42,801 nucleotides of DNA from Thermoproteota archaeon (GTDB taxonomy: Archaea > Korarchaeota > Korarchaeia > Korarchaeales > Korarchaeaceae), in assembly GCA_027491415.1 (NCBI GenBank), contig JAOZFH010000048.1, positions 1-42,801 of the forward strand. The letters are read 5' to 3'. How positions within the stretch are numbered: position 1 is the stretch's first letter; every line of letters starts with the position of its first letter. The position numbers and the translations under genes were made by a program. Below, one piece after another: positions 1-42,801 of this stretch. The notes under the pieces were generated by a model. That model saw only the letters and a program-made list of their open reading frames with translations, was not told the DNA's origin and did not search any database.

Positions 1-840
1 GACGACCTCGTTGAGCTCCACAGGGCGGGTGTCAGGAGGGCCGCCCTGGAGGGGTGGAAGGTCCTGAACAACGGCGGCTCGGCCCTCGACGCGGTCGAAG
101 CCGCCGTGAAGGTCATGGAGGACGACACTACGTTTGACGCTGTCGTGGGCTCGTTCCTTAATCAGGAGGGCATGGTAGAGCTGGACGCAGCCATAATGGA
201 CGGGACGAACCTATCAGCGGGGGCCGTCGGGTCGGTCAACCGGGTGAGGCACCCCGTGAGCCTCGCCCGGGCCGTCATGGAGCACACCGAGCACGTCCTC
301 ATGATGGGCGAGGGGGCCCACAGGCTGGCCGAGAGGCTTGGCCTGGAGATGTGCGATCCCTCGTTCTTCGTCACAGAGAGGGAACTCGCCAGGTGGAGAG
401 AGGCTAAGGAGAGGGGATTCTCCCCGAGGCAGGCGTTCGCCAAGGACTCCACCGTCGGGGCGGTCGCCGTTGACTCCCAGGGGAGGTTCGCGGCGGCCCT
501 CTCCACGGGAGGCGTGCCCAACAAGCTACCCGGGAGGGTGGGCGACGTTCCCCTCATAGGGTGCGGTCTCTACGCCGACGGGCTCAAGGGGGCCGTGGCA
601 TGCACCGGCCTGGGGGAGTCCATAATCAGGGTGGTGCTCGCCAAGTCCACGGTGGACCTGCTGGGCGCCGGCCTGTCCGCCCAAGCTGCAGCCCAGGCCG
701 CCGTCGACCTACTTAGGAGGGTGGACGGGTACGGCGGGGTCATAGTTCTGGACAGGTCCGGCAGGGTGGGCTACGCGTACAACACTCCGAGGATGGCCGT
801 CGCCTACGTGAAGGACGGAGAGGTGTGGGCGGGTGTCTAG
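1..840 (+). CDS. Isoaspartyl peptidase/L-asparaginase (Ntn hydrolase), 5' end outside window
   Basis: Frame open from base 1 (GGSALDAVEAAVKVMEDD); ELDAAIMDG, catalytic TVGAVA, STGG, GRVGD, CTGLGE motifs. Confidence 0.93.
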   Translation, partial: DDLVELHRAGVRRAALEGWKVLNNGGSALDAVEAAVKVMEDDTTFDAVVGSFLNQEGMVELDAAIMDGTNLSAGAVGSVNRVRHPVSLARAVMEHTEHVLMMGEGAHRLAERLGLEMCDPSFFVTERELARWREAKERGFSPRQAFAKDSTVGAVAVDSQGRFAAALSTGGVPNKLPGRVGDVPLIGCGLYADGLKGAVACTGLGESIIRVVLAKSTVDLLGAGLSAQAAAQAAVDLLRRVDGYGGVIVLDRSGRVGYAYNTPRMAVAYVKDGEVWAGV

Positions 841-1678
841 GGCCGGCGTCCTACTGCTGTCGATCCTGCTCACAGGGTCGGCGGTCGGGGCGCTGGTCCT
901 TCTAGGCGGACGCGCCCCCTCGGCCCCCGCCCAGGGGTACGCACCACCCCCATCCAGGGGGGCCGTGTCGCCGGCCGCGGGCCCGCCGGCATCCCAGCCG
1001 GAGCAGGAGGACACGTTCTCACTGGAGTACCTGGACAGGTTCTTCGAGGAGCTGAGCAAGGACAGGTACTTGGTCGTGACGGTCAGGCAGTTCGTGGAGA
1101 GGTTCTCTGACGGGCCGATCCCCAGCGACAAGGTGGTCGTGATCCTGAGGCACGATGTGGACCACGACCCTTGGACGATGCTGAAGATAGCCGAGCTGGA
1201 GAGGAGGCACAACCTGACCTCCTCAGTCTATTTCCGGACGAGGGCGGAGTACAACGTGCTCAGCGAGAACGTGTCGGCCATCGTGAGGCTCCTCGCCAGC
1301 TGGGGGTTCGACGTGGGCCTGCACTACGAGGACCTCTACGCCGCCGGCTACAACGCGACCTTGGCCGCAGATTACTTCCGGCTCGACCTGGAGATCATGA
1401 GATCCCTGGCCCAGGTCAAGACGGTCTGCGCCCACGGGAACAAGGCGGACATGCCCTTGGGAAACTACGAGATGTGGGAGCTGGCCAACCTCACGCTGGA
1501 ACAGTTCGACCTGGAGGCGGAGTGCTACCTCACCGCCCTGCCCATCGTGAGGAGCTACGAGCATTACTACTTCGCCGACAACATGGGGAAGCCCCAGAGG
1601 TGGATCGACCAGGTGAGGAGGGCCCAGACGGGCATGGTCGTCTACGTGCTCATCCACCCGTGCTACTATCGCGGCTGA
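833..1678 (+). CDS. Membrane-anchored polysaccharide deacetylase-like (NodB fold) protein
   Basis: N-terminal hydrophobic helix plus Pro/Ala linker; ILRHDVD, VGLHYE, CAHG, LIHP motifs. Confidence 0.7.
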   Translation: MSRAGVLLLSILLTGSAVGALVLLGGRAPSAPAQGYAPPPSRGAVSPAAGPPASQPEQEDTFSLEYLDRFFEELSKDRYLVVTVRQFVERFSDGPIPSDKVVVILRHDVDHDPWTMLKIAELERRHNLTSSVYFRTRAEYNVLSENVSAIVRLLASWGFDVGLHYEDLYAAGYNATLAADYFRLDLEIMRSLAQVKTVCAHGNKADMPLGNYEMWELANLTLEQFDLEAECYLTALPIVRSYEHYYFADNMGKPQRWIDQVRRAQTGMVVYVLIHPCYYRG

Positions 1679-1688
1679 CCACGGAGGT

Positions 1689-2534
1689 TCAGAGGGGCTT
1701 CTCGTAGACTAGCATTCCCCTGGTCTTGGGGTGCCTGAATCCAGCTTCCACGAGGCCTTTTAGGGTATCCTCCGAGGCCCTCACTTGCCCGTAGACTCTC
1801 TCGAGTTTGAATCTCCTGGCCTCGAGCCGCGCGAGGACTCCAAGCTCCCTGGCGGATTCCCTAGACCCCGACAGGTAGTCCAGCATGAGGAACGGCCCAC
1901 CGAACGAGTACGGCTGCCAGAGAGCAAGCCCATCGTATCTTCCCACCGCGAACGCGAACCCCTCTTCGGCGTAGAGGCGCAGGTCATCCGCAGTGAGGGT
2001 AGAGTAGGAGTACCAGTCGAACTTCAGAGGCCTCCCGTCCCTCTCCCTGGCCCACATCTCCGCGGAGCCCGCCTCCTCGGGCCCGAGGGGCCTCACTCGA
2101 TCGACCTGCCCCCTGGATAGGGGAGAGGCGCGCACCCGGACGACCCTCGCCCTCAGCCTGAACCCGAGCTTCTCGGCCAGCCTCTGGGCCGCCAGGTTCT
2201 CCACCGAGGTGGCCAACGTCGCCAGGGTCTTACCTCGAGACCTCGCGCGCCCCAGGCACTCCAGGGTGAGCTGGGCCGCGATCCCCCTCCTCCTGTACCT
2301 GGGGTGCACCCTGGCGCCTGCCAGGTAGGCCTCGCCGGCGGGCCTGTACTCGACGTACATGATCCCGACGACCCTCCCGTCGACCTCAGCCACGAGCAGG
2401 TCTCCGGAGGGGGAGGAAAGCCACTCCCTCCACACCCCCATGATGAAGTCGCCTCCACCCCAGACCTCCGCCAGCATCTCGGCCACTTGCCTCCTGTCGG
2501 ACGGGGCCGCCTCCCGGATCAGGGGCAGGGACAT
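1689..2534 (-). CDS. GNAT family N-acetyltransferase
   Basis: VHPRYRRRGIA acetyl-CoA motif A and ENLAAQRLAEKLGF motif B. Confidence 0.88.
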   Translation of the reverse strand: MSLPLIREAAPSDRRQVAEMLAEVWGGGDFIMGVWREWLSSPSGDLLVAEVDGRVVGIMYVEYRPAGEAYLAGARVHPRYRRRGIAAQLTLECLGRARSRGKTLATLATSVENLAAQRLAEKLGFRLRARVVRVRASPLSRGQVDRVRPLGPEEAGSAEMWARERDGRPLKFDWYSYSTLTADDLRLYAEEGFAFAVGRYDGLALWQPYSFGGPFLMLDYLSGSRESARELGVLARLEARRFKLERVYGQVRASEDTLKGLVEAGFRHPKTRGMLVYEKPL

Positions 2535-2576
2535 CCCTTTCCGGGCGCGGGGCCCGCCTAAAACCGCTCGCCGGCA

Positions 2577-2596
2577 TAGTAACGGAAAGGTTTATA
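2577..2596 (+). promoter_or_regulatory. Promoter of heat-shock regulator with overlapping imperfect operator
   Basis: GGAAAGG-TTTATA about 30 nt upstream of ATG 2624; overlaps GTAAC-N6-GTTT, which resembles the hsp20 palindrome. Confidence 0.55.
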
Positions 2597-2623
2597 GTTC
2601 CCGAGAGAGGTTGACATCACGGA

Positions 2624-3124
2624 ATGGCGGGAGACTATGCCCTAAAGGAGCTTTTGGAGCTTATGAAGCTGCTGTCAAGCGAGACGAGGCTGAAGATACT
2701 GGAGATACTTGCCGAAGAGCCCGTGTACCTAGAGGAGCTAGCCAGGCAGATGGAGATGACTAGGCAGGCCGTGCTTAAGCACCTCGAGGCTCTGTCCCAG
2801 CTGGGCATAGTCTCCCCCCTCCGAGAGCAGAGGGGATCGAGGGGGCCTCCTAGGACGTTCTACATGCTGAACCGATCGGTTCACCTCTCCGTTCACGTGG
2901 GCAGGGGAGGAGTTCTGCTCCGCACCTCCTCCCCGGCCAGGCCGGAGAGGGTGTCGATCGAGGCCGTGAAGAGATTGATGGAGGAAGGCGAGTCTCTGGT
3001 CGAGAGAGACCCTGACGCCGCCCTGAAGCTCACGGAAGAGGCCCTATCGGAGCTCACAGACCTGGAGGCTTACATCCTGTGGCTCAGAGAGCGGGCCGCG
3101 AGACGCAAGGTTTATATATGGTAG
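2624..3124 (+). CDS. ArsR-family wHTH regulator, probable heat-shock repressor (Phr/HSR1-like)
   Basis: ETRLKILEILA...TRQAVLKHLEAL...GPPRTFY HTH, C-terminal coiled coil, directly upstream of hsp20 and cdc48. Confidence 0.82.
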   Translation: MAGDYALKELLELMKLLSSETRLKILEILAEEPVYLEELARQMEMTRQAVLKHLEALSQLGIVSPLREQRGSRGPPRTFYMLNRSVHLSVHVGRGGVLLRTSSPARPERVSIEAVKRLMEEGESLVERDPDAALKLTEEALSELTDLEAYILWLRERAARRKVYIW

Positions 3125-3141
3125 TGTAACCATCCAGTTAC
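3106..3141 (+). promoter_or_regulatory. hsp20 promoter plus palindromic operator
   Basis: CAAGG-TTTATATA at 3106-3118; GTAAC-catcca-GTTAC at 3126-3141. Confidence 0.65.
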
Positions 3142-3165
3142 TATGGAGAACGAGGGGTCGAGGGG

Positions 3166-3675
3166 GTGAGGGGCGTGTACTGGAGCAGGTGGTTCAGGAG
3201 GATTATGGAGGACCTCGAGAGGGAGTTTGAGAGGTTTGAGATGGAGCTCGACAGGATGTTCAGCTCCGTCGGCAGCGGGCGCGGGGAGGTCATAGGACCG
3301 TACGTCTACGGCTTCAGCGTCACCGTAGGGCCGGAGGGGGTCCCGGTGGTCAGGACCTTCGGCAACGTCCCCAAGGCTGAGGAGGGGTACAGGACGCCCT
3401 TCGTAGACGTGATACTGGACGAGAAAGCCAACCAGGTCAGGGTAATCGCCGAGCTCCCGGGCGTCAGCAAGGAGGACGTAGACGTCAACGCCACCGAGCG
3501 CAGCGTAGAGATCAGGGCCGAGAGGGGAGACAGGAAGTACAGGGCCGTCGTGGACCTGCCGGTGGAGGTGGACGTTGGCAGCGCGAAGGCCAGCTACAAC
3601 AACGGCGTGCTGGAGATAACGTTCAAGCCGAGGCGGGAGGTCAGGCCGAAGGGCACCAGGATCAAGGTTGAGTGA
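3166..3675 (+). CDS. hsp20: Archaeal small heat shock protein Hsp20
   Basis: GPYVYGFSVTVGPEGVP, AELPGVSKEDV, ASYNNGVLEI, C-terminal IKVE. Confidence 0.95.
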   Translation: MRGVYWSRWFRRIMEDLEREFERFEMELDRMFSSVGSGRGEVIGPYVYGFSVTVGPEGVPVVRTFGNVPKAEEGYRTPFVDVILDEKANQVRVIAELPGVSKEDVDVNATERSVEIRAERGDRKYRAVVDLPVEVDVGSAKASYNNGVLEITFKPRREVRPKGTRIKVE

Positions 3676-3690
3676 GCCACATCCCCCGAC

Positions 3691-3696
3691 TTTTTT
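3691..3696 (+). terminator. Oligo-T terminator after hsp20
   Basis: T6 run 15 nt after the stop codon. Confidence 0.45.
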
Positions 3697-3746
3697 ACGT
3701 TCACGGCTGGAATGATTTGATGGTCAATGGGGGTTTGGCACTTTGA

Positions 3747-6032
<2,286 letters not shown>

Positions 6033-6104
6033 GGTCGCGAGATGCGGGGCCGGGGGGCGCCCCGGCACCCAGACCTTTTTCTATCAGACCTGCGCCTTCC
6101 CCCC

Positions 6105-6641
6105 GTGCCCTCGGGTGACTTCAATCTCATAGTGACATCCCCTAGGAACATGGAGTTCGCCGCCAAGAGCGAGATCGAGGCGGCCCTCAGGGAGCTGGGA
6201 GACCCAGAGCCCAAGGCGTGGCCCAGCACAGTAAGGGGAGTCATCTTCGTAAGGACAAGCCTGACCAGGGAGGAGGTCCTCTCCGGCCTCCGTGAGATGG
6301 CCAGAGAGCGTCCGTTCAACCTCGTGAACGTGAAGAGGGTCATACCGGTGGACCTCGTGGTCGAGACCGATGTTGAGAGGATAGCAGAGGCCGCGGGAAC
6401 GCTCGCGGATCGGATCGCCGAGGGCGAGACCTACAGGGTCACGGTTGAGAAGAGGCACACCCGGCTTCACTCCATGGACGTCATCAGGGCTGTGGCGGCG
6501 AGGTTCGACAGGGAGGTTGACCTTGAGAGGCCTGACAAGGTGGTCCTGGTGGAGATCGTGGGCCCAGTTACGGCCATCTCCGTGATAAGGCCTGACGAGA
6601 TCATCTCAGTGGAGAAGGAGTGGCGGGGACCCGGTGAGTGA
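6105..6641 (+). CDS. THUMP-domain RNA-binding protein (Tan1-like)
   Basis: RVIPVD, ETYRVTVEKR, VDLERPDKVVLVEIVG; start uncertain (GTG 6105 chosen). Confidence 0.85.
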   Translation: MPSGDFNLIVTSPRNMEFAAKSEIEAALRELGDPEPKAWPSTVRGVIFVRTSLTREEVLSGLREMARERPFNLVNVKRVIPVDLVVETDVERIAEAAGTLADRIAEGETYRVTVEKRHTRLHSMDVIRAVAARFDREVDLERPDKVVLVEIVGPVTAISVIRPDEIISVEKEWRGPGE

Positions 6642-6868
6642 GGGATGTCCCTGCCCTAGAGAGAATCAGGGACCGTTCTTTTAGGCTTTGAACACCCCAC
6701 GACTCCCGGAGAGCATTTCAACGAGGAGACCGAGCCCCGCAGTCCCGCCGTCGAGGGGTTGCCCAAGGGGCCCCGCGTGGGGCAGGCGGCAAGGGGCACC
6801 GCGCGTCGGGACTCGTCCCAATCCCGGAGAAAAAGAGAGGAGTGGGAGGGGTACGCTGCCCCCGGAGG

Positions 6869-7447
6869 TCACTCAGTTCGCTCCTCCAGCTCGTCGAGCG
6901 CCTTCTTGACCATCAGCAGCTGGCGCTGCAGGATCTCCCTCTGCTTGTCCAGGATCTCGAGCTGCCTCTGGAGCACCCATCGCTGGAACTCCAGCGCCTC
7001 CCTCTGCCTCTCTAATAGGTACTTCGGCGGCCTAGGGGGCACCACGGGCGCGGGGTAGCGCGCGGGGAACTGAGGCCAAGCGGCGGCAGCCGGAGGCAGC
7101 CAAGGTCCAGCCGCGGGCGTGCCGGCGGCCGCCTCGATGGCCTCCCTCGCAGTCACCCCAGCCATCCCCGGGAGGACCCACACCCCGGACCTGGCCAGCT
7201 CCGCTGCCTCAATCGGGCTCACGAGCCCGGTTATGAGTATAAAGGCCCCAGATCCTCTGAGAACGCCCGCCAGGCGGCGGAGATCCCTCTCCCCGGGGTC
7301 TACGGGAATCACCTCGACGTCCCAGGTGGAGGGGTCCACGACGGTGATCGCCGAGGCATCCCCCAGCGAGTCCGAGACCCTCGCGTCAAGCCCGCCGGGG
7401 TCGTCCGTGGCTACCGCCACCTTCCCCAGGAGACCGACCCACACCAT
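6869..7447 (-). CDS. NifB/NifX-family (FeMo-co-binding fold) protein with Pro-rich linker and C-terminal coiled coil
   Basis: KVAVATDDPGGLDARVS...ILITG...TAREAIEA; tail LERQREALE...KKALDELE; ATG 7447 after GGTGAGG. Confidence 0.72.
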   Translation of the reverse strand: MVWVGLLGKVAVATDDPGGLDARVSDSLGDASAITVVDPSTWDVEVIPVDPGERDLRRLAGVLRGSGAFILITGLVSPIEAAELARSGVWVLPGMAGVTAREAIEAAAGTPAAGPWLPPAAAAWPQFPARYPAPVVPPRPPKYLLERQREALEFQRWVLQRQLEILDKQREILQRQLLMVKKALDELEERTE

Positions 7448-7452
7448 CCGCC

Positions 7453-7716
7453 TCACCACCACAGGAGGAGCCACGGGAGCGCCCAGTAGGTCCCGAGCAG
7501 GAGTCCTCCCAGGATCGGCAGCGCGGCGATCTTCCACCACCCGCCCGAGGTTGACGTGGGCCACCAGAGCCAGTACCACGGGTACCAAGAGTAGGACCAG
7601 ATCCACAGCCAGTACCACGGGTGGCTCCAGTAGAGGGTCATTAGGGGGTATAGGGAAAACATATCCAAGTACCAGTAGGGATAGACCGTTCCCAGCCAGA
7701 ACCAGGGGTTGTACAT
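7453..7716 (-). CDS. 87-aa Trp/Tyr/Pro-rich small membrane protein, function unknown
   Basis: ATG 7716 about 30 nt downstream of AAAAAG-TTTATTA; 19 W and 11 Y; repeated PWYWLW; stop overlaps the SD of the next gene. Confidence 0.65.
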   Translation of the reverse strand: MYNPWFWLGTVYPYWYLDMFSLYPLMTLYWSHPWYWLWIWSYSWYPWYWLWWPTSTSGGWWKIAALPILGGLLLGTYWALPWLLLWW

Positions 7717-7875
7717 CTGGCCGCGCCGCCTTTGTTGAGCCCCGCTAATAAACTTTTTACCCGTCAAACCGCGGCCGCCATACCCGGGCCGGCGCGCCGC
7801 CCCCCAGCCCCGCCCCGCCGGAGAAGGGCCCACCAAGGGTCGGCCGCCGGCTGGCCTTCAGCTGGAGCTCGCACC

Positions 7876-8751
7876 CTATCCCTCGACAGACACCCCAGAC
7901 CGGTCGAACGTCAGCGCCAACCCCATGTGCCCGTCCCCATACGCACTCGGCATGGCCTCACGGAAGAAGGACCGCGCTCGCTCGCCGGAGCAGTGAAGCG
8001 GCGCTACGAATTCCACGCCCAGTGACCTGAACACCCTGGCGATCCCCTCGAGCCTGGCCTCGGTGGCCGATCCCAGGTGGAACCCACCCAGAACCGCGTA
8101 GAGTCTCTCATCCGCTATCTCCGCCGCCCTCTGAGCCATCAACTCGACCTTCGGGTGAGCGCATCCAGTTATCAGGACGGCGCCGAGCCCGCTCACGTTG
8201 ACGATGAGGCCCTGCTCGGCCGGGGGACCCCACATGCTGCCCGTCGTCCAGACGCCGTTTGATAGCTCGGTTGGGTCGTCCAGCTCAGTCACCTCTAGGC
8301 CGAGGGATCTGATGCTTCTCAAGACGGCCGGATCCGCCCCGCTGGGCACGTACACCAGCAGGCCCGGGGACACCCTCGCCAGGTAGGGGAGGCCGCCGAC
8401 GTGATCCCCGTGATGGTGCGAGATCACCACGAGGTCCACGTCTGACAGGTCCACGCCCAGTTCTCTGGCGTTCCGCTTTAGGACGTCCGGATCAGGGCCA
8501 GAGTCGAACAGGATCTTCACCCCGTCCGCCTCCACCAGCGCGGAGAACCCCCAGGCCGACTTTAACGCTGGCGGTCCGGGGTTGTTGTCCACGATTACCG
8601 ATACCCTGAGCTCCCTCACCGACCCCCCGGACGGCCTCGCCGGACCCGGCCGCACGGGGTTTGACCTCCCGAGGAGGGCCCAGGTCAGAGCGGCCGTCAC
8701 GAGCCCAATCAGCGCGGACGCAAGGAGCAGCCTCGCCGACCGAGGGGCCAC
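7876..8751 (-). CDS. MBL-fold metallo-hydrolase (MJ0301/DHPS-like subgroup) with N-terminal membrane anchor
   Basis: WGFSALVE, ILFDSG, SHHHGDHVGG, TGCAHP, GGFHL, PLHCSG. Confidence 0.88.
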   Translation of the reverse strand: MAPRSARLLLASALIGLVTAALTWALLGRSNPVRPGPARPSGGSVRELRVSVIVDNNPGPPALKSAWGFSALVEADGVKILFDSGPDPDVLKRNARELGVDLSDVDLVVISHHHGDHVGGLPYLARVSPGLLVYVPSGADPAVLRSIRSLGLEVTELDDPTELSNGVWTTGSMWGPPAEQGLIVNVSGLGAVLITGCAHPKVELMAQRAAEIADERLYAVLGGFHLGSATEARLEGIARVFRSLGVEFVAPLHCSGERARSFFREAMPSAYGDGHMGLALTFDRSGVSVEG

Positions 8752-8835
8752 GTGCCCCCCGGAGCCGCACGCGTATAACTTAACCGTCCCCGGCGTGAGC
8801 TTAGACCCACCCGAAAAGAAGGGGGGAGAGGGCCT

Positions 8836-10185
8836 TCATCCGTATATCTTCCCCTCTGGCGGCGTTGGAATGACCCCCGACTTCACGAGTGCGTCCATCT
8901 GCTCCCTCGCCCTCCTAATCATGAACTCGGCCCTCTCGTAGAGCTCGTCCCTGCCGTAGGTCTCCCTGGCCACTCCCTGCTCTATGGCCCTCATGGCCAC
9001 CGCGACCGCGACCCTCGGGTACACCTCCCACTCCTCCATGGTCGGGATGATGTAGTCCTCGTGGATGCCCTTCTCCTCGGCGAACTTGGCCAGCTCGAAC
9101 GCGGCAGCTGCGGCCATCTCGTCCGTGATGGTCCTTGCCTTGACGTCCAGCGCGCCCCTGAAGACGGACGGGAAGACGAGGCTGTTGTTCACTTGGTTCG
9201 GGAAGTCGCTCCTCCCGGTTGCCACGACCCTGGCGCCGGCCTCCTTGGCCTCCCACGGCCAGATCTCCGGCACCGGGTTCGCCTCCACGAACACGATCGG
9301 GTCGGGCGCCATGCTGCGGATCCACTCCTTCTTGATGACTCCTGGGCCGGGCTTCGAGGCCGCGATCACGACGTCCATGTCCCTGAGGGCCTCTGGAATT
9401 CCCCCCGTCCTCCCCTCGGCGTTGGTCTTGACGGCCCACTCATACTTCCACGGGTTCTTCTCCTTCAGCCGCTCCATGTCCGGCCTGTCCTTGTGGAGGA
9501 TACCCTTGGAGTCCACCATGACCCACCTCTTCGGGTCCCCGCCGGCGACCTCGATCACCCTGGCGCTCGCTATGTTGGCCGCCCCACACCCGATGAACGC
9601 TATCTTGGCCTCGCTGAGCTTTCTGTCCGTCAGCTTGAGGGCGTTGATCAGCCCGGCGAGGGTGGCGCCCGCGGTGCCCTGCTGGTCGTCGTGCCAGACG
9701 CAGATCTCTGTCTCCCTTCTGAGCCTCTCGAGGATGTAGAAGCACTTGGGCGAGGAGATGTCCTCCAGGTTCACGCCGCCCACGGCGGGCTCCATGGCCT
9801 TCACTATCTCGATGAACCTGTCGGGATCCTTCTCGGCTATCGGGAGCGGGAACGCGTCCACGCCGCCTAGGTACTTGAAGATGAGGGCCTTCCCCTCCAT
9901 CACGGGCATGCTGGCCTCCGGCCCTATGTCCCCCAGGCCGAGGACCCTGGTACCGTCCGTCACGACGAGGATTGTGTTCCACCTGTTGGTGTACTTGAAG
10001 CTCAGCTCCTTGTCCCTGGCGATGGCGCGGCAGACTTCGGCCACCCCAGGAGTGTACCAGACGGCGAAGTCCTTCAGCGCGAACACGGGGACCCTAGGGG
10101 CAACCTCGATCTTGCCTCCGTAGAACTTGGCGAACTTGATGGCCAACTCGTACGGCTTGTTTACCTCAGACTCCTTCTCTCCCAT
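8836..10185 (-). CDS. mae: NAD(P)-dependent malic enzyme
   Basis: WYTPGVAE, TDGTRVLGLGDIG, MEGKA, NLEDI, HDDQQGTA, TGRSDFPNQVNN. Confidence 0.96.
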   Translation of the reverse strand: MGEKESEVNKPYELAIKFAKFYGGKIEVAPRVPVFALKDFAVWYTPGVAEVCRAIARDKELSFKYTNRWNTILVVTDGTRVLGLGDIGPEASMPVMEGKALIFKYLGGVDAFPLPIAEKDPDRFIEIVKAMEPAVGGVNLEDISSPKCFYILERLRRETEICVWHDDQQGTAGATLAGLINALKLTDRKLSEAKIAFIGCGAANIASARVIEVAGGDPKRWVMVDSKGILHKDRPDMERLKEKNPWKYEWAVKTNAEGRTGGIPEALRDMDVVIAASKPGPGVIKKEWIRSMAPDPIVFVEANPVPEIWPWEAKEAGARVVATGRSDFPNQVNNSLVFPSVFRGALDVKARTITDEMAAAAAFELAKFAEEKGIHEDYIIPTMEEWEVYPRVAVAVAMRAIEQGVARETYGRDELYERAEFMIRRAREQMDALVKSGVIPTPPEGKIYG

Positions 10186-10295
10186 ACGGACCAGCCGAGC
10201 GTCGATGGAATAATAATGTAAAAATATTTGCCCAACGTGCCCGCCCGAGACCGGCAGGTGGCGCAAACCGTTTTAGGGCGCTTGCGGAGAGGGTC

Positions 10296-10490
10296 TTGAT
10301 GCCCACAGAACGCGAGGAACGTGGAAAGGCCATCAATGTTAAGCTCGACTGCGAACAGGTGACGGCATCCCTCCTCCCAGCTATAGATCTCCCCGAGGAC
10401 GAGATCGGCAGGCTGGAGGGTCTTTTAGCCCAGGTGGAGATGGGAGAATACGAGGATCTCGAGAGCCACAGGAGGAGGCTCGGGGATTGA
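10296..10490 (+). CDS. Small acidic protein, possible antitoxin-like
   Basis: 64 aa; C-terminus VEMGEYEDLESHRRRLG resembles archaeal RelB-type tails; TTTTA about 20-25 nt upstream. Confidence 0.4.
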   Translation: MMPTEREERGKAINVKLDCEQVTASLLPAIDLPEDEIGRLEGLLAQVEMGEYEDLESHRRRLGD

Positions 10491-10501
10491 CCCGGCGGAT
10501 T

Positions 10502-10759
10502 TCAAAACTCCTCGATCACGTCGAGGACCTCTATCCTCCTCTGTTCCCAGTCGACGTGGTATAGGACTCTCACGCCGCCGACATCGGCCGCGACGTATCC
10601 AAAGTGTCCCCGTATCCTCCACAGCCTCCCCTGACCCAGGGGGGTGGCGGTCTCCTCTAGGTGCTTGAGGAACTCCACAACCTTCCCCCGCGGGACCTCG
10701 TCCAACCTGGAGATCTTCTCGGCCGCGACGCGCGAGAGCCTGACCTCGTAGAGCGGCAT
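10502..10759 (-). CDS. RelE/ParE-family toxin-like protein
   Basis: YEVRLSRVAAEKISRLD...VGGVRVLYHVDWEQRRIEVLDV. Confidence 0.72.
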   Translation of the reverse strand: MPLYEVRLSRVAAEKISRLDEVPRGKVVEFLKHLEETATPLGQGRLWRIRGHFGYVAADVGGVRVLYHVDWEQRRIEVLDVIEEF

Positions 10760-10859
10760 CGGCAGAGAGAGGCGAAGGGAGGTCAAAACCTTTTTCAGAC
10801 CCTCGGGGCGCGGACTCGGTCAACGTTTTTCGGGTCGGCCGGGGAGGATGGGGGGAGCT

Positions 10860-11888
10860 TTGGGGCTGCCGCTGGCGAAGCTTGTGAAGGCCAAGAAGAT
10901 ATCGTTCAGCTCACTCTCGGGTAAGGCACTGGCGATAGACGCGTTCAACGCGATCTACCAGTTCCTCGCCCTCATAAGGAGGGGCTCCGGCGTTCCCCTG
11001 ACCGACAGCCATGGGAGAGTGACGTCGCACCTTAACGGACTCCTCTTCCGGACCGTGAGGCTGATCGAGCTCGGGATAAGGCCCGTCTATGTGTTTGACG
11101 GACCTCCGCCGGACTTCAAGCGAAGGACGCTGGAGGAGAGGCGGGCCATCAAAGAGAAGGCCGAGAGGGAGTGGGTGGAGGCCCTCGCGAGGGGGGACTT
11201 CAGGACCGCGTGGGCCAAGGCCGTCCAGACCAGCAGGCTCACGCCCTCGATGGCCGACGACGCGAAGAGGTTGCTCGACCTCATGGGGGTCCCCTGGGTC
11301 CAGGCGCCCCGCGAGGGGGAGGCCCAGGCGGCGCACATGGCGGCGAGGGGGGGCGTGTGGGCCGCGGCCAGCCAGGACTACGACTCCCTGCTCTTCGGCT
11401 CTCCGAGGCTGGTCAGGAACGTCACTATAACGGGGAAGAGGTACTACAGGAAGAGACCGGGCTACTACAGACTCGAGCCGGAGCTGATAGTGCTGGAGGA
11501 TCTCCTGAGCTCGCTGGGTGTCACGCGGGAGCAGCTCGTCGACATGGCCATCCTAATGGGGACGGACTACAACGAGGGGGTCAGGGGAATCGGCCCGGTC
11601 AGGGCCCTGAAGCTCATCAGGGAGCACGGCTCCCTCGAGAGGATCATAGAGGAGACCGGGCTGAGGCCGGACCCCGACTTGGACTTGGAGGCCATCAGGA
11701 AGTTCTTCCTAAATCCGCCCGTGACGGACGACTATCGCCTCGAGCGGAGGCCCCCGGACGAGGAGGGGCTCCTGCGGTTCCTCTGCGATGAGAGGGACTT
11801 CTCCAGAAGGAGGGTGAGGTCCGCCATAGACAGGCTCAGGGCGGCGACCACCCCTGAGGGCGGGGGCTCCTTAGAGGACTTCTGGTGA
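10860..11888 (+). CDS. fen: Flap endonuclease 1
   Basis: AIDAFNAIYQFL, TSHLNG, VFDG, EGEAQAA, SQDYDSLLFG, GTDYN, PIP-like SLEDFW; start 10848 or 10860. Confidence 0.97.
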   Translation: MGLPLAKLVKAKKISFSSLSGKALAIDAFNAIYQFLALIRRGSGVPLTDSHGRVTSHLNGLLFRTVRLIELGIRPVYVFDGPPPDFKRRTLEERRAIKEKAEREWVEALARGDFRTAWAKAVQTSRLTPSMADDAKRLLDLMGVPWVQAPREGEAQAAHMAARGGVWAAASQDYDSLLFGSPRLVRNVTITGKRYYRKRPGYYRLEPELIVLEDLLSSLGVTREQLVDMAILMGTDYNEGVRGIGPVRALKLIREHGSLERIIEETGLRPDPDLDLEAIRKFFLNPPVTDDYRLERRPPDEEGLLRFLCDERDFSRRRVRSAIDRLRAATTPEGGGSLEDFW

Positions 11889-12140
11889 CCCTCCCCCGAC
11901 GGGCGGGAAGAGGGCGAACTCGTCCCCCTCGTTCAGCTTCTCGTGGGGCTTCGGCCACCTACCGCCCTTCATGAGGATGTAGTCCTCGTTCTCAATCCTC
12001 CTTCCAAGCTCAGGGTGCCTCCTAGAGATCTCCTCCAACATGTCGGCTACCGTGGCTCCGTCCGGGAGGTTGAGGGCCACCTCATCGCTCCCCGCAATCT
12101 CTCGGAAGGACATGTACAGTTTGACCTTCACGAGCGGCAT
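11871..12140 (-). CDS. moaD: MoaD/ThiS/SAMP ubiquitin-like sulfur carrier with C-terminal extension
   Basis: VKVKLYMSFREIAG...LNEGDEFALFPPVGGG followed by SPEVL; divergent from aor. Confidence 0.88.
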   Translation of the reverse strand: MPLVKVKLYMSFREIAGSDEVALNLPDGATVADMLEEISRRHPELGRRIENEDYILMKGGRWPKPHEKLNEGDEFALFPPVGGGSPEVL

Positions 12141-12265
12141 CCCACCACCCCGTTATCCATCTGGGAATAACGCCTCTGATATTTTCTGTTAAATTCTTTT
12201 AGAGATAATCTTTTTTGAATTTTGCGTGGACGGACTCCCCAGCCCAATCGGCGGGAGGTGCTGTT

Positions 12266-14134
12266 TTGCCGCCCGGTGGCTATATGGGCAGGTTCGTGAG
12301 GGTCAACCTCACGGAGGGGAAGGTCCGGGTTGAGAACCTCTTCGACTACCTTCCGGAGAGCGTCCTGAGGCAGTGGATAGGGGGCAGGGGCCTGGGAGTC
12401 TACCTCATGCTGAAGGAGGTCGATCCCAAGGTAGACCCCCTCAGCCCCGAGAACAAGGCCTTCGTCATGACTGGACCCGTGACGGGCATCGAGGCGGGCC
12501 TCGAGGCCGGGAGGTGGTGCAGCGTCACCAAGTCGCCGGAGACCAACACGGTCCACGACTCCCAGTCCGGCGGGAAGTTCGGCCCCTACCTCAAGTTCGC
12601 GGGCTTCGACTTCGTGGTGCTGGAGGGCGCCTCCGAGGAGCCCGTCTACCTGTACCTAGAGAACGGGAAGGCCGAGCTGAGGGACGCGAGGGACCTGTGG
12701 GGCCGGGACACCCACGCCACCACCAGGATCCTGATGGAGAGGCACGGCAAGGACATCTCGGTCGCCACCATAGGGCCTGCCGGGGAGAACCTGGCGAAGA
12801 TAGCGTGCATCATCAACGAGGAGGGTAGGGCCGCCGGAAGGGGAGGGCACGGGGCCGTCTGGGGCAGCAAGAAGTTCAAGGCCATCGTGGCGAAGCCGGG
12901 CCTCAAGCCCCAGCCCGCGGACCCGGACAAGCTCAAGGAGGTCATAAGGGAGGCGCTCGAGAAGAAGAAGGCCAGCGGCGTCACCAACGAGGCCCTGCCA
13001 GCCTATGGGACCGCGGTCCTGGTGAACATAATCAACGAGGCTGGCATATTCCCGACCAACAACTTCCAGTACGGCCAGTTCGAGAAGGCCAAGGAGATAA
13101 GCGGAGAGACCATCGCCGAGAAGATCCTGGTGAGGAAGCAGCCGTGCTGGGGCTGCGTCATCGCGTGCGGTAGGTACACCAAGATCGGCTGGCCGCCGTT
13201 CCAGGGTGAGGGAGACGGCCCGGAGTACGAGACCGTCTGGGCACTGGGCGCCAACGTCGGCGTGGGGGACCTGGGCGCCGTCGACAAGGCAAACTTCCTC
13301 TGCAACGAGCTGGGCCTCGACACCATAAGCATGGGCAACGCAATCGCCGTGGCCATGGAGCTGTACGAGAAGGGCTACCTGCCGAAGGAGAAGCTCGAGG
13401 GGGTTGAGCTCAAGTTCGGCAACGCCGGGGCGCTGGTCGAGGCCGTCTGGCGCACCGCCTACCGCTCCGGAATAGGGGACGACCTGGCCGAGGGTGGCTA
13501 CAGGCTGGCCAAGAAGTACGGACACCCGGAGATAGCCCCCCAGGTCAGGGGACAGTGCCTGCCGGCCTACGACCCGAGGGGAGTGCAGGGGCACGCGCTC
13601 GCCTACGCCACCAGCAACAGGGGAGGCTGCCACCTGAGGGCCTACCTGATCTCGCCCGAGATCCTGGGGGTGCCCGAGAAGCTCGACCCGTACACAACCG
13701 AGGGCAAGCCCAAGTGGGTCAAGGAGTTCCAGGACGTCTTCGCCGCGCTGGACAGCATGGTTGTCTGCAAGTTCACCACCTTCGCCTACTGGGCCGACGA
13801 CCTGGCGAAGCAGCTCTCCGTCGTGACCGGCTGGGACGTCACCGCCGAGGAGTTCGCCACCATAGGGGAGAGGATCTACAACGCAGAGAGGGTGTTCAAC
13901 GTGCTCGGCTTCGGCGACGGCGAGGAGTACGACAGGCTGCCGGAGAGGTTCACCAAGACCCCGATGCCGGCCGGGCCGAGCGCGGGCCACGTGGCCAAGA
14001 TAGACGAGATGCTCCCCGAGTACTACAGGCTCAGGGGCTGGGTCAAGGGCAGGCCCACCAGGGAGACCCTCGAGCGCCTCGGCCTGAAGGAGTTCGCTGA
14101 CAGGCTCGAGTCCGAGGGACTCCTCCCGTCCTAA
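12266..14134 (+). CDS. aor: Tungsten-containing aldehyde:ferredoxin oxidoreductase
   Basis: IGGRGLG, AAGRGGHGAVWGSK, CWGCVIAC, GPEYET, GLDTIS, YDPRG, RGGCH, EYYRLRGW; TTG after GGGAGGTG. Confidence 0.96.
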   Translation: MPPGGYMGRFVRVNLTEGKVRVENLFDYLPESVLRQWIGGRGLGVYLMLKEVDPKVDPLSPENKAFVMTGPVTGIEAGLEAGRWCSVTKSPETNTVHDSQSGGKFGPYLKFAGFDFVVLEGASEEPVYLYLENGKAELRDARDLWGRDTHATTRILMERHGKDISVATIGPAGENLAKIACIINEEGRAAGRGGHGAVWGSKKFKAIVAKPGLKPQPADPDKLKEVIREALEKKKASGVTNEALPAYGTAVLVNIINEAGIFPTNNFQYGQFEKAKEISGETIAEKILVRKQPCWGCVIACGRYTKIGWPPFQGEGDGPEYETVWALGANVGVGDLGAVDKANFLCNELGLDTISMGNAIAVAMELYEKGYLPKEKLEGVELKFGNAGALVEAVWRTAYRSGIGDDLAEGGYRLAKKYGHPEIAPQVRGQCLPAYDPRGVQGHALAYATSNRGGCHLRAYLISPEILGVPEKLDPYTTEGKPKWVKEFQDVFAALDSMVVCKFTTFAYWADDLAKQLSVVTGWDVTAEEFATIGERIYNAERVFNVLGFGDGEEYDRLPERFTKTPMPAGPSAGHVAKIDEMLPEYYRLRGWVKGRPTRETLERLGLKEFADRLESEGLLPS

Positions 14135-14154
14135 GTCTCCCCACCCCTCCTCCC

Positions 14155-14159
14155 TTTTT
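14155..14159 (+). terminator. Oligo-T terminator after aor
   Basis: Pyrimidine tract ending TTTTTA about 20 nt after the stop. Confidence 0.45.
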
Positions 14160-14278
14160 ATCCGAGCCTACCACGCCCGAGACACGCGGTTAGTGGCCAG
14201 GTCGGGCTGTCCAGAAGGGTTTTAAACAAAGGCCCTCCTGCCCGGCCCCTCAGTGAGGGAGATGCCCCGCCAATATCG

Positions 14279-15229
14279 GTGGACTGGCGCGAGGCCGGCG
14301 TCCTGAGGAGGGTCCTGCTCAGGGCCCTGAATGGAAATCAGGCGCTGATCCTCCTTCGGGCCTCGAAGTCCCTCAACAGGTCTCTCACCTCTCTCCTGAG
14401 GGATATATCGGCTGACCACGGGGTGCCGCTGTCTACCCTGAAGCTGAACGCCAAGATCCTGCGGGAACTTGGTCTCCTGGACTACGACAGGGGTCAGAGA
14501 CCCGTCAGGCTGACTAGCGCCGGCAGGAAGGTCGTGGAGATACTCTCTCACGAGGGGGATCCGCTCACCGGGCACGTCTATTCTCTGGCCTCTAGACTCG
14601 GACCAGGCCATCTCCACTCATCTCTCACGTGCCTTCAGATCCTCAAGGCTGTGTTCTCCATCAAGAGAGACTCAGACGTCGTGGTGCTCAGCAAGGGACA
14701 CGCCGCCCCGGCCCTATACTCCATACTCCTGGAGCGAGGCTGCGTGTCCGAGGAGGACCTCAGGGGCGCGGGAGAGCCCGACTCCAGGCTGCAGGCCCAC
14801 CCGGAGGCCGGCCTCCCAGAGGTGCTGGTCTCGACCGGCTCCCTCGGTCAGGGCCTCTCCATAGCCAACGGCGTGGCCATTGCGGCCAGGATCGACGGTC
14901 TGGATAGGAGGGTCTTCGTCGTCCTGGGAGACGGCGAGCTGGACGAGGGGCAAGTCTGGGAGGCCGCGGCGACGGCCTCGGCGCACGGGCTGAGCAGCGT
15001 GGTAGCCGTGGTGGACAGGAACGGAACCCAGCTCAGCGGAAGCACGGAGGAGGTGAAGCCCAAAGAGCCCCTCAGGGCCAGGTGGGCGGCCTTCGGCTGG
15101 GAGGTGGTCGAGACGAGCGGCCCCGTGAGGTCGGCCCTGGAGGAGGCGGTGAGGAGGGCCGAGTCCTCCGGAAGGCCCGCCGTGGTCATAGTCCACACCG
15201 GGGGTGAATCCGGTGCTGGGGCCTCTTGA
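14279..15229 (+). CDS. Fusion of a winged-HTH regulator (about 90 aa) and transketolase N-terminal subunit
   Basis: RALNGNQALIL...PLSTLKLNAKILRELGLLDY...VRLTSAG then GHLHSSL, LSKGHAAPALY, STGSLGQG, GDGELDEG...DRN with no stop between. Confidence 0.88.
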   Translation: MDWREAGVLRRVLLRALNGNQALILLRASKSLNRSLTSLLRDISADHGVPLSTLKLNAKILRELGLLDYDRGQRPVRLTSAGRKVVEILSHEGDPLTGHVYSLASRLGPGHLHSSLTCLQILKAVFSIKRDSDVVVLSKGHAAPALYSILLERGCVSEEDLRGAGEPDSRLQAHPEAGLPEVLVSTGSLGQGLSIANGVAIAARIDGLDRRVFVVLGDGELDEGQVWEAAATASAHGLSSVVAVVDRNGTQLSGSTEEVKPKEPLRARWAAFGWEVVETSGPVRSALEEAVRRAESSGRPAVVIVHTGGESGAGAS

Positions 15230-16157
15230 GAGCTTCAGGGAGGGGTTCGGCGCCGCGCTGGCCGACGCCGGTGAGGCCTTCAGCGACCTGGTGGTCGTGG
15301 ATGCGGACATGTCCAACTCCACGAGGACCGTAGATTTCGCCAGGAGGTTTCCCGAGAGGTTCATACAGGTCGGGATCAGCGAGCAGGACGCCGTCTCCAC
15401 GGCGGCAGGGCTGGCGGCCGCCGGGAAGATCCCCGTCTTCGCCTCCTTCGCGATGTTCCTCCTGAGGGCTTGGGAGCAGGTCAGGAACACGGTAGCGAGG
15501 GATCGCCTAAACGTGAAGCTGGTTGGGACGCACTCGGGCTTCTCGGATCACCTGGACGGCTCCTCTCACCAGTGCCTGGAGGACCTGGCGCTGATGAGGG
15601 TCCTCCCGAACTTCACGGTGGTCGCCCCGGCGGACGTGACGTCCACCAGAGAACTCCTGTTTCAGGCCATAGAGCTCAGGGGTCCGGTCTACATGAGGAT
15701 AGGCAGGGACAACGCCCCCCGGGTGTACGGTCGAGGGGCGGGTCTGGCGCTGGGGAGGGCGGAGGTCCTCAGGGACGGGTCCGACGTCACCATCGCGGCG
15801 TGCGGGGTCGCGGTATGGCTGGCCCTGGCGGCCGCCGAGGAGCTCTCGCGCAGGGGCGTCGAGGCGAGGGTGCTCGACGTGCACACGCTGAAGCCGATGG
15901 ACGAGGGGGCCGTGCTGAAGGCAGCCTCCGAGACGTCGGGGATCGTAACCGTGGAGGAGCACAGCGTGCTAGGGGGGCTTGGGGGTGCTATCGCGGAGGT
16001 CCTGGCCGAGAGGATGCCCACCAGGGTGATCAGGATCGGCGTCCGCGACGCCTTTGGGAGGACGTCCAGGGACTACCGGAGGCTCCTCGAGATCTACGGC
16101 CTGACCCCGGAATCAGTCGTCAGGGCCGCGGAGGCGGTGGCTCATGCTCCTGACTAG
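15204..16157 (+). CDS. Transketolase C-terminal subunit
   Basis: [44 protein letters not shown]. Confidence 0.95.
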
Positions 16158-16950
16158 CAGGGAGCGCAGGGACAGGACGGTCGTCGAGGTCCGCGGGGTG
16201 AGGGTCGGGGAGGGCTTCGTGGTGATAGCCGGGCCGTGCTCCGTCGAGAGCTTGGGTCAGCTCGAGGAGGTGGCGGCGGCCGTCAAGGAGTCTGGGGCGG
16301 ACATGCTCAGGGGAGGCGCGTTCAAGCCCAGGACGTCTCCCTACTCGTTTCAGGGGCTCGGAATAGAGGGCCTCAGGCTCCTCAGGCGGGTGGGGGACGA
16401 GTACGACCTCCCCGTGGTGACCGAGGTGATGGACCCGCGGCACGTGGGGCTGATCTCAGAGTACGCCGACGTGCTCCAGGTTGGGGCCAGGAACATGCAG
16501 AACTTCCCCCTCCTGAGGGAGCTCGGTAAGGTAGACAGGCCCGTCCTGTTGAAGAGGGGGCCCTGGGCCACCCTGAGGGAGTGGCTGATGGCCGCAGAGT
16601 ACATCCTGGCGGGGGGCAACGAGAGCGTCATACTCTGCGAGAGGGGCATCAGGACCTTCGCGGACCACAGCAGGTTCACCCTTGACATCTCGGCCGTCCC
16701 GGCCCTGAGGGAGCTGACCCACCTGCCGGTGGTGGTGGACCCGTCTCACGCGGCCGGCAGGAGGAGCCTGGTTCCCCCGCTGGCCCTGGCCTCCCTCGCC
16801 GTCGGGGCCGACGGGATAATGGTGGAGGTGCACCCAAGGCCTGAGGAGGCCCTCTCGGACGGGCCTCAGAGCCTGACAGTAGACGGGTTCAGGAGTCTGA
16901 TGGAGGTGCTCTCCGATTGGAGATCGAAGATCCGATTTCGGGCAGGATAG
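16144..16950 (+). CDS. aroF: DAHP synthase, type I-beta (no regulatory domain)
   Basis: [52 protein letters not shown]. Confidence 0.96.
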
Positions 16951-17966
16951 TGCTGAGAAGGGGATCCCTGGCGGACCTGGCGAGGGAGATTGAGAAGCTC
17001 TCCCCTCAGGGGGCCCTCGTCTTGGCGGACAGGGGCATAGAGGACTCGTGGCTGTCTCACGTGGAGAGGGCGCTCGACGGCGCGGGGGTGGAGCACGTGG
17101 TCATGAGAATGGGGGGCGAGTCCTGCAAGAGCCTCGAATGGGCCAAGGCCGCGTGGGAGGCCATGGCGGACATGGGCCTCGGGAGGAAGTCGGCCACGGT
17201 AGGGGTCGGAGGCGGGGCGGTGTGCGACCTGGCGGGGTTCGTCGCCTCCACCTACATGAGGGGCACGCTCTTGGCGCTGGTCCCGACTACCCTCCTGGCC
17301 CAGGTCGACGCCTCCATCGGGGGCAAGAACGGAGTGAACCTGACGGGCAAGAACCTGGTTGGTACGTTCTACAGGCCAGACCTCGTCCTGATTGACCCAG
17401 ACACGCTCTCCACTCTCCCCAGGGAGGAGATGGCCAGCGGGCTAGCGGAGGTGGTGAAGTGCGGGGTGGCCTGCGATCCCCCCCTCCTCTCGCTGGTCGA
17501 GTCGGTGGGGGCCGGGCTGCTCGACCCCAGCAGGGAGGAGCTGGATCTAGTCATCCAGCGGGCTGTGGCCGCCAAGGTCTCGGTCGTCAGGCGGGACTGG
17601 AGGGACTTAGGCCCGAGGATGAGGCTCAACCTGGGTCACACGGTGGGCCACGCGATCGAGGCCGTCTCCGGCTACTCCATCAGGCACGGCCACGCCGTAG
17701 CGATAGGCCTGGTGGCGGCCTGCAGGGTGGCCGAGAGGCTGCTGGGATTCGAGCACGCCGAGAGGGTCGAGAGGCTGCTGGCCAGGCTGGGGCTCCCGAC
17801 GGGGCTCCCCCTCCCCCCGGGTGAGGTGGTGAGGGCGGCCCTCCTGGACAAGAAGTCCTGGCTGGGGAGGCTCGCGATGGTCCTGCCGGAGGACCTGGGG
17901 AGCGCGACCGTGCGGAGAGTTCCGGAGGAGGTTCTGCTAGAGGTCCTGGAGGGGATGGCCAATTGA
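16917..17966 (+). CDS. aroB: 3-dehydroquinate synthase
   Basis: [59 protein letters not shown]. Confidence 0.96.
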
Positions 17967-18625
17967 TATGCGTCTCGATCGGAGCCAAGACCGTAAGAGA
18001 GTTTCTCTCCGCCGTGGAGGCCTCCAAACCATACGCGGAGCTCTTCGAACTCAGGGCAGACCTCCTGGAGGAGTTTGAGGGTCTGGACAGGCTGTCTGAA
18101 CTGAGGGACTCCCTGGTGGTGACCGTCAGGAGGATGTCGGACGGGGGAGCCTTCTCCGGCCCCGAGGACAGGAGACTGAGGCTCCTGACCAAACTCTCGG
18201 CCGAACTCAGGCCCCTGTGCGTGGACCTAGAGATCGACGCTGGCGGGACGGAGGTCATCAGGACGCTCAGGCGGCTGGGGGTCGGGCTGATAGCCTCACA
18301 CCACGACCTCTCCCAGACCCCCGAGATAGAGGAGCTCAGGTCACTGAGGGAGAGGGCCCTCAGGCTCGAGCCCCACGCGGTCAAGCTGGTCACCACGGCG
18401 GGTGTTTGGAGGGACAACCTGACCACCCTGCGGCTCGTGGCCGAGTCCAGGGGGGTGGTCTCCTTCTGCATGGGCCGGCTCGGCCTCCCCTCCAGAGTTC
18501 TGGCTCCAATGGCGGGGGCCCCCTTCACTTACGCCTCCGCCCCCGGGTTCGGCGAGACCGCGCCGGGACAGCTGGACGCGAGGAGGCTGAAGGAGGTATG
18601 GGCGCTCCTCGGATTTGGAGGGTGA
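17963..18625 (+). CDS. aroD: Type I 3-dehydroquinate dehydratase
   Basis: ELRAD, TVRRMSDGG, IASHHD, VKLV, FCMGRLGLPSRV, TAPGQL. Confidence 0.93.
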   Translation: MICVSIGAKTVREFLSAVEASKPYAELFELRADLLEEFEGLDRLSELRDSLVVTVRRMSDGGAFSGPEDRRLRLLTKLSAELRPLCVDLEIDAGGTEVIRTLRRLGVGLIASHHDLSQTPEIEELRSLRERALRLEPHAVKLVTTAGVWRDNLTTLRLVAESRGVVSFCMGRLGLPSRVLAPMAGAPFTYASAPGFGETAPGQLDARRLKEVWALLGFGG

Positions 18626-19470
18626 ACTCGGAGACGAGGGTGTACTGCCTGATCGGGGGGAGGGCAAGCAGGTCGGCCAGCCCCTCCATGCTCAACTCGG
18701 CCTTCAGAGAGCTGGGGCTCGACTGCGTCTACGTCTCCTTCGACGTGCCCAAGGGGGAGCTGAGCGAGGCCGTTGCCGGGATCAGGGCCCTGGGGATAGA
18801 GGGGGCCAACGTCACCACCCCGCACAAGACCGAGGCGGTCAGGCTACTCGACGGCCTGTCGGCGGAGGCTGACGCGGCCCAGGCAGTAAACGTGATTAAG
18901 AACGCCTCTGGAAAGCTTAGAGGATTCAACACGGATGGGAAAGGGGCCGTCAAGGCCCTAGAGAGGGTGACCGATGTCGACGGCGGCAAGGCCGTGGTGA
19001 TCGGCGCCGGGGGAACCGGGAGGGCCATAGCCCTCGCCCTGGCCAAGCGCGCGGCGGACGTGGCCCTGGCGAACAGGAGCTTTGAGAAGGCGGAGGCCGC
19101 GGCGCGTCGGTTCGAGGAGCTGGGCGTCCGCGTCAGGCCCCTGCCTCTGAGCCCACCGGTCCTGAGGGAGGAGCTCAGGGACGCGGACATCTTGGTGAAC
19201 GCCACCACCCTCGGGTCCCCTCCCCTCGAGGACGTCAGCCCGGTGCCCTCCGGGGCGCTGAGGCCTGGGCTGACCGTACTCGACGCGGTCTACAACCCCC
19301 TCAAGACGAGGCTCCTCAGGCAGGCTGAGTCGGCGGGATGCAGGGTGGTCGACGGGGTTTGGATGCTCGTCTATCAGGCTGCAGAGGCCCTCAGGATATG
19401 GGCTGGGATCTCAGACCCTCCTCTGAGGGTCATGAGGCAGGCCGCCCTGGACTGGGTGGTGGGAGGATGA
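18622..19470 (+). CDS. aroE: Shikimate dehydrogenase
   Basis: SASPSM, GANVTTPHK, AVN, NTDG, GAGGTGRA, NAT, DAVYNP, MLVYQA; GTGA overlap with aroD. Confidence 0.95.
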   Translation: MNSETRVYCLIGGRASRSASPSMLNSAFRELGLDCVYVSFDVPKGELSEAVAGIRALGIEGANVTTPHKTEAVRLLDGLSAEADAAQAVNVIKNASGKLRGFNTDGKGAVKALERVTDVDGGKAVVIGAGGTGRAIALALAKRAADVALANRSFEKAEAAARRFEELGVRVRPLPLSPPVLREELRDADILVNATTLGSPPLEDVSPVPSGALRPGLTVLDAVYNPLKTRLLRQAESAGCRVVDGVWMLVYQAAEALRIWAGISDPPLRVMRQAALDWVVGG

Positions 19471-20297
19471 CGGAGGGATTTGGCGAGGCCTTTGGGGCCG
19501 TTACCGTGGTCAACGCGATCCCCGCCTGGAGGGGGGCCGCGATCGGAGTGGACCTCCGCGTGGAGGTGGAGCTCAGGCTCCGCCAACCGGGTGACGTTGA
19601 GGTCCGCTCGACCGTGAGGGGGGAGAGCATGCGCCTGGGCGGGGAGCTGGTGGAGGCCCTACTGAGAATCCTCTCAGACAGGTTCGGGGTAGACGCCGGG
19701 CTGGAGGTCGAGATCAGGTCCGAGATACCGGCGGGGGTTGGGCTGAAGAGCAGCAGCGCGGTCTCAAACGCCCTGGCCGCCGCGGCGGCGGACGCCCTGG
19801 GGCTGGGGCTGGGCCCTCTGGAGGTCGTGAGGCTCGGCGTGGAGGTGTCCAGGCTGGCCGGGGTTACGGTGACAGGAGCTTTCGACGACGCCTGCGCCTC
19901 GATGCTGGGAGGGCTCTGCGTAACCGACAACAGGAGGCTCCTGCTGGTCAGGAGGATGCGCGTGGGGGGCGGCCTGCGTGCGGTGATGGGGGTCCCCCGC
20001 GAGGCCAGCGGCCCCGACATCACGAGGTTGGACTCCGTCAGGGATCACGTGGAGGCCGCCTACGGGCTGGCCCTCGAGGGTGACTGGAGGCCGGCCATGC
20101 TGCTCAACGGGGTCGCCTGCGCCTCGGCCCTCGGCTACCCTCTGGAACCTGTGAGGCTGGCCCTTCAGGCGGGGGCAGAGTCTGCTGGCCTCTCGGGCAA
20201 GGGACCAGCCGTGGCGGCCATATGCCAAGACCCAGACACCGTCGCGGAGTCCTGGGGCCGACTGGAGTACGAGGTGATCGAGGCGGGGGTGAGGTGA
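19467..20297 (+). CDS. aroK: Archaeal (GHMP-type) shikimate kinase
   Basis: GAVTVVNAI, IPAGVGLKSSSA, TGAFDDACAS, TDN, LSGKGPA; ATGA overlap. Confidence 0.95.
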   Translation: MTEGFGEAFGAVTVVNAIPAWRGAAIGVDLRVEVELRLRQPGDVEVRSTVRGESMRLGGELVEALLRILSDRFGVDAGLEVEIRSEIPAGVGLKSSSAVSNALAAAAADALGLGLGPLEVVRLGVEVSRLAGVTVTGAFDDACASMLGGLCVTDNRRLLLVRRMRVGGGLRAVMGVPREASGPDITRLDSVRDHVEAAYGLALEGDWRPAMLLNGVACASALGYPLEPVRLALQAGAESAGLSGKGPAVAAICQDPDTVAESWGRLEYEVIEAGVR

Positions 20298-21553
20298 AGC
20301 TGGACGCGGTTATACGCCCGTCTACGCTGGACGGTCGGGTCGACGCCCCTCCATCCAAGAGCCACAGCCACAGGGCCCTGTTCATAGGGCTGCTGACGGG
20401 TGGGCTCACCAGGGTGGTCAAGCCCTCCCGGTGCACGGACGTGGTGGCCAGCCTCGGGGCAGTCAGAGCGTTCGGCGCCGGCGCGTCCGTAGATGGGACG
20501 ATAGAGAGTTCCGGCCTCCCCAGGCCGCCCAAGAGGGCGGTGAACTGCAGGAGGTCTGCCACGACGATGAGGATCGCAATGGCCGTCGCGGCCCTGGCCC
20601 CGGGGCGCACGACCCTGCTGGGCTCGGGCTCGCTGGCGAGGAGGCCCATGAGAGACGGGGTTGAGGCCCTCCGCCAGCTGGGGGTTAGAGTCAGGTCCAC
20701 CGGCGGCTTACCGCCGGTTGTGGTTGAGGGGGGACGGCCCGCGGGGGAGGCGGTCAGGGTCAGCGCCGGGACCTCGTCCCAGTTCGCGACGGGCCTCCTG
20801 CTGATTGCACCAAAGCTCGGACTGACCGTGGAGGTCGTGGGCGACGTCAAGTCCCGACCCTACCTGGAGATGACCCTAGAGATGATGAGGCGCTCCGGGA
20901 TCGAGTTCGAGAGGGAGGGGTGGAGGGTGGAGTTCCCCAGGCAGGAGTACAGGCCGGGCGTGATAGGGATCCCCGGAGACTACTCGTCGGCGGCCTTCCT
21001 GCTGGCAGCCGGGGCGCTCTGCGGCAGAGTGAGGGTCGGCGGCCTCCCGCCCCCCGGCGGTCACCCAGACGCGAGGATCCTGGAGTTCCTCAGGGAGGCT
21101 GGGGCTGAAGTCAGGGTCGGGGACGGGTGGGCCGAGGTGGAGTCGAGAGGGTCGCTGGATGGGTTCGAGGCGGACCTCAGAGACTGCCCGGACCTACTCC
21201 CCATCCTGGCCGTGGTCGGGGCGCGCGCAAGAGGCCGCACCAGGATTAGGGGAGTGGAGCACGCGAGAGTGAAGGAGAGCGACAGGATCTCGGTCATGGC
21301 CAGGGAGCTCAGGAGGGTCGGGGTCAGGGTCACAGAGAGGAGGGATGGGCTGGAGATCGAGGGGGGCGACGGGATCAGGGCCAGGACCCTGGACCCTGAG
21401 GGGGATCACAGGGTCGTGATGGCCCTCTCCGTGCTGGCCCTGGTTGCGGAGGGGCCGAGCAGGGTGCTTAACGCGAGCGTCGCGGCCGACTCCTACCCGG
21501 GCTTCTTCTCAGACCTCTTCTACCTGGGGGGCAGGTTGGAGGTGATCTCGTGA
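20294..21553 (+). CDS. aroA: EPSP synthase
   Basis: PPSKSHSHR, RRPM, SSQF, SRPY, GDYSSA, KESDRI, DHRVVM, SYPGF. Confidence 0.96.
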   Translation: MKLDAVIRPSTLDGRVDAPPSKSHSHRALFIGLLTGGLTRVVKPSRCTDVVASLGAVRAFGAGASVDGTIESSGLPRPPKRAVNCRRSATTMRIAMAVAALAPGRTTLLGSGSLARRPMRDGVEALRQLGVRVRSTGGLPPVVVEGGRPAGEAVRVSAGTSSQFATGLLLIAPKLGLTVEVVGDVKSRPYLEMTLEMMRRSGIEFEREGWRVEFPRQEYRPGVIGIPGDYSSAAFLLAAGALCGRVRVGGLPPPGGHPDARILEFLREAGAEVRVGDGWAEVESRGSLDGFEADLRDCPDLLPILAVVGARARGRTRIRGVEHARVKESDRISVMARELRRVGVRVTERRDGLEIEGGDGIRARTLDPEGDHRVVMALSVLALVAEGPSRVLNASVAADSYPGFFSDLFYLGGRLEVIS

Positions 21554-22656
21554 TAGGCAGGGCCTTCCGGCTGTCGCTCTTCGGGGAGAGCCACGGCAGG
21601 TGCGTCGGGGCGCTGGTCGAGGGGTGCCCTCCGGGGGTCCCGTTCGACGAGGGACTCGTCAGAGCGGATCTGGATAGGAGGCGGCCTGGATCTGCCCCCC
21701 TGGTGAGCCAAAGGTCTGAGCCAGACGAGTTCGAGGTCCTCTCAGGCGTCTACAGGGGCAGGACGACAGGCGGGCCCGTCGTCATGGTGGTGTGGAACGT
21801 GGACGTGGACTCGACTCCCTACGATTCAGTTGACAGGGTGCCGAGGCCCGGTCACGCAGACTACACGGCCAGGGTCAAGTACATGGGATTCGGAGACCCC
21901 AGGGGGGGAGGGCACCTCTCCGGGAGGATGACCGCGGGCCTGGTGATGGCGGGCTCGCTGGCGAAGATGGTGCTAGGGGTGTTGGGAGTGTCCGTCGCGG
22001 CGCACCTGGTTCAGGTCGGAGGGGTTCGCCTCGACAGGGAGGTGGAGCCCGGCGAGATCGTGAGGGCGGCCTCGAGCGGGCTGTGGTGCGCGGATCCCAG
22101 CGCAGCTCGACTGATGGAGGAGGAGATCCTGAGGGCCAGATCCGAGGGGGACAGCGTTGGAGGGATCGTTGAGGCGGTCGCCACCGGAGTGCCGGTCGGT
22201 CTCGGGGAGCCCCTTCTGGAGGGGCTGGAGGGAGAAATCGCCAGGCTGATCTTGGCGATACCCGCCGCGAAGGGGGTGGAGTTCGGGGCCGGCTTCAGGC
22301 TGGCGCCAGTGAGGGGCAGCGAGGCGAACGACCAGTTCGCCGTCTCACCCGACGGGACGCTGACCAGGCTCAGCAACAACGCCGGCGGGGTTGAGGGGGG
22401 GATAAGCAACGGCATGCCCCTGAGGCTGAGGGTCGCCTTCAAGCCGACCCCCTCCATACCGACTCCCCAGAGGAGCGTCGACCTCGAGGAGATGAGGGAG
22501 GTGGAGCTCAGGGTGACCGGGAGGCACGACCCCTGTGTGGCCGTGAGGGCCGTCCCCGCCGTGGAGGCCGCGCTGGCGGTCGCCCTGGCGGACCACGCGC
22601 TGAGGTGGTTGAGTTGGGTGGAGTGGGGGAGATCTCTGAGCTCAGGGGGAGGATAG
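21550..22656 (+). CDS. aroC: Chorismate synthase
   Basis: FGESHG, RRRPG, PRPGHADY, SGRMTA, GDSVGG, GGISNG, KPTPSI, GRHDPC. Confidence 0.97.
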   Translation: MIGRAFRLSLFGESHGRCVGALVEGCPPGVPFDEGLVRADLDRRRPGSAPLVSQRSEPDEFEVLSGVYRGRTTGGPVVMVVWNVDVDSTPYDSVDRVPRPGHADYTARVKYMGFGDPRGGGHLSGRMTAGLVMAGSLAKMVLGVLGVSVAAHLVQVGGVRLDREVEPGEIVRAASSGLWCADPSAARLMEEEILRARSEGDSVGGIVEAVATGVPVGLGEPLLEGLEGEIARLILAIPAAKGVEFGAGFRLAPVRGSEANDQFAVSPDGTLTRLSNNAGGVEGGISNGMPLRLRVAFKPTPSIPTPQRSVDLEEMREVELRVTGRHDPCVAVRAVPAVEAALAVALADHALRWLSWVEWGRSLSSGGG

Positions 22657-23705
22657 ACGGGATCGACCGAGAGATCCTCAGGCTCCTGGACGAGAGGACC
22701 AGGATGGTCAGGGAGATCGGGAGGGTCAAGAAGAGGCTGGGGCTGAGCGTGAGAGACCCCGAGAGGGAGAGGTACGTGATCGAGAGGGCCGGGGAGCACG
22801 GGAGGGTGTTCGAGGCCATACTGAGGGACTCAGTGCTCTCCCAGAGGGGGAGGATTGGAGTCGTCGGCGGCCTGGGGAGGATGGGCCGCTGGATGGCCGA
22901 GAGGCTCTCCAGCATAAGGAAGGTGGCGGTTTACGACGTGAGTGCAGGCCCCCCGCCGCCAGGCTGCTTCAGGGTGGACTCGCTGGCGGAGCTGCTGGAG
23001 TGGAGCGACGTGGTGATCGTGGCCACCCCCCTGGGCAAGACGCCCGAGGTCCTGGAGGAGATAGCTGAGGACGTGCCGGAGGGAAGGCTGGTCTTCGACC
23101 TCAGCACGCTGAAGCTGAGGGTCGTGGAGGCGCTCTCCAAGTTCCCGAGGGACGTGATGGTCTGCAGCGTCCACCCGCTGTTCGGCCCGGGAGCCGAGGG
23201 GCTTGAGGGGAGGAGAGTTGCCGTGGTGCCGGTGCCGGGCAGGGAGGAGGGGGCCGCGCCGGCGGAGGAGCTGTTCAGGGAGGCCGGGGCCGTTCCGGTG
23301 AGGGTTGACCCAGAGACGCACGACAGGATGGTGGCCCTGACGATAGGCCTCGCGTACTTCGTGGGGATCTCCTTCGGCCTGACCGTGGCGCGGTGGGGCG
23401 ACGCTGAGAGGATCGCCGAGATTGCTGGCACCTCCTTCAGGTACCTGTCAACATACTCGTGCGCGCTCGCCGGGGAAGACTCGAGCTTCGTCTCGGAGCT
23501 CCTCTCCAACCCGCTCGTTCGAGAGGCTATTCAGCTCTACCTCAAGGTCTGTGAGGGGCTGACCAGGTCCAGCGGCGCTGAGGTCGACGCTCTGCTGGGG
23601 GAGTTGAGACACGCGTTTGCGGAGTTAATCGATCCAGGGGACGCCTACGCTGCGTTTTATAGGGCTCTGGACGCCCTCTCGCACATTCAAGACCTCAGCC
23701 CTTAG
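22605..23705 (+). CDS. tyrA: Chorismate mutase / prephenate dehydrogenase fusion
   Basis: LRGRIDGIDREILRLLDER (AroQ) then VVGGLGRMG, DLSTLK, HPLFGP, HDRMVA; true start may be GTG 22623. Confidence 0.92.
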   Translation: MVELGGVGEISELRGRIDGIDREILRLLDERTRMVREIGRVKKRLGLSVRDPERERYVIERAGEHGRVFEAILRDSVLSQRGRIGVVGGLGRMGRWMAERLSSIRKVAVYDVSAGPPPPGCFRVDSLAELLEWSDVVIVATPLGKTPEVLEEIAEDVPEGRLVFDLSTLKLRVVEALSKFPRDVMVCSVHPLFGPGAEGLEGRRVAVVPVPGREEGAAPAEELFREAGAVPVRVDPETHDRMVALTIGLAYFVGISFGLTVARWGDAERIAEIAGTSFRYLSTYSCALAGEDSSFVSELLSNPLVREAIQLYLKVCEGLTRSSGAEVDALLGELRHAFAELIDPGDAYAAFYRALDALSHIQDLSP

Positions 23706-23721
23706 ACCCCAGGGATGCTAA

Positions 23722-24145
23722 TCCTATCGGCAGGCCCCGACGGAGGAGCTCTCGAGGGAGCAGAGGAGCCCGGTGGAGAGGCTCGACGCTCTGGCTCAGC
23801 GCCAGTCTGAACTCAGGGAGGACTTCAACGCTCAGATGTCGGAGTTCAGGCAGGAGATGGCCAGGCTCAGGCAGGACATGGCGAAGGGATTCGAGAGGCA
23901 CGAGGCTGAGCTGGCGAGGCTGAGAGAGGACTTCAGCCGCATGGTGGAAGTGGTGGGGGGCCTGCAGAGGCAGCACCGCGCCCTAGAGAGGAGGCTGGAC
24001 TCCTCGATTGCAGGCCTCACGTCCGCCATGGCGAAGGGATTCGCCGAGCTGGGTAAGTTTGCCGGGATCTCCTTCGAGGAGTTCGTCCGAGTGTTCCTGT
24101 CCGAGTGGCTGAGGTCCAGCGGGTACATGCCTAGGAACGCTGAGC
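23722..24145 (+). pseudogene. Fragment of a coiled-coil repeat protein (DUF3782/PD-(D/E)XK-nuclease-associated type)
   Basis: Repeated LREDF and MAKGF heptads, then GISFEEFVR; sequence becomes non-protein-like after YMPRNA, no nuclease domain; no convincing start. Confidence 0.5.
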
Positions 24146-24322
24146 GCGCGCGAGCTGATCTTTGGGGGGAGGTGGGTCGATCGCCCGGCCTCGGGGACCA
24201 AATCAGAACGGCGCGCCGAAGAAGATCGCCGTCAGACAGGTTCAGGTTTATTCCCCCTGCTCTGAGCGGGGCTTAGGGAAGCCGGAGCCCCCTTTATTTT
24301 GACCCCCACTGGCGGCGCCCGG

Positions 24323-24673
24323 ATGCTCGCGCTGGCCGTGAATTACAAGGCCCCCAGGCCTTGGAGGGAGAAGGTCGCGTCCTTCGCCTCAGCCCTCGAG
24401 AGGGCCTTCGGCCCCAGGCTGGAGGCGGTCGTGGCCCTGCCGGACCCGGAGGACAGGCTCTACGACTCGAACGTCTTGGTGGTCCTGGCGGGCCCGGTGA
24501 CCCTGGAGGATCACTCTAGGGTGGCAAGCCTGACGCCGGAGGGCGTCAGCCCGCTGGTGACGTCTGGAGACGACATGGCCACCTTGGAGGCGTTCCTCCT
24601 AGCTGGTGGGAGGGAGCTGGTGCGCCCAAGGGAGGAGCGAGGTCGGGCTCGAGCTGAAGCGGACGCCGGGTGA
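24323..24673 (+). CDS. Minimal nucleotidyltransferase (MNT)-like antitoxin, degenerate
   Basis: LERAFGPRLEAVVAL...YDSNVLVVL...VSPLV; directly upstream of HEPN. Confidence 0.7.
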   Translation: MLALAVNYKAPRPWREKVASFASALERAFGPRLEAVVALPDPEDRLYDSNVLVVLAGPVTLEDHSRVASLTPEGVSPLVTSGDDMATLEAFLLAGGRELVRPREERGRARAEADAG

Positions 24674-24677
24674 GTCG

Positions 24678-25070
24678 ATGGTGGATGGCGACCTCTGGGG
24701 TAAGTCCAGGCTGCTCATGGAAGAAGCCCGTCGAGACCTCGACGCCGGCTGCCCGAACAAGGCGGTGTCCGCCTCCTATTTCGCAGTGAGGATGGCGGCA
24801 GAGTCCCTCCTCCGTGGACTGAGGACGAGGAAGGATGACAAGGTTGCGAACGCGCTGAAGAGGTTGCTCGAGCCAACCTTAGGGGAGGAGAGAGCGGGGG
24901 AGATCAGGAATTCATTTCTGCGGCTGTTTAGCCTCAGAAAGGCCGCAGACCACACCCCCAGAGTCTTCTCCCTCGAAGAGGCTCGTGAGATAGTCCGAGA
25001 GGCTGAGGCCGTGCTTGTCACGCTGGAGGCGGTGAGGCGCGGGCCTCGGCGGATCGGGCCTGGCGAGTGA
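24678..25070 (+). CDS. HEPN-domain protein
   Basis: EEARRDL...AVSASYFA...LRKAADH (Rx4H)...FSLEEAREIV. Confidence 0.85.
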   Translation: MVDGDLWGKSRLLMEEARRDLDAGCPNKAVSASYFAVRMAAESLLRGLRTRKDDKVANALKRLLEPTLGEERAGEIRNSFLRLFSLRKAADHTPRVFSLEEAREIVREAEAVLVTLEAVRRGPRRIGPGE

Positions 25071-25292
25071 TCCCGATGGCGGGACCCCAATCCAGACCGC
25101 CGATCCGGTTGGGGGCCTTGAGTGGGGACGTTCCACGGTCTCAAAGGCGGAGGATCTCACCACGCCCGACTGGCCCCCCGGCCCTTCGCTCGAGTGTCGA
25201 GCCGCTGCGGTGGGCTTAGGCTCCCAGAAGGCCCCTCCTCCCACCGGCGCCAACTTTATCACGACGTTGTAGAGGCCGGGACCCGAGGAGCG

Positions 25293-26441
25293 TTGCGCCC
25301 GATCAGGCTGCTGGGAGGAACCTACATCCCAGATGAGGAGTTCCCGAGGGAGGTCCACGTCGAGCTGACGGCCAGGTGCAACCTGAACTGCGCATTCTGT
25401 TACAGGCAGAGCTGGCCGGGCCCCTTCGAAGACATGGACATGGGCCTATTCCGAAGGCTGGTTGACGAGCTGGAGGAGCTGGGGGTCGAGATCGTCTGGC
25501 TCAGCGGGTGGGGCGAGCCCCTCTTCCACCCAAACTTCGGGGAAGCCCTGGACCTCTTGGAGGGCAGGTTCAGAATAGGCATAGTGAGCAACGGCCTTCT
25601 GCTGGGGAGGTACGCCGAGAAGATCGTGGAAGCTGGGGTCGACTGGGTGGTCTTGAGCGTGGACAGCTTTCAACGGGACCTCTACGAGGTCCTCAGGAGG
25701 GGATCCAGGCTCCAGGCCGTGGAGGAGGGGATGATCAGGCTCGACGCCCTCAGGAGGGTGGCCGGCCGCGGGGGAAAGCCGGCCATATGGGTCTCCACCA
25801 TAGTGATGAGATCCAACTACCGAGACCTCCCCGCCCACGTGGAGCGCGCCTCTAGGCTGGGCGCCAACGGGCTCCTGCTCTCCAACCTCATACCCACGAC
25901 GGAGGAGATGGCCGGCGAGGTCATCTACTTCCGGGAGGCGCCGGAGGACCTCCCGGAGGTGATGCACAGGGCGAGGATGAGGGCGATCCTCACCAACCTC
26001 AGGCTGGTCGAGCCGGAGTTCGCCTACAAGACCGAGCGGAGCTGCCCCTTCATCAACAACAGGATGCTGGTCGTCTCCTGGGACGGAGACGTTGTCCCTT
26101 GCCTCTTCGCCCTCCACGACTACTACGCTTGGATCGACGGCCGGGAGAAGCTGATCAGGAGGATATCCTTCGGGAACCTGCGGGAGCGGACCCTGAGGGA
26201 GATATGGGAGTCTCCGGAGTACGTGAGGTTCAGAGCCCTCGTCAGGCTCGCCCAGTACCCGTCCTGCAACGACTGTCAGTTCGAGGACTCGTGCGACTTC
26301 GCCGCATCAAACGAGGTGGACTGCTGGGGCAACTCGCCCTCCTGCGCCGCCTGCCCCTACTACCGCAGGGTGGTCCAGTGTCCCTACAGCGGGCTGCTCG
26401 AGACAGTCCGCCTGATAAGGGAGTATCCCGAGGCCACCTGA
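25293..26441 (+). CDS. Radical SAM/SPASM protein, tungsten-cofactor oxidoreductase maturase type
   Basis: CNLNCAFC, SGWGEP, LLLSNLIP, CPF, VPC, CNDC...C...DCWGNSPSCAACP...CP; TTG after GAGGAG. Confidence 0.88.
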   Translation: MRPIRLLGGTYIPDEEFPREVHVELTARCNLNCAFCYRQSWPGPFEDMDMGLFRRLVDELEELGVEIVWLSGWGEPLFHPNFGEALDLLEGRFRIGIVSNGLLLGRYAEKIVEAGVDWVVLSVDSFQRDLYEVLRRGSRLQAVEEGMIRLDALRRVAGRGGKPAIWVSTIVMRSNYRDLPAHVERASRLGANGLLLSNLIPTTEEMAGEVIYFREAPEDLPEVMHRARMRAILTNLRLVEPEFAYKTERSCPFINNRMLVVSWDGDVVPCLFALHDYYAWIDGREKLIRRISFGNLRERTLREIWESPEYVRFRALVRLAQYPSCNDCQFEDSCDFAASNEVDCWGNSPSCAACPYYRRVVQCPYSGLLETVRLIREYPEAT

Positions 26442-26450
26442 GGCCCCGCC

Positions 26451-27866
26451 TCACCCCCGTCCCGAGGCCAGCCCCCTCAGCAGGGAGAGGACCCTCTCCC
26501 TCGCCGACCTGACCCTCTCCTCCTCGGCCCTGAGCCACCCCTCGTCTTTCTTCAACCTCTCCTCCGCCGCCCCGGCCGACCTCAAGACCTCCCGGGGGTT
26601 GGGGCCTCCCTCCACCGTCCTGGCCCGCAGGGCCCCCTCAAGGTCTGGCGGGGGGAGCCCCAGGTCAGCCGCCACCTCCCCGACCCCCCTCCCGGCGGAC
26701 AGCCCCAGGGCCACGGACCGGTGGGCCTCCCTGAACGGGACCCCCCTCAGCGCCGCCTGCTCCGCCAGGTCCTGGGCGAGGCCCTCTCCGCCCGGTCCCG
26801 CCGCGTCCCTCCTCAGGGCCTCCCTGTCCCACTCAGCCCGGGCGAGGAGGTCCGCCATGACGGCCGACGCCCTCGCCGCCTCGTCCATGATCCAGAGGGA
26901 GTGGAGGGTCAGCTCCTGTAGGTCCAAGTTGTAGCCGCTGGGGAGGCCCTTCATCACGGCCGCCATCGCCAGGAGCCTTCCAATGGCCTCCCCGGCCCTC
27001 GCCCTCACCACCTCCAGGGTGACCGGGTTGACCTTCTGGGGCATGACGCTGCTGGAGGCGGAGTGCTCGGGGGGTACCCTCAGGTACCCGAAGTTAGGCG
27101 TCGACCACACTATCAGGTCCTCCGCCACCCTGCTCAGCGAGACCAGGAGCCACGCGGCCGGAGATGAGGAGGTGAGGAGGAAGTCCCTGGACCCCGACGC
27201 GTACAGGGTGTTCCCGACCACCCCTCTGAAGCCCAGCAGGTCGGCCACCCTCCTCCTGTCTACCGGCAGGGAGGGCCCCGACGCGGCGCACGCGCCCATG
27301 GGGGAAGCGTCGACCTCCTCCAGGGCCCGGGCCATGGAGCGCCAGTGGTGGGACACCGACTCCTCAACCGCCAGTGCGTAGTGCCCGAGCGTAGTCGGCT
27401 GGGCGTGCCTCAGGTGGGTGAAGGCCGGCATCGGCCAGTCGGCGAACCTCCCCCCCATCGACGAGAGGACCTCCCTAAGCCGCGCCGCCTGCCTCAGCGC
27501 CCGGAGCACCCTGGACCTCACGGCAAGCCTGATGGCCGCCGCCACCTGGTCGTTCCTGCTCTTCCCGAATCCGATCCAGCCTGCCGCCTCCTCCCCAATC
27601 TCCCCGACAATCCAGGCCTCCAGAGACTCGTGAACGTCGTCGTACTCGCCTGACAGGATCTCCTCCCTCGCGTTCAGCGATTTGAGGAGGGCGGAGGCGC
27701 AGGAGGAGGCCGCCGACCGCGGGATCAGGCCCAGCTCGGTCAGGTGGATCAGGTGGGCCGACGCCACGAGAACCACCTCCTCGAATATTAGCGGGTCCAC
27801 CGTCCTCAGCGAGGAGGTGTACTCGGCGATCCACCCAGGCCTCTCCCCCAGCGCGGGCCTGTACAA
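26451..27866 (-). CDS. argH: Argininosuccinate lyase
   Basis: DVHE, SRNDQVA, PAFTHLRHAQP, SSSVMPQKVNP, GYNLDLQE, PFREAH. Confidence 0.95.
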   Translation of the reverse strand: MYRPALGERPGWIAEYTSSLRTVDPLIFEEVVLVASAHLIHLTELGLIPRSAASSCASALLKSLNAREEILSGEYDDVHESLEAWIVGEIGEEAAGWIGFGKSRNDQVAAAIRLAVRSRVLRALRQAARLREVLSSMGGRFADWPMPAFTHLRHAQPTTLGHYALAVEESVSHHWRSMARALEEVDASPMGACAASGPSLPVDRRRVADLLGFRGVVGNTLYASGSRDFLLTSSSPAAWLLVSLSRVAEDLIVWSTPNFGYLRVPPEHSASSSVMPQKVNPVTLEVVRARAGEAIGRLLAMAAVMKGLPSGYNLDLQELTLHSLWIMDEAARASAVMADLLARAEWDREALRRDAAGPGGEGLAQDLAEQAALRGVPFREAHRSVALGLSAGRGVGEVAADLGLPPPDLEGALRARTVEGGPNPREVLRSAGAAEERLKKDEGWLRAEEERVRSARERVLSLLRGLASGRG

Positions 27867-29057
27867 CTAGCCCCTCGCCCCCCTCGCCAGCCAGGTCGGC
27901 AGCCCCCAGGCGGATATGAACCCCCTGGCCTGCTCGTCCGTCGGGTACCAGCCCTCATCGTAGCTCGCCACCTCTAGGCTGTAGGACTGGCGCTCGGCCC
28001 TCCTCCCCACCACCGCGACTGACCCCTTGTACAGCCTGAGCCTGACCTCCCCCGAGACCGGCCTGTCCAGGCTCGCTATGAACTCCTCGAGGCTCTCCCT
28101 GAGGGGAGACGCCCAGAGCCCCTCGTAGACCAGCCTCGTCCACTCCCCGTCGGCGAGGGACTTGAACCTGAGCTCCTCCTTGGTCAGGACGAGCTTCTCT
28201 AGGTCGAGGTGCGCCTCCAGAATTGTGACCGCGGCCGGGCACTCGTAGACCTCCCTGCTCTTGAACCCCACGACTCTGCTCTCCACGTGGTCGATCCTCC
28301 CCACCCCGTGAGCCCCGGCCAGCTCGTTCAGCCTGGTAACCAGGTCCTCCGGGGCCATCTCCTCCCCGTTCAGCGACGTGGGCACCCCGCCCTCAAAGCC
28401 CAGGGTGATCTCAAGCGGCTCGTCCGGCGCCCTCTCCGGATCCACCGTCCACTCGAAGGCCTCAGGGCTCGGCCCGGTCCAGGGATCCTCCAGCTCGGAC
28501 CCCTCGACGCTCCTGCCCCAGAGGTTCTGGTCTATCGAGTACCTGCGGTGGGCCCTCGGAACCGGGATACCCCTCTCCTCGGCGTACCGCACCTCTTCCT
28601 CCCTGGTCCAGCTCCAGACCCTGACCGGCGCCAGGACCTTCAGCTCGGGCGCGAGGGCCGCCGCCGTGAGGTCGAACCTGACCTGGTCGTTCCCCTTGGC
28701 CGTGCACCCGTGGGCCACCGCGTCGGCCCCGACCTCCCTAGCCACCTCCACGAGCTTCTCCACGATGAGCGGCCTCGAGAGGGCGCTGGACAGGGGATAC
28801 TTCCCCTCGTAGAGGGCGTTGGCCCTCACGGCCGGCCAGACGAACCTCTCCACGAACTCCCTCCTGGCGTCCACGTGGACGTGCCTGGATGCCCCAGCCG
28901 CCACCGCCCTCTCCCTGAGCTCGGCCTCGTCCGCGCCCTGCCCCACGTCCACGGTTAGGGTGACGACCTCTACTCCAGCCTCGGAGAACCACTTGACGGC
29001 CACCGTGGTGTCCAGCCCGCCCGAGTACGCGAGGACGACCCTAGAAACAGACTCCAG
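27867..29057 (-). CDS. argG: Argininosuccinate synthase (probable CTG start)
   Basis: VVLAYSGGLDT upstream of the ORF-track start; YPLSSALSRP, HGCTAKGNDQVRF, YSIDQNLWGRS, KSREVYE. Confidence 0.95.
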   Translation of the reverse strand: MESVSRVVLAYSGGLDTTVAVKWFSEAGVEVVTLTVDVGQGADEAELRERAVAAGASRHVHVDARREFVERFVWPAVRANALYEGKYPLSSALSRPLIVEKLVEVAREVGADAVAHGCTAKGNDQVRFDLTAAALAPELKVLAPVRVWSWTREEEVRYAEERGIPVPRAHRRYSIDQNLWGRSVEGSELEDPWTGPSPEAFEWTVDPERAPDEPLEITLGFEGGVPTSLNGEEMAPEDLVTRLNELAGAHGVGRIDHVESRVVGFKSREVYECPAAVTILEAHLDLEKLVLTKEELRFKSLADGEWTRLVYEGLWASPLRESLEEFIASLDRPVSGEVRLRLYKGSVAVVGRRAERQSYSLEVASYDEGWYPTDEQARGFISAWGLPTWLARGARG

Positions 29058-29199
29058 CCCCCTCTGGGGCTTCAGGTATTCCGGTAACGCACGGTATCAC
29101 CTAGACCGCCCCTCGCGATTCTTTCTATTTTACCCTTGCCGCCGGGGCCCGTTCACGTTAAATAAGGACCCTCCGGCCAGCCCTCTCTCGGGACCCCCC

Positions 29200-29595
29200 A
29201 TGAGGATCGCCGTACCCAGCGAGGACGACGGGGGCCTCGAGTCCACCGTCAGCCCGCACTTCGGTCGAGCCAGGTTCTACACCATCGTGGATGTGGACGG
29301 GCGCGAGATACGTTCAGTGAGGGTGGTACAGACGCCCTTCCAGCAGCACGGGCCCGGGGACATTCCGAGCTTCCTCCGGGGCCTCGGGGTCGACGTGGTG
29401 CTCGCCTACGGGTTGGGGGTCAGGGCTCGGCAGTTCTTCTCCCAGATGGGGATTCGGGTGGTCACCGGCGCGATGGGGAGGGTAGGCGACGTGATCAGGG
29501 CCTACCTGGAGGGAACCCTCGTGGTGGACGAGAACTGGGAGTCCAGGCCCGGGTTCGGGGAGCACGGCCGCGGGCACGCCGGCCACGCAACCTGA
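29200..29595 (+). CDS. NifB/NifX-family metal-cluster-binding protein
   Basis: MRIAVPS...VSPHFGRARFY...HGPGDIP...GVRARQFF; His-containing tail. Confidence 0.9.
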   Translation: MRIAVPSEDDGGLESTVSPHFGRARFYTIVDVDGREIRSVRVVQTPFQQHGPGDIPSFLRGLGVDVVLAYGLGVRARQFFSQMGIRVVTGAMGRVGDVIRAYLEGTLVVDENWESRPGFGEHGRGHAGHAT

Positions 29596-29709
29596 CCCCC
29601 CTCGTCCGGTCGGCTGAACTGGCTCTCGGCCAGTCCGCCAGCCGCATGGAGTTCCGGGAACTTCGGCGGCCGCCCGTCCCCCGAGCGAGGGGCCCCCTGG
29701 GGGGCCGCA

Positions 29710-29724
29710 GTTTCGAAGTGAAAC
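29710..29724. promoter_or_regulatory. Palindromic operator GTTTC-N5-GAAAC (site 1)
   Basis: GTTTC gaagt GAAAC, 8 nt before a T-rich TATA-like box, upstream of TauE copy 1. Confidence 0.75.
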
Positions 29725-29770
29725 TCCCACGCTTTTAGATGTTCCAAAATGGGGGGCCCTGGGGGCCGGC

Positions 29771-30571
29771 ATGGGCGCTCAAGAGGTCGTCGCGCTGCTG
29801 GTCGGGGTAGCCGCGGGCACCCTCGGCGGGCTCATCGGGACGGGCGGCTGCAGCGTGATGCTACCCATACTGGACTTCTACATGGGGCTGCCGCCGACGC
29901 TCGCGATCGGCACCACCCTCTTCGCGGTGATGTTCACAACGCTCTCCGGGGCCTACGGCCACCTCAGGATCAGGAATCTGGACCTCGGCACCACCGCGGT
30001 TATGGGCGGAGCGGGGACCGTCGGGGTGCTCATAGGGTCCTACATCTTCACCGGTATCGCTAGGACGAGGCTTAGCTTGCTCAACCTGATCTTGGGAGCC
30101 GTCTTCCTTCTGCCCGCCCTGAGGATGTTCTACGAGGGGATATCAGGACTCAGAGGTGCGTCGGTCTCAGCGAAGAGTGAGACGGAGGGGATCCCCGGGG
30201 CTGCAGCCCCGAAGGCCCTGTTTGGATTTGCGATAGGGGTGACGACCGGGCTGGTGGGCCTAGGGGGCGGGTACGCCCTCGTGCCGGGGATGATCTATCT
30301 GTTCCACGCGCCCGTCAAGCTGGCCATGGGGACGTCCCTCTCCACGATGATCCCCCTGGCGGTCGTTGGCGGACTGATCAAGCTGAGTCAGGGCTTCGTC
30401 AGGCTGGAGATAGGCCTTCCGCTGGCCGCTGGCACGGTCGTGGGGGCCCAGTTGGGAGCCAGGGCGATCAAGAGAGTCAGGCCGGCGACGCTGAAGGCGC
30501 TCTTCGGGGCGTACTTCCTGTACGTGTCCCTCAAGTACATCGCCTCTTACTTCGGCGTGAGGCTCTGGTGA
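29771..30571 (+). CDS. TauE/SafE (TSUP) family transporter, copy 1
   Basis: GTLGGLIGTGGC, AIGTTL, GLVGLGGGYALVP, AMGTSL, GAQLGA; about 8 TM helices. Confidence 0.92.
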   Translation: MGAQEVVALLVGVAAGTLGGLIGTGGCSVMLPILDFYMGLPPTLAIGTTLFAVMFTTLSGAYGHLRIRNLDLGTTAVMGGAGTVGVLIGSYIFTGIARTRLSLLNLILGAVFLLPALRMFYEGISGLRGASVSAKSETEGIPGAAAPKALFGFAIGVTTGLVGLGGGYALVPGMIYLFHAPVKLAMGTSLSTMIPLAVVGGLIKLSQGFVRLEIGLPLAAGTVVGAQLGARAIKRVRPATLKALFGAYFLYVSLKYIASYFGVRLW

Positions 30572-30622
30572 TCTCTTGAGAACGGGCTCTCCGACTCAGG
30601 GGCTCCAGCGGCCTCTCCCTCT

Positions 30623-30637
30623 GTTTCGTTTTGAAAC
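30623..30637. promoter_or_regulatory. Palindromic operator (site 2)
   Basis: GTTTC gtttt GAAAC ending 25 nt before the ATG of the Lrp-type regulator. Confidence 0.75.
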
Positions 30638-30662
30638 CAAAAGTTAGAATGATTATTACCAA

Positions 30663-31247
30663 ATGAGCAGCCCCGGAGGGGCCGTGAACTCGAGAGATCT
30701 GCGGCTAGTGGCCAGGCTCAGAGAGATCGGGATCCGGCGGGGCCGGTTCTCGCTGACTGAACTGGCGAGGGTCGAGGGAGTCACTCACGTGGCGGTCGGA
30801 AAGAGGCTAAGGAGGCTGATCGCGAGGGGAGAGTACAGGCTGGTTCCCGAGGTGAATCTGAGCAAGCTGGGCTACAAGGTCGCGCTGGTCAAGGTGGAGG
30901 TCCCGGGGTACGCCGAACTCGCCAAGCTCGAGGGTCTGTACGCGAAATGCCCTCGGACCATCTGGATGATGGAGTCGATGGGCAACTACAGCCTGATCAT
31001 ACTGATGTACGCCGAGAACGACGCGGTTCTCAAGAGCATCCTGTCCAGCTGCTCTGTGAGGACGAGGCCTGAAGTCAGGAAGTCGGAGGTGGAGGTCGGT
31101 GAGATAGTCGGTGGCTTCGCTCCGATTGTCCCGCCGGTCGGGGGCGAGCTCTCAGAAGCCCCCTGCGGTGTGTACTGCGCGGAGTGTCAAAGGTATGAGA
31201 GCGGGGACTGCAAGGGGTGTCCACTGACCGAACACTACCGCCCTTAA
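30663..31247 (+). CDS. Lrp/AsnC-family regulator with C-terminal Cys cluster
   Basis: SLTELARVEGVTHVAVGKRLRRL HTH, VNLSKLGY, RAM domain, tail PCGVYCAECQRYESGDCKGCP. Confidence 0.87.
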   Translation: MSSPGGAVNSRDLRLVARLREIGIRRGRFSLTELARVEGVTHVAVGKRLRRLIARGEYRLVPEVNLSKLGYKVALVKVEVPGYAELAKLEGLYAKCPRTIWMMESMGNYSLIILMYAENDAVLKSILSSCSVRTRPEVRKSEVEVGEIVGGFAPIVPPVGGELSEAPCGVYCAECQRYESGDCKGCPLTEHYRP

Positions 31248-31254
31248 CCTAGTG

Positions 31255-31269
31255 GTTTCACCTTGACAC
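31255..31269. promoter_or_regulatory. Palindromic operator (site 3, one mismatch)
   Basis: GTTTC acctt GACAC, 7-8 nt before TTTAAT. Confidence 0.65.
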
Positions 31270-31312
31270 TCCCCTCTTTAATGGCTCTGCTGACGGCTGA
31301 GTTGGCCCACTC

Positions 31313-32314
31313 ATGAAGGTGCTAACCGCCGACTTGGGCTCTGACGGGCTGAACCTGGCCCTTGACGAAGCTCTGCTGAGGAGGCTGGGATCCTCTAGCA
31401 GGGATCCCGTCGCCAGAATATACTCCGGTGAGGGATCCCTGGTCTTGGGGGCGAGAAGCGGTCTGTCGGCAGATCAGGTGAGGGCTCTGGAGCGCTCCGG
31501 CTTGTCCGTGCTGAGGAGGGCTTCTTCGGGAGATCCCTACATGATCGCCCCTGGGTGGGTCTCTCTCACGCTCGTTACGCCCTGCTCGCCGTCCGAGACT
31601 GCGTCGAAGACTTGTGAGAAGCTGTCAAGTCTGGCCTCAGACCTGCTCTCCGCCGCCGGATACGAACTAGACTTCGAGCAGGCCACAGGATCTGCTCGGC
31701 TGAATGGCTCGCGAGTGTTCATTGGAGGATTCGCCTTCTACAGGAGCGGAGCGATGCTCCAGGGCGGCCTGTGGGTAGGTGACGCTGAGCTTAGCTTTCC
31801 CATCTTCAGAGACGCGCGGAGCCTGTCTGAAGTCCTTGGAATCGCTGTAGAGACGAAAGTCGTCTTCGAGAGAATGGTAGAGGCTGCGAGGGAGCTGGGT
31901 TGGGAAGATGGTCGCGTCGAAGATGAGGACCTGAAGCTGGCGGACCTCCTCTGGAGGAAGAAGTACTCCAGCAGGGCTTGGATCGAGAGGAGCTTAGAGC
32001 CGCTGACGCTAAAGGACCTTCTCATAGAGCTTTACGTTGCCAATCCGCCCACGTCTATATGCAAGGAGTTTGCAAAGATTCTCTCTTCAGCTATCTCAGG
32101 GCTGGAGGACAGAGTGGAGGTCAGGATATGGAGGAGGGGGATGGGCCGCCCGCCGGGCGTGCCCGTCTCGGGCGGGCTCGTGAAGGCATCAAAGGAGTCT
32201 AGGATACCCGCGATAGTGATTAACGGCGAGCTGCTCTTCTACTGCCGACCGCCCGCCGTCGGAGACGTGAGGAAGGCTATACTCAAGAGGCTCCCTAGAG
32301 AGGAAGAGGACTAG
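31313..32314 (+). CDS. Degenerate lipoate-protein-ligase-like domain fused to a thioredoxin-like domain
   Basis: NLALDEALL, LVLG, VLRRASSGD, KYSSRAW; C-terminal IELYVANPPTSIC...IPAIVINGEL. Confidence 0.7.
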   Translation: MKVLTADLGSDGLNLALDEALLRRLGSSSRDPVARIYSGEGSLVLGARSGLSADQVRALERSGLSVLRRASSGDPYMIAPGWVSLTLVTPCSPSETASKTCEKLSSLASDLLSAAGYELDFEQATGSARLNGSRVFIGGFAFYRSGAMLQGGLWVGDAELSFPIFRDARSLSEVLGIAVETKVVFERMVEAARELGWEDGRVEDEDLKLADLLWRKKYSSRAWIERSLEPLTLKDLLIELYVANPPTSICKEFAKILSSAISGLEDRVEVRIWRRGMGRPPGVPVSGGLVKASKESRIPAIVINGELLFYCRPPAVGDVRKAILKRLPREEED

Positions 32315-33234
32315 AGCGGCCTGACCCCGCCGGATCGGGGATCGGAGGTGAGAGCATGCTCTATCGCCTCAGCCACGGCCCCGCCAGCCTCTCTAGCTTG
32401 AGGATAGTCTAGCCACTCCACTCGCCCGCCAGAGTGCACTATGGCTCCGATGGGACCCCCTCTCCCGACCAAGAGATGAACCCTAACGGATCCGTCCGAG
32501 CTAGTGCCCCAGTAGACCTCAAGCGGGCCGAGATCTCTCCTGCAGTACTTCGGCAGGAGGCTCTCGGCGAGCCTCACTTCCTCGGGAGTGAATTCTCCTT
32601 GGCGTGGCTGGAGCCCCAGGGAGAGCGCGACGCGATTCACTAGCAAAGATAGTAGCTCTGTTGGATCTACCTCTCGGCCCATCAGATCAGATACATTCGC
32701 TACAGGGGCCTTCGGCCTGGCTATGACGGCGTTCAGAGCCTCTAGATTGGTCGAGACCAGGAGCGTTCCGTGGTGGAGCAGACCCCCGTATAACATCGAT
32801 TGAGCCGTCCCCGACACTTTGAGGCCCCTAACCCAGACCCCCAAGTCGCAGAACTCGGGTTCTAAACCCATATCCCTCAAGAGGTCCGCTACTCCAGCCG
32901 AGAGCGTCCTGTACCTATCTTTAGCCTCTTCGGGAGCCGAGCGTCTGGGGACGATAACCGAGTATATGAGACAGCCTGGATCGAGATACACGGCCCCTCC
33001 ACCGCTCTCCCTCCGGACTAGGCGAATTCCCAGCTCTTCAACGGCCTGCAAGTCTACTTCTTTCAAGGTCTCGGGGTTGACGCCTATGACCACTGCCGGG
33101 CGGGCTCTCCAAGCGATTACCGTGGCCTCGGACTTACCCTCGCCCAAGAGGCGGAGAACGGCCTCTTCAAGGGCGAGCCCCCACGCAACGTCGATCGGAT
33201 TGCGGAGAATGATTGTCCTAATGCCGTCCCTCAT
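32311..33234 (-). CDS. Lipoate-protein ligase A family protein
   Basis: LALEEA, PAVVIG, VRRESGGGAVYLD, GLKVSGTAQ, LLHHGTLL; ATGA overlap with the upstream gene. Confidence 0.88.
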   Translation of the reverse strand: MRDGIRTIILRNPIDVAWGLALEEAVLRLLGEGKSEATVIAWRARPAVVIGVNPETLKEVDLQAVEELGIRLVRRESGGGAVYLDPGCLIYSVIVPRRSAPEEAKDRYRTLSAGVADLLRDMGLEPEFCDLGVWVRGLKVSGTAQSMLYGGLLHHGTLLVSTNLEALNAVIARPKAPVANVSDLMGREVDPTELLSLLVNRVALSLGLQPRQGEFTPEEVRLAESLLPKYCRRDLGPLEVYWGTSSDGSVRVHLLVGRGGPIGAIVHSGGRVEWLDYPQAREAGGAVAEAIEHALTSDPRSGGVRPL

Positions 33235-33992
33235 GCCGTTCGACCTCGCGGGTGGTAAGGGCATCTCTCACCCCAGCACTCGCCGTTGCGCTCACTGAAC
33301 ATGCATGCGCCCTCGAGATCTCTTAACACCACAGGTATGCCTATTTCTTCTCTGAGTATTGGCACCGCCACCTCCAGCGAGGCGTAGACGCTGGCCTTGC
33401 AGCACCTAGGGCCCCCGAGCCCAGCAATCCTCTTGAGGGCAGAGGCGGTCGTCTCCATGGCGAGAGACCTCTCCCTGTCTGACTTGTGGGTCGCTCCGGT
33501 GATCACGCTCACGATCACGCCAGCCCCTATAGCGGCGCCACACACGCCCAGAAGGCCGCACGCCGCATAGGGTATTGGCTTGAGTCTCGCGATAGCCCTC
33601 TTGATGTGAGACAGACTCAGCTCTGCTCCAGCGTTCTTGGCGGCCGCTAGGAGCGAGGCGGCCACTACGAGGTGATGTATCGGCCCGAAGAGATCCACGG
33701 CTGGGTGAGTGAAGATCCGGTCGGCTATTAGGGATGGGTCAGCTTCACTCGACCTGCTCGCGACCTTAAGCACGATCTCCTCGCCGCTCGCCAGCCTACA
33801 CTCCTCGCAGACGTAGTGGCCGTTAATGCACACGAAGTCGGCGGGCTCCCTCTTCCCGCAGTAGTAGCACTCCCACTCGCCGCTCGCTGGCTTAAGGGGG
33901 GCTCCACATATTGGGCAGGATGCCTCCCCGCTCGTCAGCCGGCTTAGGAGATCTCCTTTGTCTTCCATCTCCACGATCGGTTCTCGATCCAT
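33231..33992 (-). CDS. Cys-rich DUF5714-like protein with N-terminal Zn-ribbons
   Basis: CPICG, CYYCG, CINGHYVCEEC, GPIHH, ACGLLGVCGAA, GGPRCCK, C...NGECWGERCPY. Confidence 0.8.
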   Translation of the reverse strand: MDREPIVEMEDKGDLLSRLTSGEASCPICGAPLKPASGEWECYYCGKREPADFVCINGHYVCEECRLASGEEIVLKVASRSSEADPSLIADRIFTHPAVDLFGPIHHLVVAASLLAAAKNAGAELSLSHIKRAIARLKPIPYAACGLLGVCGAAIGAGVIVSVITGATHKSDRERSLAMETTASALKRIAGLGGPRCCKASVYASLEVAVPILREEIGIPVVLRDLEGACMFSERNGECWGERCPYHPRGRTA

Positions 33993-34103
33993 GGAAAAAG
34001 GTTTTGCAAAAAGTGGCGGCCGTCGAACTGCCTTCACAGCTTGCGCGAGCCGCCGCTTGCCGCCCCCATGGCCAGAGAGCGCCTATCAACTCCCGGAGTA
34101 GAT

Positions 34104-34134
34104 GTTTCAATATGTAACCATTTCAACATGAAAC
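34104..34134. promoter_or_regulatory. Tandem palindromic operators (sites 4 and 5) in a divergent promoter
   Basis: GTTTC aatat GTAAC (34104-34118) and ATTTC aacat GAAAC (34120-34134), 8 nt before TTTTTAA. Confidence 0.75.
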
Positions 34135-34179
34135 TCTCACACTTTTTAACAGACGTGTAGAGCTAACTAGGTGATCTCA

Positions 34180-34980
34180 ATGGAGCTCCTGTACGTCTTA
34201 GCGCTGCTAGTGGGTCTAGCTGCTGGTACTCTTGGAGGACTCATTGGCACTGGAGGCTGCAGCGTGATGCTCCCCATACTTCACTTCTACATGGGCCTCT
34301 CGTCCCCACTAGCAGTTGGCACCACGCTCTTCGCGGTCATATTCACGACGCTCTCCGGAGCCTACGGACACCTCAAGATCCGGAACCTAGACGCAAAGGC
34401 AACGGCCGTGATGGGTGGCGCCGGGACCCTGGGGGTCTTGTTGGGCTCGTACCTCTTCACCAAGATAACGCGCTCCCAGGTCGCTCTGCTCGATCTAATC
34501 CTCGGCTTAGTGTTCATCCTACCCTCCATAAGGATGCTCTATGAGGGCCTCAAGGGCATGCGCGGAGTTCCAGCCAAGGGCGAGAGCCAGCTTGACCACA
34601 TACCAGGGAGTTCCACGGCCAAGGCTGCCTTTGGTTTCGTCGTTGGGATAGCGACCGGCTTGGTCGGCCTGGGGGGAGGCTACGCGCTGGTTCCCGGCAT
34701 GATATACCTGTTCAACGCTCCCGTGAAGCTGACGATGGGCACCTCCCTCTCAACAATGATACCCCTCGCTGTCGTCGGCGGCTTGATCAAGCTCAAGCAG
34801 GGCTTCGTCGAAATGAGCGTGGGCGTTCCCCTAGCGATAGGGACGGTGATAGGAGCCCAGATGGGGGCCAGGGCCATCAAGAGGTTCAGGCCAGCCACGC
34901 TTAAGGCGATATTCGGGCTGTACTTCCTCTACGTGTCGCTGAAGTACGTAGCCGCCTACTTCGGAGTGAGGCTCTGGTAG
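34180..34980 (+). CDS. TauE/SafE family transporter, copy 2
   Basis: Same length and long identical protein blocks versus copy 1; ATG 34180 after AGGTGA. Confidence 0.92.
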   Translation: MELLYVLALLVGLAAGTLGGLIGTGGCSVMLPILHFYMGLSSPLAVGTTLFAVIFTTLSGAYGHLKIRNLDAKATAVMGGAGTLGVLLGSYLFTKITRSQVALLDLILGLVFILPSIRMLYEGLKGMRGVPAKGESQLDHIPGSSTAKAAFGFVVGIATGLVGLGGGYALVPGMIYLFNAPVKLTMGTSLSTMIPLAVVGGLIKLKQGFVEMSVGVPLAIGTVIGAQMGARAIKRFRPATLKAIFGLYFLYVSLKYVAAYFGVRLW

Positions 34981-34995
34981 CTCGCGCCTATCCTC

Positions 34996-35367
34996 TTACA
35001 GGATTGCTATGGCGTCGATCTCAACCAATGCTCCCTTGGGGAGCGATCCGAAAGCGATTGACCTGGCTGGAGGATCGCTGGGGAAGTACTTAGTGTAGAC
35101 CTCGTTAAACTTGCTGAACAGCTCGGGCTTGGCCAGAAAGGCCGTCACCTTGACCACGCTCTCCAGCGAGGAGCCCGCAGCCTCAAGGATAGACCTTAGG
35201 TTCTCTAAAGCCCTCTCCGTTTGGGCTGCTATGCCTTCTTTAAGCTCTCCCGACTTGGGGTCAATCCCGAGCTGCCCAGAGACGAAGACAAATCCTCCGG
35301 CCACGATAGCCTGAGAGTACGGCCCAATAGGCTTCGGAGCCTTCTCAGTCGTGACGACCCTGGCCAA
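34996..35367 (-). CDS. ridA: RidA/YjgF/UK114 enamine deaminase
   Basis: APKPIGPYSQA, VSGQLG, FNEVY, PPARS, LPKGALVEIDAIA. Confidence 0.95.
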   Translation of the reverse strand: MARVVTTEKAPKPIGPYSQAIVAGGFVFVSGQLGIDPKSGELKEGIAAQTERALENLRSILEAAGSSLESVVKVTAFLAKPELFSKFNEVYTKYFPSDPPARSIAFGSLPKGALVEIDAIAIL

Positions 35368-35553
35368 GAATCTCCACCCTCTGCCAGACGTTTAGAGGTC
35401 ACCTATATTCTTCCTTGTGCTGAGCGTCTCCCAGTAGATCAGAGGATCAGCAACTCGGGGATGGCTCCATACAGCATCCGACAATAATCCAGCGCCCTGG
35501 GGCGGGAGAGGTCAACTGAAGTTATTTGGTAAGAGGGGGCCGCGCACCCCACG

Positions 35554-36000
35554 ATGGAGCTGCTATCCCTAAACGCCTGCTCTCGCCTGTTGCGGGAGAA
35601 GAGGAGGCTGCTGATCTATGGAAAGTGTCTCGAGGTTGAGAGGCCAGGCCTCGTGGAGGGTCTGTCTGAGGGCAGGGTCGCAGTCTGGGCATGCCCGGAG
35701 AGAGACCACATCAACGTGATAGCGCTGAAGGTGGTCTCGATCATAGCCCGAGTAGACTTGGAGGAGGTGACTGTTGTGACTGTGGATGGGAGCCCCCACT
35801 GCGTCCAGCTGCACCACGCCGTGGAAGAGGCTATCAAGGTCACAAAAAGTGAAGACCTAAGCGTGAAGCACCTTGTGTGCCACGGAGACAAGCTCATTGA
35901 AGTCTCACCTCGTGCGGTTAAAGTGGCGAGGTACCTGAGCAAGGTGAAGAGTCTGCTGAGGTTAGAGGAAGAACGCAGGAGTTCTCTCGAGCGAGAGTAG
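35554..36000 (+). CDS. Conserved Cys-containing protein of the 4Fe-4S ferredoxin-associated type
   Basis: LLIYGKC, ACPERDH, TVDGSPHCVQLH, VKVARYLS. Confidence 0.7.
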   Translation: MELLSLNACSRLLREKRRLLIYGKCLEVERPGLVEGLSEGRVAVWACPERDHINVIALKVVSIIARVDLEEVTVVTVDGSPHCVQLHHAVEEAIKVTKSEDLSVKHLVCHGDKLIEVSPRAVKVARYLSKVKSLLRLEEERRSSLERE

Positions 36001-36158
36001 GAACGTGCGAGGGGCTTTCTACCCTCTTGGGATCAATGCCCGACTGACGGATACGGACACGATCCCCAAGTTGACACACTCCACGACTTCGCAACGTGTC
36101 TGAGAGCCGCCTCAGAGAGGCTAGAGAGGCCACAGGCGATAGAGGGGTCAATCTGACT

Positions 36159-36893
36159 TCAGTCCAGGAGGAGGCTGACGCAGGCCCACCACGTGAGGAA
36201 CGTCGTCAGGTAGCCGGCGATGGCTCTGTTGTCAAGCGGATCCCTCGATGTGGATGCGAAGGCGGCCCCGAGTCCAAAGAAGATCGCGGGAATGACGCCC
36301 AGGATCGAGCGCGGCCAGCTGAAGCTCACCCAGCTGCACGGCATCAGGGACATCGTGAGGAAGCCCAAGACGAAGGCTGCTAGGGGCCTGCCCTTGATCA
36401 CGCTGAACTGGGGGGCCAGGGACGCCACCGCGGGGAAGACGGGGAGCAGGGTGACCAGCTCGTAGGCCACGTCCAGGGGCTGGGGGAGGGAGGGGGATCC
36501 CCCCGGCGGGGCAGGCAGCAGGATGTCGAGCGTCCAGATCAAGGTGAAGCCCAGGGTCAGGGCGACTAGGAGGACGATCAGCCTCCACAGGTTCCTCAGC
36601 TCCCTGGGGCTGAGGGACTTGGCCAGCAGCCTGTCCTGCAGGAGCTGGAGGGCCGCTCCGAGCAGGGTCCAGAAGAGCGCTGACGACGGCACGTAGACGT
36701 AGGGAACCCTGAGGGCTGTGGGGAGGGGGCGGCTCAGGCGCCTCACCGAGAGTTCGTAGATCCAGTCCCCCAGCAGGACCCCGGGGATGTTTGCCGGGAT
36801 TATTGAGCAGACAGGGGTGCCCGACCACCAGACGCTCCAGGGGCCGACGACGAGTCCATAGAGCAGGAAGGCCAGGAGGATCCTCCGCCCCAA
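36159..36893 (-). CDS. Hypothetical multi-pass membrane protein
   Basis: About 7-8 hydrophobic segments; TATA-like GAAGGCTTAATA about 30 nt upstream of TTG 36893. Confidence 0.7.
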   Translation of the reverse strand: MGRRILLAFLLYGLVVGPWSVWWSGTPVCSIIPANIPGVLLGDWIYELSVRRLSRPLPTALRVPYVYVPSSALFWTLLGAALQLLQDRLLAKSLSPRELRNLWRLIVLLVALTLGFTLIWTLDILLPAPPGGSPSLPQPLDVAYELVTLLPVFPAVASLAPQFSVIKGRPLAAFVLGFLTMSLMPCSWVSFSWPRSILGVIPAIFFGLGAAFASTSRDPLDNRAIAGYLTTFLTWWACVSLLLD

Positions 36894-36966
36894 CGCGCCC
36901 CGCGACGAGGCGCCGTCGGAAGTATTAAGCCTTCTCTCCAATTCGACCTAACTCAATTTTTTATTC

Positions 36967-36983
36967 AAAAAAAAAAAAAAAAA
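36967..36983 (-). repeat. 17-nt homopolymer (T17 on minus strand), probable terminator
   Basis: A17 on the plus strand within an AT-rich patch. Confidence 0.7.
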
Positions 36984-37221
36984 GGAGGGGAGAGAACCTC
37001 CATTACGGAGTTCAAGGCACGTAGACGAAAGTCGCCCTCCCGTCATTGAACCAGGTGTGCCCGTGGCCTCCTATCCACTCTTATCTGTAGTCTTCATGAT
37101 TGTAGAAGGAGCAGCAGTCCCCGAATACCATGAGTACCTTTGCACGGGCTGGCTCGGCAAAGTCTCGCTCCGAATGCTCGGCTCCTCCCTCATTGGAGGG
37201 TAAGAAGACGCCCCTCAGCCC

Positions 37222-37537
37222 GGGCTGGAGGGGGAGATCGCCAGGCTGATATTGGCGATACTCGGTGCGAAGGGGTGGAGTTCGGAGCTGGCTTCAGGCT
37301 GGCATTCCTGCGGGGCGCAGGCAAGGCAAACGATCGGCGGTTCAGCTCCACCACGCGGCCGAAGAGGCCGCTAAGGTCACCTGCTTCGGCGAGGAGAGGG
37401 TGAGGCACCTCGTGGTTCACTCGGGGCGGCTCGTGTCTGTCTCTCCAAGGCCAAGGGCCGTCAAGGCCGCCAGATACCTCTCTAAGGTTCAGGGGCTCCT
37501 CCAGCAGATTGAGAGTAATTCACAGGCCCAGACGTGA
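37222..37537 (+). pseudogene. Chimeric remnant: internal aroC fragment joined to the 3' half of a paralog of 35554-36000
   Basis: 37222-37340 aligns with aroC 22222-22339 (1-nt deletion in the G-run); 37340-37537 encodes VQLHHAAEEA...VKAARYLSKV. Confidence 0.85.
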
Positions 37538-37563
37538 GTAGAACTCGGAGCAGACCGCTCAAC

Positions 37564-37875
37564 CTACCCGGCCTCGCGGCGCTCCCGAATGTACTTGACT
37601 ACATGGTAGGAGAGAAAGCCCCAGGTCGCGAAGTAGGCGATCAGCCCGACGGGGTTCAGCTCCAAGGCATCCTCTAGGTGCAGGTGGGCCGTGTGTATGT
37701 ATGCCCTGGTCGACCCACACAGCGGGCAAGGCTTCCCGGTCAGCTGCCTGTAAGGGCAGTTGAACCAGGGGAACGGAAGCTCCTCCTGACCCGGACTCAT
37801 GGGGACCAGTGTGGCGAAGGCCAGCAATCCGGCGGACAGCAGTATGAGCCACTTCCTCTGTCTCCAGGGGGACAT
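37564..37875 (-). CDS. DUF2752-like membrane protein
   Basis: CPYRQLTGKPCPLCGSTRA...ALELNP flanked by TM helices. Confidence 0.85.
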   Translation of the reverse strand: MSPWRQRKWLILLSAGLLAFATLVPMSPGQEELPFPWFNCPYRQLTGKPCPLCGSTRAYIHTAHLHLEDALELNPVGLIAYFATWGFLSYHVVKYIRERREAG

Positions 37876-37939
37876 CCGCCCTTCCGCCAGCCTGAAACGA
37901 TGGACAATAAAAAGAGGGGAAGGAGCGAGGACTCGACGC

Positions 37940-38863
37940 CTAGAAGGCGACCTGAGCCTCGGCGGGCCTCCTGGCCATGTATAGCAGGGTCAGCAGAACG
38001 CTGAAGAACCCACCAACGGCCGCCGACAGTATGAAGCCGATGTAGGGGATGATGCTGACTATCGCCTCGGCGATGAAGGCCACCACCACGACTACGAGGA
38101 CCTCGATGAAGTTCTCCTTGACGACGTTGTAGCTGGCCTTCAGGGCGTCGACTGGCCCGTAGTCGTCGATGACGACGGCCTGCAGGGTCAGCGCCAGGAG
38201 GATGGCCGCCACCAACCCTGGAAGGACGCACAGCATAATGCCGATGCCTATTATGATGCCCACCAGTATCGAGGCGATGATGATCGGCACGGCCTTGGAC
38301 ATGGCCTCGTTGAACGAGCTGCCCAGGTCGACGGTCCTACCCTTGACTCCCTGTTCAACCATCGCGATGAGCCACCCGTTGAAGATCTGCTGGATTATCA
38401 TCACGAATATCATGCCGATCATGGTCAGGCCCAGGAACCCGTACATGGAGGCGGGCATCTCAGGAGTGTAGCCGGGGCCTGGGGCCATTGGTCTTGGGGC
38501 GCCAAATCTTCCCAGCCCGCCAAGGCCCATCATTCCCATGGCGGAGATCCCGATGCCGGCCATGATTATGGCGCCCAGGATGCCGGCCAGGATCGGCGGC
38601 ACCAGCACCACAGGGTTGGCCTTGACGAAGTCCAGGGCCCTGTTGAAGAGGTCTCCAAGGCCCTCTCCTCTCACCCTGGGCGCGGCGGGAGCGGCAGGGG
38701 CGGCAGCCGGAGCCTCGACCTCAACCCACCCAGATCTGACCCTCTCGAGCTCGGCTTCGTACTTCGCCTTCAGCTCCCTGTAAGTCTCCTCGCTTATCCT
38801 GCCCTCCATGAGGGCCTCTTCGAGCTTCCTAATCTTCTCCCTAATGGCGTCTTCCGTGGACAT
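37940..38863 (-). CDS. Membrane protein with N-terminal SHOCT-like helical hairpin
   Basis: LEEALMEGRISEETYRELKAK, Ala/Pro linker, about 6 TM segments with GPVDALKASYNVVKEN. Confidence 0.78.
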   Translation of the reverse strand: MSTEDAIREKIRKLEEALMEGRISEETYRELKAKYEAELERVRSGWVEVEAPAAAPAAPAAPRVRGEGLGDLFNRALDFVKANPVVLVPPILAGILGAIIMAGIGISAMGMMGLGGLGRFGAPRPMAPGPGYTPEMPASMYGFLGLTMIGMIFVMIIQQIFNGWLIAMVEQGVKGRTVDLGSSFNEAMSKAVPIIIASILVGIIIGIGIMLCVLPGLVAAILLALTLQAVVIDDYGPVDALKASYNVVKENFIEVLVVVVVAFIAEAIVSIIPYIGFILSAAVGGFFSVLLTLLYMARRPAEAQVAF

Positions 38864-38967
38864 TATGAATCCCTCCAAGTCTTGACAGTATTAAAACTGA
38901 GGAGGGCTCCGCGCCCTCGGGCCCGCCGAGATTTATTTTCGGTCGGGGTGGATATTCCCGAACGCTC

Positions 38968-39363
38968 ATGCCGCTGGCTTATCACCTCTCATTCTTCGAC
39001 GAGCAGAACTACACGCTCCTCTCCCTGGTGATCGGGGTCGTGCTAGGTATACTTCCCGGGCTTGGCCCGGCCGGCCCACTGGCCAGCGGGTTCTTGTACG
39101 CCTACTTCACCTGGTGGTTCGGTCGAGCCCCGCGGGACCCGGTGGAGGGAGCCAAGAGGGGGGCCGTAATGGGCGCCGTGGTCGGCGCGACGGTCAGCCT
39201 CCTGTCGTTCCTCTTGGTCGGGTGGGGGTTGGCAGTCTACGCAGTTCACCCAGGACTCTGGTTCCTCTCCGGCCTCGCCCTGGTATTTGGGCTGATCTCT
39301 GGGGCCATTGTCGGGGCGATCCTCGGGGGCATGGGCGGATTTCTGGCGCCTTACATCGACTGA
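38968..39363 (+). CDS. Small Gly-rich membrane protein (DUF5518-like)
   Basis: Four hydrophobic helices, EGAKRGAVMG, GAILGGMGG. Confidence 0.65.
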   Translation: MPLAYHLSFFDEQNYTLLSLVIGVVLGILPGLGPAGPLASGFLYAYFTWWFGRAPRDPVEGAKRGAVMGAVVGATVSLLSFLLVGWGLAVYAVHPGLWFLSGLALVFGLISGAIVGAILGGMGGFLAPYID

Positions 39364-39411
39364 AGACTCAGAGGTAACGACCACTTATTAGTGCACAGGA
39401 GCCCGTGAATC

Positions 39412-39471
39412 GGGGGATGAGCCGAACTACCCGGGACTGAAGCGTGATGTGAGCTGCATCGTGGCGACCCC
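39412..39471 (+). ncRNA. Box C/D sRNA
   Basis: C GGGATGA 39414-20, D' CTGA 39437-40, C' GTGATGT 39444-50, degenerate D GCGA 39464-67, terminal GGGG/CCCC stem, TATA-like CTTATTA at 39384-90; guides complementary to conserved rRNA words. Confidence 0.68.
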
Positions 39472-39549
39472 ACTCGCACGAGTCCACGGGGCGGTCGAGG
39501 CAGGACGCCAGAGATTTATCCAACCCGCGCCAGGCCGCTCGGTGTCCGC

Positions 39550-40371
39550 ATGAACACGGAGGACATCATGGCGCTCGCCCTCAAGCTGGCCGGTTTCGAC
39601 GAGGTGCCCCCGGACTCTCAGATCTACGTCCCTAAGGAGGATGTGAAGAGGGTGCTGTTCGGCATAGACGTGGGGGTTCCAGGGCTCCTGCTGGCCAAGC
39701 AGCTCGGATGCGACCTAGCGATATCCCACCACCCAGAGGGAGGGAGCGCCGCGGTCAGGGGCCACGAGGTCTTCCTTAGGCACGTGGAGATCATGAAGGC
39801 CGCCGGCGTGCCAGAGGACGTGGCCAGGGAGGCCGTCAGGGAGAAGTTCGAGGCGCTCAGGCTCGTGGATCACAAGAGCAACTACGACCTGGCTCCATCC
39901 GTGGCCAGGCTCTTGGGGATTGGGTACATGAACATCCACTGTCCTTTGGACGAGGTAGGCCGGAGGATAATGCAGGAGGTCGTCGATGGGGTCATGGCCA
40001 CCGGAAGGCCCACTGTGCGCGACCTGATGGACGCCCTCTCCCAGCTAAGGGAGTTCGAGCTCGCCGAGACCCCCATATTCCTCGCGGTGGGGGACGAGAC
40101 GGCGAGGGTCGGGAAGGCGGTGGTGGCCCACGGCGCGTTCACGAACGGCGGCCACCGCGTGGCGAGGGCGTACTTCGAGCACGGCGTCGACACCGTGATC
40201 TACATCCACTTGGAGCCTGGCGACCTCAGGGCCCTAAGGGAGTCCGGCGTGAGAGGGAACCTGATAGTCACAGGTCACATAGCCTCCGACTCGGTGGGGA
40301 TAAACCCCCTCATAGACGAGCTGGAGTCCAGGGGGATCGAGGTCATCACGTACGGCGGGATCGTCAGGTAG
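39550..40371 (+). CDS. NIF3-like dinuclear metal-binding protein
   Basis: VLFGIDV, ISHHP, NIHCPLD, VTGHIASDSVG. Confidence 0.78.
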   Translation: MNTEDIMALALKLAGFDEVPPDSQIYVPKEDVKRVLFGIDVGVPGLLLAKQLGCDLAISHHPEGGSAAVRGHEVFLRHVEIMKAAGVPEDVAREAVREKFEALRLVDHKSNYDLAPSVARLLGIGYMNIHCPLDEVGRRIMQEVVDGVMATGRPTVRDLMDALSQLREFELAETPIFLAVGDETARVGKAVVAHGAFTNGGHRVARAYFEHGVDTVIYIHLEPGDLRALRESGVRGNLIVTGHIASDSVGINPLIDELESRGIEVITYGGIVR

Positions 40372-40906
40372 GCTGCCAGCCGGGCCTGCCACGTCTGAGT
40401 TGGGAGAGGAGGGGAAGGGCACGGTCGAGGATCCGCTTCGTCAGGCCCCATATCACCCTCCCACGCCACGCGTAGGCCTCGACGGTCCTCCCCTTCACCT
40501 CAGCCATCCCCTTGGACTCGTTCAACTCTGCGAGGGGTACCCAGAATGCCTCCTCCACCTCCTCGCCGGGGACGACCTTCGGAACCTCAGGGGGCGTGAA
40601 GGCGAACGCCCACACCAGCATCTCGGGATCCGCGTGAGACCTGAAGGGGCCGAGAGTAATCACCGGTCTCAGCCCTGAGAGGTCAACTCCGGTCTCCTCT
40701 GCACACTCCCTGATGGCCGTGTCCAACAGACTTGGGTCAGAGCCCCTCTTTCTCCCTCCCGGAAGAGCCACGTCTCCAGACCAGGGATCGCCCCCCATCT
40801 TGGCCCTTCTGACGAGGAGGACGGACGGAGATCCGCGTACCTCGGCGATTACAATGGCCACCGCAGCCTCTTTAGGCATGCGCCGGAGGTAGGGGGGCCC
40901 ACTCAT
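40364..40906 (-). CDS. Nudix hydrolase, CoA pyrophosphatase type
   Basis: EAAV, PWSGDVALPGG, AIRECAEETG, IWGLT; start 40906 or 40879. Confidence 0.9.
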   Translation of the reverse strand: MSGPPYLRRMPKEAAVAIVIAEVRGSPSVLLVRRAKMGGDPWSGDVALPGGRKRGSDPSLLDTAIRECAEETGVDLSGLRPVITLGPFRSHADPEMLVWAFAFTPPEVPKVVPGEEVEEAFWVPLAELNESKGMAEVKGRTVEAYAWRGRVIWGLTKRILDRALPLLSQLRRGRPGWQPT

Positions 40907-41181
40907 TAGTCGATCGGATGGACGCCCCCAATCAGAGTTATTCCGGGCCTGCTCTCAGGACCCGACAGGCGGGGGCCTGAGTGAAGGGCAACTGCGGCGG
41001 CCAACGCTATCGCAGGCAACCGGTTGCCTTTACACCCACTTCAGGGGGCGGGTGCGTATCCAGCTGGAGGGTCTGGAGCGCTCAAGAGTTGAAGGAGCGC
41101 CTGCACTGCGAACGCTAAAGGAGATTCCCTAGACGCCCAGAGGATGGAACTCAAAAAACAGACCCACTCAGAGATTTCTTG

Positions 41182-41245
41182 GGGGCGATGCGACGAGGGA
41201 TCAACGGGATGAAGGGCGATGTCTTCGCCGAGTCACGACCGCCCC
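41182..41245 (+). ncRNA. Degenerate copy of the box C/D sRNA at 42201
   Basis: 41190-41244 aligns ungapped with 42207-42261 at 42/55 nt; boxes altered (GCGACGA, ATGA, GCGATGT, ACGA); GGGGCG/CGCCCC stem. Confidence 0.65.
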
Positions 41246-41332
41246 TCCTCTCGGATCCACTCACCGTCAGGTCGGAGTCGGCCGGAGGTTGTCGTTCCCA
41301 AAAGTTATAAATCAACACACCCGCGAGCGCGC

Positions 41333-41650
41333 GTGCCCCTGAGGCAGGTGGCCACCAGGGTCGAAGAGGACACCCTGAAGGATCTGGAGGAGATGGAGAG
41401 GGAGGAGAAGCTCGACAGGGCAACGGCCCTTCGCAAGCTGATTTCGATGGGCCTGAGGCAGTGGAAGCTTCAGAGGGCCATTAGACTCTACTCGGATGGG
41501 AGGGTCTCTGCTTGGAAGGCCGCGGAGATGGCCAATCTGACCCTCTACGAGTTCCTAGACGAGCTGAGGGTGAGGCGGATCCCCGCCCAATACACCTTGG
41601 AGGACTTGGAGGAGGATCTCGGGTGGCGGTCTCAAACTCGACCCCGCTGA
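41333..41650 (+). CDS. UPF0175-family antitoxin (RHH plus HTH)
   Basis: VATRV...LDRATALRKLI...YSDGRVSAWKAAEMANLTLYEFLDEL; AAAGTTATAAA promoter at 41301-41311. Confidence 0.85.
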   Translation: MPLRQVATRVEEDTLKDLEEMEREEKLDRATALRKLISMGLRQWKLQRAIRLYSDGRVSAWKAAEMANLTLYEFLDELRVRRIPAQYTLEDLEEDLGWRSQTRPR

Positions 41651-42144
41651 TATACCTGGTCAGGCTCGGGAAGCTCGACCTCGCGGTGAGGTTGTTCGGC
41701 CGGATTCTGATTCCGGAGGCCGTGTACCGCGAGGTGGTGGTGAGGGGCGAAGAGACAGGCCATCCGGAGGCTCAAGCCGTAAGAGCGCTGATCGAGGCTG
41801 GCGGGGTGGCGGTCGAGCGAGCCGAACCGATCTCGGTTCCCTCCGCCGGAGAGAACATTCACCCGGGGGAGGCGGAGGCCATCTCTCTAGCGCTGGATAA
41901 GGGGCTTCCGCTCCTAGCGGACGACAGACCGGCATACCTCGTGGCCAGGGCGGTGGGAGTTAGGGTCGTGCGGACGGTGAGGCTCCTGCTTGATCTGCTG
42001 GAAGCTGGCCTAATCGACCTCTCCCAGTTTAGGACAAACCTCGGGAACCTTAGCCGAGCGGGTTTCTGGCTCACGGCCGACGTTTACGATCGAGCGCTCA
42101 GGGAGGCCGAGCGGATCAGCCGGGGGACTGGCGGGGGAGGTTAG
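41623..42144 (+). CDS. PIN-domain toxin (DUF3368 type)
   Basis: VSNSTPLIYL, IPEAVYREV, GEAEAISLA, LLADD, GFWL. Confidence 0.88.
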   Translation: MAVSNSTPLIYLVRLGKLDLAVRLFGRILIPEAVYREVVVRGEETGHPEAQAVRALIEAGGVAVERAEPISVPSAGENIHPGEAEAISLALDKGLPLLADDRPAYLVARAVGVRVVRTVRLLLDLLEAGLIDLSQFRTNLGNLSRAGFWLTADVYDRALREAERISRGTGGGG

Positions 42145-42200
42145 GGCCGAGGGGTACCCCCACAAGATAAGGAAAAATAGTCAGGCCACCATTTCAGCTG

Positions 42201-42260
42201 GGCGGGATGAGGAGGGATCAACCGGCTGATCTCTGATGACTTTGCCGAGTCCCGACCGCC
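42201..42260 (+). ncRNA. Box C/D sRNA with two 12-nt rRNA guides
   Basis: C ATGAGGA 42207-13, guide, D' CTGA 42226-29, C' CTGATGA 42233-39, guide, D CCGA 42252-55, GGCGG/CCGCC terminal stem. Confidence 0.88.
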
Positions 42261-42400
42261 CTCACAATATAAGGCCCTTTATAAGGGCTGGGTCCAGAGT
42301 GGACACGAATACCTTTCCCCTCGCGGGGAAGTATTCCGTCGGGGTCCATACCCATACCTCCGGGGTCCATACTCCCCACCTCACGCCTGGGGAGGCGGGG

Positions 42401-42664
42401 CTACTGGGGGGCCAGCGCCTCCCCGGGTATGGGGACCCCCTCACCTTTTCCCAGTCTCCTTCTGCGATAGTTTGCAATGATCTCCTCGCGCTCCTCGTCG
42501 GGGAGGAGGCGCCAGGCCTCTATGAGGAGTGAGATCACGTCGGACCAGAACGCAGTCTTGCCCACGGCCTCTGTTATCTCGCTCCTTATGCGGGAGAGGT
42601 CAATGAAGACATGTCTCTTGATGGAAATGCTCTCAAACTCCTTCTGCATGCTCCGAGTCCTCAT
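42401..42664 (-). CDS. Small putative DNA-binding protein (RHH/VapB-like)
   Basis: SISIKRHVFIDL...WSDVISLLIE strand-helix-helix pattern; TTTATATG about 35 nt upstream. Confidence 0.55.
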   Translation of the reverse strand: MRTRSMQKEFESISIKRHVFIDLSRIRSEITEAVGKTAFWSDVISLLIEAWRLLPDEEREEIIANYRRRRLGKGEGVPIPGEALAPQ

Positions 42665-42801
42665 GAGGGGGTCCCCGCGGAAATTTTAGGAATTTCATAT
42701 AAATGCTACGGCGTGCCAGCGCTCACTCGACCTATTCGCTCTTAGGTCGGAGGGAGTCTGAAGAGGCTTGGATTAAAATCAGAGCGATCCCAGCGGCGCA
42801 C

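Follow-up and report, generated by a model that had tools for sequence, protein, structure and literature searches.

A box-bearing korarchaeal gene cluster

The DNA analysed here, a window of 42,801 nt, comes from a korarchaeal genome of 1,783,303 bp (1.78 Mb). It contains a cluster in which one palindromic box occurs five times, before two TauE genes, an LplA/DUF5714 gene set and the likely regulator. Annotation confirmed two TauE genes, one LplA, one degenerate LplA-like gene and one DUF5714 gene, so that the TauE pair and the DUF5714 protein named in an earlier, sequence-only reading of this DNA stand as identified. TauE-1 (29771..30571, + strand; PF01925, 5.7e-44, 151 bits against a cut-off of 32.6) and TauE-2 (34171..34980, +; PF01925, 4.4e-43) encode TauE/SafE (TSUP) permeases. 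Between them lie the regulator gene (30684..31247, +), whose product combines an Lrp/AsnC winged helix-turn-helix and a RAM domain with a Cys tail, and a gene for a pseudo-LplA fused to a thioredoxin-like domain (31313..32314, +). On the (−) strand, an LplA-family lipoate-protein ligase paralogue (P0004; 32311..33264; PF21948, 6.2e-44) is the second gene of a DUF5714-lplA operon, overlapping by 34 nt the gene for a Cys/His-rich DUF5714 protein (33231..34037; PF18978, 5.6e-51). The true DUF5714 start is likely near 33968 (M24), because the N-termini of homologues align from M24. The conserved upstream neighbour (29197..29595, +) encodes a small Nitro_FeMo-Co / MrpORP-C-terminal-like protein (PF02579, 1.2e-19) that matches the C-terminal part of NCBIfam MrpORP at 6.9e-19, far under the cut-off. 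Its synteny is kept in three sister genomes (L006–L008; 88–89% identity in intergenic alignments), and a scan of the window at up to two mismatches found no box before it; its membership of the regulon is uncertain.

All five boxes fall between long ORFs and lie where the sequence-only reading had placed them, but only two are exact copies of the GTTTC-N5-GAAAC that it had ascribed to all. These are O1 (GTTTCGAAGTGAAAC, 29710..29724), before TauE-1, and O2 (GTTTCGTTTTGAAAC, 30623..30637), before the regulator gene, both identical in L008. The others carry one mismatch each: O3 (GTTTCACCTTGACAC, 31255..31269; GAcAC), before the LplA-like/Trx gene, with the GACAC variant also kept in L006 and L007; O4 (GTTTCAATATGTAAC, 34104..34118; GtAAC), in the divergent DUF5714/TauE-2 intergenic region, conserved in L006 and with two mismatches in L007; and O5 (ATTTCAACATGAAAC, 34120..34134; aTTTC), before TauE-2, conserved in L006 and with its left half gone in L007. 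O4 and O5 form a tandem pair with centres 16 bp apart. The window holds two exact copies against 0.01 expected, a number reached by none of 100 shuffles, and with up to one mismatch O1–O5 are its only sites (5 against 0.44 expected; five reached in 0/100 shuffles). At up to two mismatches it still holds just O1–O5 against 7.45 expected, so that the motif is not enriched when matched this loosely. The exact motif is not scattered over the genome, where the copies at 29710 and 30623 are the sole ones in 1,783,303 bp. Among 24 genomic sites with up to one mismatch, five lie within this 4.4-kb stretch and the remaining 19 are about the chance number; of 13 genomic matches to the relaxed core TTWC-N5-GWAA, four are at this locus.

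The spacers claimed between the boxes and T-rich sequences proved accurate: O1 lies 8 nt 5' of TTTTAGA (29733–29739; tcccacgc-TTTTAGA), O3 7 nt 5' of TTTAATGG (31277–31284; spacer tcccctc) and O5 8 nt 5' of TTTTTAAC (34143–34150; spacer tctcacac). These T-rich boxes are putative TATA boxes. TauE-1 and TauE-2 are 75% identical, and O1 and O5 with their spacers may look alike merely through this duplication. The TauE-2 orthologues of L006 and L007 share 95–96% identity with it. At the regulator gene an AT-rich stretch (aaagttagaatgattatta) follows O2, the same order as at the target promoters. The sequence-only reading had correctly measured 25 nt from O2 to an ATG at 30663; this is an alternative start, however, and database copies and relatives use the GTG start at 30684, which O2 precedes by 46 nt. 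The autorepression deduced from the 25-nt spacing found no support, given the likely start 46 nt away and an AT-rich stretch placed as at the targets.

A cysteine-tailed Lrp/AsnC regulator and its probable boxes

Taken alone, the regulator gave no above-threshold Pfam match. A profile of its family matched solved Lrp/AsnC proteins at 1e-19 across positions 3–148, and 48 of 51 aligned family members matched HTH_AsnC-type and 21/51 AsnC_trans_reg. The AF2 model (pLDDT 93.4) has the RAM topology beta-alpha-beta-beta-alpha-beta, and all top Foldseek matches to it were Lrp/AsnC proteins, with target-normalised TM scores of up to 0.84. Across the 51 sequences C96-P97-R98, C168, C172, C175, C183, C186-P187 and Y192 are invariant and C130 is near-invariant; the tail thus holds C168, C172, C175, C183 and C186, and the CPR motif (C96) and C130 are conserved besides. 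With profile, AF2, Foldseek and alignment in agreement, sequence and predicted structure indicate that the 30684–31247 product belongs genuinely to the Lrp/AsnC regulators and has, added at its C-terminus, a tail in which five cysteines are invariant, much as had been proposed. The family, of about 190 aa, is archaea-wide and uncharacterised (287 representative clusters at E ≤ 1e-3), with full-length copies in 23 of the 43 genomes of the phylum. A domain search with the tail returned a single, sub-threshold match, DUF3795 (E 0.03–0.11, in three of five tails). The host genome holds 28 first-look candidates for other Lrp-like proteins, each of them a possible user of the boxes.

In L006–L008 the orthologous promoters retain the boxes. 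Across the family, 15 of 32 distinct loci have TTWC-N5-GWAA within 120 nt 5' of the regulator gene, a count that overstates independent support as the loci are kin; shuffles average 0.39 (maximum 3 in 2000), and the motif occurs in 28/1038 AT-matched control windows (2.7%). The strict box is missing upstream in 17 of the 32. Box-bearing loci include an Asgard one (L010) and other korarchaeal genera, and in two Desulfurococcales loci (L012 and L013) the box heads an operon whose last gene is the regulator. Because palindromes stand upstream in 15/32 loci against 2.7% of controls, the box is very probably the operator of this Lrp-Cys family, and the earlier proposal that the palindrome serves as the regulator's operator gains support from sister genomes and from distant members in other phyla alike.

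The order of box and TATA-like sequence recurs as well. A spacing of 4–8 nt is seen at TauE in divergent family loci; at SQR-like genes the spacer is 6–7 nt and a second box overlaps the start codon; and at distant loci the box lies between a TATA-like box and the regulator ATG. Autoregulation is, on the evidence of these sequences, a trait of the Lrp-Cys family. The closest known system is the Pyrococcus copper sensor CopR, an archaeal protein joining Lrp to a TRASH domain, with its box directly upstream of the BRE. The semi-palindrome that CopR binds lies directly 5' of the BRE at eight of the nine promoters under its control, and CopR is a repressor as well as an activator (PMC7830388). The box-then-TATA geometry pointed out earlier for this locus agrees with that arrangement. 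The korarchaeal regulator is akin to CopR in design, not in sequence. Its tail is not a TRASH domain, and a search for the literal CopR motif found none.

Two gene modules

Regulator and TauE are a conserved pair, lying within 400 bp of each other in 15 of 33 non-redundant loci, and are common elsewhere without LplA or DUF5714. Paralogues in L049, L051 and probably L046 adjoin DUF1641 and an SQR-like (sulfide:quinone-reductase-like) gene, which at 278 bits falls below the NCBIfam cut-off of 525. TauE and SQR are the signature genes of bacterial persulfide-sensor regulons (PMC7315123). The Desulfurococcales operon closed by the regulator encodes an MTH895/ArsE-family thioredoxin-like protein and an ArsP_1-type permease. 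As pointers to an effector these associations are ambiguous: TauE with the SQR-like gene suggests sulfur species, and the ArsE-like Trx with ArsP_1, together with the ArsR/Acr3/ArsA/ArsM/ArsC neighbours of the DUF5714/LplA/Trx-like triad, suggests arsenic.

As for the triad, LplA and/or a Trx-like protein comes after DUF5714 in 27 of the best 80 metagenome loci and in 23 of the 25 closest (L074–L098), both exceptions being truncated contigs. The triad recurs widely in other prokaryotes without the regulator, often beside ArsR, Acr3, ArsM or ArsC genes, and DUF5714 is present in 3/43 genomes of the phylum. The cluster is therefore composed of two modules, regulator plus TauE and the triad, joined in this genus only; outside it the co-occurrence of regulator and TauE was found and their union with DUF5714 and LplA was not.

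A pair of lipoate ligases had also been proposed, and one member stands. P0004 matches PDB 1vqz at 1.3e-19 with LplA motifs conserved, though it scores 115.9 bits against the TIGR00545 cut-off of 280, and a better LplA match sits on contig C28. The other member has the LplA catalytic fold and an invariant PPTxxC motif (C250), the catalytic Lys position is not conserved, and its sequence marks it as a pseudo-ligase that carries, as a fusion, a thioredoxin-like domain with one cysteine. The DUF5714 alignment (A3) has 24 invariant columns, 13 Cys and 3 His among them, and an invariant CCK motif with lysine K214. A model of P0002 in complex with DUF5714 gave an ipSAE of 0.76 (best of three controls 0.00); the ipSAE mark is reached by 58/80 solved complexes and 2/110 mismatched pairs. 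With at least 86% contact agreement between runs and partner pLDDT of at least 87, the predicted interface would place the PPTxxC face (residues 242–251 and 296–299) against the DUF5714 segment beside C77/C80.

What the proposed regulon may answer to

We favour, at a probability of roughly 0.6, a local regulon under the cysteine-tailed Lrp/AsnC regulator that responds to thiol-reactive sulfur or metalloid stress and serves dithiol/lipoyl maintenance. A dedicated arsenic-type defence regulon is possible, at clearly lower odds. The Cys tail would then bind As(III)/Sb(III) or some other soft metal, like ArsR/CopR, TauE would export a metalloid-thiol or oxyanion, and the triad would replace or protect lipoyl dithiols, a classical arsenite target. 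Of 21 triad loci examined, nine have at least one of ArsR-type HTH_5, Acr3-type SBF, ArsA, ArsM, LMWPc ArsC-like or ArsP_2 within 4 kb, although HTH_5 regulators respond to many metals, arsenic being just one. Two of the methyltransferases, at 367 and 342 bits, exceed the 263-bit NCBIfam cut-off for arsenite methyltransferases. The different methyltransferase gene beside the Asgard regulator is not ArsM-like. An LMWPc gene directly adjoins DUF5714 in 3/22 more distant loci, and the regulator ends the ArsE-family Trx/ArsP_1 operon that is box-headed in L012 and L013, but the ArsE and ArsC-like scores fall under their cut-offs. Acr3 and ArsB were not found in the host genome, and in CopR there is already an example of an Lrp protein that senses a metal. 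Pfam annotation found no canonical ars gene in the window, however, we found no report in the literature of TauE carrying arsenic, and the commonest partners of the regulator are TauE and, for paralogues, the SQR-like gene.

We consider it unlikely that the tail is an Fe-S switch. The invariant spacing C168-X3-C172-X2-C175 then C183-X2-C186 (CX3CX2C...CX2C) could hold a [4Fe-4S] or rubredoxin-like centre reporting O2, NO or Fe-S status instead of a sulfur or metalloid species, with Fe-S or thiol maintenance genes as targets. Family neighbours include PF04060 Fe-S proteins, DUF1847, an MrpORP/ApbC-type Fe-S carrier, an HdrA-like protein and ETF, and a Nitro_FeMo-Co / MrpORP-tail protein lies upstream at this locus. 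The tail nevertheless matches no cluster-binding family, sub-threshold DUF3795 apart, and the main partner, TauE, is without an obvious Fe-S role.

More doubtful still is the single pathway favoured by the sequence-only reading, where TauE takes up lipoate or a sulfur-containing analogue, the LplA pair attaches it to DUF5714 and a redox- or sulfur-sensing Lrp is in control. The shared box, the LplA motifs of P0004, the lysine of the invariant DUF5714 CCK motif and the constant company of LplA with DUF5714 among closest relatives would suit it, and to our knowledge no prokaryotic lipoate importer is established. But the two modules each recur apart, DUF5714 being in 3/43 genomes against a widespread regulator and TauE, and TauE was found in one of the best 80 DUF5714 loci; the second ligase is without a conserved catalytic lysine, and the predicted DUF5714 contact is the thioredoxin-like face, not a ligase active site. 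Some triad loci hold the normal acceptor GcvH and dihydrolipoyl dehydrogenase, and further genes of the host genome encode LplA, GcvH and an E2 lipoyl protein.

It is very improbable that the boxes are promoter sequence copied with duplicated genes, or sites of another factor: the TauE genes are paralogous with similar box-spacer-TATA stretches, the sister genomes are too close (88–89%) for discriminating footprinting and Lrp paralogues are many, but three unrelated genes here are also box-preceded, like palindromes adjoin remote members of the family in other phyla much more often than they occur in controls, and in the genome scan neither the third TauE, on contig C7, nor the other LplA, on contig C28, had a box.

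In the local regulon that we favour, the regulator would bind, as a dimer inside a higher oligomer, to the 15-bp AT-centred palindrome GTTTCA-N3-TGAAAC. The box would stand 6–8 nt 5' of the TATA-like box, over the BRE position, at TauE-1, LplA-like/Trx, TauE-2 and probably the regulator gene, and since it would occupy that position, its occupancy would decide TFB/TBP loading; tandem O4/O5 would serve the divergent DUF5714-lplA/TauE-2 region. The signal would be read by seven conserved cysteines, the five of the tail and C96 and C130 of the RAM domain, which would either ligate a metal or Fe-S centre or be the reactive groups themselves. The effector would most likely be a thiol-reactive sulfur species (sulfide-derived persulfide/polysulfide, or sulfite), with a thiophilic metalloid such as arsenite as second choice. 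The output would be export of a presumed substrate through the TauE pair, together with a dithiol/lipoyl-cofactor maintenance module in which the active LplA would lipoylate targets and the pseudo-LplA/one-Cys thioredoxin-like protein would act on the Cys-rich DUF5714 protein.

Genes and palindromic boxes of the cluster

The cluster at 29710-34980 comprises the permease gene TauE-1 (29771-30571, + strand), the regulator gene P0001 (30663 or 30684 to 31247, +), which was recognised by family search and fold, an LplA-like/thioredoxin-like fusion designated P0002 (31313-32314, +; a weak match), an LplA paralogue designated P0004 (32311-33264, −), a DUF5714 gene (33231-34037, −) and TauE-2 (34171-34980, +), which is 75% identical to TauE-1; genes other than the regulator were assigned with Pfam and NCBIfam. 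Both TauE proteins match PF01925 (151 and 148 bits, cut-off 32.6) over profile positions 2-236 of 237. The flanking argH-argG pair (26451-29003, −) and RidA/L-PSP gene (34996-35367, −) have no box, and the latter is syntenic in three sister genomes. Also on the upstream flank is a gene for a small protein with a Nitro_FeMo-Co domain, similar to the MrpORP C-terminal part. Because its long ORF (28819-29595) shares 185 nt with argG, translation probably begins close to 29197, making 29197-29595 the likely gene. Such a protein lies directly upstream of the regulator or TauE-1 in 4/4 genomes of the genus, and in 5 of 80 metagenome loci DUF5714 has a Nitro_FeMo-Co domain as its neighbour, fused to DUF134 in two cases.

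G+C content between 30001 and 36000 is 57-61%, against 65-69% on the upstream flank, and within the searched set of 43 genomes of the phylum only three, all members of this genus, have DUF5714. Together these observations suggest that the part comprising DUF5714, LplA, the thioredoxin-like protein and TauE-2 was probably acquired by transfer.

The sequence-only reading had placed five GTTTC-N5-GAAAC operators at 29710, 30623, 31255, 34104 and 34120. All five positions hold, and ORF positions confirm that every box is intergenic; exactness holds for 29710 and 30623 only (2 exact sites in the window versus 0.01 expected), whereas the boxes at 31255, 34104 and 34120 have one mismatch apiece. With up to one mismatch, exactly these five boxes are found in the window against 0.44 expected, and none of 100 shuffles reaches five. 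Allowing two mismatches adds no further window site, and the five found then fall below the 7.45 expected, so the signal rests on near-perfect copies. Across the genome (1.78 Mb, 63 contigs, 63% G+C), of which the window is contig C9, the two exact copies are both here, with no others, and 5 of 24 sites with up to one mismatch lie within this 4.4-kb stretch, the remaining 19 being about the number expected by chance. The relaxed core TTWC-N5-GWAA occurs 13 times genome-wide, four of them in the cluster. Neither the third TauE gene of this genome (contig C7) nor its other LplA gene (contig C28) has a nearby box. The only other operator-like site in the genome, a relaxed-box match at 1128 on contig C5 (TTTCGTCGTGAAA), was set aside because with a second arm it forms a 9-bp inverted repeat (GTCGTGAAA / TTTCACGAC) close to the contig end; it is probably a hairpin of another kind.

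The regulator family and its candidate operator

Alone, P0001 falls below all Pfam thresholds (PF13404, E 0.055) and matches the sequences of other Lrp proteins weakly (best PDB match 2cyy, 3.8e-5, residues 25-128). As a word-based protein search returned four close matches, the family was collected by exhaustive HMMER search, which gave 287 representative clusters at E ≤ 1e-3, most of about 190 residues and aligning end to end. Among 51 aligned members, 48 match the AsnC-type HTH profile PF13404 and 21 match PF01037, and, compared with solved structures, the family profile aligns with Lrp/AsnC proteins at 1e-19 across its positions 3-148. The AF2 model of P0001 (pLDDT 93.4, tail included) places winged-HTH helices at 10-26, 31-38 and 42-54, followed by the β-α-β-β-α-β topology of a RAM domain (by DSSP, strands 72-79, 99-104, 111-117 and 140-146 and helices 83-94 and 120-128), so that the model has both the AsnC-type winged HTH and the C-terminal RAM domain of the Lrp/AsnC (FFRP) proteins. 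The top Foldseek matches are all Lrp/AsnC, with target-normalised TM up to 0.84 (PH0140), and the Protein Atlas neighbours are all archaeal, with generic Lrp/AsnC names. These profile, HTH, model and Foldseek results agree with the earlier description of the regulator as an Lrp protein with a cysteine cluster: on sequence and predicted structure, P0001 is an Lrp with a cysteine tail, in a widespread uncharacterised family.

Invariant in the 51-sequence alignment are C96-P97-R98, C168, C172, C175, C183, C186-P187 and Y192, and C130 is nearly so. Classical archaeal Lrp/FFRP proteins (LrpA, FL11/PH1519, Ptr2, Ss-LrpB, BarR) share the winged-HTH and RAM fold and the association with AT-centred palindromic boxes (Lrp/AsnC proteins typically assemble from dimers up to octamers and bind such palindromes of 13-15 bp, and here palindromes adjoin the genes of the family), but this family adds a tail of about 45 residues with five invariant cysteines, together with the CPR motif and C130 within the RAM domain, and its associated genes encode permeases and thiol/sulfur proteins, not amino-acid metabolism. 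No TRASH domain (PF08394) was matched anywhere in the genome. When five family tails were scanned with E up to 10, three of them gave sub-threshold DUF3795 matches and nothing else, the match being to the CGxxCxxC start of DUF3795; assignment of the tail to DUF3795 or to a radical-SAM-like CX3CX2C site was dropped, no supporting match having been found.

We next consider the boxes across the family. The three sister genomes keep them at the same promoters, including the GACAC variant of the box at 31255; conservation in orthologous promoters is thus upheld, yet the footprint says little because the intergenic regions are 88-89% identical overall. More distant members are more telling. A profile search of genome contigs with seven close regulator sequences reached nine loci, and 33 non-redundant regulator loci with 32 distinct upstream sequences were collected in all. 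At 16 of 33 loci, or in 15 of the 32 distinct sequences, TTWC-N5-GWAA is found in the 120 nt that precede the regulator gene, compared with 0.39 (maximum 3 in 2000) in mononucleotide shuffles of the 32 and with 28 of 1038 AT-matched control windows from the same loci (2.7%); the loci are mutually related, so these counts are not independent. An Asgard MAG, for example, has GTTTCAAATTGTAAC as its upstream palindrome, other korarchaeal genera have GTTACGTTTAGTAAC, GTTTCCTTTCGTAAC and GTTTCATATTGAAAC, and in two Desulfurococcales MAGs GTTTCAAATTGTAAC stands at the head of an operon in which the regulator is the last gene. Palindromes of these distant members are stronger evidence than the sister genomes for the predicted operator role. 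One genome encodes three full-length paralogues of the cysteine-tailed regulator (loci L047, L048 and L049) with slightly different half-sites (GTTAC..GTAAC, GTTTC..GTAAC and TTTAC..GTAGC), which raises the question of how cross-talk between near-alike sites is avoided.

The closest described design is that of CopR from Pyrococcus furiosus (PF0739), which passages of PMC7830388 present as an octameric Lrp/AsnC protein with a C-terminal TRASH domain that binds the semi-palindrome TTNNCAWWWTGNNAA directly upstream of the BRE at 8 of 9 regulated promoters, these promoters also having a TC-rich region at -35 to -50. Within what those passages cover, CopR/CopT (Pyrococcus furiosus, Thermococcus/Saccharolobus) and the present family have in common an Lrp/AsnC core with a cysteine-bearing C-terminal sensory tail, a 15-bp AT-centred semi-palindrome (CA-W3-TG core in CopR) positioned immediately before BRE/TATA, a spacer rich in pyrimidines between box and TATA, and divergent regulator/transporter gene pairs; CopR contacts downstream of TATA would have their counterpart in a second box at SQR-like genes of this family. 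At three promoters of the window the box lies 8, 7 and 8 nt upstream of a T-rich box, matching the spacers in the sequence-only reading, the TATA assignment itself being inferred, and at TauE and SQR-like genes of other loci the spacing to a TATA-like box is 4-8 nt. The two systems differ in that the P0001 tail is not a TRASH domain, the partner here is TauE and not the P-type ATPase CopA, and the literal TTNNCAWWWTGNNAA motif has no window match at up to one mismatch; the boxes, with outer T/A pairs one base closer, agree with it in the CA-N3-TG core and in being laid out as 15-bp palindromes, and no further. By this analogy of design, the regulator can be classed as a CopR-like sensory Lrp.

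The CopR-like design makes the activator geometry proposed earlier reasonable, and regulation of either sign may apply. CopR both represses and activates (the same passages of PMC7830388). No RNA sequencing run was found for 29500-35000; two DNA runs share 8% of the sampled words with it. For LrpA, in work cited within PMC7830388, autorepression involves a box between TATA and start codon, and distant members of the present family likewise have a box there. In their common divergent order a TATA-like TTTATAAA lies about 30 nt from the TauE start, the palindrome follows after another 4-8 nt, and the regulator ATG comes 0-5 nt beyond it; this geometry suits autorepression, and the same box, seen from TauE, sits just upstream of TATA. 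Autorepression had also been read into the regulator's own promoter in the window, and there the layout speaks against it: an AT-rich stretch follows the box and database copies of P0001 start at GTG 30684, so this promoter resembles the target promoters and not a classical autorepressed one.

Two separate modules: regulator/TauE and the DUF5714 triad

At 15 of 33 loci the regulator has a TauE homologue no more than 400 bp away, and at three more the distance is up to 3.5 kb. At an Asgard locus (L010:6520-6864) the TauE sequence beside the regulator matches only the last ~115 TauE residues (a 92-aa ORF) and is probably a truncated or decayed copy. Other neighbours of the family are an SQR-like gene with DUF1641, HdrA-like and ETF genes; an MTH895/ArsE-family thioredoxin-like protein with an ArsP_1-type permease; DGC-domain proteins; PF04060 Fe-S proteins with DUF1847; an MrpORP/ApbC-type carrier; OsmC with EamA; and a methyltransferase with an MFS transporter. 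The SQR-like gene, next to DUF1641, has type III sulfide:quinone reductase as its best NCBIfam match (278 bits, below the 525 cut-off). Each of its promoters (L049:4080-4160 and L051:8330-8410) has two boxes: 6-7 nt separate the first from a TATA-like box downstream of it, and the other overlaps the TTG start codon; at both loci a regulator paralogue follows about 650 bp past the end of the SQR-like operon.

DUF5714 keeps different company. The protein encoded in the window matches PF18978 at 173 bits (cut-off 26.2), and the family has 24 invariant columns, 13 Cys and 3 His among them. It resembles the N-terminal half of the model for MbdU, a 'metal-binding double selenoprotein' (NF045648) that appears as a table row in the excerpted part of PMC13188914; identity with MbdU was rejected, as the match reaches 160 bits of the 600 required and spans only positions 37-268 of the 468-position profile, and the gene encodes Cys without an in-frame stop. 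At least 598 metagenome stretches matched the search pattern for DUF5714, and 581 were confirmed. In the best 80 of these 581 loci, LplA and/or the LplA-like/thioredoxin-like protein directly follows DUF5714 on the same strand in 27, TauE is present in one and the cysteine-tailed regulator in none; among the 25 closest, 23 have LplA and/or the fusion, and the two exceptions are on truncated contigs. Where the fusion is absent, a standalone 116-121-residue PPTxxC protein follows LplA (hhalign probability 98.1 and 96.8). The association foreseen in the sequence-only reading thus recurs elsewhere for regulator and TauE and fails for their link to DUF5714. Judged by gene neighbourhood, regulator/TauE and the triad of DUF5714, LplA and one-Cys thioredoxin-like protein are two modules, not one pathway, and the triad is an uncharacterised conserved module.

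P0004 has the LplA/B catalytic domain (PF21948, 6.2e-44), and its alignment to 1vqz keeps the adenylate-binding motifs RRxSGGGAVY and G-x-K-x-x-G-x-AQ, including the lysine taken to be catalytic. It scores 115.9 bits against the equivalog TIGR00545 (cut-off 280) and so belongs to a divergent subfamily, whose substrate need not be lipoate. The N-domain of P0002 adopts the LplA catalytic fold (AF2 pLDDT 92.1; Foldseek E 1e-15 to Thermoplasma acidophilum LplA) and lacks the catalytic lysine of a lipoate-protein ligase: at the lysine position, which is variable in an alignment of 14 homologues, it has Arg, and its SGGG motif is degenerate. Residues ~236-326 follow the β-α-β-α-β-β-α order of thioredoxin, with an invariant P299 at the cis-Pro position and an invariant PPTxxC, which has one Cys where thioredoxins have CxxC at the start of helix 1; no Pfam thioredoxin profile matches this domain, the NCBIfam match reaches only 0.09, and PDB sequence searches with P0002 and with the DUF5714 profile gave no useful match. 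Two adjacent LplA-fold genes recall the bipartite LplA-LplB of T. acidophilum (PDB 3r07, 2c8m, 2ars), to which P0004 matches by sequence (7.6e-17) and on whose chains the P0002 N-domain superposes (target-normalised TM 0.70-0.77). The second protein here is, however, a degenerate catalytic-fold domain fused to the PPTxxC domain and not an LplB-type accessory, and the Cys-rich DUF5714 partner is always present.

A model of the P0002-DUF5714 complex reached ipSAE 0.76, against 0.00 for the best of three controls, with at least 86% contact agreement between runs and partner pLDDT of at least 87; the mark applied is reached by 58 of 80 solved complexes and by 2 of 110 mismatched pairs. In the predicted interface the thioredoxin-like domain presents its PPTxxC/cis-Pro face to the part of DUF5714 adjoining C77/C80, and the model, whose scores express its own confidence and are not a measurement, supports binding of P0002 to the DUF5714 protein.

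Candidate effectors and significance

Gene content makes thiol/dithiol stress, from sulfur species or metalloids, the theme common to the two modules. A sulfur-species effector comes first in our ranking, since the genes that repeatedly adjoin the regulator itself are TauE and the SQR-like one. An extract of PMC7315123 lists TauE and SQR within bacterial persulfide-sensor regulons, and the regulons of CstR, BigR, SqrR and FisR (SQR, persulfide dioxygenase, TauE) resemble the present loci in pairing a cysteine-dependent regulator with an adjoining, often divergent TauE gene and in their SQR gene, here SQR-like and beside regulator paralogues. On the other side, the folds in that extract (CsoR, ArsR, sigma-54 activators) are unrelated to Lrp, archaeal promoter logic is different, and no persulfide dioxygenase or rhodanese gene was found in the loci examined.

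A metalloid effector ranks second, on the company the triad keeps elsewhere and on the Desulfurococcales regulators adjoined by an ArsE-like thioredoxin and an ArsP-type permease, which themselves recall ars operons. At 9 of 21 triad loci, Pfam and NCBIfam identify at least one of ArsR-type HTH_5, Acr3-type SBF, ArsA, arsenite methyltransferase (two above cut-off), ArsC-like LMWPc or ArsP_2; LMWPc directly adjoins DUF5714 in three of a further 22, more distant loci, the others being heterogeneous. ArsR-controlled ars operons also have the cysteine-based sensing proposed for the present system, and the triad sits inside such islands in other prokaryotes. The cluster itself contains no ArsR, Acr3, ArsB, ArsC or ArsM gene, and Acr3 and ArsB were found nowhere in this genome.

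The same 21 triad loci include OsmC in five, DGC-domain proteins in three, GcvH in two and dihydrolipoyl dehydrogenase in one. Ohr/OsmC peroxidases are reduced by lipoylated proteins, according to the portion of PMC5384416 consulted, and the presence of OsmC, GcvH and dihydrolipoyl dehydrogenase beside the triad in other organisms recalls such lipoyl-dependent systems and would fit a lipoyl-dithiol redox role. None of these three genes occurs in the window, so the link is one of neighbourhood in other organisms only; the genome holds separate LplA, GcvH and E2 genes. At two ArsR-linked loci (L079:3472-4943 and L087:1967-3276), DGC-domain proteins and a full GcvH above its NCBIfam cut-off lie directly upstream of DUF5714/LplA-like/LplA, with a CBS protein also directly upstream of these genes at L079; this GcvH could serve as a dedicated lipoyl carrier in a metalloid setting. 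Least supported is the earlier proposal of lipoate import through TauE for attachment to a Cys-rich partner, because the two modules travel apart.

A more far-reaching reading, tentative and with a probability of about 0.3, is that the ~190-residue cysteine-tailed Lrp proteins may be uncharacterised archaea-wide sensors of reactive sulfur (or thiophilic metalloids), an archaeal counterpart of CstR/BigR/SqrR with the shared operator GTTWCA-N3-TGWAAC on the BRE, and that the triad they control here may be a new lipoyl-/dithiol-cofactor protection system, found also in bacterial and archaeal arsenic islands, whose thioredoxin-like domain would exchange sulfur, disulfide or metalloid with the DUF5714 CxxC knuckle. 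Searches of the open-access literature gave no work that treats DUF5714 or the triad, places lipoate ligases in arsenic islands or describes an archaeal Lrp/AsnC arsenic or cysteine-tail sensor, and no report of TauE as an arsenic carrier among the papers listed.

To our knowledge, few archaeal transcription factors have a known signal, and this family of 287 representative clusters brings with it a candidate operator and a conserved partner gene, as well as a proposed cysteine sensor that can be put to the test. A sulfur species or arsenite as effector would make it the first such sensor of Lrp type. The system would also place archaeal TauE/TSUP permeases in a physiological context. DUF5714 gains a predicted binding partner, and the recurrence of the triad in metalloid-resistance islands ties lipoylation to thiol or metalloid stress.
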